Part shown: positions 1-64,000 of the stretch, piece by piece
How the letters are laid out: every line of letters begins with the position of its first letter
Numbering within the stretch: position 1 is the stretch's first letter
Origin: Klebsiella phage phiKp_32
DNA length: 64,000 nucleotides
Sequence record: LC768500.1
Direction: 5' to 3' (one strand)
Made by a program: the position numbers and the translations under genes
The notes under the pieces: model-generated
Seen by the model: only the letters and a program-made list of their open reading frames with translations
Database searches by the model: none
Told to the model about the DNA's origin: nothing

Positions 1-1
1 C

Positions 2-1363
2 AACCAGATACTCCCCAATCCTGTAGAAGCATCATTTGCAGATGGTTTGGTTAATTTGGCGGATGCTTTGGGTGAGAGTAAAGCGGCGGGTAAGAGTCTC
101 ATCAGTAACGGCCGCGCATTGGAAGATTCAGAGTGGTTCCATAGGAAATTGCATATTGTGACTTCCGTGGTGACAGATCTGCATCATCAGACTGATTGCG
201 GGACAACCTTCACAGTACCGATTAAAATTCTTTCCAGGGATATGCTTTCTGCTATGAAGGGCAAGTATATCGTGGAAGAAGGCAAGTTGGTCTTATTAAC
301 CGATCAAACCATTAAACGTTACCATAAAGGCGATGTTCTTAATATGAGGTCGGTTAAAGGATGCCTCACTCACACTCCTGGATCTCCCTGTGGGGTGTGT
401 TACGGCAAGATGAAGGCCTCGATACCGTATAACGTCATCATGATGAAATCTGCGAATCCTGGCATGTATTCCGCCACGGCAATTGCAGAACGTATTGGCC
501 AGGCTCTTCTTTCGACCAAACACTTCATGAGACACACTCAAACTATTCCGTTCTTTGTTAAGCCAACAGATGCGGATGTGATCTCCTCTGATACGAATTA
601 CATTTTCTTGAATAAAGAAATGTGTCGTAAAGGAACTAAGGTCATATTGGATGGGTTGATCGGAAGCGAGCTTTCTGACTTCCGAAATCTGGAATCTCTG
701 GATGAGATCAATTTCGATCAATTGCGGACATTCCCTTCTGTTGCGTTTGAATATGAAACGGAAGACCCGATGACCGAAGGTATTGCGATCACACAACGTA
801 ATATCACCACGTCTGTATCCTCTCGTAGTGCAAGGATGTCAAGAGAGTTTATCGAGTACGCCATCTCTAAAGGGTGGGAGAAAGATAAAAAGTTGATTAC
901 GGTCGATCTGTCTGATTATCGTAGTGAGGATCCGTTGTTCTTCCTCCCTTATGTACATGAGGACCTGGATCAGTATCGTCGTCAAATCGAAGGATTTGTC
1001 TCTTTCTCCAATCGTAACAACGCTTGGAAGCAAAGGGAGATAACTCCTGAGATCTTCGGGGAAGTATTAGGCGAAATGTGGAGCTTAGTAAACCGTAAGT
1101 TTGCCGGGATCAACATTATTCACTCCGAAATTATCCTTTACTCCCTGTTAACGAGGGATCCGTTTAACGGATTGTATAGGATACCTAGAGGTGACGAGCC
1201 CCAGTATTTCTCCGCTTTCACGCATTGCATTAACAATCGAGGAATAGGGACCCTGGCGATTTACCAGAAGCAAAATCAGATACTCGAATCCCCTGAGACG
1301 TATGATATTAAAGAACGTCAAGGAGGCGCCTTTGAGTGTTATCTGGCTCCAGCCGTCCTATAG
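2..1363 (+). CDS. RNA polymerase beta-prime subunit, C-terminal fragment (5' partial, continues upstream of window)
   Basis: Frame is open from the window edge. HHQTDCGT matches the beta-prime EDDCGT motif after the bridge helix. GSPCGVCYGK matches the C-terminal zinc motif CxHCYGRD. SATAIAERIGQALLSTKHF resembles region G (IAAQSIGEPGTQLTMRTFH, trigger loop). All comparisons are by eye against E. coli RpoC. Confidence 0.55.
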   Translation, partial: NQILPNPVEASFADGLVNLADALGESKAAGKSLISNGRALEDSEWFHRKLHIVTSVVTDLHHQTDCGTTFTVPIKILSRDMLSAMKGKYIVEEGKLVLLTDQTIKRYHKGDVLNMRSVKGCLTHTPGSPCGVCYGKMKASIPYNVIMMKSANPGMYSATAIAERIGQALLSTKHFMRHTQTIPFFVKPTDADVISSDTNYIFLNKEMCRKGTKVILDGLIGSELSDFRNLESLDEINFDQLRTFPSVAFEYETEDPMTEGIAITQRNITTSVSSRSARMSREFIEYAISKGWEKDKKLITVDLSDYRSEDPLFFLPYVHEDLDQYRRQIEGFVSFSNRNNAWKQREITPEIFGEVLGEMWSLVNRKFAGINIIHSEIILYSLLTRDPFNGLYRIPRGDEPQYFSAFTHCINNRGIGTLAIYQKQNQILESPETYDIKERQGGAFECYLAPAVL

Positions 1364-1379
1364 ACAATAGGAGTTAACC

Positions 1380-2918
1380 GTGCGTAAGACGGTGGTCATT
1401 AACAAAGCGCACAATTACCTCAGAATAACGGATTATTCTGAGGAGTTTGTGAACAGAGTGATAATGCCGTTCTGTCGACGGTATCTTTATAAGTACGCCA
1501 AAAAACCTATCCCCGGAACAAGAAAAACTCAGAGTTACGTGAGTCATGTGTTCGCTCGTATGAATAATGACAAAACGGAATTCCGTATATCCGCGGGTCT
1601 TCTAAAAGAATTCCTGAGTTTTATGGAATATTGCGGGTACGCCCCCAACAGGGCGGAAATCCGAGATGTCCCTGAAATTATTCCGGCCAAGGTTGACTTT
1701 AAATGGAAGCCGCCTTTTGGTGAACTGAGGGAACACCAGGTGGATTGGTGTGAGTATCAGTTAGCGCCGGGTGGGTTAAAGGTCAATTCGGCTTTAATGG
1801 GTCAGGGTAAGAGTATTATGGCCACGCACACCATGCTTAATATGGGGGTGAGGACGCTGATAACTGCTCTTCCTAGATACATTCCGGTCTGGAGCAAATG
1901 TCTTTTCGAATACCTTGATCTGAAAATAGAAGATGTGATTTATGTCGAATCAGGTCAGATAGAGGAGATTGCTGAAAATATTCAGAATGGGATTATTAAC
2001 CCTAAAATCATTATCCTTCCGTTGACTAGGATCGACACGCACTACAAACGGATGAGGGAGGATGATGCTGTTCCTGACTTAGATGAACTCTATGCTAAGA
2101 TGGGAATCGGGCTGAGGATCATGGATGAAGGACATGAATCTGTTTATCAGGTTTATATGTCCATGCTCTACGGCAATTTCTCGAAGACCCTGGCACTGTC
2201 AGCAACCCTGAAAGCAGACGATGCTTTACAGAACCGTATCTATTCGTACATCTATCCTCAAAGCATTCGGTTAAAAGATGGCGTGGCGAAGAAATACATC
2301 GATGTTTACGCCTACCATCACTGGATTGACATTAGGAAGTTCAGAATTAACCCCAGAGGATTTGGGGGGTATAACCACGTGAAGTTCGAACAAGGGATTA
2401 TGAAGTCCCCTTACCTGCTCGGTAGGTATTACGAACTCTGTAAACAGGCGTTTGAAGAGTTTTATGTCAAAGACTTGTTACCCGAGCAAAAAGCCCTCTG
2501 GTTCTTTGCTACAGTAGAAATGTGTGTCAACATGTTGGAGTTCTTTAAAAGGGACTACCCGGAAATGGATTTCGGGAAATACACCAACGAGGAATCGTCT
2601 AAGGCAGATACCAAGGATAATTACCTCAAGCACCAAGTCTTGATTACCACTCCTCAGAGTTGCAGCACCGGTAAAGATATTGAGAAACTCTACGTGGCGT
2701 TTAGTCCCTATGCGGTTTCTTCTAAACAGCGTAACGCTCAGTCATTAGGGCGTTTAAGGGAAATAACAAAATGGTGGCCTGACCTTTCTCCTAAGTACGT
2801 TTACTTCGTTTGTCAGAACGTCGACAAGCAAGTTGACTACCACCGTAAACGAATGGAAGAGTTTGCGGATAAAGCGAAGAGCATCACCAATATCAATAGC
2901 GGGCATTCTATTCCTTAG
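1380..2918 (+). CDS. SF2 DExH-type helicase (DNA or RNA)
   Basis: GTG start with an AGGAG RBS 9 nt upstream. Walker A is GQGKS and Walker B is the DExH-type MDEGHE. Length 512 aa. Confidence 0.6.
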   Translation: MRKTVVINKAHNYLRITDYSEEFVNRVIMPFCRRYLYKYAKKPIPGTRKTQSYVSHVFARMNNDKTEFRISAGLLKEFLSFMEYCGYAPNRAEIRDVPEIIPAKVDFKWKPPFGELREHQVDWCEYQLAPGGLKVNSALMGQGKSIMATHTMLNMGVRTLITALPRYIPVWSKCLFEYLDLKIEDVIYVESGQIEEIAENIQNGIINPKIIILPLTRIDTHYKRMREDDAVPDLDELYAKMGIGLRIMDEGHESVYQVYMSMLYGNFSKTLALSATLKADDALQNRIYSYIYPQSIRLKDGVAKKYIDVYAYHHWIDIRKFRINPRGFGGYNHVKFEQGIMKSPYLLGRYYELCKQAFEEFYVKDLLPEQKALWFFATVEMCVNMLEFFKRDYPEMDFGKYTNEESSKADTKDNYLKHQVLITTPQSCSTGKDIEKLYVAFSPYAVSSKQRNAQSLGRLREITKWWPDLSPKYVYFVCQNVDKQVDYHRKRMEEFADKAKSITNINSGHSIP

Positions 2919-3010
2919 AATTTTTCAGTACTAAATTATTATTAGGTCAAGAGCTGGGGGTTTCCTCAGCTCCCACCTATTACGCGTTTACAAATTTAGG
3001 AGGAACGACT

Positions 3011-3460
3011 ATGCGTTCCGTCATGATCATAAGAGCAGGAAAGGAGATCGAACCCTTTGCATTGGAAGCCTTGATCGCGGGCATTTTGGACTACTCAGCA
3101 CATCAGAAACTCGAAGATGCGTACGAGATTATGGATTCTTTGTTATCCAATATTGTTACGGATAGTTTGGATGAACTTAATGACAAAATGCTCGAACCCA
3201 CCACTCGACCTCTTTCCTTATACGAGAAGGAAAAATACCAGCATTATTTGAACGAAAAGAAGAACGAACGTTATATTCGTTTCTTCCAATTACGTCAGCG
3301 TACTCTGAGCGCTTTCTCGACGTTTCTTGAAAACTTTAACGACCCCATCCTATCTATGTCTAAAGGTAATAATCTTTTACCCAAGTTGGAAGCCGAACGA
3401 AATAATATTTTGTTCGTCTCATTAGAGCAGAAGAAGAATGGAACCAAAACAAAACAATAG
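3011..3460 (+). CDS. hypothetical protein
   Basis: ATG follows the strong RBS TTTAGGAGGAACGACT. The same GAGGAACGACTATG context recurs at 20887. Confidence 0.45.
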   Translation: MRSVMIIRAGKEIEPFALEALIAGILDYSAHQKLEDAYEIMDSLLSNIVTDSLDELNDKMLEPTTRPLSLYEKEKYQHYLNEKKNERYIRFFQLRQRTLSAFSTFLENFNDPILSMSKGNNLLPKLEAERNNILFVSLEQKKNGTKTKQ

Positions 3461-3836
3461 CCTGATTTCGGTATTGCGATCTCGCTCCAATTATTCTGAG
3501 GAAGGAGGCTTGGTAGCTGGAGAATATCTGGCGGATTATTTTGAAAACGCCATTATTCAAGAGCATATGGATTTGGGTTATTTAAGAAACATGTGTTATG
3601 AACAGGCGTTAATGGGCAGTCGGTCATTAACAAAACCTGGGTGGATGCATCCAGCCCTCTCTTACGACGCAAGTGACGTCTGCGACGATTTATTTACAGA
3701 AGCGATGGAAATACTCGCTGAAGTTAATAATGACGTCACAGAGGCTCTGAATTGCATTAATTCCATTTCCTTTAAACGTACTTCCCGGCTCCTCTTTAGT
3801 ACCGGAAGTGTAATTATGATAAAAACCCAATGGTAA
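3438..3836 (+). CDS. hypothetical protein
   Basis: ORF overlaps the upstream gene by 23 nt. RBS is weak. Confidence 0.3.
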   Translation: MEPKQNNSLISVLRSRSNYSEEGGLVAGEYLADYFENAIIQEHMDLGYLRNMCYEQALMGSRSLTKPGWMHPALSYDASDVCDDLFTEAMEILAEVNNDVTEALNCINSISFKRTSRLLFSTGSVIMIKTQW

Positions 3837-4201
3837 ACAGAATAAGAAGTTTGGTTAGGGTCAGTGTCCCAGCAGACATCCCCTGGGCTTCTGATTCGAG
3901 GTTGTACCACGCCAGCGCACTTTTCTTTGAACGCTGGATTTACTATGGTGATTTCTCTCCTGAAGCTTACGACGAACTCTTTATCGATGTCGAATCTTTA
4001 TTTGAGAAACCACCGAAATTAGATGTCAATGAGATGTTTGATGAATGTTTACTCTTAGTGGAAAATATTCGTAATGACGAACTTAACAGTGAAGTGAAAC
4101 ATCTTATTGAGAGCAGTCGTTTTAAGGTATCGGTTGAGGGCACGAAGCTCATCAATTGGGATCATCAACGCTTTTTAATCTTAGTGGAAACTTTAACATG
4201 A
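3830..4201 (+). CDS. hypothetical protein
   Basis: ATGGTAA start/stop overlap with the upstream ORF. Confidence 0.35.
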   Translation: MVNRIRSLVRVSVPADIPWASDSRLYHASALFFERWIYYGDFSPEAYDELFIDVESLFEKPPKLDVNEMFDECLLLVENIRNDELNSEVKHLIESSRFKVSVEGTKLINWDHQRFLILVETLT

Positions 4202-4647
4202 GTAGAAAATCTATTGTATTACGTCTTCCGGCTTCAACTGTTGCCGACCTCAAGGAGTTTGACGAAGAAGCGCAACTTCTTATTCTCACAGCCTGCCTCT
4301 CACTCGCCAAACGACCCACTCAGGAACTCGTTAAGGAAGACGAAGACACCGATCCTCGCTCCATCATCTCCAAAGAGGTCGATGATATTCTCGACACCAT
4401 CGACGATAACTTCGAAGAGGTTGACGACGACGAGGATGATGAATCGGCAGAAGCCCGTAAGGATGAACAACGTACGGTGATTCATCAGCAAATGGCTGAC
4501 TTCATCGAAGAGTTTGTTGGGTTGCTGACCGACCCTCAAAGTGAAAACTGCGGCGTATTGGCGGCCATCGCGCTGGAAGAACTCGACACCCCTATCAGCT
4601 GGGCTGCTGATGACAAAACCGGCCTGACCACCATTGTATACGGCTGA
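4198..4647 (+). CDS. highly acidic small protein (D/E-rich, DNA-mimic candidate)
   Basis: ATGA overlap with the upstream stop. The central region is a D/E run: EDEDTDPRS...EEVDDDEDDESAEARKDEQ. It is followed by terminator 4652..4701. Confidence 0.45.
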   Translation: MSRKSIVLRLPASTVADLKEFDEEAQLLILTACLSLAKRPTQELVKEDEDTDPRSIISKEVDDILDTIDDNFEEVDDDEDDESAEARKDEQRTVIHQQMADFIEEFVGLLTDPQSENCGVLAAIALEELDTPISWAADDKTGLTTIVYG

Positions 4648-4651
4648 CAGT

Positions 4652-4701
4652 AATCCTCCTACCCCAATGGGGTAGGAGGATTAGCTTATTTATTTTTTTT
4701 T
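4652..4701 (+). terminator. rho-independent terminator (CCTACCCC/GGGGTAGG stem family)
   Basis: 14-bp perfect stem AATCCTCCTACCCC-AATG-GGGTAGGAGGATT, followed by TTATTTATTTTTTTTT. Confidence 0.7.
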
Positions 4702-5994
4702 CTAGAAAAGTGAATCGTAAAGATTGAGCACCGTTGTTTCTACTTTAGAAACGTGGGCGTTTTTCATCTTAGTTAACATAAACCGAGTTGGTATGTTAAC
4801 GACCTCACTACTTAAACGGTTGGCCGATTTACCCAAAGAAACCCCACAACAAACCTTGCAATGGTTATCTTCTTTTGTCTGACACAGATAAGGAACACGC
4901 ATCTTAACCGTACTACCTATCATTTCGGTCTCAGTGCCCTCCAGAACGGTCGGTTTCCCATTCTTAAGGTAATAACCGCCCTTCCAGTTCTTGAGACTGT
5001 AAGGGTCGATATAGACGTCTTCCGTATAGGCCGTCCCACAATCATCTTCGGCCACGATAATTCGTGAGGTTAAGCGCATCAGTTCTTTAACCCCTGCACC
5101 ACCTTCACCTGTCGCTTTACCACGGTCATAAGACGCGGAAACTGCGGTATTGATGTAGTGGGTGATTTGATCGTAATTCCAAATCTCATTAAGAGGTTGT
5201 TTTATCAGAATAAACTCACCCGTGTTAAAGTCCCTTTCCAGACCAAAGACCAGGAACATTTTCTTACGGGCGTTATCGATAAATTTCTTATCGATGAAGA
5301 AGTCAGAAGAAGCGCCGTTCAATTGCTCTTCCATGTCGAGGTCTACGATCTGTTTGATGATGTTCGCTGCGACAATGGGGTCGTTTAACTCATGGGCGTG
5401 TTCTTTAAACAATCTCTCCCTTAATGCGATGACCGCTTTACTTACGGTAACCGCCTGAATACTCCCGGCTTTAGTAAAGATATCATTTAAGCCCATCAGA
5501 TAGTTGGCTTGTTTAGTAAGCTTAAGACATTCGGTCACGCTTGCTTTACCAGCTGGTATCTCTTCACCCGGCTGAGGGTCGTCTACCATTAATTCGGCGA
5601 TGACGTCTTCCACTAATCTACCGGTTATGAGTTTATTGTGATACGGAGTCCGGTTTTGGAATACTTCCCAGAAAAGACATCTGTTAAGCAACAAGATCCC
5701 CATTGTGGTGGTAATGCTCCCCTCAATACTCGGATGCCATTTATTATCTATCACCAACTTTTCGTGTTTATAGAAAAGAGGGTACGCGAGATCCCCTTCT
5801 ATTTCTATCGTGTCCCCATCGTCGTTATAACACCAAAGTCCGTTGGGACTGCGATGAAGGAACCAGGGAGTTTTACCTAACAGAGTCTCGTTTTTTTCAT
5901 TATCAGTAAGAACGGAGAAGGTGCTCAGTATCCAGAGTTTCTTTTGATACATACGCCTTTCAAAACACTGGAAGAGGTAATCGATCTTATTCAT
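4702..5994 (-). CDS. RNA polymerase beta-prime fragment (catalytic-loop region to bridge helix, ending at start of trigger-loop region)
   Basis: DRGKATGEGGAGVKELMRLTSRIIVAEDDCGT matches the E. coli beta-prime bridge-helix motif [46 protein letters not shown] matches the C-terminal zinc motif. NDDGD lies about 260 aa upstream where NADFDGD is expected. The ORF stops right after the CxxC motif, so the trigger loop and C-terminus must be encoded elsewhere. Confidence 0.6.
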   Translation of the reverse strand: MNKIDYLFQCFERRMYQKKLWILSTFSVLTDNEKNETLLGKTPWFLHRSPNGLWCYNDDGDTIEIEGDLAYPLFYKHEKLVIDNKWHPSIEGSITTTMGILLLNRCLFWEVFQNRTPYHNKLITGRLVEDVIAELMVDDPQPGEEIPAGKASVTECLKLTKQANYLMGLNDIFTKAGSIQAVTVSKAVIALRERLFKEHAHELNDPIVAANIIKQIVDLDMEEQLNGASSDFFIDKKFIDNARKKMFLVFGLERDFNTGEFILIKQPLNEIWNYDQITHYINTAVSASYDRGKATGEGGAGVKELMRLTSRIIVAEDDCGTAYTEDVYIDPYSLKNWKGGYYLKNGKPTVLEGTETEMIGSTVKMRVPYLCQTKEDNHCKVCCGVSLGKSANRLSSEVVNIPTRFMLTKMKNAHVSKVETTVLNLYDSLF

Positions 5995-6871
5995 TGGTTA
6001 ACCCCAGTTTTTTCACTAATCCGTCAGCGTAGTACAGGCTTTCCACATCAGAGAAATCTTCTCCTAAGCGAGCAGAGAGTTTATCGAGGAAACTCTCGTT
6101 GGTAATCCCGCTGCACAGCATCAAACAAATGATCTCTTTAATGTATTTTTTAGGCTCGTTTTCTTTCATCTCGTTGAGGCGGTCAAGATAATATTTATAA
6201 ATGACCAACCACCCGATTCCTAATTTGCCTGCGCTAACTACGTGTTCCCACGCCAACGTTCCGCGTAAGAATTCTTTATTGCCCCTGACTCGGTCGCTGA
6301 CGTATTGAGGGACTTCAACGTCAGCATCAGGGTTAATCAACGACGTCCTTAAAACTTCTAACAGATGTTCAGAGACGTCAGAGATAATCATTTCGTACAG
6401 GCTGGTGTTCTCCAGATCAAGGAGCTTTTCGATCACCACTATAAAACGATCTTTTGTTTCTAAGTCGGTCGCTTCCAAAATAACACTCAGGGACAGAAGG
6501 TCCTCGTAACCATCAAGAATATAGGCGACGTCGATAATATTAGTAAGCAAGGGAAGATGATCTATGGTGATCTGATCTTTATCAATCTCAACGCCAAGTT
6601 CTGTGATGATTTGAATACTATTAGCGATGAGGATATCCCTTATAGCGTTAGTCTGTTCAATGACAGTCATTCCTTCATCAATGAGTATTTCCAGGATTTG
6701 ACTTTGTACGGTTGTTTCTTCCTGACTAATCGCAATTAAATTATACGCTTTATCGAATGTATTGAAATTAAATTCGGTAATAGATTTAGCAAAGGCCAAC
6801 CAGGTTTCTCCTAACTCAGATGTCAGGATACTGGCTTCAGTGAGGTCTATTGCTCGTTTTTCAAAAATCAT
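5987..6871 (-). CDS. hypothetical protein, translationally coupled to downstream beta-prime fragment (possible RNAP-associated subunit)
   Basis: ATGAATAA start/stop overlap with 4702..5994. No motif was recognised. Confidence 0.4.
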   Translation of the reverse strand: MIFEKRAIDLTEASILTSELGETWLAFAKSITEFNFNTFDKAYNLIAISQEETTVQSQILEILIDEGMTVIEQTNAIRDILIANSIQIITELGVEIDKDQITIDHLPLLTNIIDVAYILDGYEDLLSLSVILEATDLETKDRFIVVIEKLLDLENTSLYEMIISDVSEHLLEVLRTSLINPDADVEVPQYVSDRVRGNKEFLRGTLAWEHVVSAGKLGIGWLVIYKYYLDRLNEMKENEPKKYIKEIICLMLCSGITNESFLDKLSARLGEDFSDVESLYYADGLVKKLGLTNE

Positions 6872-6915
6872 GGTTTAACCCCTGCTAAAGGTCGTGGGTA
6901 ATAGGAGACATAAAA

Positions 6916-7622
6916 TGCGTAGTAGCCAGCAGAAAGCCAAGGCTAGTCAAAAGAAAGCGATCAAAAATACTCACCGCAAGAAAAACTGCAGCGGAAAGAA
7001 GATCGTTTTAACTAAGAAACAGAAAGAAAGAAAAATGATTGAAACAGTCACTGCTATGGCGAAAGCCGGGGATGTCTCCAGCGTTCAATTACTGGCTGCC
7101 GCCAGCGCCAAAGATAAGAGCGTTAAATCGGGAGAGCTTAAGACCAAGCAGCTTATCGAGTTGGTGGATGAAAATATTCAACAACTCATTATTTCCCACG
7201 CCCTTGTGGAAGGTGTTGCTGAATGTTTACACGAAGGGCTTATCGAAGATCCTGATAACGCCATCTCTGATAAAGTCAAAGAATGCGACGAATTGACTGT
7301 GCGTTGGATGGAAGACGCTAATGCTGTTATTGCGCTCAGCCACACCGAACTCATTCCGGAAGATTACGTCGATATGGCCATTAGCTTTATGGCCAGCACT
7401 ATCGGTATCATGTCCGATAGCTACCCTCGACTCATCGAATTAACCGAAGACATGAAATCGGTCATTAATAAGAAAATGGCTGAGATCATCGATGCGGTGA
7501 AAGCCGACTATCCGGAATCTACTGAATTCGAACAGGTCTCCAAAATTCACCAGAAACGGATGATGGAAATCATGCCGCTTTACGGGACCCCAGCGCCTGT
7601 AGAAGAAACTGAAACCGTTTAA
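6916..7622 (+). CDS. hypothetical protein with about 45-aa K/R-rich N-terminal tail and acidic body
   Basis: ATG at 6916 has an AGGAG RBS 8 nt upstream; this is preferred over the upstream GTG at 6894. N-terminus is SSQQKAKASQKKAIKNTHRKKNCSGKKIVLTKKQKERK. Confidence 0.45.
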
Positions 7623-7639
7623 TCATAGGACCGATATTT

Positions 7640-9256
7640 ATGTCTGAAGAAAACAACATTCCGGCCCAAGGGACGGCGCACGACAAGAACAACCACACGA
7701 TGAGTCAGTTCCAGGAACCCAAAGATCTCAAGTTGGGGGTGTTCGATCCAAAAGAAGATAATAATTTCATTAAGGTCTTCTTAGGCGTTGACTCAGAAGA
7801 GTACAAGAAACTCTCCGGCCTTATCTCAAGGTGGTTGGAGTACAACTTTACTCTGAACGAACCCAACGCCAAACCGGCCCAGATCAACGCGGTTAAAGAC
7901 AAATACTTCGGGTATCTCAAGGAACAGTACCCGAACAAAACAGAAGAAGAGGTTAACGAGCTGGCGCAGTCGTACTACAGCTTCGCAACCAACTTCACTG
8001 AAAATCTGTACCGCCGGAATGAAACCGTTAATGGGGCGAAAACGACTAACGTCTCTTTAAAAGCCCAGGGTATCGTCGAGGGAGACATCGTTGGCCGTGC
8101 GCCAGGGTTGGGTAAAAAGCTCCCTATGCGCGATATGATGCGCCGCCATTTCCGTCGCACCACTAACGAAGCAGAAAACTTCGACGTTCTCCTGCGTAAC
8201 TCATTTATTCAGTTACGTATTTCTCGCCCAACCATTCTGGAACTGGGGCGTCTGCTGGAAGACATTCAGCTCGAAGTGAAAAACTACGTTCGTCAGGTTA
8301 ACGGTAACTCATTGACTCTCGCTCGTGTTTCTATTGCGCGGGTTATTTGGAAATTCGTTTCTGATCGTATCGTATCCTGCTCCGTCAAAGATACCGACGA
8401 TTATTACGATCTCGCTAACAACATCCTTTGGAGTGACTTCGGCGCGCTCTGTATCTCGTTACTTTCCGCTTCGTCTTCTAAGGGTGTGAATCTTCAACTC
8501 GAGTGTCTCGCAAACAACTGCGACTGGGAAGAGTATCAAGTCGTAGATCCTTCTCTCTTGCTTCGTCCTATTCCTGAGAATCTTTCAGAAGAGCAGTCTA
8601 TCGCTCTGGGTAATATCGTTAACGGGGTTCAGCGTTATTCCCGTGAAGAGATTACTAAGCTTCAGAATAAGACCAAGTACGATTTCGATACCAAATTGAT
8701 GTTCGACGAAGGCCGGCAGTATTTCGAAATCGCTCCTCCAACGCTGTCTGTTGCGTTTGAAACCTTCGACATGTTCGTCGATAAAGTCATCCCTTCGATT
8801 CAGCAATTGCGCGCTAACACCATCAACGATCAGGAGTATGCCGTTGCTCTGGCTAACCTTATCCAGAGTATCGCCGGTAGCGAATACGCCCATTGGGTTA
8901 AATCCTACGTGATTAACCCGGAGAGCGGCACAGACGGCGCGCCTACTAAGTATGATCGTTTAGGCGAAGGTGGGTCTCGTGAGTTTAATGAAGGTCTCTT
9001 TGATATCCTCGATAGCGATGTTGAACTTTCCCAAGAACTCATCAAAAAGATCAACCGTATCGGTCCATCGATGACACTCACCATCATCGGGGTGCCGAAC
9101 TATCATTGCCCTCGTTGCGCGAAATCAAGTTCTGAAAGCGGTATCACTTATAAAGGTATCACCCCTATTGACCCGCTTATGGCTTTTTTTACCCTAACCC
9201 AGTTGATGTTTATGGATCGGGTGGTGAATCTAAGCGGTCTCGACGCAACCCCTTAG
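7640..9256 (+). CDS. hypothetical protein (538 aa)
   Basis: Long ORF with moderately host-like codons. No recognisable motif. Confidence 0.45.
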   Translation: MSEENNIPAQGTAHDKNNHTMSQFQEPKDLKLGVFDPKEDNNFIKVFLGVDSEEYKKLSGLISRWLEYNFTLNEPNAKPAQINAVKDKYFGYLKEQYPNKTEEEVNELAQSYYSFATNFTENLYRRNETVNGAKTTNVSLKAQGIVEGDIVGRAPGLGKKLPMRDMMRRHFRRTTNEAENFDVLLRNSFIQLRISRPTILELGRLLEDIQLEVKNYVRQVNGNSLTLARVSIARVIWKFVSDRIVSCSVKDTDDYYDLANNILWSDFGALCISLLSASSSKGVNLQLECLANNCDWEEYQVVDPSLLLRPIPENLSEEQSIALGNIVNGVQRYSREEITKLQNKTKYDFDTKLMFDEGRQYFEIAPPTLSVAFETFDMFVDKVIPSIQQLRANTINDQEYAVALANLIQSIAGSEYAHWVKSYVINPESGTDGAPTKYDRLGEGGSREFNEGLFDILDSDVELSQELIKKINRIGPSMTLTIIGVPNYHCPRCAKSSSESGITYKGITPIDPLMAFFTLTQLMFMDRVVNLSGLDATP

Positions 9257-9303
9257 AGCTAACTACCTTTACTAACTCGCCTGATTATCTGCAGGCGAGT
9301 AAA

Positions 9304-9693
9304 ATGTTCTTAGGGAAGTCTATTAAAACGATCACCCGCACAGAACTCAACGTCATCGATAGCAAATTAAATCGTATCGGCATGGGGTATGTGGGGCTGA
9401 GTAAAATGACTCCCTTCGATCCTATCAGTTGGGTAGAGGAAGAGCATGAGTATACTCACCCGTTCAGTCTTCAACGTCGCTTTTACGACTACGGTTATTT
9501 CCGCCTAAAAGAAATCTTTACGTTAAACGAATACTTAAACATGGAAGCTTACCTTTTGGATAAGGCGATGAAGTACATTCGTTTAGGGGCCGATTCCAGA
9601 TTAAAAGATGAAATCAGGCTCAATAAAGATAAAGCTGAGCCGGAAGCCAGTGAGGTCGAAAAAGTCATGAAAAACCTATTAGGTAAAGGATAG
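9304..9693 (+). CDS. hypothetical protein
   Basis: ORF is preceded by a 7-bp hairpin (9277..9298) that overlaps its RBS. Confidence 0.4.
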   Translation: MFLGKSIKTITRTELNVIDSKLNRIGMGYVGLSKMTPFDPISWVEEEHEYTHPFSLQRRFYDYGYFRLKEIFTLNEYLNMEAYLLDKAMKYIRLGADSRLKDEIRLNKDKAEPEASEVEKVMKNLLGKG

Positions 9694-9698
9694 CGATT

Positions 9699-10280
9699 AT
9701 GTCTTATTCCAAACCTTCAAGTACTTCTATCACGCCAACCAATAAGGTGATCGAAGAAACCGAAGAAGCCGTTCAGCAACAAATCACCTTAGAAAAAGAA
9801 AATGTTCCTACCGTCGTCCTTGCCAGTGAGATGGTGGGTTCTAAAAGTAACGCAGTGACTGACGTTTTCGTAGAGGCCCTGACGCGCTATAAAAACGTAT
9901 TAGCCGGTAACCTTGTTCTTAACAAATCCCAGCTCAAAGAAGAGCAGGCTGCGTTTATGAACACAGTGAGTAACACGATGAATCTTGAGTTTAAAGATTA
10001 CGTGTTAACCACCGATGCGTTGGTTCTTTTAATGCGTGATAACAAAGAAGCCTTCAACGAAAAGCGTCTGTACGAACTGTTTTATTATGTTCAAGGCGAC
10101 TATTCTAAGAAGGCGGCTGAACGTTACATGCGTTACATGTCGGCTCTGTACACCCTGTCTCAAAACCTCCGTAATCGTTCTCGAATCGGTAAGATGGTGG
10201 ATATTGTTAGCCTATCTTCTGGCTATACAACTAAAGCCGCTACAAATATTCAGAATTACTTTAACCGTAATTACGGGTAA
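9699..10280 (+). CDS. hypothetical protein
   Basis: ORF with an AAAGGA RBS. Confidence 0.4.
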   Translation: MSYSKPSSTSITPTNKVIEETEEAVQQQITLEKENVPTVVLASEMVGSKSNAVTDVFVEALTRYKNVLAGNLVLNKSQLKEEQAAFMNTVSNTMNLEFKDYVLTTDALVLLMRDNKEAFNEKRLYELFYYVQGDYSKKAAERYMRYMSALYTLSQNLRNRSRIGKMVDIVSLSSGYTTKAATNIQNYFNRNYG

Positions 10281-10340
10281 CGCATTATCCTCCAGTCCAA
10301 TCGGGCTGGAGGATAATATGGATTAATTAAAGGACATCGT

Positions 10341-11117
10341 ATGAATACTGAACACATTGAACTCGTCTTCGACGGGTTGTATGACCGCGTTAGCGGAAAT
10401 GAAACGTACGCTTCGCGTTATTTGGACGGCGTGATCTGGGCCAATGAACCCAGTAATATGTTTGTTTCTGGTAACGAAGGGTTTCTCGACAACGTCTCTG
10501 ACGCTATTAAGAAGGCTTGGGAATATATCAAGAAATTCCTTGCTTCCATTAAGGAAAAACTTTCTTCCTTTTTTAAGAGTAAACGAATCGAAGAATCCGC
10601 TAAGAAAGTTGACGAAGCTTTGAAAAGCAACGACTTCGAAACATCTCCGGAAGTCAAAGAAAAAATCGACAAAACATCTAAGAAAATAAAACAGATTATC
10701 AGCGTTTTAAATTCTGTATCTGAAGATGTTGATACGATGAAAAGTTACGTCAAGACGGATGATTTACTTTCTAAACTTATTCATCCTTATGTTGACGTGC
10801 TGGTTTCAGAGAAAGATCGTTTAGCTAAATCTCTTGAGATTATCGACGAAAAACTTAAAGATAAAGTAACGAAAGAACTGTTGATGAAATGTCGCAGCGC
10901 ACTTGATGGAATGAAGGGGTTCTCTTCCAAATACGTCATCGCTACTAATGCTTTAGATTTCATCATTTCAAATGTCGAGAAAGCTCCTGAAGCGAATAAA
11001 GAACTCACGGCAGCAAGAATCAAGGCTATTAAATGGACTCTTAGAGGATTGGATATTCTAGGAGAACAGATTGTTGTTGCTGCCAAGTTGATAGAACAAA
11101 TTCCAAAAATAAAATAA
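10341..11117 (+). CDS. hypothetical coiled-coil protein
   Basis: ORF with an AAAGGA RBS. K/E-rich heptad-like sequence. Confidence 0.4.
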   Translation: MNTEHIELVFDGLYDRVSGNETYASRYLDGVIWANEPSNMFVSGNEGFLDNVSDAIKKAWEYIKKFLASIKEKLSSFFKSKRIEESAKKVDEALKSNDFETSPEVKEKIDKTSKKIKQIISVLNSVSEDVDTMKSYVKTDDLLSKLIHPYVDVLVSEKDRLAKSLEIIDEKLKDKVTKELLMKCRSALDGMKGFSSKYVIATNALDFIISNVEKAPEANKELTAARIKAIKWTLRGLDILGEQIVVAAKLIEQIPKIK

Positions 11118-11128
11118 CCCACGACATT

Positions 11129-11160
11129 ACTACTCCTACCGCTAAGGCGGTAGGAGTAGT
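11129..11160. terminator. bidirectional terminator hairpin between convergent genes
   Basis: 14-bp stem ACTACTCCTACCGC-TAAG-GCGGTAGGAGTAGT. T-rich tracts flank it on both strands. Confidence 0.6.
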
Positions 11161-11162
11161 AA

Positions 11163-12884
11163 TTATGCTGCAAGTTTTTCGTATACTTGTTCTATTTCAG
11201 TAATGGTTGGGAATCTATGAAGTGTAGTGCAGAGACTCAACGCATTTGCTTTAGGGCTGCTGGCGTAGTTGACTCCGACTTCCCTGAATTGGAATCTGTT
11301 CAATCCTTCAATTTTACACGCTTCCATACGTGTTGTTTTATTTGATACGTTCAGCGCCACTGTAGCTGTAGGATACGCCCCTCTAACGTCGATATCATCA
11401 GTCAAACCACGACCACGACTTCTGATACCCGGCATGCCGATAAAGAGCGCTTTACCCATGTCCTCATTCTTTTCAGTCTCCAACAACGCAATCCAATCTT
11501 TAAGATCTGGTTTAAGATCATCAAGTTCATCTTTGCTTGTCGTTCCGCGAGTACCCCAAACGTAACCGTTATCTTTAGCAACAAAAGACAGTTCATCGGA
11601 AATACATTTCGGCTGACTAGGGTAGTTAAAGAATTCAGACGATTTCAAAAGCATAGGTAGCGAGAGACTTAAGTCGTCCGTCTTTTCGTTAAGTTCTTCT
11701 ATCGTGATGTTATCTTTGATGTTGTATATGCAATATTCAAAGATATGATTCTTTTGCATGTAACGGTGCCAGTCGGGAGAACCTGCTGGTAAGTGACTAC
11801 CCGATTCGGTATAGAGTTTACCTTCTATCCCATTATCTTGAGCAGTGAATTCCAATCCGTAAGAATCCTTCTTACCCTGAGGAGCGCGTTTAATCGCATA
11901 GAAGGATGCGGCGTCCAACCATTGCCACGATGACATAGCCTGAACAGTAGGGAAGCTTTCTTGCCACTCCAAAGGCTGTTTATCGCCATTCTCCTTGACC
12001 TTATGAGTTCTCCCTTTATTAAACCAATAATTTTGGAATTCTTCAGGAACATTTGGGTCGCTATAAACCGCAGCCGGATCAATGTTGTAAGCGAGTAACG
12101 CTTCCTCGTTCTTCTCCATATCGAACTTGGCGTTCCAAGACGCTATCCAATCTGGATGCCAGTCATGCCAACGTGCGACGTTACTTTCCACTACTTGAGC
12201 TTGGTTGTCGAAGAGCTCCCAAATCACAGTCGCGTTACGTCGTTTTAAAACATCTCCTAATAATCGCTCAGCTTCAGATTCTAAAGTCTCGATAATCTTC
12301 TTATCAGACATTCCATTAAAAATCCAACGAACTGCTGAGAAGTAAATCTTTTCTTTAAACGTGGTCGACGCCATAATGATAGAGTCATCATTATTGTTGA
12401 TCATGTTTGTTTCTACGTCATATGCCGCCGTAGTGTAAGATTCAGTTTCTTGGTATTTCGCCTGTGTTCTAAAATAGTAGTTCTTTATGAGCACCGGAGT
12501 GGTTTGCTCACAACCGTAGACATATGGAGAGTTCTTCATAGTCAGCAGGTCGGCTTTTTTATCAGGTACCCCGTAGAGGATTCGGCTGATATTCATCGCC
12601 ATACGAGCACGTGTGCTTTTAAAACTATCGCATAATCGTTTGTCGATGTAGTCTTTCTTATCTTTAAACTTACGGAATTTTTCTTTCGTGATATAAAAGT
12701 CGACAACGAGATCAGGAATACCTATCAGCGAGTCAGATCGAGATCCGTCTTCATGGACATTGGTTATTTTAACCAGGTTATAGTCTTTTAATTTGTCGTA
12801 CCGCGATGTGCTGTAAGCAACTTTTTTACATACTTTTCCAATGATAGGAGAATCATTTTTTTCTCCTGATCCTAGTGTAATCAT
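11163..12884 (-). CDS. family B DNA polymerase, N-terminal fragment (3'-5' exonuclease domain plus motif A)
   Basis: Exo I is AAYDVETN, Exo II is WNAKFD, Exo III is YNIKD. Motif A is DVRGAYPTATVALNVS (compare DFNSLYPSIIRQVNIS of RB69-type polymerases). The ORF ends about 60 aa after motif A. Motifs B (KxxxNSxYG) and C (YGDTDS) are absent. Confidence 0.65.
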   Translation of the reverse strand: MITLGSGEKNDSPIIGKVCKKVAYSTSRYDKLKDYNLVKITNVHEDGSRSDSLIGIPDLVVDFYITKEKFRKFKDKKDYIDKRLCDSFKSTRARMAMNISRILYGVPDKKADLLTMKNSPYVYGCEQTTPVLIKNYYFRTQAKYQETESYTTAAYDVETNMINNNDDSIIMASTTFKEKIYFSAVRWIFNGMSDKKIIETLESEAERLLGDVLKRRNATVIWELFDNQAQVVESNVARWHDWHPDWIASWNAKFDMEKNEEALLAYNIDPAAVYSDPNVPEEFQNYWFNKGRTHKVKENGDKQPLEWQESFPTVQAMSSWQWLDAASFYAIKRAPQGKKDSYGLEFTAQDNGIEGKLYTESGSHLPAGSPDWHRYMQKNHIFEYCIYNIKDNITIEELNEKTDDLSLSLPMLLKSSEFFNYPSQPKCISDELSFVAKDNGYVWGTRGTTSKDELDDLKPDLKDWIALLETEKNEDMGKALFIGMPGIRSRGRGLTDDIDVRGAYPTATVALNVSNKTTRMEACKIEGLNRFQFREVGVNYASSPKANALSLCTTLHRFPTITEIEQVYEKLAA

Positions 12885-12962
12885 GGGCTCACCACATTTT
12901 ATGAATGTTGAAGTTCTCTAAACAATTACGCTTATAGTTATTTTTAACAGAGGCTCTATTAA

Positions 12963-14288
12963 ATGATTGACATCAGTTTTCTTCGTCCCGCTAAGGTGGG
13001 TGGGATGGAGTTTATGGATTTCCAATACACCAATTTCTTCGACGAACTCAGCAGGGCCTTTGATGACGTAATTGTCGAGGGTGAATTAAAGGAAATTCCT
13101 GATGAGGTTCTTGGGCTTGTGCGCAAGTATACCGGATTTAGCAATATCGAGATCCACTTGGTCGATGCGGGCAATCTCGCTATTGAAGTCGGATATTTAA
13201 ATCCAAATAACGTGTTCAATATTCAGGATATTGAAAAATATCTTCCTCGGTCTGAGTCTACTTTGTACCGTTGGTTTACCGGAAATAAACAAACGTTCTT
13301 TAAAGGTACAATAGATTATCAAACAGGATCTGTTGGCGGGACTTACGCCGAACTACCTTTCCGCTTATTTGTTAACTCTCGCCTTAACTCGTTTTTATCT
13401 AAATCCTTCCTGGACAAGCATAATGTCAGTTACGGTCAGGCATTAGCCGCGGTATTCATTCATGAGTTAGGTCACGCGTTTGGTGCGGTCATGATGATAC
13501 ACCAATCCGTTTACGACGCCATCACCGTGAGAACAGCGGTAGATTTCTTTACTCGGGCTAAAACCCCTAAAGATCGTGTTACCGTAATAAAGGATGCTTA
13601 CCGTTTACTCGACCCGGATACTAAATCCGATCAGAAAATCGAAAGCGAAATCGCGAACAGCGAAGACAGTAACGAATTTGTTGTTTTTCTGACCAAGGTG
13701 GCGTCGCAGCGTAATCTCAAACGCAGTTTAAGCTTGGGCGTTACTAAGATGAACTCCGAGGTTGTTGCCGACGCTTATTCGGTTAGAATGGGGTGTGGGC
13801 GATCTCTTGCTGTGGGGATAGGTTCAATGACTAGGTCCCTTCATATGAGTCAGGTCGTGTTTACTTTAATGCTATCTCTTATGAGTGCGTTAAACGGCGC
13901 GACGACCTCTCTTATTTTCGGCGGGATAGCGGGTGCCGTAGTCCTGGCAGTCTTCTCCTTGCTTTTCTACATGGGGAACAATACGCCAGGCGGCTATAAC
14001 TCAGAATACCGCAGAATGACCGACATTCTTACCCAGATGATCGGTAAGCTGAAAGACAATAAATTTATCTCGGCGCAAGATAAACAAAGGTACTTGGGTC
14101 AGATTATCAAAACCCAGAAACTCATCGATGATAACAAACCTTTTATTGAAGGTTCGGCTTTCCAATCGATGTGGATGTGGTTGAACAATGGATCTGATGC
14201 TAAGTTAATCAATATCGAGCATTACACTTCGCTTATTGCTAACAGCAAAACGAATGTATTGTCAGAACAATTTAATTCCCTTTCCTAG
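12963..14288 (+). CDS. putative membrane-anchored zinc metallopeptidase (HExxH zincin)
   Basis: FIHELGHAFG is an HExxH motif. Two C-terminal hydrophobic helices: VVFTLMLSLMSALNG and LIFGGIAGAVVLAVFSLLFYM. Confidence 0.5.
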   Translation: MIDISFLRPAKVGGMEFMDFQYTNFFDELSRAFDDVIVEGELKEIPDEVLGLVRKYTGFSNIEIHLVDAGNLAIEVGYLNPNNVFNIQDIEKYLPRSESTLYRWFTGNKQTFFKGTIDYQTGSVGGTYAELPFRLFVNSRLNSFLSKSFLDKHNVSYGQALAAVFIHELGHAFGAVMMIHQSVYDAITVRTAVDFFTRAKTPKDRVTVIKDAYRLLDPDTKSDQKIESEIANSEDSNEFVVFLTKVASQRNLKRSLSLGVTKMNSEVVADAYSVRMGCGRSLAVGIGSMTRSLHMSQVVFTLMLSLMSALNGATTSLIFGGIAGAVVLAVFSLLFYMGNNTPGGYNSEYRRMTDILTQMIGKLKDNKFISAQDKQRYLGQIIKTQKLIDDNKPFIEGSAFQSMWMWLNNGSDAKLINIEHYTSLIANSKTNVLSEQFNSLS

Positions 14289-14297
14289 AGGTATGAC

Positions 14298-14696
14298 ATG
14301 TCACATTTAGCCCACACCATCACCCTGAAGAGCAAACTCTTAGAGTTGGGGGTTACCGACCCTGCGGATCAAAAACGTATTGTTGAGAACGCTTATGTTC
14401 GTGCGCTGGTAAAATACCTGTTTACCTACAAATATGTTTTCTCCGGATACACCGAAGAAGTCGAATCCAATATTTACCGCCGTCTGGCCAAGTGGAATGA
14501 GATCTCGCCTATTAACGGCCCTTTCATTGTCGAGAAACTCAAAGCGATCGTTCGCAATCTGAAAAACGAAGCGCTGGCTGGCGGTCAGTTCACCCCAATT
14601 AAAAATGCGAACGAAACTTTCGATGAACTGAGTTCGGAAGAGTTTATCAAATTGATGGACTGGTTGTTCGGAGAGATGGTGACCGGTAATGACTGA
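14298..14696 (+). CDS. hypothetical protein
   Basis: ORF in an operon with the downstream overlapping genes. Confidence 0.4.
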   Translation: MSHLAHTITLKSKLLELGVTDPADQKRIVENAYVRALVKYLFTYKYVFSGYTEEVESNIYRRLAKWNEISPINGPFIVEKLKAIVRNLKNEALAGGQFTPIKNANETFDELSSEEFIKLMDWLFGEMVTGND

Positions 14697-16194
14697 TAAA
14701 AAAGATCCTGTTGTTACCACCTATCCTTTAATTGGAGAAGGTGGTAAAGTGGTCCCGGGAGACCAAGAAGAACAATTGATCGATCTCGACGCCGCCTACA
14801 AGAAGACAGGTGAAACGAAAACCAATGAGCTTGTAGAAGGCCTGGAGCGTTACATCAACCAAAAAATTCTCGGTAAACGGGAAATGGAATTAGCTGGAGT
14901 TAAAGGAGGGGAGAATTTCGATCCCCTCCCATCCAGACGTAATGCCGTGTTGGGAGGAGAATCTTTCCTCACCGCTGTAAAAGACGGTTTTTTGAAGATC
15001 ATTGATTTCATTATCAAGTTTATCAAAGGCGCCGTTAACTGGGTTATCGAACGCATTAAAGTCTTACTGGGCTTTAGTAAGACAAAGGCCGAGATTAAAG
15101 CCTGCGAAGACGCCAGATCTGATATGGAGAAAGAGGTCAAATCCACCCTGTCTGGATTCGGAATCAACCCTTCTTTCTACAGCCTGGATCAGCTGGTTGA
15201 ATCAGCGCCTCGTGGTATCGATCGGGTCGAAATGATTAAATACCTTTCAGCCAAATCTAAAAACGAAACCGAGATGGCGAAAGCACTCACTGGCGTTATT
15301 CCTGACCTGACAACACTGACCCGTAAGTTAAGAGATTCTTCCGATAGCTTGACTAAACGGTACAAGCGATTCAAAGTTGTTCTGGAAGACACCCGTAAGA
15401 AATTGGCCGCTAATAGAGTTGGAGATGCTGACGCTTACGAGCTGTCTAAAGCCATCAAAGACGTCATGGTCATTTCCGAAGACTATGGAGATGTGGTCGC
15501 TTCTTTGTCTGCGGTTGTATCTAAACTGTATGGGGTTAATCTCGATGACTCTAAAATCCTTAAAGAGGGATTTGGGGTTTTACGAGAAAATATTGCCCGA
15601 AATCGTGCGGTTGCAACCAGTAAGCTCAATCCGGAAAAACTGACTGGTCTTTACGCGGAAATCGGAACGTTAAATAACCGGATTATTTCTGAATCGGGTA
15701 ATACGTTCGATTTATCTCACGTCGACACTAAAGTTCTAAAAGAAGTGGTCTCTTTGGATGACGCCAGTTTCATCAATAATTTATCTGATGTGGTCGGTAA
15801 TCGTCAACTCATTGCAGACTATCAGGCTATGGCTGTTTCCGTCAGGGACTTTACTGCGATTCTGGAATCGTCTTCTGCTATTTGTGCTGATATCTCCCGT
15901 GAAATCGCTAATTTCACTAAGTGGAAAAACAACGTAGATATGTATCTCGCCGTAGCGGTTACGGAAGATCTTAAACTGATCGCTTCTACACTGATCGCTT
16001 CTGCGGGAGCCGGGGAATATGATCTCGACAAGTTAGGTAAGAGCAAACCTGTTGTTCTACCTGAACCCGGCCTGGTCAAGAAGACCGGTTTGATCACCCA
16101 GGAAATTCTCGACGCCGATCTCCATGGTGTTACTACCGCTGTTAACAATTTTGCGAAAACTGCGGGACTCAACGTGAGGGTTAAACCACGATGA
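14689..16194 (+). CDS. hypothetical protein (501 aa)
   Basis: ORF overlapped (ATGA) with its neighbours. Confidence 0.45.
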   Translation: MTDKKDPVVTTYPLIGEGGKVVPGDQEEQLIDLDAAYKKTGETKTNELVEGLERYINQKILGKREMELAGVKGGENFDPLPSRRNAVLGGESFLTAVKDGFLKIIDFIIKFIKGAVNWVIERIKVLLGFSKTKAEIKACEDARSDMEKEVKSTLSGFGINPSFYSLDQLVESAPRGIDRVEMIKYLSAKSKNETEMAKALTGVIPDLTTLTRKLRDSSDSLTKRYKRFKVVLEDTRKKLAANRVGDADAYELSKAIKDVMVISEDYGDVVASLSAVVSKLYGVNLDDSKILKEGFGVLRENIARNRAVATSKLNPEKLTGLYAEIGTLNNRIISESGNTFDLSHVDTKVLKEVVSLDDASFINNLSDVVGNRQLIADYQAMAVSVRDFTAILESSSAICADISREIANFTKWKNNVDMYLAVAVTEDLKLIASTLIASAGAGEYDLDKLGKSKPVVLPEPGLVKKTGLITQEILDADLHGVTTAVNNFAKTAGLNVRVKPR

Positions 16195-16871
16195 ACGAAA
16201 CCCTAGAAAAATTGCTGAGTAACGCGCTGACTCACGATAGTGATTGGGAAGGCGACGCTCAACAATTTAAAGAAGGCATAAAGGAGATTCATCAGCTCCT
16301 GGAACGTCGACTGGATGCCAAGCTTCTGATGGAAGCTCTCGCTTTCTTCGACGCGTGTGAAGAAACCATCATCGACGTAAGAGCCAGGATGGTGACTGGT
16401 CCTTCTAAAGTCAATAACGATTTATTCTATAATTTCTGTAAATTTAAATATACACAGAAAATCATGGGAATCTCGGTATTGGCGGATGGCGTTTTAGTCG
16501 CTAAGGATTTCGATACTGCTATTGGTGCGGTGGTTGATGATTTGTTTAAATCATTTAATCAATCTACTGATAACGATCGTTTCCATAAAGCGATTTGTCT
16601 TCGTCGTGATGTGAAACGACTTAAGATCGCGTTGGAAGATCCTTATACCTTTAACCTGGGTGTGGATTGGACAGCCATTGAACCGAAAGAAGATTACATC
16701 GAAGACTCTACCGATCTTGATTTCTTGAAAGCATCGAGAGAACGTCTTGCTGTTAACGAAACGTCTTACGAGTTCTGGGCGATCGAAAATCGTATCCGTC
16801 AAATTACGTCGGAGAACTACATCCGTCGTTCGTTCTTAGAGCGTCTTGGTCTTTACTACAAAAAAGATTAA
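16191..16871 (+). CDS. hypothetical protein
   Basis: ORF with an ATGA overlap. It ends at a terminator. Confidence 0.45.
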   Translation: MNETLEKLLSNALTHDSDWEGDAQQFKEGIKEIHQLLERRLDAKLLMEALAFFDACEETIIDVRARMVTGPSKVNNDLFYNFCKFKYTQKIMGISVLADGVLVAKDFDTAIGAVVDDLFKSFNQSTDNDRFHKAICLRRDVKRLKIALEDPYTFNLGVDWTAIEPKEDYIEDSTDLDFLKASRERLAVNETSYEFWAIENRIRQITSENYIRRSFLERLGLYYKKD

Positions 16872-16877
16872 TGTTAA

Positions 16878-16908
16878 ATACTCCTCCTACCCTAGGGTAG
16901 GAGGAGTA
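16878..16908. terminator. bidirectional terminator hairpin (33-nt sequence identical to the one at 57456)
   Basis: ATACTCCTCCTACCCTAGGGTAGGAGGAGTAT. T-rich flanks on both strands. Confidence 0.65.
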
Positions 16909-16912
16909 TAGT

Positions 16913-19828
16913 TTAGGATTTATGCAATTTAAAGTTTAAAGTAATATCTTCAGCAATTGTCAACAACGTGTTATTGTTGTTGTTCAACACTTTACGAATA
17001 CTGAACCCAGTTGTAGCGTCTTTGTTACTAATGACATCGATGCTAGTAGACCCTGCAAACGATTCCAGTTTTATATCAACCACATCGTCACCAGAAATAT
17101 CTTTAAGTGCGGAGATAAGACTGGAGTTAGAAATGGTTGAGTTGGCCAGCATGTTGTTGATAGTCTCAGGATATGTGTTAGCGAGACTGGTCTGCAGCGC
17201 GTCCGACTCATACCCATTTTTGGTTAAGTAAACCGTAATGGAGAAACTGAGATCGCTCCTAATCGTCGTTTCGATATCAGCGTTGATGATGACATCGATA
17301 TTCCCGATCTTAGCTTTAGGAAGAAACTTGACTTTGGTTTCGTCCAGGCTTCGATTGTTAATCGCTGTCATATCTTGCTTGATATTATCAGTCAGATAGG
17401 TTTTGGTCGACTCATCGAAATCTTTATCGTACGTATCGGTCGTGAAGAAGTAAGAGCCGTCAAACCCTAAGAAGTCGAAGCTGTACTGCAGCTTCCTAGG
17501 TTCAACTTCTACGTTGTTACCGTCGGCGTCTTTAACAAAATCGCCGATGAGATATTTGTACGTCGGATTACCTTGAGCATCCAGAATAGGGTCGCCTTTC
17601 TTATGCAAGAAGATCGGAAGACCATCATTGCCTAAAACCAGTTTCCCTTCGTCATCACGCTGAGGATAATCTTTATCATAAGTATCCGGAACGTTGTAAG
17701 TGTACTTCTGATAACGCGCGTCGCCAGTGATCGGTCGGATACGAGTGTACATGTAATCGAGGCTCTGCCCCAGAGTAATGTTCCACTGCGTTTCGATAAT
17801 CGCTTGCATATCAGCAGAGAAAAGACTAGAGGCGATTTTGTTGTCGCTATCTGATCTGTTCGTTGCATCATCAGTAGTTTTAAGTAGAAGGAAACTGAAT
17901 GCGTTAGTCAGACTACTTGGGATATTATTTGCGTCCGCGTCGTACTGAGTCAGGTTGTTAAGATAAAGCAAATCGTTGTTATCGATGTCAAAGTTGCTCG
18001 ATAATACAAACTGCCAAATCCTTTCACCGGAACTGTTGACCCCTACCAATTCACCCTTAACAGATGCGAGCGCTGCTGCGTTAGCTGGGGTGAAACAGAG
18101 TTGTGCTCCGACCTCACTATCCTCCAAAGCCTTGTACTCTTTACCAGACTTACAAACAAGAGTAAAGACGTAGCCCGTTTTCGTTACGGAGACGTTAATA
18201 CTTGATACACCGAGCTCTATCCCCAGGTTGGTGTTCTCGTATAAGAATCTCTGGTAGTTGCCGGTAGGAGAATCCATCCGGTACATTCTTAACGACGCTT
18301 GATTGTCGGTAAGATCCATGACGTAATGGAACGGAGTGTAAACCAACGCATTCCCATTGACATAGTTGGAAATAGCCTCAAACCCGGAATTCTGGATAGC
18401 GGTTAATTCCGTTAAGGGAACTATCCTGGTCGTCGTTTTCGAAATATCGAATACCGTCCTGCTCGGTATAGTGATCCGTTCGCCATTGTCAAACACCATT
18501 CCTGTCGCTACCAGATCTTCGGCACTTTGCAGAATCGATCCGATGTAGGTGTTCATGCTAGAAACCATCCCGTCTTTATTAGACTGAGCGGGAAGATCTC
18601 TGGACGCCTTGTACAGACGATTGGTGATGTAATCGATAGACAGCACTTCGTCGTAACCACGATCCTCAATATTGTAAGAATATTGATTAGGGGTGATCGG
18701 CAAACTGTCTCGGCGATTACCGTAGATGGCCGCCCGACGAACACTTTCAAAACTACGAGGATTCGCCCCACCCGTTACGGCGTTCACGGTAATCCAGGCT
18801 TGGTTATTCGCTTCCAACAACGGCGAGGAGTATACGCCCAATTGGTTGTTGTCGTAATTATAGTCGAGATATTCCGGTGTGTGATCCGCAACACTAATCG
18901 TTTTAAGATCCTGTTCGTAATAACCGACTGTCGTATAAACGTACAACGCGATCTTACCTACGCCCAACCCACTCGTTATGTAAGCAACCGGAACTTCATA
19001 GGTAAACGAACCGTTATCATTATCCAGGGAGATGACCAAAGTCGGTACAGTCGTATCGAAGTTGGCTTTGTTGTAGCTAATAGCCATCTCGGCAGTACTG
19101 CCGTCTGAATAAGTGATAAAGGCACGGATGGCGTAAAGATAGTTACTGAAATAAAAGGTGTCTTTAGCCAAGCCGGAGGCTGCCGTTGTCGCGATATTGA
19201 ACTTAGGTGTGTTGTTCAATTGACGAACAGGAACGAGGATGCGGAGGAACTTAACGTTGCTGATAACAACGTAGTCGGTATCCAGTACGTTCTCTGAAAT
19301 TGGATTGAGCGGATTGTTGACAGTTGAATCATAAACAACGCTATGGCCGCCATGTTCCATTAAACGAATTTCGAAACCGTTTTCAATACTGAAGTAAGTG
19401 GAGTTAACCAGAATTCGAGTATCTTTAGGAACCAGTAGTTTCCGATATTTGTTTACTACCGCGCCATCTTCTTCCTGGTATTCGACAGCCAGACGTTTTA
19501 TCTCACTCACTGGAATAAGATAAGCCATCGTTGTACTGCTAGGAACACCGAGCAAACCGTACCATTCTTCGTCAGATAGATTACGGCTGAGATCAGACAT
19601 GTTCCTCGCCTGGTTTTTATACATCTGAGCGGCTGCGTCACTATGTCGGCTCAGCAGTGTATACGCCTCACCCACGATCATATCCATAGCCGTGATAAAT
19701 GGATGTGTGGGGCTGTTAAAGGCGATGTTTTTACCTGACCATGCTTCTTCGATCATGGAGAGTACGTTAGGAATAACTCGAGTGGGGTTATTCGATATTT
19801 TTTCTAAGTCGGAGTAGGAATAACTCAT
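16913..19828 (-). CDS. large hypothetical protein (971 aa), probable virion structural protein
   Basis: Long ORF, N/S/T-rich, no enzymatic motifs. ATGA-coupled to the upstream gene. Confidence 0.45.
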   Translation of the reverse strand: MSYSYSDLEKISNNPTRVIPNVLSMIEEAWSGKNIAFNSPTHPFITAMDMIVGEAYTLLSRHSDAAAQMYKNQARNMSDLSRNLSDEEWYGLLGVPSSTTMAYLIPVSEIKRLAVEYQEEDGAVVNKYRKLLVPKDTRILVNSTYFSIENGFEIRLMEHGGHSVVYDSTVNNPLNPISENVLDTDYVVISNVKFLRILVPVRQLNNTPKFNIATTAASGLAKDTFYFSNYLYAIRAFITYSDGSTAEMAISYNKANFDTTVPTLVISLDNDNGSFTYEVPVAYITSGLGVGKIALYVYTTVGYYEQDLKTISVADHTPEYLDYNYDNNQLGVYSSPLLEANNQAWITVNAVTGGANPRSFESVRRAAIYGNRRDSLPITPNQYSYNIEDRGYDEVLSIDYITNRLYKASRDLPAQSNKDGMVSSMNTYIGSILQSAEDLVATGMVFDNGERITIPSRTVFDISKTTTRIVPLTELTAIQNSGFEAISNYVNGNALVYTPFHYVMDLTDNQASLRMYRMDSPTGNYQRFLYENTNLGIELGVSSINVSVTKTGYVFTLVCKSGKEYKALEDSEVGAQLCFTPANAAALASVKGELVGVNSSGERIWQFVLSSNFDIDNNDLLYLNNLTQYDADANNIPSSLTNAFSFLLLKTTDDATNRSDSDNKIASSLFSADMQAIIETQWNITLGQSLDYMYTRIRPITGDARYQKYTYNVPDTYDKDYPQRDDEGKLVLGNDGLPIFLHKKGDPILDAQGNPTYKYLIGDFVKDADGNNVEVEPRKLQYSFDFLGFDGSYFFTTDTYDKDFDESTKTYLTDNIKQDMTAINNRSLDETKVKFLPKAKIGNIDVIINADIETTIRSDLSFSITVYLTKNGYESDALQTSLANTYPETINNMLANSTISNSSLISALKDISGDDVVDIKLESFAGSTSIDVISNKDATTGFSIRKVLNNNNNTLLTIAEDITLNFKLHKS

Positions 19829-20859
19829 TTAGCAGTCCACCATTCTAATTCCATGGTACTTAGGTTTATCCAAGGATAAACGTTGTATTGTTTTTCTAAG
19901 AATTCACTGGGTTGTATTTGACGATAGTAAGAGGAACGCTGATCATCGCCCATGTTAGGATTAAAGAATACGGTAGCGCCATTAAATCCGTCCACTACCT
20001 CAAACGTGTCAAACCTCGCCCCAACACTACTGAACTGAATTGTCAGTTCATCTTGTCCTTGACCGCGTCTGACAGTACTCTCGTTATCAATCGCCGACAT
20101 AGCACCCATGGGGTAAGTCACGGGGATGGATTGAACTGTCATGTACATGCTCTCTATATTTCGTAAGTTTTTGTTCATAATGAAATGATAGATGCGACAG
20201 TCGAAATCCCAGTAGTTACCAGCCAGCGCCTCAAGAGAAGGCTCCATCTCATTATCACCTAATCTCACTTCGGGAATATAACTTTCCCAAGTTTGGAAGA
20301 TGTAGGGAATGATACCCGGCTTTGGGTTATAGAACGTCGTGTTGATCGTCAGCGGCCCGTTCTCATCCAAAATCCCAACCGGGGCCTGATGAACCTCGTT
20401 ACGAATTCCCGGATTGCTTTTCCTGACTTCTAAATCTAAATCGGGGAACCCGTTACTGGCTTTACACAAGTTAGTCAGCGGCGCTATCCAGGCCAATTTA
20501 TTGTCGAGATCTGGATGCGGATAAAGGTTAGCTGAGCGATAATCCAATAACCCCCTGACATAAGCAGGAAGGCTATCAGTTTGTGCTTTATAGAAAGGGG
20601 CGAATCGAGGAGATTTTACAACGTTATCGTCTTCGAGATTTAAAACAGGGCGGGTGACGAAAAATAATCCTATGACGTTGTCTGCAATAGGCGTCATCTG
20701 TACGCCTGGTCCCAGAATACGGATTCCCTTTAAAGTATTTGCGAGGGGTGATGTATAGGAGGAACCTCCATTTGCTGTAAACACATCATCAAAGATGCTC
20801 AACCTGTCCGTTAGGGCTTCTCCAGTGAAGTTCTCGGAACTATTGAATTTGATATCCAT
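19825..20859 (-). CDS. hypothetical protein (344 aa)
   Basis: ORF coupled to the downstream 971-aa gene. Confidence 0.45.
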   Translation of the reverse strand: MDIKFNSSENFTGEALTDRLSIFDDVFTANGGSSYTSPLANTLKGIRILGPGVQMTPIADNVIGLFFVTRPVLNLEDDNVVKSPRFAPFYKAQTDSLPAYVRGLLDYRSANLYPHPDLDNKLAWIAPLTNLCKASNGFPDLDLEVRKSNPGIRNEVHQAPVGILDENGPLTINTTFYNPKPGIIPYIFQTWESYIPEVRLGDNEMEPSLEALAGNYWDFDCRIYHFIMNKNLRNIESMYMTVQSIPVTYPMGAMSAIDNESTVRRGQGQDELTIQFSSVGARFDTFEVVDGFNGATVFFNPNMGDDQRSSYYRQIQPSEFLEKQYNVYPWINLSTMELEWWTAK

Positions 20860-20886
20860 TATTTATTTCCAAAAAAGAGGAACGAC

Positions 20887-22003
20887 TATGATCACCGCTG
20901 TGCTGTCCTGGGCATCCGCTATTATTAGCTTAGCTAAGATGCTTAATCCTGACAACAAAAACTACGATGAGAGCAAAAAGGTCATTGATAAATTGGGTAG
21001 TGTGGCCGGAATCGTCAGCACGAGTTCCGCAGCTAAGTCAGCGCAACGCGCCATTATCAACCCGATGGTTGTGGTGGAGCGGCCGCTCCTCCACCAAGAA
21101 TATATGAATGAACTTTTAACGATCATACAATTACGCGACATCATGAACGTCCTGACCCACCTGAGTTTGCAGGGTGAAGTTGGCGGCGTTAAGATCGCTA
21201 AACTGATCGAAGGCATTAACCCGTCCCGTTCTGGTTTCCTTTCGCTGATGGGCGCCGAGTCTTTTGGTGGAACCAACATTCTTCCACCAGTGGCTGGGAC
21301 AGAAGCCGATCTGGTTACCGTTAAAGATAAAGACGGTGTGATGATCGACACTAAACTTCAAAATACCCTCAACGAATATTCCCCGCTCGCTCTGGGTAAA
21401 GTCGTTGGCGCCGAAGTTATCATCGATGGTAAACGCAACACGTTTCCACTGGTATTCCGCCAGGTACCGGTTCCTGCGGATACCAAACAGCTTGAGAACG
21501 TATTCCAGGTAGCCAAGCCTGAAGACGGCCTGCGCATGCGTATCATGATGCTCAAAACAGGCGAAATCACACCTGCCGAGTTCCTTACCGGTAGCGATCT
21601 GGTTAAGAAAGAATTCGCCGTTCGTAAGAACGATTTGACCGGGTACTACGAAGAAGCGCAAAAACGTGCGACTCGTAATCGTGCTGAGGCTATTCGCACT
21701 GGCGAAGCTTCCATGAACACAATGGCGAACGTCTTCGTTATGTCTTCCGATACCGCTCGTCAGATCGAACTCGAGATCGGCTTACGTTTTGCCAACGCCT
21801 CTTCTCGTGACCGCATTTTCAGCAAAACCGTTGCTAACACCATTGTGGTGGTCAACGAAGGCCGCGGTATATTTACGTTCTACACTCATGGCCAGGATAT
21901 GCCGGAAGTGTACACGCGTTCAGAAATCAAAGTGAAGGCTGCTAAAGATACCTCTTCTAACAGTCTGCAAGATTTGCTTAAACTCTTTAACGGTGGTGTA
22001 TAA
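20887..22003 (+). CDS. hypothetical abundant protein (host-optimal codons), probable virion protein
   Basis: ATG at 20887 with the RBS AAGAGGAACGACT. Strong CTG/CGT/GGT codon preference. Confidence 0.45.
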
Positions 22004-22878
22004 TGGATCTGGTGAAATACGCTAAAGGCGTAAAGTCGCTTAAAAAGAAAGACGTCTACGATACAATCGCGTTACAGAAAGGCATGGTAAGCACGATCAA
22101 AAACATGCTCGCCCTCAACGCCAGTAACGACGTCGGATACGACCAGTACGCTCAGCGCTGGGCACTGACCAAAGGGATCCTCAAAGACGTTGGTCGTCGG
22201 GTAACTAATCCGACCATGACCGACATTTTTGTCGATTCGATTAAAGGGATCGAATTCATCCTGTCTCGTCTGGAACAACAGGCTAAAGGTATCGACGACA
22301 CCATTGACGGAGCAACCCTGACTATCAAAGAAACCAATATCCTGATCATCCTGGATAACATTGGTTATTGGACGGGTTACACTCTGGACCTGGTGGAAGT
22401 CCTTTCTTCTTTTGCGCTGGAAGGCAAAGAAGATGAGCGCGGTATTAATAAAGCCGACCTGACTTTCCTTAATAAGACTTGGTCTTATTATTCCGATCTC
22501 TCGGTTCAGTTCATGGCTGAGCCCGACCAGATCGTTCGTCGTTTAGAGAAACTCTCTGACGTGCCGGCGGATCAGGATAGTGTGGATATTGTTCAGAACG
22601 CCAAAGGTCGTGACGCTGTTAACGCGATGAGAGGGTTCGGGATTCATACCGTTCTGCCGGCCTACTGGATTCTCGATATTAAGAAAAATATCGATCTCGG
22701 TCGTATCAAAGCTAATCAGAAGCGCATCGAAATTCACTCGATGAAACTTGAGCAGCTGATGAACAAACGTAATGGTAGCAACGATCCTCACTTGGATCGC
22801 CAGATTGAAATCTACCAAAACGACATCATCAAGGCTAAGGCTAAAATCGAAGATATCGTTGAAAGCTATCAGGTGTAA
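22003..22878 (+). CDS. hypothetical protein
   Basis: TAATG overlap with the upstream gene. Confidence 0.45.
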   Translation: MDLVKYAKGVKSLKKKDVYDTIALQKGMVSTIKNMLALNASNDVGYDQYAQRWALTKGILKDVGRRVTNPTMTDIFVDSIKGIEFILSRLEQQAKGIDDTIDGATLTIKETNILIILDNIGYWTGYTLDLVEVLSSFALEGKEDERGINKADLTFLNKTWSYYSDLSVQFMAEPDQIVRRLEKLSDVPADQDSVDIVQNAKGRDAVNAMRGFGIHTVLPAYWILDIKKNIDLGRIKANQKRIEIHSMKLEQLMNKRNGSNDPHLDRQIEIYQNDIIKAKAKIEDIVESYQV

Positions 22879-22889
22879 GGGAGTTCATT

Positions 22890-23405
22890 ATGCCGAATTA
22901 CCGTTCGAGCAAATACGGTATGGTGAGCGCGGATCTTTTGGATCCCTCCCTTACCGCTGTTAACGATCTATTAAAACTCTATCTCAGAAATGCGGGCCAA
23001 GATTTCGAATTCGGCATTGCGCCTAAGAACATTCAGGAAGTGTTCCGGAACGTCAACACTCTGATGGCTAACGATTTCCGTGCTTGGCTGGCGGCTAACT
23101 ACAACGATGGCGTCGGGCTGCGATCAGATATGGTCCGTCGGGTGCTGGGTTTTCTTTCTGGTGAGCTGACGGGTCAGCTGGTCGTAGAAGGTATCCGGAT
23201 GGACCAGATCAAGGTCAGACATCTGAAACGCATCGGTGGGGAGGCTAAACCTTATCTCCCCACCCCTACCAAAAGAAATGAAAAATGGCATGATGCTCTG
23301 AACAATGTCTTACCTAACGATTTCTACAGTTTGGTAGAGGGTATCGGCTTACAGGCATTAGTTTGTTTAATGCTGACGTTAAGTGGGGAAACAGGCGATG
23401 TCTGA
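22890..23405 (+). CDS. hypothetical protein
   Basis: RBS is AAGGGAG. Confidence 0.45.
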   Translation: MPNYRSSKYGMVSADLLDPSLTAVNDLLKLYLRNAGQDFEFGIAPKNIQEVFRNVNTLMANDFRAWLAANYNDGVGLRSDMVRRVLGFLSGELTGQLVVEGIRMDQIKVRHLKRIGGEAKPYLPTPTKRNEKWHDALNNVLPNDFYSLVEGIGLQALVCLMLTLSGETGDV

Positions 23406-24693
23406 TGTCGATAAGATTTCAAAAGAACTTTCGGAGATTTCCATTACTCACTCTTCCGAGTTAATCGAAGCCGCCGAAGAATCCAACCAGATGGCTGAAT
23501 TTGCTGATCGACTCTCCGAGTCGGCTGACAGGGCTTTGGTTATAAAAGAAATGCTTCAGAACGTTAACCCCACCGCGGTAACCGTTTCTTTTGGTTCAGC
23601 CATTGATAAACAGTTAAACCGTATTGGGGTGATGGACGTCATTAATAAGACGTCAGCTGACGTTTTAGGTGCGGAAGCATTGGGAAGAACCCTGATGCCT
23701 TCGGCCTATCTCCAAAGCCGTATAGCCGGCTGTGAGTCTTTTATTGGCGATGCCTTATCCAAGGCTAAGAAAATGCTGATAGCGGCGTCTGAGAGCATTA
23801 GGGACCGCTATATCCTCATTAAGGAATCTAATCGTTCTTTGGCGAGAAGAATTCTCTTAGTAGAAGAGAAGTTGAGTAAAGCCCCAGGTCCTTTAGTTCA
23901 CGGTCAGTTTAAAATTAAACTTGATCGTAATCCTCGGCTTTTCCTGGTTGATGGCGTGGTTAAAGAGCAGTGGGGAGCACAACTTGAGCGAGTGGATAAA
24001 TCCATTTCTGCGCTCATGTCGAACTACTACAAAAATAACCGCAGTTCTATCAACGAACTTCTTTCTTATTTCGGCGGGTTCTCCCATCTCGAAGAAGACC
24101 GTGCTATCGAACGTCTTTTGTCTATGCCGAGTATGATCAGCCATTACACCTTTAAGGAATGCTTATATCCCAACCGGGAACTTTCTAAGGACGGTGTGAA
24201 GGTAATGCAGTCGGTGGAACTTATGGGCGGCCGTCGTTTCCTTAACGCGGTGTATGAGAAGAAACCAAAGCAGCTTGAGTCTCTGGAAGAACTCTCCCGG
24301 TACTTCACCCAGATCCTTGAAAACGAATACGTTAAGTTCGTTGCCACCGAAAAAGTTGAATTGAATAAAGATATTGAGATCTCCAGTCTCTCTACTTTAG
24401 AAATCAAGGTTATTCTTAAACTCTGTTCAGGTATCCTTGATAAAACAGAAAGCCTGTTCAGCGAAGGCGATCAGTATTCGGTGGAAGGAAAGGATTATTT
24501 GGAAATGATTAATGTCATTTCTGATAACAACTGGGATGACAAACTCAAGTCTACCGTCGTCAGGTATTTCGAACAGCTCGCTTTGAAATATAATAAAGAG
24601 ATGCTGAACAACCGTGTGGCGGTGGTGGAATATCTGACCCTGCTTATCAATGGACTGTTAAACATCGCTGAACGCAGCATAGACGGCGAATAG
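23398..24693 (+). CDS. hypothetical protein (432 aa)
   Basis: ATG at 23398 is preferred over the upstream in-frame start. Confidence 0.45.
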   Translation: MSDVDKISKELSEISITHSSELIEAAEESNQMAEFADRLSESADRALVIKEMLQNVNPTAVTVSFGSAIDKQLNRIGVMDVINKTSADVLGAEALGRTLMPSAYLQSRIAGCESFIGDALSKAKKMLIAASESIRDRYILIKESNRSLARRILLVEEKLSKAPGPLVHGQFKIKLDRNPRLFLVDGVVKEQWGAQLERVDKSISALMSNYYKNNRSSINELLSYFGGFSHLEEDRAIERLLSMPSMISHYTFKECLYPNRELSKDGVKVMQSVELMGGRRFLNAVYEKKPKQLESLEELSRYFTQILENEYVKFVATEKVELNKDIEISSLSTLEIKVILKLCSGILDKTESLFSEGDQYSVEGKDYLEMINVISDNNWDDKLKSTVVRYFEQLALKYNKEMLNNRVAVVEYLTLLINGLLNIAERSIDGE

Positions 24694-24701
24694 GAGGTAT
24701 C

Positions 24702-25676
24702 ATGTCGCTAGAGCGCATTATGCTTTCTAAAAAGGCACAGGGCCAACATCAGGATTTGATGGATGCGTTGAATCAGTTTAACGTCGTTACGGGAAACGAA
24801 ACCTTATTTGACGACGTTAAGCTTATCGGTACAAACGTTTTATCCCGGACCGCTGTGTTGGCTGGAAAAGGTATAACTGAGTTGAATAATCTCTTTACCG
24901 TTGGTACTCGTAAGGCCATGGTGAAGTTTGGGACTAATCGTCAGGCTATCTCTGTTTTATCCAGGGATGTCCCTAAACGAGAGCTCAAAGAAGAGGTTGT
25001 TCTTCCAGCGTCCTTTGTCAACAACGTGACCTCAGAGGGTGACCTGGGTACGGTTATCGATGATACTCGGACCCTCAGTCAAACACTGGATCTGTTGGTT
25101 CGTCATCTCAATGATATCGACGCATACCTGAAACAGCAACTGGGTTACGTAAAGGACATTGGGAACGTTCGTACTAATGATCAGGGCGTGGCTTTGATTC
25201 AGAAATACGACAAACTATCCTATCCGGCATTACAACTACCTATTCACGCTAATTTTATAGCCTCTTCGCACCCCTTGCCCGGAGGGAAGATTTTAACTTA
25301 CGATGATAAACGTCATGTTTATTCTATGTCTGGTAAAAAGCCCCACGGCGAAGCCCAACCTTATCCTGCTCAATTAGATACGGTTGGATGGTTACGAGCG
25401 GTTAATGGCGTCAACGATCATTTACAGCGCTTAATCAAGTATATGTACGAGTACAATACTTTTGTTAAGAACTGGGCTAGTGCGGTGAAATCAGCGTACC
25501 CTCATCTCGAAAGAGAAGATAACCTGAGTGAGTCCGTTTCTAAGCAGCTCGAAAGAATGCTTGATGGTAACGTCAACATTATGCAATTGTATAGCGGATT
25601 ACTCCCTCGTCTTATTGGATACACGGATAAGTATATCCAGGATGTGTTAGGGTCCGTCAACAAACTTCTTAATTAA
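24702..25676 (+). CDS. hypothetical protein
   Basis: RBS is AGGAGG. Confidence 0.45.
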   Translation: MSLERIMLSKKAQGQHQDLMDALNQFNVVTGNETLFDDVKLIGTNVLSRTAVLAGKGITELNNLFTVGTRKAMVKFGTNRQAISVLSRDVPKRELKEEVVLPASFVNNVTSEGDLGTVIDDTRTLSQTLDLLVRHLNDIDAYLKQQLGYVKDIGNVRTNDQGVALIQKYDKLSYPALQLPIHANFIASSHPLPGGKILTYDDKRHVYSMSGKKPHGEAQPYPAQLDTVGWLRAVNGVNDHLQRLIKYMYEYNTFVKNWASAVKSAYPHLEREDNLSESVSKQLERMLDGNVNIMQLYSGLLPRLIGYTDKYIQDVLGSVNKLLN

Positions 25677-25713
25677 TAAGTTTTACATCAAATCTCTCTA
25701 GAGGATTTAAATA

Positions 25714-26979
25714 ATGAGTAAATTGTTTCTGGATCTGCTGGCTCGTCAGGGCAACGAAAACCTGGAAATCGAACTGGGTAATGGCGATACCGCTGTAATC
25801 GTTCCTGAGTCGGCCGAAGAAATCGCTGAAATGGCTGCTGAAAACGTTGTTGCCGAAACTTCCGAAGCGCTGGAAGAACACGCCGGCGACGTTGAAGACC
25901 TGTGCGACAAAGTTGAAGAACTGGAAGAGCAGGTTGAAGAACTGCAAGAAGTCGTTGAAGGCGCCGAAGCCCTCCTGCAACCGGGTACCCAGTGGAACCC
26001 TGCTGCGTTCGCTCTGCTGTATGCTCGCGGTGAAAAACTGAACGCCAAAATGAGCGATGCTGTCGTTCCGGTTATGGGCGCGGAATCTCTGGCTGACGCG
26101 ACTACTGCCGAACTGTCTGCTCGTGAAGGCCTGGAAGCTATGGGCGCAACCGTGAAAAAATGGGGTTCTCAGGCGATCGCGTTCATCAAGAAAATCTGGG
26201 ATAGCCTGATCTCCTTCATCAAAGGCCTGTTCTCCAAAGCCACCGCGGTTAAGAACAAAGCGAAAGCGGTTGCCGCTCGCCTGGAAAAAACCAAAAAACT
26301 GAAAGAAACCATCAAGCTGGGCAAATGGAACGCGTTTGTCGGTGTTGGCGAAGGTCAGCCTAAATCTGCAACCGGTCTGTCCACTCTGATCGGCGCTGCC
26401 GGTAAAGTGGTAGCGGGTTCTGAAGCTCTGCTGTCTTCTCCGGGTAACGCCGCTGCGCTGGCAGGTCCGGTTAAAGAACTGAGCTCCGCTGCAGCTGGCC
26501 TGGACTCTGTTTTCGGCCCGGCTAAGAAAGCTGGCGGCGACAAAGCCGTTGCTGCTCACCAGTGGCGTGGTCTGACCATCGCGGTCGGTTATTACGCTGG
26601 TAAAGTCGAAACCTTCGAAGATGTTGCGAAAGCCGCTAAAGCCATCCGCATCTCCTGGAAAGTTTCCGGCGGTAAAACCTCTGGCGAACACAAAGTCACC
26701 GACGGCAAAGACGCGCTGAAAAAATACATCAGCGACGCCAACGCTCTGGTTGACTCCATCGCTTCTTCCAAAGTTGAAGCGCAGTATGGCGCGGCTAAAC
26801 GCGATCGCATCATCGGCCTGCTGAAAGCAGCTGATACCAAAGACGGCGAAGACGTGGGTAAAGCAGTTAACGCAGTGAAAGCTGCTCAGACCGCTCTGTC
26901 CTCTGTAACGACTTCCGCGACCCGTCTGGGCCTGGCTATCGCTAACGGCGAACTCGACTACGTACGTGCTTGCCTGTAA
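25714..26979 (+). CDS. Ala/Glu-rich abundant protein with acidic N-terminal propeptide-like region (head or inner-body protein candidate)
   Basis: Strongest host-optimal codon bias in the window together with 39519..41705. The N-terminal 90 aa carry repeated S/A-x-E motifs (SAEE, AAE, SEALEE, GAE), the cleavage pattern of phiKZ-type prohead proteases. The codon bias creates a long artefactual antisense ORF (25669..26691). Confidence 0.5.
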   Translation: MSKLFLDLLARQGNENLEIELGNGDTAVIVPESAEEIAEMAAENVVAETSEALEEHAGDVEDLCDKVEELEEQVEELQEVVEGAEALLQPGTQWNPAAFALLYARGEKLNAKMSDAVVPVMGAESLADATTAELSAREGLEAMGATVKKWGSQAIAFIKKIWDSLISFIKGLFSKATAVKNKAKAVAARLEKTKKLKETIKLGKWNAFVGVGEGQPKSATGLSTLIGAAGKVVAGSEALLSSPGNAAALAGPVKELSSAAAGLDSVFGPAKKAGGDKAVAAHQWRGLTIAVGYYAGKVETFEDVAKAAKAIRISWKVSGGKTSGEHKVTDGKDALKKYISDANALVDSIASSKVEAQYGAAKRDRIIGLLKAADTKDGEDVGKAVNAVKAAQTALSSVTTSATRLGLAIANGELDYVRACL

Positions 26980-27007
26980 TCCCTCGGGATGGTTGTTTAA
27001 ATCAAGA

Positions 27008-27045
27008 GAGGGGAGTCCTTAGGGGCTCCCCTCCCTATTTTGCAT
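27008..27045 (+). terminator. rho-independent terminator
   Basis: About 11-bp GC-rich stem GAGGGGAGTCC-TTAG-GGGCTCCCCTC, followed by a TATTTTGCATTT tract. Confidence 0.55.
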
Positions 27046-27057
27046 TTGAGAGGATTT

Positions 27058-28131
27058 ATGTCTACCCCTTACACTCAAAAAGGCATGTCCATGTCTCTCG
27101 CAGAAGAATACGAGGGAGATAAAAAGAAATTAGATCGTTACATTGAAGGTACTCCTGATAACGTAGGGCGGTATAAAAAAGTAGCGTCAGTTATTGGTAA
27201 AGAGCCCGGCCATCTTACTGTCGATAAAGATACGGGAGACAATACCGCCGGCACAGAAGAATTTGATATCGACGAAGCCGTTCTTAATTTCCCAGAAGAT
27301 GAGAATGTTGCTGGGATGGAAGACTTCGTAGAGTTTGCCAAGAAGGCAATAGTTCGATTAATGCGAATGATCAAGAATGCAGCTATCTTCATCTACGAGC
27401 TCGTCTTTAACAAGATTAGCCGCATTAAACACATTGCTCGTAAAGCAGAATATCAATTAAGAACACAGAGCCTAATACCCACTACCGTGCCTTACCCCAA
27501 AGGGACGCGTAAGATATTCATAGGACCGGCTTTACAGCTCAATGCTAACTGGACCCTTAAAAGCATTCAACAGGTCCAACTGTTTTACACCAGACTGATG
27601 AAAGCGCACGGTAATTTATTGGATGCGGCTAAATCGGGTAATTGGAGAAACAACCCTAATTTCATTTTTGAAACAGCGGCGACGTTCGCCAATGAAATTT
27701 GCCAGAATCATCACAGTGATTATTCTGAAACCCAAGTTCTCCCAGGCGGGAAAATCTACAGAGTGAATTATTCCAAAGGCAGTGGAAAAAATCGTCCTGG
27801 CGTTTCCCTTAGCCAGAAACTCTCCGTTCAACTTAATGATAAATCCTTTAAGCCGGATAGAGCGATTGCTGACGACCTCATGACGGCCCTGCAAGGATTC
27901 GCAGATAAGATCGGTAACGATCATCGCAGTCAAACCAGCACTTCCAGAAAAATGGAAGCGGCGATAAGAGACCTGGAACGTTATTATATCGATCCTGAGG
28001 CAAAACGCCATGCGGCGGCTTACTTCACTTGGTTGATTGATTTCCAACGTACGGTTCTGAGCACCGGTCTTCAGTATGTTTTCGGAACCCTGTTCGGTTA
28101 TGCTGAATTCATTTCGGCTAATGTTAAGTAG
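27058..28131 (+). CDS. hypothetical protein
   Basis: ATG at 27058 with an AGAGGA RBS. Confidence 0.45.
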   Translation: MSTPYTQKGMSMSLAEEYEGDKKKLDRYIEGTPDNVGRYKKVASVIGKEPGHLTVDKDTGDNTAGTEEFDIDEAVLNFPEDENVAGMEDFVEFAKKAIVRLMRMIKNAAIFIYELVFNKISRIKHIARKAEYQLRTQSLIPTTVPYPKGTRKIFIGPALQLNANWTLKSIQQVQLFYTRLMKAHGNLLDAAKSGNWRNNPNFIFETAATFANEICQNHHSDYSETQVLPGGKIYRVNYSKGSGKNRPGVSLSQKLSVQLNDKSFKPDRAIADDLMTALQGFADKIGNDHRSQTSTSRKMEAAIRDLERYYIDPEAKRHAAAYFTWLIDFQRTVLSTGLQYVFGTLFGYAEFISANVK

Positions 28132-28139
28132 AGGTAGTT

Positions 28140-28550
28140 ATGTCAGCTGGTGTTATTAGCAAGAACATGTGGGTGAGTCTACTCTCTAAAGCCCTCAACG
28201 CCGATGCAAGTGTATTAGAATCTCAGACGTTTGTTTTTTCGCCGAGTAGCTCTGACGACCTAGTTAGAATTAGCGACGTTAGAGGTCCCGATTCCCCCGT
28301 TGTAATGAAGAAGTTTGATTTCGGCAAACTCACCTACGGGAGAAAGTTCGACGTTCGGCACATTCTTCAGGATTCTGAAAACAAAACAGCCGATGAGATT
28401 TTTGACTATTGGAAGAAATTGGTGCGACTCGATGACCTTGATCGCGGCGAGGTTGATTTGGTTAAAGACGAGTCGATCCTTTATATCTATTTCAAATCTT
28501 CATCTATCTGTTTCAAAGGAAGCGTTGAGGTGACGTATGCGGATCGGTAA
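28140..28550 (+). CDS. hypothetical protein
   Basis: ORF with an RBS. Confidence 0.4.
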   Translation: MSAGVISKNMWVSLLSKALNADASVLESQTFVFSPSSSDDLVRISDVRGPDSPVVMKKFDFGKLTYGRKFDVRHILQDSENKTADEIFDYWKKLVRLDDLDRGEVDLVKDESILYIYFKSSSICFKGSVEVTYADR

Positions 28551-29877
28551 TTATTTATTTCAAAACATACGTACCGCTTTGACCCTATTAGGTATTGTGT
28601 TTCAGATTCAAACGAGGAAACCTACTCAAGAAGAGTCAGATATTCTCGTTAACGGATTCAGGGAACTTGACGTTTCGCCTGCAGTTTATCAAGAAAACGC
28701 ATTACTGGCCTTACAGCTAGTGATTAAACGTTATATAGAGGATCTGGAAGCGTCCTTCTATGAACTTAGTCAATTGCACGGATTAGTCCCAAAATCTCTT
28801 CATAACGTGTTAGGGGAGCTTATAGAGGGAATTAGGAAAACAAACAGCGACGACCTTGTGGAATATTTCGATGAGGGGTTGTTAAAAGAACAATCCATTC
28901 GTAGTTTGTTTACACCTATCCCTGAAGACGAACTGGTCGAATCGGAACATTACGAGACGCTCAAAAGCATTTATAACGAAACCGTTACCAATCTCCTCAA
29001 CGAATTGGAAGAGGACATTGATCCTTCGATTCTTCCGGTAATAGAAGATGGAGTACGCGATCTTAATTTGATCGAATTTATTTTACAGTATTTCGAATTG
29101 TCTAATTACGACAATGTCTCGGAGGAAGAGATGAAATATAGTCAGGTTAAAGCCAAGCTTGATGAAATTGAAACTGCGGTCATTAGCGGGGCGGAAGAAT
29201 TCAAAACGCTCATTAATGATTCTCCAGTATCGGGAATGGAAGCGGGGTTCGTCGATACCGTTAAAGCCGGGATTGCCAAAGTCGTTGACACCATCAAAAC
29301 CGCACTGAAAACCCTTCTCGATTTCTTTGCTGGACGTAAGAAAGATGCTGCTAGTCAGATCGCAGATATCAAAGAGAAGTTCAATAAACAAATCGAAGAT
29401 CTAAAGGCCGCTGGTAACGATAAGCTTGAGATCGATCAAGAGAATATCAAGAAAACCATTGATATGTTGGAGAAGGCTGATCTTAGCGAAGTCGCCAATC
29501 ATTTCAAAGGGGTGAACGATGCAACAGGTGCTATCTCAGCGTACACCGCGGCATTGTCTGATCTGGAAAAACTCTGCAAGCCGGATGACGCCGATAAACA
29601 ATTGGGGGATACGCAAAGTAAACTCAATGAACTTTCCGGGACTCAGGTCAACGTGAACAACGACGCGCCAGCAGAAGAGAAGTCAACCCTGAAAGAGGTC
29701 GTTGGTGAGCGCACCAAAGCTCTACAAGAGAAGTTCGCAGAAGCCAAAGAGAGTGTGAAGAATTTTATCAAACCTCTGTCCGCTATGGAGCGTCTCAATA
29801 GTACTCTGGGTAAAGTCATCAAAAAGAAATCAGAGAAGGAAGAAAAAGTCTCTGGTAACGAAGCCTGGATGGAGTAA
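28537..29877 (+). CDS. hypothetical protein (446 aa, E/K-rich helical)
   Basis: ORF with a GAGGTG RBS. Confidence 0.45.
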   Translation: MRIGNYLFQNIRTALTLLGIVFQIQTRKPTQEESDILVNGFRELDVSPAVYQENALLALQLVIKRYIEDLEASFYELSQLHGLVPKSLHNVLGELIEGIRKTNSDDLVEYFDEGLLKEQSIRSLFTPIPEDELVESEHYETLKSIYNETVTNLLNELEEDIDPSILPVIEDGVRDLNLIEFILQYFELSNYDNVSEEEMKYSQVKAKLDEIETAVISGAEEFKTLINDSPVSGMEAGFVDTVKAGIAKVVDTIKTALKTLLDFFAGRKKDAASQIADIKEKFNKQIEDLKAAGNDKLEIDQENIKKTIDMLEKADLSEVANHFKGVNDATGAISAYTAALSDLEKLCKPDDADKQLGDTQSKLNELSGTQVNVNNDAPAEEKSTLKEVVGERTKALQEKFAEAKESVKNFIKPLSAMERLNSTLGKVIKKKSEKEEKVSGNEAWME

Positions 29878-29883
29878 AGAGAA

Positions 29884-30672
29884 ATGATTAATTCTGCTTT
29901 CACTCCCGGATTTTTAGCAGTGTTGGGTTCGCAATACACTCTTACTGATATCCAATCTGTAGACGACACCACGAGTGAACTCAAAGCAACTTTAGGGGAA
30001 ACTCCAAAAACCTTTAGATTCCCAAAAATGGATATTGGGGATATGTTTGTCGGCGCTCCCCTTATCAGCTTTGGCACTCCCGGTGAGCTCATTAACGACG
30101 TGATCGCCAGAGCCATGAACCATCATGAAGCTGGATTAGTTAGCGGCGTGGATTTCGATTTAGGTGAAGAGCAATTAGATTTCCAAGAAGGTACAAGCGT
30201 TTACCTTAATGTTAAGATACTCTCTTCATCTTTGATGTACAAAGGGAGCTTCGGACTAACCATTTATCGTGCTGACCTGTCGCCGCTCACCCAACCCATT
30301 GAACGTGATCTGACATCAACGATTCCTGATTACTCTTCACTGGACTGGATGGTGTATCTCAGTACTCGGATTTTTAATGTCGAGTACGATATTGAAATCG
30401 GCGATGTCATTCCTGAGTCTTGGAAAACCCCACTGTGGCCATTGCTTTACACCATGGATCAGGCTTTCAATATCGACGATGTGTTGGACGCGATTACGGG
30501 TTCCGAAGTGCTGGAAAAATACACGGATGAAATTTCCAACCTGTCGGTGATCAAGTTAGAGAGCGGAGAACTCACCCTTCGGTACACCTTTGACAAGACC
30601 CAGACCGTAACCTACATTACCGATTTTGAACTCCCCGGCGACCCAGCTATCACTGACGCGTTACTCCCTTAA
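29884..30672 (+). CDS. hypothetical protein
   Basis: ORF followed by a terminator. Confidence 0.45.
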   Translation: MINSAFTPGFLAVLGSQYTLTDIQSVDDTTSELKATLGETPKTFRFPKMDIGDMFVGAPLISFGTPGELINDVIARAMNHHEAGLVSGVDFDLGEEQLDFQEGTSVYLNVKILSSSLMYKGSFGLTIYRADLSPLTQPIERDLTSTIPDYSSLDWMVYLSTRIFNVEYDIEIGDVIPESWKTPLWPLLYTMDQAFNIDDVLDAITGSEVLEKYTDEISNLSVIKLESGELTLRYTFDKTQTVTYITDFELPGDPAITDALLP

Positions 30673-30677
30673 CAACG

Positions 30678-30725
30678 AGAATCTGGCCCCAGAAAGGCCA
30701 GATTCTATGACCTTATATTTTTAAT
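30678..30725 (+). terminator. rho-independent terminator
   Basis: 11-bp stem AGAATCTGGCC-CCAGAAA-GGCCAGATTCT, followed by an AT-rich T tract. Confidence 0.55.
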
Positions 30726-30741
30726 AGAAGAGGACGTTATT

Positions 30742-32256
30742 GTGCTCAGAACGTTTGTAAAGGCAGGGGAAACGTACCGTAACGCTCTTTATCCTGCAAT
30801 CATCGAATCCCTTCGTCGGGTTTTAGAATTCTACTCGCTGACAGGGATTGACAAAGTGTATTTCAACGGCGATGCAGAAGTCTCTAAGCAACTTTTTTCT
30901 GACATCGATAGTGGAGTAAGGGCGGACAGACAAACCGATTTCAAATTAATCAATAAACTTTATATCGTCACCGAAGAGCAACCTTCCGTCTTTAACAATG
31001 GTTACGGTAATGCCCAGAGAACGATTACCAACAGACCGGTGTGGAAGACGGACGACGATAAAGTTATGATCATCCCTACCTACGATGGAAGAGAGATCAC
31101 GGTTGATGTTAACGCCCACTTCAGGACAAGGCAAGAAGCCCGTAATTTCCGTAACAGTTTAGAGCAGGCTAGAAATCGTCAGGCTAACGACCTTAATTTC
31201 AACGCCCACGTCCATTACCCGCTGAACCTGGAAATTATCTACTTCCTTACCACCATTCACAAACGGTTAGTGAACGCAGGCCAGGTTACCGATGAGTTTG
31301 CCCCATGGTTCTTTAAGAATGCGTGCATGCCATTCACCACGATAACTAACCCGGCCGGGAATAACACTCAGGTCGTTTTACAACAAAGACGTGATGAGAT
31401 TGGGATATTCTTTGAAGAACCCACTATTGCGTTGACCCGTAAATCCAACGAATATCTGGGCCGGTACGAAGTTTCTTTCCGTTATAAGTTCTACTGGAAC
31501 GAACAGACCGATTGGGACTTGCGTTACCCTCTAATGATCTATCAACAGCCGTTAGATCAAATGTACATGCCTAAACCTCAGTTGGGTTACCGGAATGGGT
31601 TTAACCCCCATGCTTTTGTAGAGTTGGGTATGATTAACTTGTTGCTGAAAAGCAGGACAAAACATTCACCTTACTATCAGCGAATTCCGGAATACGACAT
31701 GTGGGTTCCACCAGGACAACGTTGGTTAGACACGCAGTTAACAATCGCGATTACGGTTCGAGACGAGGCGAACGTCCCTCTTATTAATATCGTTAATGAT
31801 ATTCCTAATTGGACCTGGGATGACGACTTCTTGGAACACATGTTAAAGTATCGCGAAAACCTCTTCACCCGCCATGAAGACATTTTCCATATTCAGGTTT
31901 ATTCTGATGACATTTTAGTGCTTCCAGAACAACTCAGTATGGATGAGGAAGGGAACATACTTCTTAATCGTAAACCGACGATGGGTAATGTATATCGGGT
32001 CGTTATTTTTGTTGACTGTAATTTAAAAGAATTCAGCGATCAAAATAACCAAAACATATTGGACGATGAAAATTATCTCTACGTCGTCATCCCTAAATTA
32101 TTCCCTTGGTATAAGTGGGATAAGTTCCCGGTGAATACGTCTAACGACCTTGTCAGGATGATAGACGAATCGGGATTAGGGGATATGGGCGGGTTAAGAG
32201 AACCAGTGCCAATGTATATGATGAATAACAGCCTAGCGGCCTATAGGGAGAATTAA
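30742..32256 (+). CDS. hypothetical protein (504 aa)
   Basis: GTG start with an AGAGGA RBS. Confidence 0.45.
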   Translation: MLRTFVKAGETYRNALYPAIIESLRRVLEFYSLTGIDKVYFNGDAEVSKQLFSDIDSGVRADRQTDFKLINKLYIVTEEQPSVFNNGYGNAQRTITNRPVWKTDDDKVMIIPTYDGREITVDVNAHFRTRQEARNFRNSLEQARNRQANDLNFNAHVHYPLNLEIIYFLTTIHKRLVNAGQVTDEFAPWFFKNACMPFTTITNPAGNNTQVVLQQRRDEIGIFFEEPTIALTRKSNEYLGRYEVSFRYKFYWNEQTDWDLRYPLMIYQQPLDQMYMPKPQLGYRNGFNPHAFVELGMINLLLKSRTKHSPYYQRIPEYDMWVPPGQRWLDTQLTIAITVRDEANVPLINIVNDIPNWTWDDDFLEHMLKYRENLFTRHEDIFHIQVYSDDILVLPEQLSMDEEGNILLNRKPTMGNVYRVVIFVDCNLKEFSDQNNQNILDDENYLYVVIPKLFPWYKWDKFPVNTSNDLVRMIDESGLGDMGGLREPVPMYMMNNSLAAYREN

Positions 32257-32259
32257 GAA

Positions 32260-33555
32260 ATGGGTGTGTTCACTCCAGGTACCGGTGATAATCCCACCGT
32301 AACGACCGCTGAAGGACCTAAGATTTATGCTGATGACTATAAGTCCAGTATCGTCGATTCCGTCTATGTGCACGGGACGAGCTTACTGACTTTTGTTACA
32401 GGTACTCCAGTAAGGACACAATACTACCGCCAATATCTTGGCGCTGATGAAGTTCCCGTCGGGCCACAGTTAGATGATATAAACACCTACCAGTCCTATA
32501 CTCGAATCAACGACCTCATCATGAAATTCGAGGGTAAGCCGGCGTATTCATTTGACACCGATACCGCCGAATCAACAGAGACGGGTGGAGCTTACGTCAT
32601 TTTTGATCTGAACCCAATTCAGGGTGATGTTTTTATCCGGGATATTGGTGACGGTCGTGCGGGTATTTACGTCGTAGAAGGCCAACCTGAACTTCGTAGC
32701 TACGCAGCGGATAAAGTCTATTTTATCCAGTTCAAACTCATCGGTTTGATGACCCAAGCTATAGAAGACAATTTTAATAGTAAAGTCGTCAGGGAATATT
32801 ACTATTCCAAAGATTCCGCTCTAAAAGGTGGGAACGCACTGCTATCTAAAGACCGTTTAGATGGCGTCAAAGAACTGATGCGGCTGTCCTTCGCCATTAC
32901 GCAGCAGCTGTTACGTAAGAACTATTTTAACCCTGAAGAAACTATCACGTTTAAGAACGAAGAAGACGGTTTTGTTTATTACGATCCTTACTTGACGAGA
33001 TTCCTTACGTATGTTTTACCTTACCGAGAATTCCTCGGGGTCAAACCTATTAATCTCATCAATACTCAGGTGGGCGTTAAACACAACTATAACGACCAGC
33101 TTACGGTTTACGACGCGCTTCTCCAAATGAATAAGGATCTGCTTGCTGTTGTACCGCGTAAGATGTACGTTTATTCTCGTCGTCAGTTCTTCGGAACCCG
33201 GACATACGGCTCTCCGTTGATGACGAAAATAGACCGTTTCTATCAGGTGGAGAAACTCGAGTTCGATGGCATTCAGCGACTTAATTTACCTGTTAACGGT
33301 TATATCCTTTATCCTGACCCGGAACCGGGTAGTGAAGAGGATTTCTATTTCAGCGCTGGTTTCTTTGACGGGGTTCCGGCTAATGAATTTGAACGTTTAA
33401 CGCTGGACTTTTTCTTTAACAAAGTCAGAGATCGGGATGCGTTGCTGGCGTACGCTAAAACGGTATTAACGTTACCCGATAAAGATCTGGCTTATCAGGG
33501 CGGGGTTGTGGTGGCTATGATAGAACTATCCCGCAGAGTTTTAACTGGAGAATAA
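32260..33555 (+). CDS. hypothetical protein (431 aa)
   Basis: ORF with a GGGAG RBS. Confidence 0.45.
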   Translation: MGVFTPGTGDNPTVTTAEGPKIYADDYKSSIVDSVYVHGTSLLTFVTGTPVRTQYYRQYLGADEVPVGPQLDDINTYQSYTRINDLIMKFEGKPAYSFDTDTAESTETGGAYVIFDLNPIQGDVFIRDIGDGRAGIYVVEGQPELRSYAADKVYFIQFKLIGLMTQAIEDNFNSKVVREYYYSKDSALKGGNALLSKDRLDGVKELMRLSFAITQQLLRKNYFNPEETITFKNEEDGFVYYDPYLTRFLTYVLPYREFLGVKPINLINTQVGVKHNYNDQLTVYDALLQMNKDLLAVVPRKMYVYSRRQFFGTRTYGSPLMTKIDRFYQVEKLEFDGIQRLNLPVNGYILYPDPEPGSEEDFYFSAGFFDGVPANEFERLTLDFFFNKVRDRDALLAYAKTVLTLPDKDLAYQGGVVVAMIELSRRVLTGE

Positions 33556-33557
33556 TC

Positions 33558-34220
33558 ATGATCGAGCTCTTTCGTTATAAAGAGATTAGGAAGTCACTTA
33601 TTGCCCAACACGACATTATCGTTAATCGCAATTATCGTGTGTCTTTTCCTCGGCAATACTTAATGTCCTTGGATCAATTGGAGAACCGAGAAATCGTCCG
33701 TATGACGAGTGTGATCGATCCGGATTCACACACTCGGCCTTCCCCCATGACTGTGACGTTAGAGCGAGTTATCGATATTCTCAAACGGCTTCCTGATAGT
33801 AGGATACTCGCATTTAAACACAGCAGGGACGCACTGGAGATTTACGAAACTATTCAGGGGTATCTCAACAATTGGATAGAGATCATTTTAGAGGCCCCTG
33901 AATTCTCCTACCCTACGATCCAAGAGCTTTATGATTTGGAAAGTGTGGCCAAGTGGGCATTCCCGGTTTATCAACATGAAAAACGAATGATGTCGTTCAG
34001 GGAAAATAGGGATTTCAATAAGCAACAGTTCGCCCATCCTTTGCTAAGCCTGATTGGTGTGTTGAAGTCCGATGACGATGTTCCGTCATTTATCTCATTT
34101 TTGGATAACCGTCTTCCGCAACATCTCAAGGCTTATCGCAACGAAGAACTCTTTACGGAAGACTTAAAAGAAGTTCTTTCTTTTGACAACTCTTTATTTG
34201 GAATTAAGGGTGGGTTATGA
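33558..34220 (+). CDS. hypothetical protein
   Basis: ORF with a GGAG RBS. Confidence 0.45.
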   Translation: MIELFRYKEIRKSLIAQHDIIVNRNYRVSFPRQYLMSLDQLENREIVRMTSVIDPDSHTRPSPMTVTLERVIDILKRLPDSRILAFKHSRDALEIYETIQGYLNNWIEIILEAPEFSYPTIQELYDLESVAKWAFPVYQHEKRMMSFRENRDFNKQQFAHPLLSLIGVLKSDDDVPSFISFLDNRLPQHLKAYRNEELFTEDLKEVLSFDNSLFGIKGGL

Positions 34221-35563
34221 TACCCGTTAATATTAGTAACGTCTTAGAACAGGCGAAGCAGGTTGCCGCAACCAAACGCGCTACCATCTCTACGCTCGAG
34301 CTAACTCTTATAACCCCGGAATTACATTATCCCGTTCCTAACGTTCAGAGGCTCTCTAAGAGCTCTAATTTCTTGGAGGACGGGACGGATGTTTGGGCGA
34401 TTAACTTCTTGATGCAGCCTGGCGTTTTCTTAAAACAGATTCTTCCGTACAAAGATAACCTGCTCGTTGACTTAGTTGAGAGCACGGGACTCAATAGAAC
34501 ACTTCGTCGCCTTCGCGCGACAATTCCAATGGACGTTAATCCTCAAACCAGTTCGGATAACAGCGTCTATATTGATCCAGGCGTATTAGATCAAAACATG
34601 GTCGTTCCCGTCACGCTTATTTTGATCGATACAGTATACGAACAGTTACGTAACCAACCACTACTTGATAATTACTTAATGGCTACAACCAAAGACGTTT
34701 TGCATAATGTCTGGAGTCAACAAGGTCACGCCATTCAGTCTAACGGGGTTAACAAGTTTAAAGGAGTTGACATTGAAGAACCCACCGATAACCCTAGAGT
34801 TTATCGGCAGATTATGGTCAAGCACGGGACGCGCCTGACTCGTTTCGCGGACTATCTTCAGAATGAAGAAGGGCTGGGAATTTATACCCGTGGGTGCGGG
34901 TCTTTCTATCGAGACGGAATTTGGTACGTCTTTCCTATTTGTAAGCCCGAAAGATACGGTGCGGTGAAAAAGTCCTTAGATATTTATAAGTTCCCTGAGG
35001 ACGTTTTACCAGTAACAGAGCAAACGTATGGGACGACGGCGAACTCCACGTTAATACTTTCTACAGGTCCATCTAAATTGCTTGACGGTACTGATAACCT
35101 GAGACAGAATTTTGGTGCTGGTCAACAGATCATTTCTTCGGATGCGATTTCAGGAGAAGCTGGGTCACACTATAACAACGGAGCGAGTGTCACTCTACGA
35201 GCAGAGAAAGTGACTGAATACAGAACCACGCAGCGTGCTTCGGGGCAGGAGCTTATCGACATCAACCCCACTCCTACCAATAATGTTTTTAAAGAGATAA
35301 CTAAAAACGCCATGAGGGACTGCAAGGTACTGGAATTGAATTGGAGTAACTCCAATCCTTTTCTCATTACCCCAGGGGCGCCGGTTAAGTATTATTTCCT
35401 TAATGAACAAGGGACCCTCACCATCCAGGAAGGTACGGTAATATCGGAGCAGACCACCTATTACTCTGATTCGACCAGACCCCTCACACCGTTTAGAAAG
35501 AACTCTGTTCTGACCATACTCCTGCTCCCTATTCAGAATAGCACGATAACCCCGAACAATTAA
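34217..35563 (+). CDS. hypothetical protein (448 aa)
   Basis: ATGA overlap with the upstream gene. Confidence 0.45.
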   Translation: MIPVNISNVLEQAKQVAATKRATISTLELTLITPELHYPVPNVQRLSKSSNFLEDGTDVWAINFLMQPGVFLKQILPYKDNLLVDLVESTGLNRTLRRLRATIPMDVNPQTSSDNSVYIDPGVLDQNMVVPVTLILIDTVYEQLRNQPLLDNYLMATTKDVLHNVWSQQGHAIQSNGVNKFKGVDIEEPTDNPRVYRQIMVKHGTRLTRFADYLQNEEGLGIYTRGCGSFYRDGIWYVFPICKPERYGAVKKSLDIYKFPEDVLPVTEQTYGTTANSTLILSTGPSKLLDGTDNLRQNFGAGQQIISSDAISGEAGSHYNNGASVTLRAEKVTEYRTTQRASGQELIDINPTPTNNVFKEITKNAMRDCKVLELNWSNSNPFLITPGAPVKYYFLNEQGTLTIQEGTVISEQTTYYSDSTRPLTPFRKNSVLTILLLPIQNSTITPNN

Positions 35564-35566
35564 AAT

Positions 35567-35596
35567 TTGACATGGAGTTTTTTATAACACTATATG
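35567..35596 (+). promoter_or_regulatory. possible promoter element upstream of secreted-protein gene (TTGACA ... 18 nt ... TATATG; also contains CTATATG)
   Basis: TTGACA at 35567-35572, spacer 18 nt, weak -10 TATATG at 35591-35596. CTATAT(T)A-like motifs recur at 36204 and 41793. Confidence 0.2.
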
Positions 35597-35650
35597 ACCA
35601 CAGTGTATGAAAAACAAAATCTCATTTTTAATTTAATAGAGGAAATCATC

Positions 35651-36109
35651 ATGAAACGTTTTATCTCTGCGGCTATTCTTTCCGTTATTGCTATGAGTGC
35701 TACCGCAACTGAAAATACCAACATCTGGGGTTGTGTTACCAACGCTGGCAAAGTCGCCAGGGTTGATCTGGTAGAAGGAACTGGCGGCGTACAAGCAGTC
35801 TACACGTTCGGTAAGGCTGGGAGCGATCCTGAGCTCTCCGTTGCCAAGAAGCTCTCTGACGTTAAGTATACCGAGAAAGAAGCTTACGCCAACGGCATCC
35901 TGCAAACAACGTATTATCAGCTGACTTTCAATAATGGTCAGTACAGCTATATCACTGAACAGTTTAACAAGATCGCACGTCTTTACGTACTCAAGAACGA
36001 TAAAGTGATTTCGACTATTGAGTGCGAAGATATCATCGACGCGGGTGTTCTTGACAGCGAAAACATGATCAAAATCTTTCCTTACCATGAAAAGGTAAAG
36101 GATGAATAA
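35651..36109 (+). CDS. small secreted (signal-peptide) protein, moron candidate
   Basis: ATG at 35651 with an AGGAA RBS. N-terminus MKRFISAAILSVIAMSATA-TE is a typical Sec signal peptide. Two Cys residues. Followed by a terminator. Confidence 0.5.
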   Translation: MKRFISAAILSVIAMSATATENTNIWGCVTNAGKVARVDLVEGTGGVQAVYTFGKAGSDPELSVAKKLSDVKYTEKEAYANGILQTTYYQLTFNNGQYSYITEQFNKIARLYVLKNDKVISTIECEDIIDAGVLDSENMIKIFPYHEKVKDE

Positions 36110-36113
36110 ACCT

Positions 36114-36166
36114 CCTACCTCCACCCATAAGGGTGGAGGTAGGGTAACCTAATTTATTTTTTTTTA
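36114..36166 (+). terminator. rho-independent terminator
   Basis: 13-bp stem CCTACCTCCACCC-ATAA-GGGTGGAGGTAGG, followed by TTTATTTTTTTTTAT. Confidence 0.7.
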
Positions 36167-36232
36167 TCCTGCAAAATCGAAGTCCGGGACACTATCCTTA
36201 TTTAAACCTATATTACGACCTAATGAAACTTA

Positions 36233-37264
36233 ATGGTTTATCGGGAGCATTTAATGGGATCAAGTTTAAGGCGAGATTTAAAAGAATTAGAGGAACATCC
36301 TCATTTTAAGGGGTTCTATAAGTGTCTTAGAGATGGGAGATTATGGCTCAATCCAGATAGCAACAATTACGTTATTTTGGAGAAGGATGGGAAAACTAAG
36401 AAGTTTTTTCTTTCTAAGAGAACGTCCAAAGGAGCCAGAGAGTATTTGAGGGTAACTATTTACGATAGCGGGAAAGAGCAGAACTCCTATCTTTATCACG
36501 TTATCAATGCCGAAACATTTTTAATAAAGCCCGACATACCCGATAGAAAACTGGAAGTTAATCACAAGAATTCTGACAGATGGGACGGGAGAGTTGACAA
36601 TCTTGAATATGTGACATCGCAAGAAAACATACGCCACGCTGTTGAGGCTGGTTCTTTTAATACGTTATCGGGATTTATTATAGATTTAACTACTGGAGAT
36701 AAATATTTCTTTTTCAGTTATTCGAGATTAATAACCGACTGGGGTTTTGACAGGTCCTCGGCAGAAAGCTATTTAAAAACCGATATGTCAGTCCCGCTTC
36801 TGTTTAAATGGGGGATAGAATTTGTCGGAGGTAAAAAATGCACTCTGACCAATGAGGATGTCGGTAAGTTCAGGAGAACACCAAAGTCCCCGATAAAGAT
36901 TTTAAATAAATCAACTGGTGAGGTGTCATGGGCCGTTAGCATGAAGGATTGTGCAAAAAAGATAGACTGTTCTCCTAGATTAATACATAAATTATTCTTT
37001 GGAAAAAATTCCTTCAGGTTAAAACAATGGGAAATTTCTTTTATAAATAATTACGAGGATTTTTTAAAATATCATGAGTATAAATCCACCATCGGCAAGG
37101 TCGGGGGTGTGCCAAAACCTATTTTCTTTATTCATGATAAAACCGGGGAGAAACTATCTTTTAAAACCATTACTGAAGCCTCAAAATACTTTAAGATTAC
37201 AAGAGGGAATCTTTCATTCTTAAGAAAACGCGGAAGTAAATTTTTAGGTTATAGTATAATCTGA
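36233..37264 (+). mobile_element. free-standing HNH homing endonuclease gene island (low GC)
   Basis: About 36% GC against about 47% in the flanks. Bracketed by terminators at 36114 and 37266. Intergenic insertion between a moron gene and a convergent helicase gene. Confidence 0.5.
36254..37264 (+). CDS. HNH homing endonuclease
   Basis: EVNHKNSDRWDGRVDNLEYVTSQENIRHA matches the HNH_3 signature (NHKNG.k.DNR.eNLe..T..EN). ATG at 36254 with a GGGAG RBS. Confidence 0.75.
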   Translation: MGSSLRRDLKELEEHPHFKGFYKCLRDGRLWLNPDSNNYVILEKDGKTKKFFLSKRTSKGAREYLRVTIYDSGKEQNSYLYHVINAETFLIKPDIPDRKLEVNHKNSDRWDGRVDNLEYVTSQENIRHAVEAGSFNTLSGFIIDLTTGDKYFFFSYSRLITDWGFDRSSAESYLKTDMSVPLLFKWGIEFVGGKKCTLTNEDVGKFRRTPKSPIKILNKSTGEVSWAVSMKDCAKKIDCSPRLIHKLFFGKNSFRLKQWEISFINNYEDFLKYHEYKSTIGKVGGVPKPIFFIHDKTGEKLSFKTITEASKYFKITRGNLSFLRKRGSKFLGYSII

Positions 37265-37265
37265 T

Positions 37266-37320
37266 TCTATCCTTCCTCGCAAAAGCGAGGAAGGATAGAG
37301 GTATTTGTTTTTTTTTTTAC
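37266..37320 (+). terminator. rho-independent terminator
   Basis: 15-bp stem TCTATCCTTCCTCGC-AAAA-GCGAGGAAGGATAGA, followed by TTTGTTTTTTTTTTT. Confidence 0.7.
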
Positions 37321-38858
37321 CCCATGAAGTCAAAGTCAGGTTGAGATTCGCCGTTTTCGTCTAACATGTGTTTAAAGGATTTCTTACCAGCGCACTTGGT
37401 ATTGATATCGTGAACTAACCCTAACACTGGATCGAGTGGATAGACCCAGAATCTTTCCGATAGAGGAGAACCTTCCCCTCTCATTTTAGACAGGTTTACT
37501 GTCCAGTAAGCTTTGTCGTCCACTGTTTTTGCAACATGCACTGTGATAACGCCATCACATTCGTTCGTTAATTTAGTCGAGCCTTCAGTCATGGACTTCC
37601 CGCCGACTTCTTTAGCGAAAGTCAGTTCTGCGTCGTCGTCTGATTCACGTAAGAACTTTTTAGCCTCTGGAGATAACTGGTGGGGTGTACAGAAACAAAT
37701 ACCGTGATTGACGATGAACCCACGGACACGCTTGTACAGGTCTTGTAAGCGATCAGAGCGAGATTCCCCAGAAGTCCCCTTGAGGTTAGCCATCCCTAAG
37801 TAATCGTAAGCCCAGAAAATGATTTCGTGACCCTTCATCTGTAACTTACGAATACGGTCAGTCATCTCATAATAGTTATCATTGACGGGATCGACTCGGT
37901 TCATGATTAAGAACCAGCCATTCTTCCTAAAACCGTCTGCGATAACTTGAGCGATGGTTTCAGGAAGCTCGTTCTTGAAGTCCCCTTGATGACCGAACTG
38001 GTTAACCATGATGAGTTTATACATACGCTCTATAATGATGTCTAACGCATCCTCAGCGGAATCCAGTACGATGGTAGGTATCTTAGATTTATCACGCAGC
38101 AGAGGTTTATTGTAGAGGCCCATCGACGCTACGATATGCCCCATGGTCAAGCTCTTACCCCTGTTTGTTAACGCCTCCCACATATAGAACTTGGAGCGAC
38201 GCAACCCATTATCGGGATATAGCGCTTTGTTTAGTCCCTGAAGACCTGTCTTTAACACACCTTCTTCCGACGATTCGATTTTAGCACGTTCAATGATATT
38301 AACGATGCCACTCAAATCGTCTGTATTGACTTCTTCTACCAAAGCGACGTTCTTATCAGCCAATACAGCTTCCGTCAATTTGGTTTCAATCATGTCGGCT
38401 ATTTTAGCCCAAGTGGTTTTATCCGTTTTACTCGGGTCGCCAAAATAAAGTTCTTTAATTTCGTTCTTAAAATCTTTATTGAACTTATCGTCACCAACTG
38501 CTTTTTTGACTTCTTGAATATGACGATAAATAATCTGCCGTGTTCTTTCTTCGCTAGGGTAGTCTTCTAATCCTGCTTCAATAGCTTTGGCTAACTCAGG
38601 TGCGTCTTTCATAAAGTCCATTACTCGTTGAGTGAGCAATGATTTTATGATCGGCTCATCTTCGGGTTGAGCTAAAATCCAGTCGATGGTATCGCGAATA
38701 GCGGTTTCTATTTTCTTATCCTGCGTGAACAAGTCGCCTTTAGAAATCGGTATCCCACTCAAAAGATCTTTCGCTTCCCCTAACAGAGTGACGTCTTTTA
38801 TTTTTTTAATTTGGTACATCGCACTGAGAATCTTAACCAGGATCAGTAACGTGCTCAT
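37317..38858 (-). CDS. DnaB-like replicative DNA helicase
   Basis: Walker A is ALTNRGKS. IIFWAYDYLGM matches the DnaB H2 motif (hhhhDYLQLM). GESRSDRLQDLYKRVRGFIVNHGICFCTPHQLSPEAKK matches the DnaB SENRQQE..EISR.LK.LAKEL..PV.ALSQLNR region. RBS is GGAG. Confidence 0.55.
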   Translation of the reverse strand: MSTLLILVKILSAMYQIKKIKDVTLLGEAKDLLSGIPISKGDLFTQDKKIETAIRDTIDWILAQPEDEPIIKSLLTQRVMDFMKDAPELAKAIEAGLEDYPSEERTRQIIYRHIQEVKKAVGDDKFNKDFKNEIKELYFGDPSKTDKTTWAKIADMIETKLTEAVLADKNVALVEEVNTDDLSGIVNIIERAKIESSEEGVLKTGLQGLNKALYPDNGLRRSKFYMWEALTNRGKSLTMGHIVASMGLYNKPLLRDKSKIPTIVLDSAEDALDIIIERMYKLIMVNQFGHQGDFKNELPETIAQVIADGFRKNGWFLIMNRVDPVNDNYYEMTDRIRKLQMKGHEIIFWAYDYLGMANLKGTSGESRSDRLQDLYKRVRGFIVNHGICFCTPHQLSPEAKKFLRESDDDAELTFAKEVGGKSMTEGSTKLTNECDGVITVHVAKTVDDKAYWTVNLSKMRGEGSPLSERFWVYPLDPVLGLVHDINTKCAGKKSFKHMLDENGESQPDFDFMG

Positions 38859-38875
38859 TTAAAAACTCCAAGGTG

Positions 38876-39430
38876 ATGATAATGAATTTAATTTTTCAAG
38901 AGTCTCCTGACCGCCACCAGGTATGGTTATTAACTAATGATATGGTGAAAGCGGTTGAGAGATCTCGTATAAGATTCGATCAGTTAAATCGAATCCCAGA
39001 ATATCGAGATCGTTTTGCGGAATCCGATATTATTGCTATTGCTGTTTTACAATACAGCATGAGCCTTAAATTGGGTCGTCCGCTCCAGGACGTGTTTGAT
39101 CCAGACGCTTATGTGGGTGACGAAGGACTTGTCCTCAAGAGTAAGATTAGCAATGTATTAGCAGAACTCCCTCGTCTGACTGTAATAGCGGCGCTGAGTA
39201 ATCCTGCTCGTTATTACATTAAGAAAGTGGGCAATGACATTATTTTATGTCAAGGTGAGCTGGTTAAACCAGACACTAGCTGGACTGAGCTAAACGAATC
39301 TCTCTTCACTCACGCATTATTAAAAGGGATTTATAGCCAATACGGCTACCATCAATTGCATTTCCGAGAATTGAACCGACCGCAACGAGATAGCTTTACG
39401 TTAGCCGACGTTCTCCGCGTATTGTCTTAA
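38876..39430 (+). CDS. hypothetical protein
   Basis: ORF with an AGGTG RBS, immediately upstream of the capsid gene. Confidence 0.4.
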   Translation: MIMNLIFQESPDRHQVWLLTNDMVKAVERSRIRFDQLNRIPEYRDRFAESDIIAIAVLQYSMSLKLGRPLQDVFDPDAYVGDEGLVLKSKISNVLAELPRLTVIAALSNPARYYIKKVGNDIILCQGELVKPDTSWTELNESLFTHALLKGIYSQYGYHQLHFRELNRPQRDSFTLADVLRVLS

Positions 39431-39518
39431 TCCCTGATGCATAAGGGGTTAAGTACATTTTATGTACTAGTGCCGTAAACAAATATTTGTTTAAAGCTTT
39501 GAATAAAGGAAATTATCG

Positions 39519-41705
39519 ATGAAGCGTACAATTAACGTCCGCAAAGGCTCCACCGCTGTAAAACCCCTGAACCTCGCGATGAGCGACATGTTTAGTCAGG
39601 GCGGCTTTAAATCTTTTACTGGTGTTGAAAACCTGGATACTGCGACCGACCAGTTCAATGCCATGTTTGCTGGCACCGAGTCACTGGCTAACGGTATTAG
39701 CCCAGAGTCTTCCAAACTGCTCAGCAACCTGACCAACTCTCAGCGTTTCGCGACCATCTCCAGCATCGCGTCGATGCAAAATGCGTTCCCGACCATTGAT
39801 CGTCGCCTGGCTGACTTCGCCGGTACCGAAGGTTTCTCAATGGCGCAGTTTGCTGGTGAGTCCGCTAAAGTTAAAGGCGTGAACATCACTCTGAACGCCC
39901 TGTCTCACCGTCAGACTGACGCTGCTGAAGCGCTATTCACAACCGTCACCATCCCGTACGCTGATGAGTACCTGGAGTTCTCCGTGCGTACTGCCGGCCT
40001 GGGTCGTTACATCTACGGTGCTGCTGCTGGCGAACGTGCTTCTGAGCTGGTACCGGTAATGAGCCTGATCCGCAAAGGTAAAGCCTTCATGGCTGATACC
40101 CTGCGCATGTATCCGGTTTATCCGACCGACTCGGCTGACCCGAACCGTAAATACTTCATGGCTGAGTCTGTATCTGCTGCTACCGAAGCCACTTACGACA
40201 GCGCCGATCCGCTGAACCGTCAAGCTCACAAGACCCAATACCTGAAAGTTCCGGTATCCGTACCGAACCTGGTTGGTCTGTCTGAAGCCCCGGGTCAGAA
40301 CCCGTTCGAAACTTCTGATGAAGTTGAATCCAACTCCATCCAGATGACCAACGTCGCACTGACCGCCAACGTCGGCGCTTCCGGCTCTGCTACCGCAGTT
40401 GTACTGCGTATGCCGACCGTGAACATGTCTCAGGCGCATTTCGGTATCGCTGCAATGGGTGCTTCTTCTGACGATCGTCAGATGGACTTCCAGGTACAGG
40501 GTCTGCCGGCGTCTGCACTGTTCAACATCGGTAGCGATACTGTTACCACCGCACTGGATGCACTGAAAGCGAATGGCGCTCAGCCGTTCTTCTCTCTGAG
40601 CATCACCGGTACTTACCAGCGTCAGACCAATACCCTGAAAATCCAGGGCGGTTCTTTCGAACTGGAGTACATCAAAGATGCGGCTGGCAACAAACATCTG
40701 CCGACCACTTCCAGCGCAACGATCAAAGCTCTGTTCGGCCTGTTCAATGATGGCGAAATCGCCGGTGTTGAACTGCGTTACAACCACACCAACATCAACC
40801 GCGTGAACTTCGGTTACCGTGTTGAAGTGTTTGACGCACGTAAAACTCTGACCACTCATCGTCAGACTCCGATCTCTGTTCGCTACCCGGTCAGCAAAGA
40901 AGATACCAATGAGGAATCTCTGAGCTACGCGATCGATCAGATGGCGATCATCCTGAACGCACAGACCACCGCAAACGCGTTTACCAAAGCTGAAGAGCAC
41001 GTTGATTACGTGACCTCCATCAACGGTTCGGCAATCGTGGGTAACGAGCAGGCGTCCAACGTCCTGGCCGGTATGCACTATGCTAACGCTGCGGCGATCA
41101 ACCGTACCCTGAAACTGGCTGACATCGTGTCTACCCAGGATAGCGTCGGTGTGGTCGACAACATCTCTGCGGCACTGTGCAACACCCTGAGCGAAATGGC
41201 AGCAGCGCTGGCCACTAACTCCGGTCTGGCTGCTATTGCCGAATACACCCGTGAAAAACTGAAATGGCAGGTTGTTGCCCATCAGAACATGGGTCGTTAC
41301 CTGATGCGTTCTGGCGACGCTCGTACTATGGGTGCGTATACCGACTTCGCGGTTGAACTGACTAACGTCGAAACCATGATCGGTAAATTCTACCTGGTAC
41401 CGCAGTCCGAAACCGACGGCAACACCATCGACCCGCTGGGTGGCATGGGTGTCTGCGTTGATAAAGAGCACGTTGTTGTTCAGGGTGACGTAACCCGTAC
41501 TGATCGTCAGTTCGGTATCCTGATGACCATGCCGATCTTCCAACACCACTCCGTGTGTCCGATCGTCGGCGTACTGACCGTTGAAGACGCGGTACTGGCT
41601 CTGAACGACGAAGGCCTGATCGACGCTCTGGCTAAACAGCGCGTTGTGGTTAACGGCGTTGTACAGTCTAAAGCCGGCACTGTAGACGACGGTAAGCTGC
41701 CGTAA
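39519..41705 (+). CDS. major capsid protein (phiKZ-type, 728 aa, with N-terminal propeptide)
   Basis: Most host-codon-optimised gene in the window: near-exclusive CTG/CGT/GGT/GCT/AAA/GAA use and a 538-aa artefactual antisense ORF. Size matches the 730-750-aa capsid proteins of phiKZ-like jumbo phages. The N-terminal region has candidate protease sites (AAGE, ASE). A strong terminator follows. Confidence 0.6.
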   Translation: MKRTINVRKGSTAVKPLNLAMSDMFSQGGFKSFTGVENLDTATDQFNAMFAGTESLANGISPESSKLLSNLTNSQRFATISSIASMQNAFPTIDRRLADFAGTEGFSMAQFAGESAKVKGVNITLNALSHRQTDAAEALFTTVTIPYADEYLEFSVRTAGLGRYIYGAAAGERASELVPVMSLIRKGKAFMADTLRMYPVYPTDSADPNRKYFMAESVSAATEATYDSADPLNRQAHKTQYLKVPVSVPNLVGLSEAPGQNPFETSDEVESNSIQMTNVALTANVGASGSATAVVLRMPTVNMSQAHFGIAAMGASSDDRQMDFQVQGLPASALFNIGSDTVTTALDALKANGAQPFFSLSITGTYQRQTNTLKIQGGSFELEYIKDAAGNKHLPTTSSATIKALFGLFNDGEIAGVELRYNHTNINRVNFGYRVEVFDARKTLTTHRQTPISVRYPVSKEDTNEESLSYAIDQMAIILNAQTTANAFTKAEEHVDYVTSINGSAIVGNEQASNVLAGMHYANAAAINRTLKLADIVSTQDSVGVVDNISAALCNTLSEMAAALATNSGLAAIAEYTREKLKWQVVAHQNMGRYLMRSGDARTMGAYTDFAVELTNVETMIGKFYLVPQSETDGNTIDPLGGMGVCVDKEHVVVQGDVTRTDRQFGILMTMPIFQHHSVCPIVGVLTVEDAVLALNDEGLIDALAKQRVVVNGVVQSKAGTVDDGKLP

Positions 41706-41728
41706 GCAACATTAGCACTGTGAAATAA

Positions 41729-41790
41729 TAACCCCCTACCCCGTTAAGGGTAGGGGGTTATACTTCGTCTTCTTAAATTTTTTAAGGACT
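41729..41790 (+). terminator. rho-independent terminator
   Basis: 13-bp stem TAACCCCCTACCC-CGTTAA-GGGTAGGGGGTTA, followed by a T-rich tract. Confidence 0.7.
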
Positions 41791-41884
41791 ATATTATCTC
41801 TGGGTAAAGGGTTGGTATAAGGGACCGCGCATCCCATACCAGATGAAGCTCTAGTCTAAAAATAAACCTTAAGGAAATTAACAA

Positions 41885-42907
41885 ATGAGTCTTTCGTCTT
41901 ACGGCACACAAAATGCCTTATCTTATCAGTTATTTAATAACACGAGTAAAGAGCTCTTGCTACGTAATAATGGCGGAATGAACAATATTATATCCGCGTG
42001 TCCTAAAAGCGGGTATAATAACACTATTGTTCTGCGGGTTACGCTTACTGTACATAATGTTCACAATGTATTATTCGATTTGGAAGGCATGACCAACGCT
42101 TTGGATAGGGAGATCGCAACTGAATTCATCACTCAGTTAAATGCCCGTAAGAAGAACGACTTTGTTTATTTAGAAATTAACGATACCATTTGTATGACAC
42201 ACACCGTCACCCTAGGGCAACGTCACGCGAGTGGATTAAAAAATGAAATTAAAAGTGACCTGCTCAATTTCACTTTAAGTCAAGAGGTCAATAAGTATAA
42301 AGACAGATTCGTTGGTAAGACCGCAACCGCGATCACCCAAGAGATAAAAAATGATTTAACTGAAGAAGAATCAGAAAACCTCATTGTGTGTATGAGGGTC
42401 AATGATCCTCTTTCCATTGTGAATAATCTCTGGACCACGGCGGGCGGTGAAGCGGTTTTGATACCGAAAACTACCAATGAAGACGAACCAGCAGGCCTGT
42501 ATATTGTGAAAGGTCGTAACGCTTATAACCGTGGAAGTGAATATCATGATATCGCTAAGTGCAGTAAGGAATTCCTTAACGCACTAGGGGTTTATCATAG
42601 TAAACACGAAGCCGATATTGGCGGTAACAGTAAATTGTTACACGACCTTACATCTAAAGTATCAGAAATGAAGAAATCCACTGAGAAAGCTCAACGGGAA
42701 CTAAACACCGCAGAAGTTAAAGCAACCACTCTAAATAATCGGTTGGAGCATGCAAAGATGGTGCAACTGTTCGATAAAGAACGGGCTAAGTTCAAGGAAG
42801 ATATATCCAAAAGCGCGAATACCGGTAGTGGATGGGGGGATGCATTTAAATCTGCAGGGGGGTTCTTGTCGACGCTGTTCTCGATATTTAAACTCCTTCC
42901 CATTTAA
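41885..42907 (+). CDS. hypothetical protein with C-terminal coiled coil
   Basis: ORF with an AAGGAA RBS. Confidence 0.45.
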   Translation: MSLSSYGTQNALSYQLFNNTSKELLLRNNGGMNNIISACPKSGYNNTIVLRVTLTVHNVHNVLFDLEGMTNALDREIATEFITQLNARKKNDFVYLEINDTICMTHTVTLGQRHASGLKNEIKSDLLNFTLSQEVNKYKDRFVGKTATAITQEIKNDLTEEESENLIVCMRVNDPLSIVNNLWTTAGGEAVLIPKTTNEDEPAGLYIVKGRNAYNRGSEYHDIAKCSKEFLNALGVYHSKHEADIGGNSKLLHDLTSKVSEMKKSTEKAQRELNTAEVKATTLNNRLEHAKMVQLFDKERAKFKEDISKSANTGSGWGDAFKSAGGFLSTLFSIFKLLPI

Positions 42908-42918
42908 CAAGGTGCGAC

Positions 42919-44589
42919 ATGGATCCTAAGTTACTGAAAGCGGTATCGGCTACGATGCCTAAGTTTAATGAAACGATAGCTTCAGGTTTCCATCAACGAG
43001 AATTTGAGCAAATACATAAACGTTATGAATATCTTTTAAGAATGACGTTTGAACCCATTGAAAAGAAAGGAGTATGGTTTGTTGGCGTCAGGTCGGTACG
43101 ACCTCATGAAATGTATAACGTCATCGCGAAGAACACACAGCAGAAAACCTTTGAAACAAACAAAGAAAGTCTTTATCCGGTTAAGCTCGTCTTTAAATAC
43201 GGGATGGATAAAAACACTGCCAGGGAGATGGATCCTGTTTACGTACTGCTCCCGTTCTGTGATCGGTATGGGGACGTTTGGATCAGGGGAAGCCAATACA
43301 GCCTACAGATAGTCCTGGCTGACCGAGGATTGAGCGTCACTAAAGACGATCAGATCTTCGTAAGACTCCTGGGATATAAATTCAAAGTAGGAACTGAGCA
43401 ATATGAATACACTCAGATCCACAATGAAATAAATCCTGTCAGGGAAACCAACCTTCCTATCAACCTTCCGGCTAACCGCTTCTACGTGGCCAGTGAAGCA
43501 CGTCGTCCAAACCCAACTAAAACACCCACACCTTTATTGGCGTGGTATGTGTTTGCGGAGTATGGTTTTAGCGAAACCATGCGTAAGTTCGGGGAATGCG
43601 ATTATGCGATAGGTGATCGTGATGCGATCATTCAGCAATATAGTGAAGATAAGGGTTGGAAGCTGTTTGGTAGTAAAGGATTGGCGATTGGTAAAAGTAT
43701 CACGCCATATGTGAATTGCGGGTTAGCTATAGCGGCTAAACCATTAAACGAAAAACGAAGAGGGGAAATACCTAACGTTGCACAACAGTATATTGCGGCA
43801 TTGCTTTATCTGTGTGATGTTGGCGGAGAATTTATTGATTTGGATAAACTCGACGATAAATATTTTTGGCGTATGATGGTCGGACACGCCAGTATTAAAG
43901 CCGGAGGAAATCTCACCCATTTGGAAAAACAGATGGCGGATCACTTCGATTCCATGAACGAAGGTTTAGACCAAACAAGTATCCAACGATTCGCTGAGCA
44001 ACGAATTGTGGTTAAAGATCGTTATGAATTGTTTAATTACATCATAGCGAATCGGGCTGAAATCGTTAAGACTTCCGATAAAGCCAATATGTTACATAAA
44101 GAAATTAGTTCTAGTGAGTTCACATTAGACAAACTGATTACTGCGGCTAACCGCTTTAAACACGATGTCAAAAACACAACAGAACTCAACTATGAACGTG
44201 TTAAGTCATTCATGTCATCTCATTTCAAATTACGCGATATCGAATCGGCTGCTTGGGAATCTAACATGATCCAAGAAGCTACGCCGACAGATTGCCCTAT
44301 CGCCGATTATGGCTTTGGGGTGATGTCTCAGGCGAAAGTGTTCGGTCCTCGTAATAACGGGAGAAACAGTGACTTTAACCCTAACGATCCCGCTAACTGC
44401 ATACATGGCTCTGTACCTTTTGTGATGAGTTTCCAACGGGTAACTAAACCCGACCCAAACGCTTGCGGATTCTTAGCCCCCTGCGTGTATTTGATCAACG
44501 ACAAATACTTGGGACTCAGACCAGAAGATGTGGAACTGTACGAAGCCACTGTGAGCAGACTTACTAAGTCTGAGGTTAAAATTAAATGA
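42919..44589 (+). CDS. hypothetical protein (556 aa)
   Basis: ORF. Confidence 0.45.
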   Translation: MDPKLLKAVSATMPKFNETIASGFHQREFEQIHKRYEYLLRMTFEPIEKKGVWFVGVRSVRPHEMYNVIAKNTQQKTFETNKESLYPVKLVFKYGMDKNTAREMDPVYVLLPFCDRYGDVWIRGSQYSLQIVLADRGLSVTKDDQIFVRLLGYKFKVGTEQYEYTQIHNEINPVRETNLPINLPANRFYVASEARRPNPTKTPTPLLAWYVFAEYGFSETMRKFGECDYAIGDRDAIIQQYSEDKGWKLFGSKGLAIGKSITPYVNCGLAIAAKPLNEKRRGEIPNVAQQYIAALLYLCDVGGEFIDLDKLDDKYFWRMMVGHASIKAGGNLTHLEKQMADHFDSMNEGLDQTSIQRFAEQRIVVKDRYELFNYIIANRAEIVKTSDKANMLHKEISSSEFTLDKLITAANRFKHDVKNTTELNYERVKSFMSSHFKLRDIESAAWESNMIQEATPTDCPIADYGFGVMSQAKVFGPRNNGRNSDFNPNDPANCIHGSVPFVMSFQRVTKPDPNACGFLAPCVYLINDKYLGLRPEDVELYEATVSRLTKSEVKIK

Positions 44590-46979
44590 GCAGCATTCGC
44601 CCTACCAATCGCGGTAATGGAGTGAGTATTCCTAACGAAGATCCGAGCATGGGTAATGGTTTCGGTTCACTGGCTACAGGAATGCAACAAAATAGCATGT
44701 ACGGTCAACCGCAACAAATGTTTGATCCGTCTGCGATGATGAAAATGATTTCAACAGGAGGCATGAGCAATAACCCAGCCTCCGGCGGTTGGGATTGGTC
44801 GAACGTAGATAGGCCGAAGAACCCTAATGCTGCATTCTTGGATGAGTTTTTAGGGCATCAGGAAGATGAACTCGAGCACGCGTTGAAAATGGAAGCGCAA
44901 GCTTACGCAACTAAATTCGCAGCGCGTATTATCAACGACATTAAAACGAGAAACACAAGCGGGTATTATAAGTTCTTCCTTAACGCGTATAATATCTTTG
45001 CACTGGTCCCTGACGCCCCTCCTATGATGTGTCCTATCAGGGGGCGGTTCATAGAGGTTATCAAGAATACTCAGGCGGCGCAGTTGCGTATTGCGGGTCG
45101 TGGTGTGACATTCGGTGGTCGTGATTTCGCTTTACAGATCATGGCGCAGAATCCACTTGATCAACGTCTGGTAGAAAACCTCTTCAGTACTGGTATTGCG
45201 AACGCCATGTTTTTAGAAATGGTGGATTGGTTTGCTAAAACGGCTGATGGCAGAGACGCATATAGCAAGCTAACTAATGAACTTAAGTTGACATTGACTA
45301 AATTACCTAAGTTCATTACTTACGCAGCGGAATGCTTCCAGTTCTTCAATATGGATAGCCCGTATAATGACCTGAGTCCAGTCCCTAAAACTTCCCCAAA
45401 CCCAGATCAGAACATGAGTCAGTATGTGGTCAGATCGACGTCAGGGAGCGGAGCGGAGTGGTTAGGGTTCCAGCATTCTACAGAATCTCAACAGCAGAAG
45501 GAGATCCGAGAGATCAATGAATGGGTAGCGAATAATCTTCGTCATCGCCAAGAGTTCCAATATCAACAGGCTCAACAACAAACTCCCGACGCAGCGTATT
45601 GGTCTGGACAGCAGCCACAACAACAGTATAGCTTTGGTGAGCTTCATACTAAACGTGTTGATTTCGAAAACGTCAATCCCGATAACGTGGCGGATTTCTC
45701 TTTAGAGAACTTCAAACGCATCCCAGGGACCGATAAATACGTTGTTGATGAAACCACTTGGAGTTATTTCTCCAAGGCATTCAAACGGGCTTATCGTCCT
45801 TATGGTGAACTTTTTGCCGGAACATACGGAATACGAGTCGTCAAGATCAATTTCGAGCTCAACGACGGTTGGGTGGACAATGTTCTGTTTATAGAAGGAG
45901 TGACTCCAGCCATGGCTTTAGCCAACCCAGCGATGCTACTTCCACATCTCGAGACTGACCAGCAAGGCAACGTGGTCATTGTCGATGAAGTGGTCCTACC
46001 AAAAGAGAAGGACGAAGAAACTGGCATTGAAATGGTTCCGTTACAGAAAGTTAAAGTGATGGAACACGCCCCGACAGCGGTTGTTGTTCCCGAGGTTGTC
46101 ACAGGTGATAGCTTTGGAAATATCGAGACCGTAGTCGATACCATGTTTGAAACCGTTAAACCGTCAACATCAGGATTATTCGGTGTCGCGATCCCGGTAG
46201 AGAACTGGAAACGTTTCTTCGTAGAAGACAGTACGATTGTAGAAGAAATCTACCTTCGTTTGCCTTGGCTGATTAAAGGTAACGGCGGCGGTACTCCACC
46301 TACGTTCTTTGATTTCGTTTCCGAGATACAAAAGACGATGGATCATTACATCGGCTGTGATGAACTTCGTGGATTTGTTGAAACTCATATCACTGACACG
46401 GTTAACCGTTGGTTGGTGGATACGAGAGGTTACGGCGGCAATCGTGATGATCAATATCGCTTCAGAATTAATGGGATCTTCAGCAATCTCAGGAATCTGA
46501 TTAATCACTTAGAGAACAACGACCCTGATACGTTCAGCGTTTTGGTTGATCCTAAACGGTTTAAGCGACTCTTCACTAAGTGTAAATTGTTTGCACCGCG
46601 TGAGACGCGTTCAGCGCTCTTGAATGGCGCTCTGCCGAGTTCTCCAACTCAGGCTGCGATAGCTAAAGAAAACGATAAGAAAGCTATGGTTGTCCTTACA
46701 GACGTCGTAGTGACCCGTATCGGCAATATCCTCGCACCTAATACACAAAAGACCGTTATCAACGTAAAACGTTCAGCGTTCCCAGAGATGTTCTCTTTAA
46801 TCGAACGTTCGTTTGGGAAAACCTCCGATCTGTTACCAGAAGGTGTTGAACAGGTACTGTCTTTTGTCAGTGACGATAGTCTTTGGACTTTCAACACATC
46901 AGGATTTGATTCTAATGTCGCTGTTATGCGTAAGGTGGTCAGAACCCAAGGCATGCTTAATTTTAAATTAATTGAATAA
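44586..46979 (+). CDS. hypothetical protein (797 aa) with Q/N/G-rich low-complexity N-terminal region
   Basis: ATGA overlap with the upstream gene. Low-complexity stretches: MQQNSMYGQPQQMFDPSAMM and QQAQQQTPDAAYWSGQQPQQQY. Confidence 0.45.
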   Translation: MSSIRPTNRGNGVSIPNEDPSMGNGFGSLATGMQQNSMYGQPQQMFDPSAMMKMISTGGMSNNPASGGWDWSNVDRPKNPNAAFLDEFLGHQEDELEHALKMEAQAYATKFAARIINDIKTRNTSGYYKFFLNAYNIFALVPDAPPMMCPIRGRFIEVIKNTQAAQLRIAGRGVTFGGRDFALQIMAQNPLDQRLVENLFSTGIANAMFLEMVDWFAKTADGRDAYSKLTNELKLTLTKLPKFITYAAECFQFFNMDSPYNDLSPVPKTSPNPDQNMSQYVVRSTSGSGAEWLGFQHSTESQQQKEIREINEWVANNLRHRQEFQYQQAQQQTPDAAYWSGQQPQQQYSFGELHTKRVDFENVNPDNVADFSLENFKRIPGTDKYVVDETTWSYFSKAFKRAYRPYGELFAGTYGIRVVKINFELNDGWVDNVLFIEGVTPAMALANPAMLLPHLETDQQGNVVIVDEVVLPKEKDEETGIEMVPLQKVKVMEHAPTAVVVPEVVTGDSFGNIETVVDTMFETVKPSTSGLFGVAIPVENWKRFFVEDSTIVEEIYLRLPWLIKGNGGGTPPTFFDFVSEIQKTMDHYIGCDELRGFVETHITDTVNRWLVDTRGYGGNRDDQYRFRINGIFSNLRNLINHLENNDPDTFSVLVDPKRFKRLFTKCKLFAPRETRSALLNGALPSSPTQAAIAKENDKKAMVVLTDVVVTRIGNILAPNTQKTVINVKRSAFPEMFSLIERSFGKTSDLLPEGVEQVLSFVSDDSLWTFNTSGFDSNVAVMRKVVRTQGMLNFKLIE

Positions 46980-47023
46980 CCCCACCATCCTAGAACCATT
47001 TAATCGATTAAGTTGTTAACATC

Positions 47024-47052
47024 GGATATCCTTCCTTAGCGGGAGGGTATCC
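47024..47052 (+). terminator. hairpin (possible weak terminator or RNA processing site)
   Basis: 12-bp stem with two G-U pairs, GGATATCCTTCC-TTAGC-GGGAGGGTATCC. Only a weak T tract follows. Confidence 0.3.
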
Positions 47053-47087
47053 TTTAATAACCATTTCCCACAAAAAAGGAATACGAA

Positions 47088-47723
47088 ATGAATCGTCCAA
47101 TTTTTAAAATTAGTCAGCACGCGCAGTTGTCGATCCCGGCCCTCATCGATGTTACAGAAAATGAAGCGGAATGCTCGTCACTTGTTTACGGCCTCCATCC
47201 TTCCATGACCGGGGTATTCTCTGAACGCCAGAAGGATTCAATGGCAGAGAGTCTTTACCTAATGGGTCAGTACGCCGAAATCATTCCCAGGAATAAGCCG
47301 GAGTGTACGATTGATTATCATCCCATCACTAACGAGCATTACCTTAAATCGTTTAAACATTATTACGAAGCATGGGTTGCTTTGGGTAGAGATGAAGTGG
47401 TGATGCAGGGAGCCACTGTTAGGGTTTCGTCGTTTTTATTATTAAGGACTATGTTCAATGGGGTCATAGGAATTCTACCTTATCTCGACCCCAAAGGACA
47501 TCGGATGCAAGCAAAGGAATACGCTAAATTAGACGATTTGGTTAAACTGACCTACGGCGTGCCCGCTGGGTCATTCTCGGCGACCCCCGATTACCAGGTT
47601 GTTCCTAAAATAGAGGTGCGGGAACAGATCGTGATGAGCTTTACTGACAAATACGGTAACGTCATCACCGTCACCGGAATCGATAGAGAAAAGATGATCG
47701 AACAGATAGAAAAATTAAAGTAA
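47088..47723 (+). CDS. hypothetical protein
   Basis: ORF with an AAAGGAA RBS. Confidence 0.45.
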   Translation: MNRPIFKISQHAQLSIPALIDVTENEAECSSLVYGLHPSMTGVFSERQKDSMAESLYLMGQYAEIIPRNKPECTIDYHPITNEHYLKSFKHYYEAWVALGRDEVVMQGATVRVSSFLLLRTMFNGVIGILPYLDPKGHRMQAKEYAKLDDLVKLTYGVPAGSFSATPDYQVVPKIEVREQIVMSFTDKYGNVITVTGIDREKMIEQIEKLK

Positions 47724-47730
47724 TCGTCTT

Positions 47731-47785
47731 CCCTACCACTCCTTAACTGGGGTGGTAGGGAGTAAGAAAGCTTTAATTTTTTAAC
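47731..47785 (+). terminator. rho-independent terminator
   Basis: 12-bp stem CCCTACCACTCC-TTAACT-GGGGTGGTAGGG, followed by TTTAATTTTTT. Confidence 0.65.
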
Positions 47786-47865
47786 ATGAAGATTTTTATA
47801 AGTCGATATCATTCAGGTGTATAAACAACAAGTATTTTAATTCTTATTCACTAAAGAGGTCCAAA

Positions 47866-48438
47866 ATGGAAATTCGTAAAGATATGATCAATGAAATCGC
47901 CGCTCGTATCATCTCTGGTTGCAACGACGTGGAAGCCAGTGTCCGCGAAAAGCTGCTGCGTAATTTGGTTAATGGTGAGATCTGGCAGTTCGAGCTCAAT
48001 GAAACTGAGCAAGCGGAACTGATCGCGATCGTAAGCAAAGAGTTCGGTATTTCCGATCTGGTCTACGTCGAACCGCAGAAAAACATTTCTGAAGAAGATG
48101 TCGCCAAAGTCGCTGCCAGTGTTAACGGGCATGTCGAACACAAATATCTGAATCTGCGAAATGCGATGGCAGTCGGCGCAGTACTCGGTGCTGGTGCGGC
48201 CATCTTAAAAGAAGGTGCGAACGCAATTAATGCCGGTGCTGGTGTGGTCGGCGCTGCTGTTTCTTACGGCGTGGGTTATCTGGCTGACAAGAAACATATC
48301 GGTATGGGTAATCAGTACGCTGATGTCGCGGCAGGCATTGTTGCCGGTGGCGTTATCGGTGGCGGCGCAGTATTTGGCGCGGGCTTTGTCGCCAAACGTT
48401 TCTTCAGCGATGAAGAAGTTGAAGTTGTTGCAGAGTAA
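47866..48438 (+). CDS. glycine-zipper membrane protein, paralog 1 (soluble N-domain plus Gly/Ala-rich C-terminal helices)
   Basis: C-terminal 90 aa are GxxxG/AxxxG repeats (AVGAVLGAGAAIL...GAGVVGAAVSYGVGYL...AAGIVAGGVIGGGAVFGAGFV). Host-optimal codons. RBS is AAAGAGG. Confidence 0.5.
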   Translation: MEIRKDMINEIAARIISGCNDVEASVREKLLRNLVNGEIWQFELNETEQAELIAIVSKEFGISDLVYVEPQKNISEEDVAKVAASVNGHVEHKYLNLRNAMAVGAVLGAGAAILKEGANAINAGAGVVGAAVSYGVGYLADKKHIGMGNQYADVAAGIVAGGVIGGGAVFGAGFVAKRFFSDEEVEVVAE

Positions 48439-48501
48439 TAAACGCATCTGAAATATCCGATGCATCTTAAATTAAACTATCAATAGTAAGGAAATACGAT
48501 C

Positions 48502-48894
48502 ATGAAAAAAGAAAACATTGAACTGACTGGCACTGAACTCGACGAAGCTAAAGCGATGCTGGCTGTTGATGCAGAAACTTCTCTGTTCGACGATATCTGT
48601 GAAAAACTCGGTGGCTACGTAGCTACCGACAAACAGAAAAGCCACGTGAAAGCCGCAGTGATCGGTGGTGTTATCGGCACCGCTCTGAGCATGGCGAGCA
48701 AACCATCTGTCGGCACGCTGATCGGTGGCGTGGTTGGTACCGCAGGTGGCGCTTATGTGGGTAGTCGTATCGCTGATGATCTGAGCAATCAGTTCATTGA
48801 CAAACTGCTCACCGCTGAAATTGGCTTCGTGTGTAGCGCTATCGGCGCATCCATCGGCGGGGCATTAACCCCGAGCAAAGTCGAAGCGGACTAA
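48502..48894 (+). CDS. glycine-zipper membrane protein, paralog 2
   Basis: Gly-zipper repeats: VIGGVIGTALSMA...LIGGVVGTAGGAYVGS...IGFVCSAIGASIGGAL. Confidence 0.5.
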   Translation: MKKENIELTGTELDEAKAMLAVDAETSLFDDICEKLGGYVATDKQKSHVKAAVIGGVIGTALSMASKPSVGTLIGGVVGTAGGAYVGSRIADDLSNQFIDKLLTAEIGFVCSAIGASIGGALTPSKVEAD

Positions 48895-48962
48895 ATCATC
48901 CAGTTCGTTCCACTACCGTTAAATTTTAGGCAACTCAACATCAAAACGTAAGAGGTAATATC

Positions 48963-49358
48963 ATGGATATGGCAAACAAACCTGCAGTTAACAAAGCTGC
49001 CTTGTCAGAAGAAGAAATTCTGAAAATGCTGGCTGGTCACAAATCCACCGATGCTAACTATCGGGTTGGTCGCATTGCTGGTGTGCTGGGCGCAGTTGTC
49101 GCCGGTGCGCATCGGACCGTCACCAATGGGGTTAAACCATCTACGGTGGTAGGTACAGTGGTAGGTGGATTGGTTGGATATAAAACGGGTAAAATGGCAG
49201 ACGGTTTCAGCGGGCTGACCGGAAGTCATTCACCGATTGCAGACGTCGGTGCATTCACAGCAGGGTACGGCGTGGCGCTGGGAATGAGCGCCCTGGCGGG
49301 TACGTTTGATCAGTACATCACACCGCTGTACGAATCAGAAGAAGAAACCGAAGAATAA
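48963..49358 (+). CDS. glycine-zipper membrane protein, paralog 3
   Basis: Gly-zipper repeats: IAGVLGAVVAGA...VVGTVVGGLVGYKTG...GAFTAGYGVALGMSALAG. Acidic C-terminus EEETEE. Confidence 0.5.
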   Translation: MDMANKPAVNKAALSEEEILKMLAGHKSTDANYRVGRIAGVLGAVVAGAHRTVTNGVKPSTVVGTVVGGLVGYKTGKMADGFSGLTGSHSPIADVGAFTAGYGVALGMSALAGTFDQYITPLYESEEETEE

Positions 49359-49364
49359 GAAAGT

Positions 49365-49417
49365 TAACTCCTCTACCCGTAAGGGTAGAGGAGTTACTTA
49401 ATTACTTATTTTTTTTA
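49365..49417. terminator. bidirectional terminator between convergent genes
   Basis: 14-bp stem TAACTCCTCTACCC-GTAA-GGGTAGAGGAGTTA. T tracts on both strands. Confidence 0.65.
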
Positions 49418-52378
49418 CTCTGGAAGGGTGTCATCAACTTGGAAGTCGTCTTTCTTATTGCTGTCTTCTTCTGTCTCTGTTTCTTCCTCGGTTTGGTTTT
49501 CTTCTTTGGAAGTATCTGTTCCCGTCTCTTCTTCCTCGGTCGTTCCACCTTCCCCAGGCAAATCTTCCTCTATTGAGAAATCGTCGTCTGTCTGAGTTCC
49601 CTCTTCAGGGGTACCCTCATCAGCAGGTTGGGCGCCGAACTCATTCGCCGGAGGCTGTTCCGCAGGCATAATCTTTTCCAAACGTTTAGCCAGGCGATCG
49701 GTCTCTTTATTCCAGACCTTCATGAACTGTTCTAAGAACATTCCACTGTTGTCTACGTACTGAGATATGTTGTGGATTAACGAATAGATCCCACCTTCTT
49801 TACCCTTGTTACCGATAAGATCGAACGGCATAGGGAGGTTGAATCGATCATAGAGCTCGATCAGATAAGTGCTGCGAATAATGGATTTAGCTTTCTCAAT
49901 ATCCAGACCGCCGTTAGCGTCAACCTTGTTCATGATCATTTCAATCAGGCCCGACGTACCTGACATTTCAACCCACGAGTTTACAAACTGATTGACCGTA
50001 TCGATTTTATCTTTCAGTTTGGTTACTGATTCCTGAGTAGCCGGAGTCGGTAAGGTCACGGTGAGGTTGTTGATAAAGTCAGCCAGGATAACTTCAACGA
50101 TGTGCTCGTTAGTTCCCTCTATCTCTTCGCCGTTATCAGGTTTCCACAACGATTTGTTCTCGTTAATGGTGTCGACCAAACGATTCAACATAACCTGGTT
50201 AACCAACATATCCTTACGTTCGATCTCAGCAACAAAGTCACCCAATACCTTCTGCCAGATCAATGTTTGGTTGCGGAGCATTTCCTGCTCGGCCAATGCT
50301 TCGACCTGGAAGTTGGTTCCTTCTTCTTTATCGTCCAACCAAGTACGTTGGAGCTTAAAGGTGGAGGCGATGTTGTTGAGGAGGTTCTGTCTGGAGGTTT
50401 CGTCAATAGCTTTGAAGTTACCGCGTTCAACCGGTTCCAGAGTTATCTTGGGCCCGACCATCCACGGGTTACCGTTACTATTAACCTCAACGATCAGGGA
50501 TTGGGTCTTCATTGCTTCAACAATGTCGGGTACTGAAACAGTGCCCGAGTTTACTACGTTGTGAAGCGTTGGGTTCACCCTGAAGAACTGCGCCCTGGCC
50601 GTAGCAATCGTGCCATCCGGATCAACGTCATCTTCTTCCAGATCAACCACTAAACGCTGACGAGTTTGAGCTTGATCCAAGTTAGCCAGAATATCAGCAG
50701 TATCTAACGCTGCCAAACGTCCGATATGGAGTTTAGCCTGGTTAGTTAAAGAAGAGCCAATACCAAAGCTATTATAGTCAAACGCGACGTAGGTAAAGTA
50801 TTCGGCCGGAATGTAAAGCACCCGAACACCCTGCTGCTTGAAAGAACGAGCCAGGAAGATCTTCAGGTTAGCTTCAACCAATTCGACAGAAATATTTTTC
50901 CCGCTCACGCCAGAAGCAATTGCCTGGATAAGGGACTTCTCTATTTGATCTTTCGATAACAGGGCGAATTCTGACATATCGAAGTCACAATCAGCACCTT
51001 GCTGAACTTTCTTCAAATTAGCGATAAGTGCGTTAGTCCCACCCGTTTTATTGGGGGTATCGATTTTATCTTTCTGTCCCTTAGAGGACTGATAGAAGTT
51101 AAAGTCCCTCGTGCTTTTTAAGAACTCCCCATTTGACGGATCGAGTAGGGCAAAACCACCGATCAATTTAGTTCGGTCGCCTTCCATATGAACAGGAATA
51201 AACGCTTCACTTGGGATATGATACCGCAAAGGTATTCCATAAACAGAAGTGTCGTAAACCCCAGGACTCCGAATACTAATGGTCTGCCGATGCGGATAGC
51301 TTCGATGCGGATAAATTTCGTTTTGAAGGACTTCTAGCTGGCTCTCTGGCAAAACCTGAGTTTTAGTATCAGCGTTAGGGGTCCCGTTCTTACGTTTAGC
51401 CTTAGAGTCGTCAGGCTCTTTATTCGACTTCTTAGGATCTTGTTTCTTATCCTTGGTTGCCGCGGCCTCTTCTTCCTCTCCCTCGCCTTTTTTCTCTAGC
51501 CGAGATTTAATAAGGGAAGCAAGATCTTCCGTCCCACCAATGTCGTTAACGATCTTCTTCGTTAAAACCTGATTTACGGAACGAAGCGCTAACACCGCTG
51601 GGTTATCGGTTAGTGTGATGCCAAAACCTTCTCCTTCGTCATTCTCGATTAATTCGAACTCAGTAGAGGTGTCTGGCGTGGTGTGGCTAAACAAAGCCTC
51701 TAACCCATGAACCACGTTATTGAGCTGCTTAGGTCCCCTCACCAATCCTTTGTTGATGGCGAGAAACTTACCGTCGACATTTTTAAATTGCTTCTCAATC
51801 TCTGGTTTTATCTGAGCGTTAATGTAACTTTCGTTACCTGTCACTCCGTCTTCTCCAAACTGCTGACCGTTGATAAGGTGATCCAGCGCAGGTCTAGAGA
51901 TGTTCAAAAGCACGTAGGATCCTGTACCGAATAACCCGTCTTTGATGAACTCCGGTAACAGCTTCTCGATTTTATAGTCGCTGGTATAGTAGGTTTCCGT
52001 CTTACGGAGCAACTCTTCATGCAGCTTAGTATTTTTAAATTGAGACCGCAAAGTATCGTGAGTAAGGATCCTTTCCTGTAATCCGTTCGGGTAGAGGAGA
52101 AGCGTCTTCCAGATTAATTCCGCCCGCGAAACATAAGGTGTGATTTCCCTTAAGTCAGTTGCCGCATTGATATTGCTGGCAATGATATCGCTGATCTTTT
52201 TTAATTTGGAAGGTTGGACTTTACGTTCTTTCTCATCCGTATTTCTGGTATGATCTCTCTCGTCCCGAACGAGGTTCCGAACGACGCTTTTTAACGAGGG
52301 GCTGATATTGTTTAAATTACCCCTGAGTTTGGTTTGATCGAGGTAATCATATCCTCGGGTTGAACGCGTTCTATTCAT
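49415..52378 (-). CDS. large virion-type protein (987 aa) with disordered K/E-rich internal segment and strongly acidic C-terminal tail; portal protein candidate
   Basis: Long ORF. C-terminal 70 aa are D/E/T-rich (EEGTQTDDDFSIEEDLPGEGGTTEEEETGTDTSKEENQTEEETETEEDSNKKDDFQVDD). No NTPase motifs. Confidence 0.4.
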   Translation of the reverse strand: MNRTRSTRGYDYLDQTKLRGNLNNISPSLKSVVRNLVRDERDHTRNTDEKERKVQPSKLKKISDIIASNINAATDLREITPYVSRAELIWKTLLLYPNGLQERILTHDTLRSQFKNTKLHEELLRKTETYYTSDYKIEKLLPEFIKDGLFGTGSYVLLNISRPALDHLINGQQFGEDGVTGNESYINAQIKPEIEKQFKNVDGKFLAINKGLVRGPKQLNNVVHGLEALFSHTTPDTSTEFELIENDEGEGFGITLTDNPAVLALRSVNQVLTKKIVNDIGGTEDLASLIKSRLEKKGEGEEEEAAATKDKKQDPKKSNKEPDDSKAKRKNGTPNADTKTQVLPESQLEVLQNEIYPHRSYPHRQTISIRSPGVYDTSVYGIPLRYHIPSEAFIPVHMEGDRTKLIGGFALLDPSNGEFLKSTRDFNFYQSSKGQKDKIDTPNKTGGTNALIANLKKVQQGADCDFDMSEFALLSKDQIEKSLIQAIASGVSGKNISVELVEANLKIFLARSFKQQGVRVLYIPAEYFTYVAFDYNSFGIGSSLTNQAKLHIGRLAALDTADILANLDQAQTRQRLVVDLEEDDVDPDGTIATARAQFFRVNPTLHNVVNSGTVSVPDIVEAMKTQSLIVEVNSNGNPWMVGPKITLEPVERGNFKAIDETSRQNLLNNIASTFKLQRTWLDDKEEGTNFQVEALAEQEMLRNQTLIWQKVLGDFVAEIERKDMLVNQVMLNRLVDTINENKSLWKPDNGEEIEGTNEHIVEVILADFINNLTVTLPTPATQESVTKLKDKIDTVNQFVNSWVEMSGTSGLIEMIMNKVDANGGLDIEKAKSIIRSTYLIELYDRFNLPMPFDLIGNKGKEGGIYSLIHNISQYVDNSGMFLEQFMKVWNKETDRLAKRLEKIMPAEQPPANEFGAQPADEGTPEEGTQTDDDFSIEEDLPGEGGTTEEEETGTDTSKEENQTEEETETEEDSNKKDDFQVDDTLPE

Positions 52379-52403
52379 AAATGTAGACTCTTAGAGAAGA
52401 CTC

Positions 52404-54491
52404 ATGGAAAATATTGATTTTAATGCGTATGTGGCGGATACGATAAGTTTGGTCAGAACCATGGTCGTCAAATGTGAAGCCATAGCGACTATAGATAACT
52501 CGTTGCTGACCTCCGCTGGTTACCCCGTTAGTGACGATAAACGCACTTGGCGGTACTACCTTAACTTAAACGGCCAATATCACGCTGCTGATGTAAAGAT
52601 GTACGTGTCCTCACTGGATACGGGTGAAGAGATTCTTTTTAGTAAAGAATCGTTAGAAGAACACCTTATTACTAAAAAGGCGTATCTTTCTTCCGGTTAT
52701 TGGTATAACCGATTGGTAACTGATTATCCCGCGCAACGAGAGCTAATAAATGGGATATTGGATCCTATCGCGTTAGATGACGCCATTGGAGCCAAGAACT
52801 ATAAAATCCTTCGGTATAACGAAGACTTAGTTTTGTGGAATGAAGATCAGGTTATTCCGAGACTCCAGGATTGGATTGACGCGTTCTGCCATCAGCATTT
52901 CGGGACAGAATACTTTTACACAGATAACTTAATGCTCCCAGTAGTATTGGCTACGCTGTACGGATTAATGCCAGGGGCGTTAATGACGATCCGTGAAGAA
53001 GCCATAGGAACGAGGTACGTCCACGACTTCCATATCTGGGGGCGGTTAAATTCCTACGGTGATTTCACTCAGTATAAAAATGTGCTGAATGGGGTTCAGA
53101 CTCTTTGGCTTTATCGCAATATTGAATGGTTGGCGGATAATGCCGGGAAGAACTACACACTCGGCTTGCTCATTCAAAATCTGCTGACGGTAAGAGGGAT
53201 ACCTATCGCTGAGTTCGAGGTAACCTACAATACTGAAAATCAAATTGAAGATCTATCTCCAACGGTCGCCTTCATTAAGAACAACTTAAACTTACTCGAT
53301 CGATATACCGACAAGCACAAAATTTATACTGCGGAAGAAATCATCGATAAAGAATCTCTTTTGGCTAAAGATAATCCGGCTCAACAAGAAATATATCTGG
53401 ATGACATCAAAGCCAAGGGTAAGTTCGCGTTATTCTCCAGCATCCCGTCCAAGTTACTGGAATCGGAAATGGAGGACTATACCACTCGTCACGCTATTAC
53501 GCTGATGAACTCCGCATATCACCATTGGGTTTATCTTGTCAAGAACGGTTATTACAACGCTGTTATTGACGTCCCTAACCCTAAAGAGGCGACTACCTTC
53601 AGATTGACCGTTAAAGAAGGCTTGATACTCTGGACGTATCTGACCAGAAGGATACGTGGCGAAGATCTCTCTTTAATGGAAGGTGTTTTTTATCAGAACG
53701 TATTAAAGATCACCCCGCCCACTTATTCCGAGTTAAGGGAAAAGGGTTCAAATTCCTTTTTATACGATTACCAGATAAAAGATGCCATCGAACTTCACGT
53801 CCCGTACGAAAAGATAATTTCTACTGATGCTTTTTATCAAAAAGCAAAAGAGAATTATTTGCTGGCTTGGAAATACCAAAAGTTCTACGCTCAGTACCAC
53901 GATCAGTTCCGTCAAGCGGTAGTTAAAAACGTAACGGACTCTTTCTTTGAGCGGGGCAAATGGGATATCAAAAGTGAAGTAACCTCTTTTGATACCTGGC
54001 TGGCTAACAAGGAATTGGATTTCTCTAATTATACTGACGATGAGTTATTAGGGCTGGCTTGGGATACGTTCTCGTTAGCAACTGGCTGGGATAGTTCAAA
54101 CGTAACGTTACGCACGCTGCAATCTAGTCTTATTAAACTGATGTTGGAACTTTCTAGTTACACCATCCACGTTTACACGACTATTGACGACGGTAATAAT
54201 ACTATTGAAGCAGGGTCCCGCATAGATTTGGGGATCCGTAAGGATTCCTTCACCTCTACTATGGATGGTAGGGCGGTTCTGCTTCCGGCCATGTTGCACG
54301 TCGTACCTAATATCGACATGAAGGGCAAAACAACATCCATCGTTGATTTTAATACTTACGGTGGTGTTGACACGGGGTCTGTTGGCGAAGCCACGTTGCC
54401 TCTCGATCCCGAGTTAGTAGAGAATACAACAAGGAAATCCTCTTCCTACGGATTACTCCCCATGTTCTTTACACTCACTAACTCGGAATGA
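52404..54491 (+). CDS. hypothetical protein (695 aa); possible tail sheath protein
   Basis: The sheath assignment rests only on the length and on position upstream of a 301-aa protein and of the tail-fiber cluster. Confidence 0.3.
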   Translation: MENIDFNAYVADTISLVRTMVVKCEAIATIDNSLLTSAGYPVSDDKRTWRYYLNLNGQYHAADVKMYVSSLDTGEEILFSKESLEEHLITKKAYLSSGYWYNRLVTDYPAQRELINGILDPIALDDAIGAKNYKILRYNEDLVLWNEDQVIPRLQDWIDAFCHQHFGTEYFYTDNLMLPVVLATLYGLMPGALMTIREEAIGTRYVHDFHIWGRLNSYGDFTQYKNVLNGVQTLWLYRNIEWLADNAGKNYTLGLLIQNLLTVRGIPIAEFEVTYNTENQIEDLSPTVAFIKNNLNLLDRYTDKHKIYTAEEIIDKESLLAKDNPAQQEIYLDDIKAKGKFALFSSIPSKLLESEMEDYTTRHAITLMNSAYHHWVYLVKNGYYNAVIDVPNPKEATTFRLTVKEGLILWTYLTRRIRGEDLSLMEGVFYQNVLKITPPTYSELREKGSNSFLYDYQIKDAIELHVPYEKIISTDAFYQKAKENYLLAWKYQKFYAQYHDQFRQAVVKNVTDSFFERGKWDIKSEVTSFDTWLANKELDFSNYTDDELLGLAWDTFSLATGWDSSNVTLRTLQSSLIKLMLELSSYTIHVYTTIDDGNNTIEAGSRIDLGIRKDSFTSTMDGRAVLLPAMLHVVPNIDMKGKTTSIVDFNTYGGVDTGSVGEATLPLDPELVENTTRKSSSYGLLPMFFTLTNSE

Positions 54492-54904
54492 TAAAAATGA
54501 CTAATACACAGCAATGGCCTATCAATCTCGTTAAAAACGAATACTTCAAAGACAACGGAATACGTGGAGAAAGATTGCAGCAACTCATCTCCTTTATTCC
54601 GTTAGGCAGGACAGAAGAAGGCAATTATCTTTATGAGGTCACCAAATCAGGAAGCTGTCCGAATACTGAACAGTGGGAATTAGAACGATACGATCTTTCT
54701 TTTATCTCAAGAAAACATCTGATAAGTGATAGCGAAACCGTAAATCATTTGAACATGCTAATCCCTTTTATTAGTAAGGCGACGGGTTATCACTTATTAC
54801 CGGGTGACATCGGTGGCGTGACCTTTCATAAAACATACTGGATTATCGACGTAGCGAAAGACTCGTTGAGATTCACCGGCTCTTTCTCAATCATGAAGAA
54901 ATAA
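54488..54904 (+). CDS. hypothetical protein
   Basis: ATGA overlap with the upstream gene. The alternative ATG at 54497 is equally possible. Confidence 0.4.
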   Translation: MIKMTNTQQWPINLVKNEYFKDNGIRGERLQQLISFIPLGRTEEGNYLYEVTKSGSCPNTEQWELERYDLSFISRKHLISDSETVNHLNMLIPFISKATGYHLLPGDIGGVTFHKTYWIIDVAKDSLRFTGSFSIMKK

Positions 54905-54915
54905 GGATTTATTCA

Positions 54916-55821
54916 ATGGCAACTGACACTCAACAATCTTCCAACTCCAGACTGCCCAGTCAGATTGTTACCGCAACAGCATTTGGTGTGAAGATCGCGA
55001 TCGCCGCTATTACCAAACAAAACGTGGAAGTCGAACAATACACCACGCTCAACGAAATACATTCCGTCCTGGCTGATGAAAGTTTGGGTGTGAAAGCCGG
55101 TTCTGACTTTACCCTGAAGTATTATGGGTTAGGCGTTAAGGGTTCTCAGTTCATTGGTAACGACGCCAACGGCATTGCCCGTATGTTGGTTAACCAACAT
55201 CAGCCGATCGACTGTAACGCGTTCTATCCCATTCCGCTTGTCGTAAGAGAGCTCTCCGACGACCTCACCGCGGATCAACGTGCTAACTACCGTATGCGTG
55301 TTGTTTTTACTAAAGATAGTGTGACTTACGTCGCTTACTATCTGCGGGTTATCAGTTTTGCGGCGTTCAGTCCGTCGATTGTAAAAATCACGAAGGATCC
55401 TACAACGGGTAACGAAGATCCTGATGTTTACGTTCCGACCTCTGACTATCAGCACCCGACTCCGATCACGCCTAATAGCGACGGTACCGTTCCGCTTTCC
55501 AATCAGTATGTTTCGGCAACGGGTAAACTGGATCTCAGTATCGATGCGTCAGGGCTGGCTGAACTTCGCAACGCCTGTTCAATTATGTTCGGCGATGAGT
55601 CTTACGCCGCTCCAAACGAATATTACGTTTGCACCGGTATCGATACCCCGAGCTCTGGTCAGACGTCCGGTTCCATTAATGTTTCCTATACAGAAGCTGT
55701 CAGCGCAATCATCGCTTACTTCATTACGGAAACTCATCCTCGCGATGCTAATGCGAACGGCGCAATTGAAATGTTCTTTGATATCGGAGCAAGCGCCCCG
55801 TTGTTGCTGGCTTCTAGCTAA
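54916..55821 (+). CDS. hypothetical protein (301 aa); possible tail tube protein
   Basis: Assignment rests on position after the sheath candidate and on moderately host-optimised codons. No motif. Confidence 0.3.
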   Translation: MATDTQQSSNSRLPSQIVTATAFGVKIAIAAITKQNVEVEQYTTLNEIHSVLADESLGVKAGSDFTLKYYGLGVKGSQFIGNDANGIARMLVNQHQPIDCNAFYPIPLVVRELSDDLTADQRANYRMRVVFTKDSVTYVAYYLRVISFAAFSPSIVKITKDPTTGNEDPDVYVPTSDYQHPTPITPNSDGTVPLSNQYVSATGKLDLSIDASGLAELRNACSIMFGDESYAAPNEYYVCTGIDTPSSGQTSGSINVSYTEAVSAIIAYFITETHPRDANANGAIEMFFDIGASAPLLLASS

Positions 55822-55832
55822 GGAGAAACATC

Positions 55833-56480
55833 ATGCTCTTTAAAGAGTTATCTCCTACCGGGGGGGTCCTTCAACTCCCTAAGTTAGTCGTCGGTAAACT
55901 ATCCACCGATTACTTTGAGATCATTACCGATTTTTATGAAGTCGTTCTGGATCAAAGTGTTTACAAAGTTTCCCAAGTCTATCTCGGCAGTGACGGCAGG
56001 CCTAAACTCGAACTCGTTCCCAATGAAATCAATGTGTTTAACGACATACTTTATTTCACAGGTAAAGGAGTAACGGGATTAACTTATCAGGATGTCGTTA
56101 CAACTATCGCCAACCCTATGCAGACCGTTGCTGATGCGTTTTTGGATCAGTCCCCTGTTTGGGTTCCCGCTATAGAAGAGCTGAGTTTCCTTTCTAATCT
56201 CGAACTCAATACCCCACGTGACATCTTCACCGTGACCGATCAATATCCCCGTAAACTCGCTAATTTGTTGAGCGGGGGAAGGAATCACGTGAAGTGGGGT
56301 GTGGGGTCTTTGAACGAGTATTCCACCGCGGGATTCTCTTTACTGTATTACGGTGATGTGAGTAACGCACCATCGTCTTACGCTTATCCGCCTGCTGCTA
56401 AAACAATCGCTATTGTTTCGCTTAACTCAGGCAATAACAAAGGAATGGTAATGCTGTGCTCGGACAAAAAGATCGAATAA
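55833..56480 (+). CDS. hypothetical protein
   Basis: ORF with a GGAG RBS. Confidence 0.45.
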   Translation: MLFKELSPTGGVLQLPKLVVGKLSTDYFEIITDFYEVVLDQSVYKVSQVYLGSDGRPKLELVPNEINVFNDILYFTGKGVTGLTYQDVVTTIANPMQTVADAFLDQSPVWVPAIEELSFLSNLELNTPRDIFTVTDQYPRKLANLLSGGRNHVKWGVGSLNEYSTAGFSLLYYGDVSNAPSSYAYPPAAKTIAIVSLNSGNNKGMVMLCSDKKIE

Positions 56481-57055
56481 GAGAAAAAACGATTATTCGG
56501 ATTATCGGGACCGACCCCAGTACAACGCACATGGGTAATGCCGTTATTGACGTCAACATTACGGAAACTCAAAAATTCCAATTACGTTACGTCAATACGG
56601 TTATCGGTGACAAGGTCGATTTTTACGAGAAGCTGAACTACACTGAGAGACCCGTTACCAAACGCACATTGGGGATGTCAAGATCGTATAAGGATCTCTT
56701 AGAGATCTTTGAGCCTGACATCGCTATTTGCGAGGATAACTTCTTAGGGGCTTCTGCGGATACGTATAAACGATTAGTTGAAACCGTCTCTATGTTGCGC
56801 GATACTGTTAAAGAGCACAGTAAATCGCTGTTCTTTATGAGCGTTCTCCCTAATCTTGCTAAGGCTATCGTTGGCGCCAATTTTAAAGGTACTCAAAAAG
56901 AAGACGTGCTGAAGGGTTTAAAGAACTATCCGCACCTAGATCTTAACGGTATCGATCTTGACACCCTCGATGACCACAGCGTTGACAGTATCGTTATCGC
57001 ATTGTATCTTTGTGAAATGGTCGCAAAAGACTATAAGGTATTTCCTCATGACTGA
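56456..57055 (+). CDS. RuvC-like Holliday junction resolvase
   Basis: Matches E. coli RuvC at: IIRIIGTDPS (IILGIDPGSR), AICEDNFLGASADTYKRL (AIEQVFMAKNADSALKLG) and DDHSVDSIVIALYLC (QDAADALAIAITHC). The catalytic D/E/D/D positions are conserved by eye. Confidence 0.55.
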   Translation: MLGQKDRIREKTIIRIIGTDPSTTHMGNAVIDVNITETQKFQLRYVNTVIGDKVDFYEKLNYTERPVTKRTLGMSRSYKDLLEIFEPDIAICEDNFLGASADTYKRLVETVSMLRDTVKEHSKSLFFMSVLPNLAKAIVGANFKGTQKEDVLKGLKNYPHLDLNGIDLDTLDDHSVDSIVIALYLCEMVAKDYKVFPHD

Positions 57056-57449
57056 ACAAAAAGCGCAGGGGGAAGAGGTTACAGAAGAAGATCCGCTGCT
57101 CGAAGTTGAGCATCCTCAGGGATTAGAGGGAAAGGTATTCGGTAAATGGACCGTAAGGTTGCGCAACGTCTGTGGCGTGGTTGCGTGCCTTTCGGTTTGC
57201 TATAATTCCATTAACTACACAGATACCATAAAGAAAGCAGTCCTGGCGGGATACGGTTATCCAGACAGGACGAGCTTAGGGATCGTCTTCATCGGTCCGA
57301 TTATCATCGCCCTTGTTTTCATGAACGCCAGCAAAATCTTGCAGGTTATCATGAAGATTCCTGGTGTGGCGGAAAAGCTGCGCAAAGGAACTATCGGGGT
57401 GCTGACTCGACCTGGAGATAATCCTCCACCGCCTCCACCACAGAAATAA
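57049..57449 (+). CDS. small membrane protein with proline-rich C-terminus (holin candidate)
   Basis: One clear TM segment (LGIVFIGPIIIALVFM) preceded by a weakly hydrophobic Cys-rich stretch. C-terminus is KLRKGTIGVLTRPGDNPPPPPPQK. It converges on the spanin genes. Confidence 0.35.
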
Positions 57450-57455
57450 GAAAGT

Positions 57456-57510
57456 TATACTCCTCCTACCCTAGGGTAGGAGGAGTATATTTATTTTATT
57501 ATTATTTTTG
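57456..57510. terminator. bidirectional terminator (33-nt core identical to 16878..16908)
   Basis: 15-bp stem TATACTCCTCCTACC-CTAG-GGTAGGAGGAGTATA. T tracts on both strands. Confidence 0.7.
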
Positions 57511-58035
57511 CTCGGTAGTCGTCGAAGAAGTGACTTTCGTTACAACAGATTTAGTTGCTGCTTTGGCTTTGGTCATTAGGAATTTAGGATCAAAGAGATT
57601 GACCGTTCCTGAAGCCTGATCGACAATTTGATCAATGTTGCCGAGTAGGCCTTTGATGGCAACTTGCGAAGCATAAACCAAATCGTTGGCGTTATCTAAA
57701 TCCCTCGTAGTCGTAATAAGTTTTAAACGAGTGAGCTTGTAGCATCTAACATAGTCAGTATTCTGATCCAAGCAATCATTTGCCTTAAGCCATTCGTCGA
57801 GTACGATGAGTTGACTAATGGGTTCTACCGGATTATCAGAAACGAGTTCCTTTGGGACGGTATGGGCAGCTTCTTTCAATTGCTGAAGATTGATTCCCAT
57901 GCTACTGACTTGAGCGGCTTGAGCCTCCACCTGAAGTTTGGTGTTGGCTTCGCTGACTGTGGTCTTGTGGCTGCACCCCGTCACTAAGATCATCAGCGCC
58001 GTAACGGCTAAGCATTTCATTATACGTTTTTTCAC
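57502..58035 (-). CDS. outer-membrane spanin component (o-spanin, lipoprotein)
   Basis: GTG start with a GAGGT RBS. Signal peptide MKKRIMKCLAVTALMILVTG-C with lipobox VTGC. The start is embedded 134 nt inside the 3' end of the upstream TM-anchored gene in another frame. Confidence 0.55.
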   Translation of the reverse strand: MKKRIMKCLAVTALMILVTGCSHKTTVSEANTKLQVEAQAAQVSSMGINLQQLKEAAHTVPKELVSDNPVEPISQLIVLDEWLKANDCLDQNTDYVRCYKLTRLKLITTTRDLDNANDLVYASQVAIKGLLGNIDQIVDQASGTVNLFDPKFLMTKAKAATKSVVTKVTSSTTTEQK

Positions 58036-58294
58036 GATCTTGACCTCGACGATCTAACATAAGAGCAAGTTGAGCGTTGAGTTTAGTTTGGCTAGCTGTG
58101 GAGATTTCGATAGCCTCCCGTAAACTCTTCATTTGGTCAGTGATTTTTGCCATCTGACCCACGGTTTCTTGATCGACTGTATCCTTAGGGAAAAACCGAT
58201 TAACCCCAAGAATAATCATGATGACCAATAATAATAAAATAACGATCCCGTCTTTAACTACACTTCCGACATTATCTTTAGTAATAACCGACAT
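57902..58294 (-). CDS. inner-membrane spanin component (i-spanin)
   Basis: N-terminal TM segment (GIVILLLLVIMIILGV) followed by a helical periplasmic domain. Its 3' end overlaps the lipoprotein gene (Rz/Rz1-like overlapped architecture). RBS is AGAGGT. Confidence 0.5.
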   Translation of the reverse strand: MSVITKDNVGSVVKDGIVILLLLVIMIILGVNRFFPKDTVDQETVGQMAKITDQMKSLREAIEISTASQTKLNAQLALMLDRRGQDREKTYNEMLSRYGADDLSDGVQPQDHSQRSQHQTSGGGSSRSSQ

Positions 58295-58305
58295 GACGAA
58301 TACCT

Positions 58306-59538
58306 CTAAACTAGAGCATGGATTTTGAACACAAAGCCAGTCACAAGGTCATCGCTAAAGTAACGGTTACGGAAAGCATGATAGAGATCCCCCCCGTTAT
58401 CGACGCCCGTGAGGCCATTAACGTAATCCGGGGTTAACCGGATATCGGTACTCCACAGCATTTGGTTACCACCTCTTTTAGAAATATAAGAGGGGAACAG
58501 GCCGTTGCTCAACATAAGAGGATGAGCGTAGGTGTCGTTAACCAAGAAGACTGTAGGGTAGCGATAGGTGATCAGTGGAGTTATCGTAATCCCGAAGTCT
58601 GGATTATCAAACACCACAAAAAAACTGTTTTGATTTAAAAGAAGTGCTTTAAACGTTTCCGCAGTATAAAGCTTATCTTTAGCAATGACTTTACGTTCCT
58701 TAGGATAAAGGTTACTTAAGTCAACGTAATTAAGAGATTCGAAAATTCGCTCGGGCCATTTATAATGACGGTAGTCGATACGTAGTCTTTTCTCACCCGT
58801 TCTTGTAACCAGGGGAGAACCTGTGACTAATCTTCCAGCGATAACTAACCAAACCTTCTTATCTTTGATAGGAACGTCTAGTTCGACTTCTAAACCAGTG
58901 AATCCATCTTCGTCAATGAACTTTATCATATCTTCGGTAAATGGACGTGTCTCTAAAGCAGATACTTTGGAGAAGTCATAGATGTCAACGTGACTGCTGT
59001 CATTAATGCGGTAATTCTTCCCGCCGTTTAAAAGATAGATCCCGTCGTCTCTACTTATTCCTCTAATGAAATGCCCGTTGAGATTAAAAAGACATTTCGT
59101 GATAAGGTCGTCGTATTTGCGGGTTGTCACAATGGTAGTTAGTAACAGATCCGGCGCTTCACTAACACTAACCAGGGCTTGACGATCCACGGACAACAGA
59201 TGATTAGCCGGAGCGATACGATAGCCGCTTAATTGAGCGTCACCACGTTGAACATAAACCAACTTCTCTCCCGGGAGTTCCGAAGAGAGAGTAAGAGGAT
59301 CGTTCTCTTTTGTCAGCAGCCAGGCTTCAATGGTCCCATCGAAAGTTTGAAATTCATACTGATAGTCAAAGGCGTTTAAACAAAGTTGTTTACCTACTAA
59401 TTCGTCGAGAATAACTATTCGTAATTTACTGTAGGTTTTAAAGTACTGGTTGGTCTTTAAAGTGCTTAAATCTACAACGGCTTCTCCAGCGTGCCCTGTG
59501 AGAGCAACGCCTACGGCTCGTACATACTGATAAGACAT
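58306..59538 (-). CDS. tail fiber-like protein, paralog sharing N-terminal anchor domain with 59640 and 62786 genes
   Basis: ATG at 59538 with a GGAAGAGGG RBS. N-terminal YQYVRAVGVALTGHAGE...LRIVILDELVGKQLCLNAFDYQYEF aligns with ...RITGELAS...LTIVNSDTNAPLVLGEDYVFSY of the 59640 gene. Confidence 0.45.
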   Translation of the reverse strand: MSYQYVRAVGVALTGHAGEAVVDLSTLKTNQYFKTYSKLRIVILDELVGKQLCLNAFDYQYEFQTFDGTIEAWLLTKENDPLTLSSELPGEKLVYVQRGDAQLSGYRIAPANHLLSVDRQALVSVSEAPDLLLTTIVTTRKYDDLITKCLFNLNGHFIRGISRDDGIYLLNGGKNYRINDSSHVDIYDFSKVSALETRPFTEDMIKFIDEDGFTGLEVELDVPIKDKKVWLVIAGRLVTGSPLVTRTGEKRLRIDYRHYKWPERIFESLNYVDLSNLYPKERKVIAKDKLYTAETFKALLLNQNSFFVVFDNPDFGITITPLITYRYPTVFLVNDTYAHPLMLSNGLFPSYISKRGGNQMLWSTDIRLTPDYVNGLTGVDNGGDLYHAFRNRYFSDDLVTGFVFKIHALV

Positions 59539-59639
59539 AGCGCCCTCTTCCGGAATTCTATGGTTCATTATTTAAATTCATTCATAGGATCGGGCCGCTT
59601 AGCGTGGCGAGGTCTTCTAACCGCCAAACAGGATTCGAT

Positions 59640-62411
59640 ATGTCAGAATATTTATATCCTTGGAATCCCTTCCAAGATGATGATGACGCCCGTATCACTG
59701 GAGAGCTCGCGAGTGTACCCGGGGGAACCCGTGTGCTGGTCGTTCCTAGAGCCGCTCCTTTCTTTTCCGAAAACTTAACTATTGTCAATTCGGATACTAA
59801 TGCCCCGTTGGTATTAGGTGAAGACTACGTCTTCAGTTATCCGTTTATGGATTTTATCAAGAATTATTCCAAAAACGTTTATGGTGGGATAATTCTTCTC
59901 AAAGCAACCACCGCTTTGAACATTTCAATAAGTTATGACACCATCGGCGGGCCGTTCGTTTTAGATGACGTTGCGTACGCTGAAGCTGTGGCCAACATCA
60001 TCTCATCCGGGAGATTGGCAGATTGGAGTCAGGTCGTTAATCTCCCTTCTGGTTTCCCAGCCGATCCCCACGACCATCCAGAAAGCCAAACTTATAACTA
60101 CAACGAGTTCATGGCTAACCTCACTCTGATGATTGAGGCGATGAACAATGAAACGAATAACCCGACTGTCCAGACGCAGCTGACACAGCACAGTGCCGAT
60201 AACTTAAGAATCGCGCATCCCAACGGCGAGCCAGAGGATGTGGGATTAAGCAATCTTCACGATTACCCGGTGGCTCAAGAAAGTGATTTCGACGGTAATT
60301 CCAACCAGTTATATATGGTTCTTGGTATTACGAAGAAACTCATCGATAAAATGTTAGCCGAGTTCTTGAACGGATCGTTACCCGCTGACTTCGAAGAAAC
60401 GGTTCAAGAAATCTACGATCAAATGAACTCTTACTTGCAGCAAACGGCTACGCTCGCTGGGCAAGTTGATAACAAGCTGTCGAACACCATCAACGGTTTG
60501 GAAACCTTCGATAATGGCGCGACACTGACGTCAACCAAGGATATGTTATTCCATACCCCAACTAACAGTTGGTACTATTGGGGTGGGACTTATCCTACTG
60601 GCGGTTACGTTGTCAGCGGCGGGGCTTCCCCTTACGATGCTTCAGGTAATCTGATAGCCGGTTGGAAAGTGGCTGGTGCAGTTGAGCTTGAAACCAGACT
60701 CTCTTCGAAAACCATCGGCCTGGGTGGGGACATCGTAGGTTACACGGCAGTAGCTGGAGCAATAGCCCGTACTGTGAATGACCGACTCCGGGATACGATT
60801 AGTGTAAGGGACTATTATCAAAGTAGTGATAATGGTAACTGGGCCTTGGCTTATAACCGGGCTAAAGCAGTCAACCCTAAAGTTTGGTTCCCGAGATCCG
60901 ATTCTGCGTACATCGTTACTTCAACGTTGGCTCTGTCCGCTGGAGGTGGGATATACTCAAACGGCGCAACTATAAGCTCTCCTCCTGCGGCTGACGCCAC
61001 GGGTACAGCACTGATAAAGGTCATTTCGGCGACAAGTGTTTCCGACATCGAGCTAAGCGGGATAACTATCGATGGTGGGGTTAACGAAACACTGACGTCT
61101 AAAAACTACACTCGACCTGTTCAGATGACCGGATGCACTAATATTCGGTTTAGGAACGTTAGGATCGTAAACAATCCTGATTGGAGTTTTTCACTAGAAT
61201 CGTGTAAACAGATCATTATTGACAATTACTATCAACGTTCTTTCGTCTATGCCAACAGTGCGACGACTACATCGTTAGCGGGCGGTCGAGACGGCGGTCA
61301 CTTGATGGACTGTGTCGACGCAACATTAACGAATCTGGATATCGAGTCTGGTGACGATTGTATCGGGATCACGTCTAAACTGTCAGGCTGTGCTAACATC
61401 ACAGTGAGAGGGCTTAAAGGAAGCTCGGTTATCGCCAGTCTTCTGATTTATAACGAAGAACAGGACGGGTCGTCGAATTATTATTCGCAACCTTGTTCTC
61501 GTTTAAAATTCTCCGAGATCCATGTAAAAGATGGAGCTAACTGTCGCAACATCGTTCGAGTTAAGAAATACGGCTCTACTTCTGTCATTAACGATGTCTC
61601 GATAACGGGAGTAAGCGGGAAAGCCAATAACAGTTACGGTGTATGGGTGGGTGGTGTTAATAACGTTTACCTCAACGATATTAACGTCGAATCAACTCAG
61701 GTTCATGGTGCGTATATTGAGAACTGCTCGAGGGTAAGAGGTAACGTAAAAGGTAAAGCCAACGTTTCCACTTATCACGGCGTTATTGTGTACAACTCCA
61801 ATAACTGTGATCTGACATTGGATTCTGACCAATCTGCGGGTTACGGGATTTATCTGGATACGGTGAGTAATTCAGTAATACGTCCGTATTCATATAACTG
61901 TGGTGCTGGGTTATTCTCCTCTTCGGCAGGCGGTGGTTGCAGGATGGTGAACTGCTCCTACGTCAATATGCCTCAGGGCAATCTCTATGGTACTACAACG
62001 GTTTCCTATTACGGATTGAATTATTCGACTGGAAATACGAACTGTACCTTTGGGTTGGATCTGATGTTCTTCGGCCTGGTTCCTTCCACCAGACTGCCAA
62101 CCGCATATTACTTGAAGGCCCCTGCAGTCAGCCTTAAATTCAAAGAGGACTCCGCGGGAACTTTATCGACCTACTCCGCTATAGGGTGTACGTTGACCCG
62201 TAACGCCGCAGGGAACTATACCGTTGCGTTCTCAAGCAATATGAACTCGACCGGTTTCCAGTGGGTGTTGGAAGCTTACCATAACGGGGCCAGAAGAACG
62301 GTTCAGTTATCTTCAGCGGTGACGGTAGGTGGGTTTAGTTTCTTGACCCAAGACTCGGCCGGAACAACAACATATGCCGATCATGTTAGTTTGATGGCTT
62401 GGAATACTTAA
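59640..62411 (+). CDS. tailspike / tail fiber with right-handed parallel beta-helix (pectate-lyase-like, probable polysaccharide depolymerase)
   Basis: ATG at 59640 with an AGGA RBS. The N-terminal anchor domain is shared with its paralogs. The central region (IELSGITIDGGVNETL...NIRFRNVRIVNNPDWSFSLESCKQIIIDNYY...GGHLMDCVDATLTNLDIESGDDCIGITS) is typical of pectate-lyase_3 / GH28-like beta-helix depolymerases. Confidence 0.6.
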   Translation: MSEYLYPWNPFQDDDDARITGELASVPGGTRVLVVPRAAPFFSENLTIVNSDTNAPLVLGEDYVFSYPFMDFIKNYSKNVYGGIILLKATTALNISISYDTIGGPFVLDDVAYAEAVANIISSGRLADWSQVVNLPSGFPADPHDHPESQTYNYNEFMANLTLMIEAMNNETNNPTVQTQLTQHSADNLRIAHPNGEPEDVGLSNLHDYPVAQESDFDGNSNQLYMVLGITKKLIDKMLAEFLNGSLPADFEETVQEIYDQMNSYLQQTATLAGQVDNKLSNTINGLETFDNGATLTSTKDMLFHTPTNSWYYWGGTYPTGGYVVSGGASPYDASGNLIAGWKVAGAVELETRLSSKTIGLGGDIVGYTAVAGAIARTVNDRLRDTISVRDYYQSSDNGNWALAYNRAKAVNPKVWFPRSDSAYIVTSTLALSAGGGIYSNGATISSPPAADATGTALIKVISATSVSDIELSGITIDGGVNETLTSKNYTRPVQMTGCTNIRFRNVRIVNNPDWSFSLESCKQIIIDNYYQRSFVYANSATTTSLAGGRDGGHLMDCVDATLTNLDIESGDDCIGITSKLSGCANITVRGLKGSSVIASLLIYNEEQDGSSNYYSQPCSRLKFSEIHVKDGANCRNIVRVKKYGSTSVINDVSITGVSGKANNSYGVWVGGVNNVYLNDINVESTQVHGAYIENCSRVRGNVKGKANVSTYHGVIVYNSNNCDLTLDSDQSAGYGIYLDTVSNSVIRPYSYNCGAGLFSSSAGGGCRMVNCSYVNMPQGNLYGTTTVSYYGLNYSTGNTNCTFGLDLMFFGLVPSTRLPTAYYLKAPAVSLKFKEDSAGTLSTYSAIGCTLTRNAAGNYTVAFSSNMNSTGFQWVLEAYHNGARRTVQLSSAVTVGGFSFLTQDSAGTTTYADHVSLMAWNT

Positions 62412-62419
62412 GGAAGATT

Positions 62420-62674
62420 ATGTCTATTACCGCAGTACTTTCAGGTACCGTTAATCTCTCTTCGCTGAAAGATCAGAGCAGTAAGGCTCATGTTCTTGAA
62501 ATCATTAAAGAAAGAATGAGTTACGAAAAACCAGACATTGAGTTAACTTTATCGGTCGATAACACGGTCGTTAACAGTTACGCCTTTGTCAGTGGTGACG
62601 CGTTGACAGTTCCTGATGACTTCAGCTTTGTTTTTAACGGTATTGTTGCCGACGTTATCGCTAACGCTAATTAG
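62420..62674 (+). CDS. small hypothetical protein downstream of tailspike (possible chaperone or adaptor)
   Basis: ATG at 62420 with an AAGGAAG RBS. Followed by a terminator. Confidence 0.35.
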   Translation: MSITAVLSGTVNLSSLKDQSSKAHVLEIIKERMSYEKPDIELTLSVDNTVVNSYAFVSGDALTVPDDFSFVFNGIVADVIANAN

Positions 62675-62685
62675 AAAACCTAATA

Positions 62686-62730
62686 AGGTAGGGGAGGGCG
62701 TTAGCCCTCCCCTACCTAGTCGATTTTATG
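62686..62730 (+). terminator. rho-independent terminator (inverted orientation of the GGTAGG/CCTACC stem family)
   Basis: 14-bp stem AGGTAGGGGAGGGC-GTTA-GCCCTCCCCTACCT, followed by a GATTTTATGATT tract. Confidence 0.6.
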
Positions 62731-62785
62731 ATTCAGGCTTAATATTCGTGGAGTGTGATACTCACTCCACCACGAGGTGAGATCA

Positions 62786-64000
62786 ATGAACTATCCTAAT
62801 ATTCCCGAATACCGTTTGGATATCACGGGGAAAAACCCAGAGAACTTAATTCATTTTGAACAGCTTCAACGAGAAGATGATGTTCGTAAAATGATCGTCG
62901 TCCCTCGTCACGCTCCATTTTACATAGAAAGCGTAATTTTAACTTTCCCTGACGGCACACCGATGGTTTACGGGACTCATTATGAATTCTTTAATATCAT
63001 GGGAGAGCTTTCTCGCAGAACAGGGAAGGCGGTTGGGTGTTTTATTAAGATTTTGGATAAAACGATAACCCGATTTAACGCTCGTTACCAGACGGTCGGT
63101 TCGGTTTCTCTTTTCGACAAGAGCTTCTTAGATCTCTATAACGCGGTTATAGATGATCAGAGGTCAGTATGGTTTGACGAAATCGACAATAAACCCGCAT
63201 TGTTTGATCCAGAGCAGCACGGGCATGATGTCAGATACGGCGTGTACGCCTTTAAAGATCTCGCAGACGCATTCGAGCAGATGGTAGCCAACACCGTAGG
63301 CGGTGAAGGGTATCACGCACCCTATGAAGAGTTCTTCGTCCAGCGCATCAATAACGCGATCAGTTACCTTTCACAAGTACAGAGTCGTTGCATAGCACTA
63401 ATTAACGAACACGCCAGTAACAAGATCAATGTGCATGGTATCGATAATGTTAAAGTAGGATTGGGTAACGTTGATAACATCGGGACTTACACTTCCGATA
63501 ATTGGGGGGGTACTATCGATGACAAACATCGTATAACTCCAGGGTATCTGAAAAAGTTAGCCGAAAACACCACTGTGGATCTTAGCAACTTGGTCCAACC
63601 TGGCGTTCTCCCAATTGCTCGCTACGGTGAAAACTTTTACATCCCTCCGGTTATCGATGGATCCTTTAAAGGGGTTGGGACCAGACAGCCTTGGCGAGTG
63701 GCCTGTTTAGAAAGAAACGGTTATCTAGTGGCAATAGGTAATTACAAGGACGTCAATACAGACGTGTTGATGTACATGTATAACAAAACCCCGTTTGTTT
63801 CACCGGCCAATTCCAGTAACTGGATAAATACGCGTTATGAGTATAACCCCACTCGTGCTGTTGAAGACGGTGTTAAACTCACCACGGTCATTAAAGGCGG
63901 TGATTATCGCTGGATGATTGTAGGTAACGACCAAACCAACAAGTGGTACGTGGTTAATTGTAATTCTACATTCAACCCGGTGAGTCATGTTCTCACGCCA
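62786..64000 (+). CDS. tail fiber/tailspike paralog (3' partial, runs off window)
   Basis: ATG at 62786 with a GAGGTGA RBS. The frame is open to the window end. N-terminal MIVVPRHAPFYIESVILTFPDGTPMVYGTHYEFFN aligns with VLVVPRAAPFFSENLTIVNSDTNAPLVLGEDYVFSY of the 59640 gene. DPEQHGHDVRYG aligns with DPHDHPESQTYN. Confidence 0.5.
   Translation, partial: MNYPNIPEYRLDITGKNPENLIHFEQLQREDDVRKMIVVPRHAPFYIESVILTFPDGTPMVYGTHYEFFNIMGELSRRTGKAVGCFIKILDKTITRFNARYQTVGSVSLFDKSFLDLYNAVIDDQRSVWFDEIDNKPALFDPEQHGHDVRYGVYAFKDLADAFEQMVANTVGGEGYHAPYEEFFVQRINNAISYLSQVQSRCIALINEHASNKINVHGIDNVKVGLGNVDNIGTYTSDNWGGTIDDKHRITPGYLKKLAENTTVDLSNLVQPGVLPIARYGENFYIPPVIDGSFKGVGTRQPWRVACLERNGYLVAIGNYKDVNTDVLMYMYNKTPFVSPANSSNWINTRYEYNPTRAVEDGVKLTTVIKGGDYRWMIVGNDQTNKWYVVNCNSTFNPVSHVLTP

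Follow-up and report, generated by a model that had tools for sequence, protein, structure and literature searches.

A putative early operon of three glycine-zipper proteins in the nucleus-forming Klebsiella phage phiKp_32

According to the Goslar structure preprint and recent reviews, it is an open question how nucleus-forming phages mold, exploit and then exit their membrane-bound early-infection vesicle. In the 64,000 nucleotides of Klebsiella phage phiKp_32 that we analyzed (sequence record LC768500.1; hereafter the window), three consecutive small genes lie in a neighborhood of head genes and raise the question of whether they could take part in such a membrane step. The phage encodes chimallin (match to phrog_4795, E = 1.6e-100) and is a relative of Miami, in agreement with its assignment to the nucleus-forming jumbo phages in a preliminary description of this DNA. 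Our favored reading, at a probability of about 0.45, is that the genes constitute an early operon of three paralogues, found in one chimallivirus clade, whose products would act on a membrane early in infection.

The ORFs, named A, B and C, are real, with the coordinates and sizes first reported for them (Table 1), and a strong Shine-Dalgarno site is located ahead of each. A 211-aa gene of unknown function flanks the cassette on one side and the portal gene on the other; the portal was identified from a phiKZ match falling under the gene annotated PHIKZ129, and some records call the homologue 'portal protein'. The N-termini of A, B and C (MEIRKDMINE, MKKENIELTG and MDMANKPAVN, respectively) are polar or acidic, and all three C-termini are acidic (SDEEVEVVAE, KVEAD and ESEEETEE). 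Mimicry of the C-terminal tail of PhuZ by these acidic ends was considered and rejected, the PhuZ tail of this phage (...GNGGDDSGMSY) being dissimilar.

Table 1. Coordinates of the cassette genes, their modules and the flanking elements within the window
Feature	Position	Strand	Description
Upstream terminator-like hairpin	47729-47782	+	14-bp stem 47729-47742 / 47749-47762, 6-nt loop; then T-rich run 47772-47782
Conserved non-coding block	47772-47830	+	Core is a 25-nt AT-rich promoter-like element, GTCGATATCATTCAGGTGTATAAAC, at 47802-47826
Gene A	47866-48438	+	190 aa; Miami gp041; acidic N-terminal domain of ~95 aa; acidic tail FFSDEEVEVVAE
Glycine-zipper module of A	48151-48393		Residues ~96-176; three helices
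Gene B	48502-48894	+	130 aa; Miami gp042
Glycine-zipper module of B	48640-48864		Residues ~47-121
Gene C	48963-49358	+	131 aa; Miami gp043; acidic tail ESEEETEE
Glycine-zipper module of C	49065-49301		Residues 35-113
Downstream bidirectional terminator-like hairpin	49365-49416	both	Stem-loop 49365-49396, 14-bp stem, GTAA loop; T-runs on both strands
Portal gene	49415-52378	-	Convergent with the cassette

Motif counts bore out the description of these products as glycine-zipper proteins. A, B and C carried 2.1, 6.2 and 5.3 [GAS]xxxGxxx[GAST] motifs per 100 aa, the three highest densities among the 55 genes of the window, compared with a mean of 0.39 for the remaining proteins. Each protein has a variable acidic N-terminal part and a conserved C-terminal Gly/Ala-rich module of ~85-90 residues, in which a short polar loop joins helix 1 to helix 2 (GxxxG...Y..G...D) and a linker leads on to helix 3; an acidic tail follows the module. 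In the family profile a basic residue comes before helix 1. The module helices hold at least 4 Gly and at least 10 G/A/S/T per 19-residue window, and the residues invariant across the family are, in C numbering, R37, G64, G68, Y73, G76, D80 and G101; the family alignment has an invariant Arg before helix 1 and an invariant Asp after helix 2.

Pairwise BLASTP among A, B and C did not detect paralogy. Profile-profile comparison with hhalign aligned the C family with the A family at 95% probability (E = 2.8e-8, 112 columns) and with the B family at 88% (E = 3.5e-6), while the direct comparison of B with A was weak. By these profiles A, B and C are distant paralogues, as had been proposed. The accompanying claim that their N-termini are unrelated was overstated: the ~20 residues ahead of helix 1 align between A and C, and an extra domain, of ~75 aa, is present in A only. 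An AF2 model of C (mean pLDDT 72.9, core 76-91) places helices at residues 35-55, 59-86 and 91-113 and packs the three together in the monomer; the model of B, from a shallow alignment, had a pLDDT of 43, too low for use. The BFVD models closest to C were EL gp82 (probability 1.00) and RisingSun gp87 (0.96), and Foldseek gave nothing significant against the PDB, with de novo three-helix bundles among the weak matches.

A HMMER profile scan of 1.84 billion proteins returned only 13 family members, all with the module architecture, and with an HMM built from other phages, all three proteins rank among the four best of the 385 ORF segments of the window. Members occur in 1-3 syntenic copies per phage, exclusively in the Miami/EL/RisingSun/OBP/Vibrio/Aeromonas clade of chimalliviruses. 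Most phages have one or two copies; the full A-B-C trio was found in the phage under study and two metagenomic relatives. A metagenomic orthologue of A (P0012) is 44% identical, as is an orthologue of B (P0013). The conserved slot lies downstream of a block of capsid, nvRNAP-subunit and phrog_13213 genes, behind a promoter-like element, and EL gp82, RisingSun gp87, OBP gp131 and Miami gp041-043, each annotated 'hypothetical protein', are alike in three-helix module, slot and upstream element. The family is absent from the syntenic position in phiKZ and Goslar, where phiKZ gp125, gp126 and gp130 and Goslar gp037 were tested and are not members. Searching 50,697 phage records by tblastn with A, B and C recovered Miami-like phages only, and a word-indexed search of 5.8 billion proteins, with B and then with the 13-sequence family alignment, reached none but close relatives; Gly-rich words swamp the candidate list. 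A, B and C belong to a previously unrecognized protein family, missed by BLAST and word-indexed searches and found via synteny and a full profile scan.

That no function has been described for such a trio, as the preliminary description had put it, was upheld by comparison with known families: none of the Pfam, PHROG, NCBIfam and PDB tests passed for A, B or C, which gave sub-threshold motif-level matches only, and PADLOC gave no match. We found no literature on EL gp82, nor any linking glycine zippers with jumbo phages. Among the Pfam glycine-zipper models, Gly-zipper_YMGG (PF13441), Gly-zipper_Omp (PF13488) and Rick_17kDa_Anti (PF05433) scored B at 23.3, 21.5 and 14.4 bits, below gathering thresholds of 28.9, 25 and 24.2, and A and C matched no Pfam family. 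These domains and that of YiaD likewise form a helix 1-loop-helix 2 hairpin with repeated GxxxG spacing, which B matches over ~40 residues; unlike them, the cassette proteins have acidic N-termini, a third helix and a phage early-gene context. The NCBIfam model for the YiaD glycine zipper/OmpA lipoprotein reached 20 bits, where 175 is the cut-off, and A, B and C have no lipoprotein signal peptide, Cys lipobox, OmpA domain or hydrophobic signal sequence. The three-TM family PF04226 (GlsB/YeaQ/YmgE, 'transglycosylase-associated') scored B at 10.3 versus 25.3 bits (E = 0.85) and did not match A or C, and a PDB profile search yielded only sub-threshold matches to the prion-protein zipper.

Codon usage was examined as an indicator of abundance. 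B, A and C had CAI values of 0.58, 0.44 and 0.36 on the E. coli scale, compared with 0.67 for the capsid, 0.62 for chimallin and 0.69 for an internal head protein; composition-controlled z-scores were 5.3, 3.9 and 1.9, respectively, versus 16 for the capsid, so that the bias of C (z = 1.9) is not significantly raised. The value for B nears that of chimallin and comes fourth when genes or ORFs of 100 aa or more are ranked across the ~254 kb of genome covered. Host-optimal codons as strong as those of the capsid gene had been claimed; the high bias was recovered, at a level short of the capsid and uneven across the three genes. The claim that the products are abundant is supported as probable.

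Strong hairpins lie on both sides of the cassette, consistent with the insulating terminators noted earlier. The upstream hairpin (47729-47762) has a folding energy of -28.1 kcal/mol (z = -5.35, or about -5.4), and 0 of 200 shuffled sequences folded as well; a hairpin and T-run equivalent to it precede the cassette in L015-L018, RisingSun, EL, phiKT1028 and Aphrodite1. The downstream hairpin (z = -6.0), common to the cassette and the convergent minus-strand portal gene, carries a terminator annotation in Miami and has an equivalent in L015-L018. Rfam gave only chance-level matches to the 3' hairpin region (E = 0.28 and 0.84, well short of the gathering threshold) and none to the conserved upstream block. 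Folding of the intergenic stretches revealed no hairpins between A, B and C, and no conserved internal promoter was found ahead of B or C. Since the upstream block is conserved before the first gene only and no hairpins separate the genes, the cassette is read as a single operon, in the order terminator, promoter, A-B-C and bidirectional terminator; this layout is included in the joint figure of about 0.45.

The upstream block is conserved among phages whose proteins are at most 45% identical, and its core, GTCGATATCATTCAGGTGTATAAAC, is a putative early (vRNAP-type) promoter. A PWM trained solely on other phages gave the site at 47802 a score of 24.4 bits, which ranks second in the ~254 kb genome; 11 sites reached at least 14 bits, where 1.1 were expected, and all of them lie on the coding strand. 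Further sites precede chimallin, the nvRNAP-subunit operon, an HTH regulator and small ORFs, and a matching element architecture lies ahead of chimallin in four divergent phages (KPN8, RisingSun, EL and phiKT1028). The region upstream of the capsid gene bears a different, TATG-type element, CATTTTATGT, which matches the phiKZ late promoter consensus T-3ATG+1 (PMC7598289); this element is missing before the cassette, where the early-type element is present instead, and none of the stretches preceding A, B and C contains TATG. Chimallin is early-expressed according to the literature, and both early and late promoters precede some jumbo-phage genes. From the analogy with phiKZ and the co-occurrence with chimallin, we infer early timing for the operon. 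The chimallin/nvRNAP class of the promoter element, together with the high though uneven codon bias, makes an abundant early operon most likely, rather than late virion cargo, and the earlier designation of the products as late or virion proteins was therefore not retained.

The location of the cassette nevertheless invites a virion-based explanation, in which abundant ejection or channel proteins would be loaded in the head near the portal, expelled via the tail and inserted in the host membrane as a DNA conduit or as a seed of the early-infection (EPI) vesicle. The cassette sits among head genes and converges with the portal gene, the other high-CAI genes of the window encode the most abundant virion proteins, and marginally hydrophobic, acidic glycine-zipper proteins would suit a soluble-then-inserting life style. 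PHROG matches of B likewise fell on Gly-zipper segments of tape-measure proteins (E = 0.06-0.09), and tape-measure and tail-lysin proteins, KPN8_217 among them, have comparable Gly/Ala-rich hydrophobic stretches. Those segments, however, sit in very large late virion proteins, whereas the cassette proteins are small and free-standing and have an early-type promoter; the virion, moreover, already has a 2268-aa lysin/tape-measure-like protein with zipper segments of its own. RisingSun gp87 was not among the 31 proteins identified by mass spectrometry of a crude lysate, a shallow data set that also missed the portal; the paper on ZPAH34 includes no mass spectrometry. OBP gp131 carries the label 'hypothetical', and OBP_132 and OBP_133 next to it are listed as (putative) virion structural proteins; in EL the family gene is not adjacent to the portal. 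Inspection of the alignments did not reveal a prohead-protease site (S/A/G-x-E) conserved ahead of the module; the candidates seen in these three proteins are not kept in the orthologues. The ejection role, listed first in the preliminary description, is disfavored, and we regard it as unlikely.

The A, B and C segments have KD19 values of 1.0-1.9 and summed Hessa apparent free energies of +2 to +10 kcal/mol, and the proteins are net acidic, without a signal peptide or clear positive-inside pattern, so constitutive insertion is not assured. With helices that are only marginally hydrophobic and proteins that are acidic, membrane insertion is no more than plausible. These same properties (the positive insertion energy and the acidic net charge) would suit a non-membrane role, in which the small-residue helices form a soluble bundle or homo-oligomer with a stoichiometric early task, e.g., as an accessory to the shell made of chimallin or in chaperoning assembly. 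The parallels with chimallin in promoter class and high CAI, the coincidence of the family's phylogenetic range with that of the clade's chimallin type, the three packed helices of the AF2 monomer and the weak PDB matches to de novo three-helix bundles agree with such a role. Richness in Gly and other small residues, however, disfavors stable soluble helices, and wherever the sequences resemble known ones, it is glycine-zipper segments of membrane proteins that they resemble, which leaves the soluble alternative quite unlikely.

A further alternative is a holin-type role. Glycine zippers line the pinholin hole, and three-TMD holins (class I and LydA superfamily III) and glycine-zipper pinholins are likewise small phage proteins, the former with three helices; class I and LydA-type three-helix holins were the nearest non-family BFVD neighbors of C, at non-significant values (TM 0.3-0.57, E = 0.26-2.4). 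The annotation of KPN8 over 42-236 kb of its 257-kb genome labels no gene 'holin', and the cassette products could in principle form or regulate a lethal inner-membrane hole that times lysis, as holins or antiholins. The holin features of a strongly hydrophobic TMD, a charged basic C-terminal domain, late expression and endolysin linkage are, however, not those seen in A, B and C: their tails are acidic, their helices weakly hydrophobic, their promoter of the early type, and no lysin gene adjoins them, the SLT gene and the giant lysin lying elsewhere. A holin behind a strong early promoter and with high codon bias would also be lethal. The holin-like role named earlier is accordingly disfavored, and we consider it very unlikely.

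Early timing is shared by superinfection exclusion, in which inner-membrane proteins made in quantity would keep later phages from delivering their DNA or inserting the tail tip. T4 Imm and Sp are early-expressed small exclusion proteins with hydrophobic helices, to which the cassette can be likened. The early promoter class, the small size and several hydrophobic helices, the copy number varying from 1 to 3 between phages and the phage-specific C-terminal tails that paralogues within one phage have in common are all in keeping with exclusion. The family, unlike Imm and Sp, to which it has no sequence or profile similarity, keeps one genomic position throughout a deep clade with proteins at most 25% identical, and a core rather than an accessory function thus looks likelier. 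Comparisons with Pfam, PHROG, NCBIfam and PADLOC showed no relation to known exclusion proteins, and the hydrophobicity is below that typical of integral exclusion proteins. Exclusion appears improbable on balance; among the roles listed in the preliminary description, it and an early membrane or EPI-vesicle role are those that stay open.

In the favored reading of an early, membrane-acting operon, the injected virion RNA polymerase would transcribe the cassette early and its products would build up to high levels. The Gly-rich helices, which would be unstable as lone soluble helices, would probably pack via their small-residue faces into homo- or hetero-oligomers in a lipid bilayer, which A, B and C would enter post-translationally from the cytoplasmic side. 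The conserved basic residue ahead of helix 1 and the Asp past helix 2 could lie at one interface, giving a helix 1-helix 2 hairpin. Candidate targets are the host inner membrane and the EPI vesicle, and the likely action is conditioning, permeabilizing or remodeling of that bilayer early in infection. A more specific version can be envisaged, in which A-B-C, made together with chimallin, insert into the EPI vesicle bilayer from the cytoplasmic side as glycine-zipper oligomers and open it for RNA or protein traffic, or rupture it, such that the genome passes to the nascent chimallin shell. This clade-specific solution is, taken as a whole, distinctly improbable.

The cassette is a concrete candidate for the early-vesicle question in one large clade, its products being small, probably abundant, probably early and of the membrane glycine-zipper type, and it appears to be co-regulated with the shell protein. 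If the EPI-vesicle reading were true, it would provide a clade-specific answer to a step that is mechanistically unexplained in all nucleus-forming phages. If the function differs, two results stand, namely, the new protein family and a genome-wide early-promoter motif for Miami-like and related phages. This motif sets an early gene island, reaching from the nvRNAP subunit to gene C, apart from the late head genes that surround it.

The three adjacent genes A, B and C, flanked by two terminator-like hairpins, are most economically read as encoding a membrane-inserting glycine-zipper oligomer that would be made early, with the inner membrane or the early-infection (EPI) vesicle as its site of action. 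On nucleotide identity (~95% to KPN8 and Miami), the window comes from a Miami-like jumbo phage of Klebsiella, and A, B and C are the counterparts of Miami gp041-043, each annotated 'hypothetical'. Miami is among the listed chimallin-encoding phages, and KPN8, whose genome is nearly identical to that of the window, has genes for a nuclear shell protein (phrog_4795, E 1.6e-100) and a tubulin-like protein. The homologue of the convergent 987-aa gene is labelled 'portal protein' in some records.

Features of the cassette, its surroundings and relatives (window positions unless a sequence label, L, is given)
Feature	Position	Strand	Remark
Internal head protein	25714-26979	+	phrog_5750
CCTATATTAC	36208		precedes HNH gene
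HNH endonuclease	36233-37264	+	phrog_59
CATTTTATGT	39456-39465		upstream of major head gene
Perfect palindrome AAACAAATATTTGTTT	39477-39492		upstream of major head gene
Major head protein	39519-41705	+	first in order upstream of cassette
Open frame, 538 aa	39933-41549	-	antisense within major head gene
Promoter-like element	41787-41811		CTATATTAYC-N3-GTGTA class
EL gp79 homologue		+	after head gene
RNA-polymerase subunit, 556 aa		+	after EL gp79 homologue; phrog_2943
797-aa protein		+	after RNA-polymerase subunit; phrog_13213
Orphan, 211 aa	47088-47723	+	between phrog_13213 gene and cassette
Upstream hairpin	47729-47762		
Promoter-like element of cassette	47802-47826		CTATATTAYC-N3-GTGTA class
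A, 190 aa	47866-48438	+	
B, 130 aa	48502-48894	+	
C, 131 aa	48963-49358	+	
Downstream hairpin	49365-49396		
Portal, 987 aa		-	convergent with cassette; phiKZ match under gene annotated PHIKZ129
Promoter-like elements	L021 26115, 13147		same class
Promoter-like elements	L022 44963, 10829		same class
Promoter-like elements	L023 2837, 8018, 45540		same class
Promoter-like elements	L024 27090, 32313, 9940		same class
KPN8_217, 2268 aa	L023 27955-34761	-	'putative endolysin'
AhC3_1 paralogues	L009 7863-9063		
Paralogues of a relative	L018 4255-5913		

The ORF sizes first described for A, B and C were correct, and a strong ribosome-binding site precedes each. Glycine-zipper motifs are dense: per 100 aa, A has 2.1, B has 6.2 and C has 5.3, versus an average of 0.39 in the rest of the window. 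The hairpins on both sides far exceed shuffled controls in stability (z = -5.4 and -6.0); none was found between A, B and C. The preliminary description had put codon bias on a par with the capsid gene; it is indeed raised, but unevenly so, with a CAI of 0.58 (B), 0.44 (A) and 0.36 (C) versus 0.67 for the head protein, and composition-controlled z-scores of 5.3, 3.9 and 1.9, respectively. B ranks fourth by CAI in the ~254 kb of genome covered, just under chimallin (0.62), and expression of the cassette is probably high. The highest CAI of the whole genome (0.69, above the major head protein) belongs to the internal head protein, consistent with a dominant inner-body protein of very high copy number. 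The 211-aa orphan has a low CAI (0.21) and no match in any profile library searched; its position is kept in a metagenomic relative (L015) as a 209-aa gene.

In every phage with the family, the ~60 nt 3' of the upstream hairpin are conserved, despite protein divergence to 25-45% identity. No comparable conservation was seen ahead of B or C, and the cassette is thus one operon. The core of this block, (C/T)CTATAT(T/A)A(C/T)C-N3-GTGTA, recurs upstream of the post-head-gene operon containing the RNA-polymerase subunit, a site that the EL record annotates as 'putative phage promoter'; elements of this approximate class are preceded by TTTCAG or a T-run. A PWM built from other phages only, scanned over both strands of the window and the rest of KPN8 (~254 kb), returned 11 sites scoring 14 bits or more versus 1.1 expected, all on the coding strand, with the A-B-C site second best at 24.4 bits. 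Further sites lie ahead of chimallin, an HTH regulator and small ORFs, and none reaching 14 bits was found before the genes for the head, internal-head or portal proteins. An SLT transglycosylase gene also has an element of this class upstream. The same element lies upstream of chimallin in KPN8, RisingSun, EL and phiKT1028.

Unlike the cassette, the major head gene is preceded by a conserved CATTTTATGT and palindrome, both also present in RisingSun and EL; phiKT1028 retains the palindrome core (ACAAATATTTGTTT), with TTTATGT after it. CATTTTATGT fits the phiKZ late T-3ATG+1 consensus (TATG type), and the pair may represent a late promoter together with either an operator or a 5'-UTR element. 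Genes for the phiKZ non-virion RNA polymerase (nvRNAP), gp123 among them, are early, and chimallin has been described as early-expressed. Early promoters of the virion polymerase (vRNAP) in these phages are highly conserved AT-rich motifs of ~10 nt that can be found by bioinformatics, whereas middle and late promoters cannot (PMC7598289). The AT-rich class found here probably corresponds to early promoters, of the vRNAP type, in Miami-like phages and related ones. By analogy, we infer early expression of this operon, which would belong to an early island lying between the late genes for head and portal. A late or virion role, as initially proposed, is not supported by this chimallin-class element, which is not of the head-gene type, although the proteins might still be packaged in virions; ejection proteins remain an alternative, as does superinfection exclusion.

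Pairwise BLASTP among A, B and C gave nothing significant. With subfamily profiles that included more distant members, hhalign matched C to A (95% probability, E 2.8e-8, 112 columns) and C to B (88%, E 3.5e-6), the direct match of B to A being weak. All three have an identical architecture: a basic residue leads into helix 1, which a short polar loop (KPS in B and C) joins to helix 2; the latter ends in Y..G..[ILM]AD and is followed by a linker, helix 3 and an acidic tail. Profile matches and architecture support the proposed paralogy. The N-termini, described as unrelated, are not wholly so, since ~20 residues ahead of helix 1 align between A and C.

Standard searches with A, B and C found no member beyond Miami-like phages. 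The family was found through synteny, as the same architecture in the slot that follows the phrog_13213 gene, in most cases convergent with portal: RisingSun gp87, EL gp82, OBP gp131, two copies each in Vibrio phage phiKT1028 and Aeromonas phage AhC3_1, and members in Vibrio phage Aphrodite1, Serratia phage Yubaba, Aeromonas phage D9 and Erwinia phage AH04. No such gene occupies the slot in phiKZ, Goslar, Ea35-70, DT01 or FishSpeaker. When 1.84 billion representative proteins were scanned in full with HMMER, only 13 matched (112-195 aa). All have the cassette architecture, and four types can be told apart: A-like, B-like, C-like and EL-like. Two metagenomic relatives keep the A-B-C order beside portal at roughly 40-45% identity, and others have two or three copies. 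Paralogues within a phage end alike, in a C-terminal motif specific to that phage (...AEVVNQFGL and ...EVINQFAL in L018; ...PELPAV and ...DLPTV in AhC3_1), which suggests that they bind a common partner or that their tails evolve in concert.

The helices are of marginal hydrophobicity (KD19 1.0-1.9), with summed Hessa apparent free energies of +2 to +10 kcal/mol and net charges of -10 (A), -6 (B) and -4 (C); none of the sequences has a signal peptide. A shell-associated bundle outside the membrane remains an alternative to the membrane-inserting oligomer; such Gly-rich helices, if isolated and soluble, would probably be unstable. AF2 modelled C from a 16-sequence alignment (mean pLDDT 72.9, core 76-91) with helices at 35-55, 59-86 and 91-113. 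Foldseek found nothing significant in PDB; in BFVD the family's own members ranked first, followed by non-significant matches to three-helix holins, and holin-like lysis control likewise remains a competing reading. Pfam, NCBIfam and PDB sequence matches were all sub-threshold and all on glycine-zipper segments (YMGG/Omp, YiaD, prion protein). For every family member, the function is one that we infer.

A and B were the only small ORFs returned by a heuristic glycine-zipper scan; C, despite the same architecture, fell below its thresholds. The only other protein flagged genome-wide, KPN8_217, has two Gly/Ala-rich hydrophobic zipper segments and is probably a tail-lysin/tape-measure-like virion protein. 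The antisense frame within the major head gene is almost certainly a by-product of sense-strand codon bias and no gene. The HNH endonuclease gene, with the lowest GC (0.36) and CAI (0.16) of the window, looks like a mobile homing-endonuclease insertion with an early-type promoter fragment.
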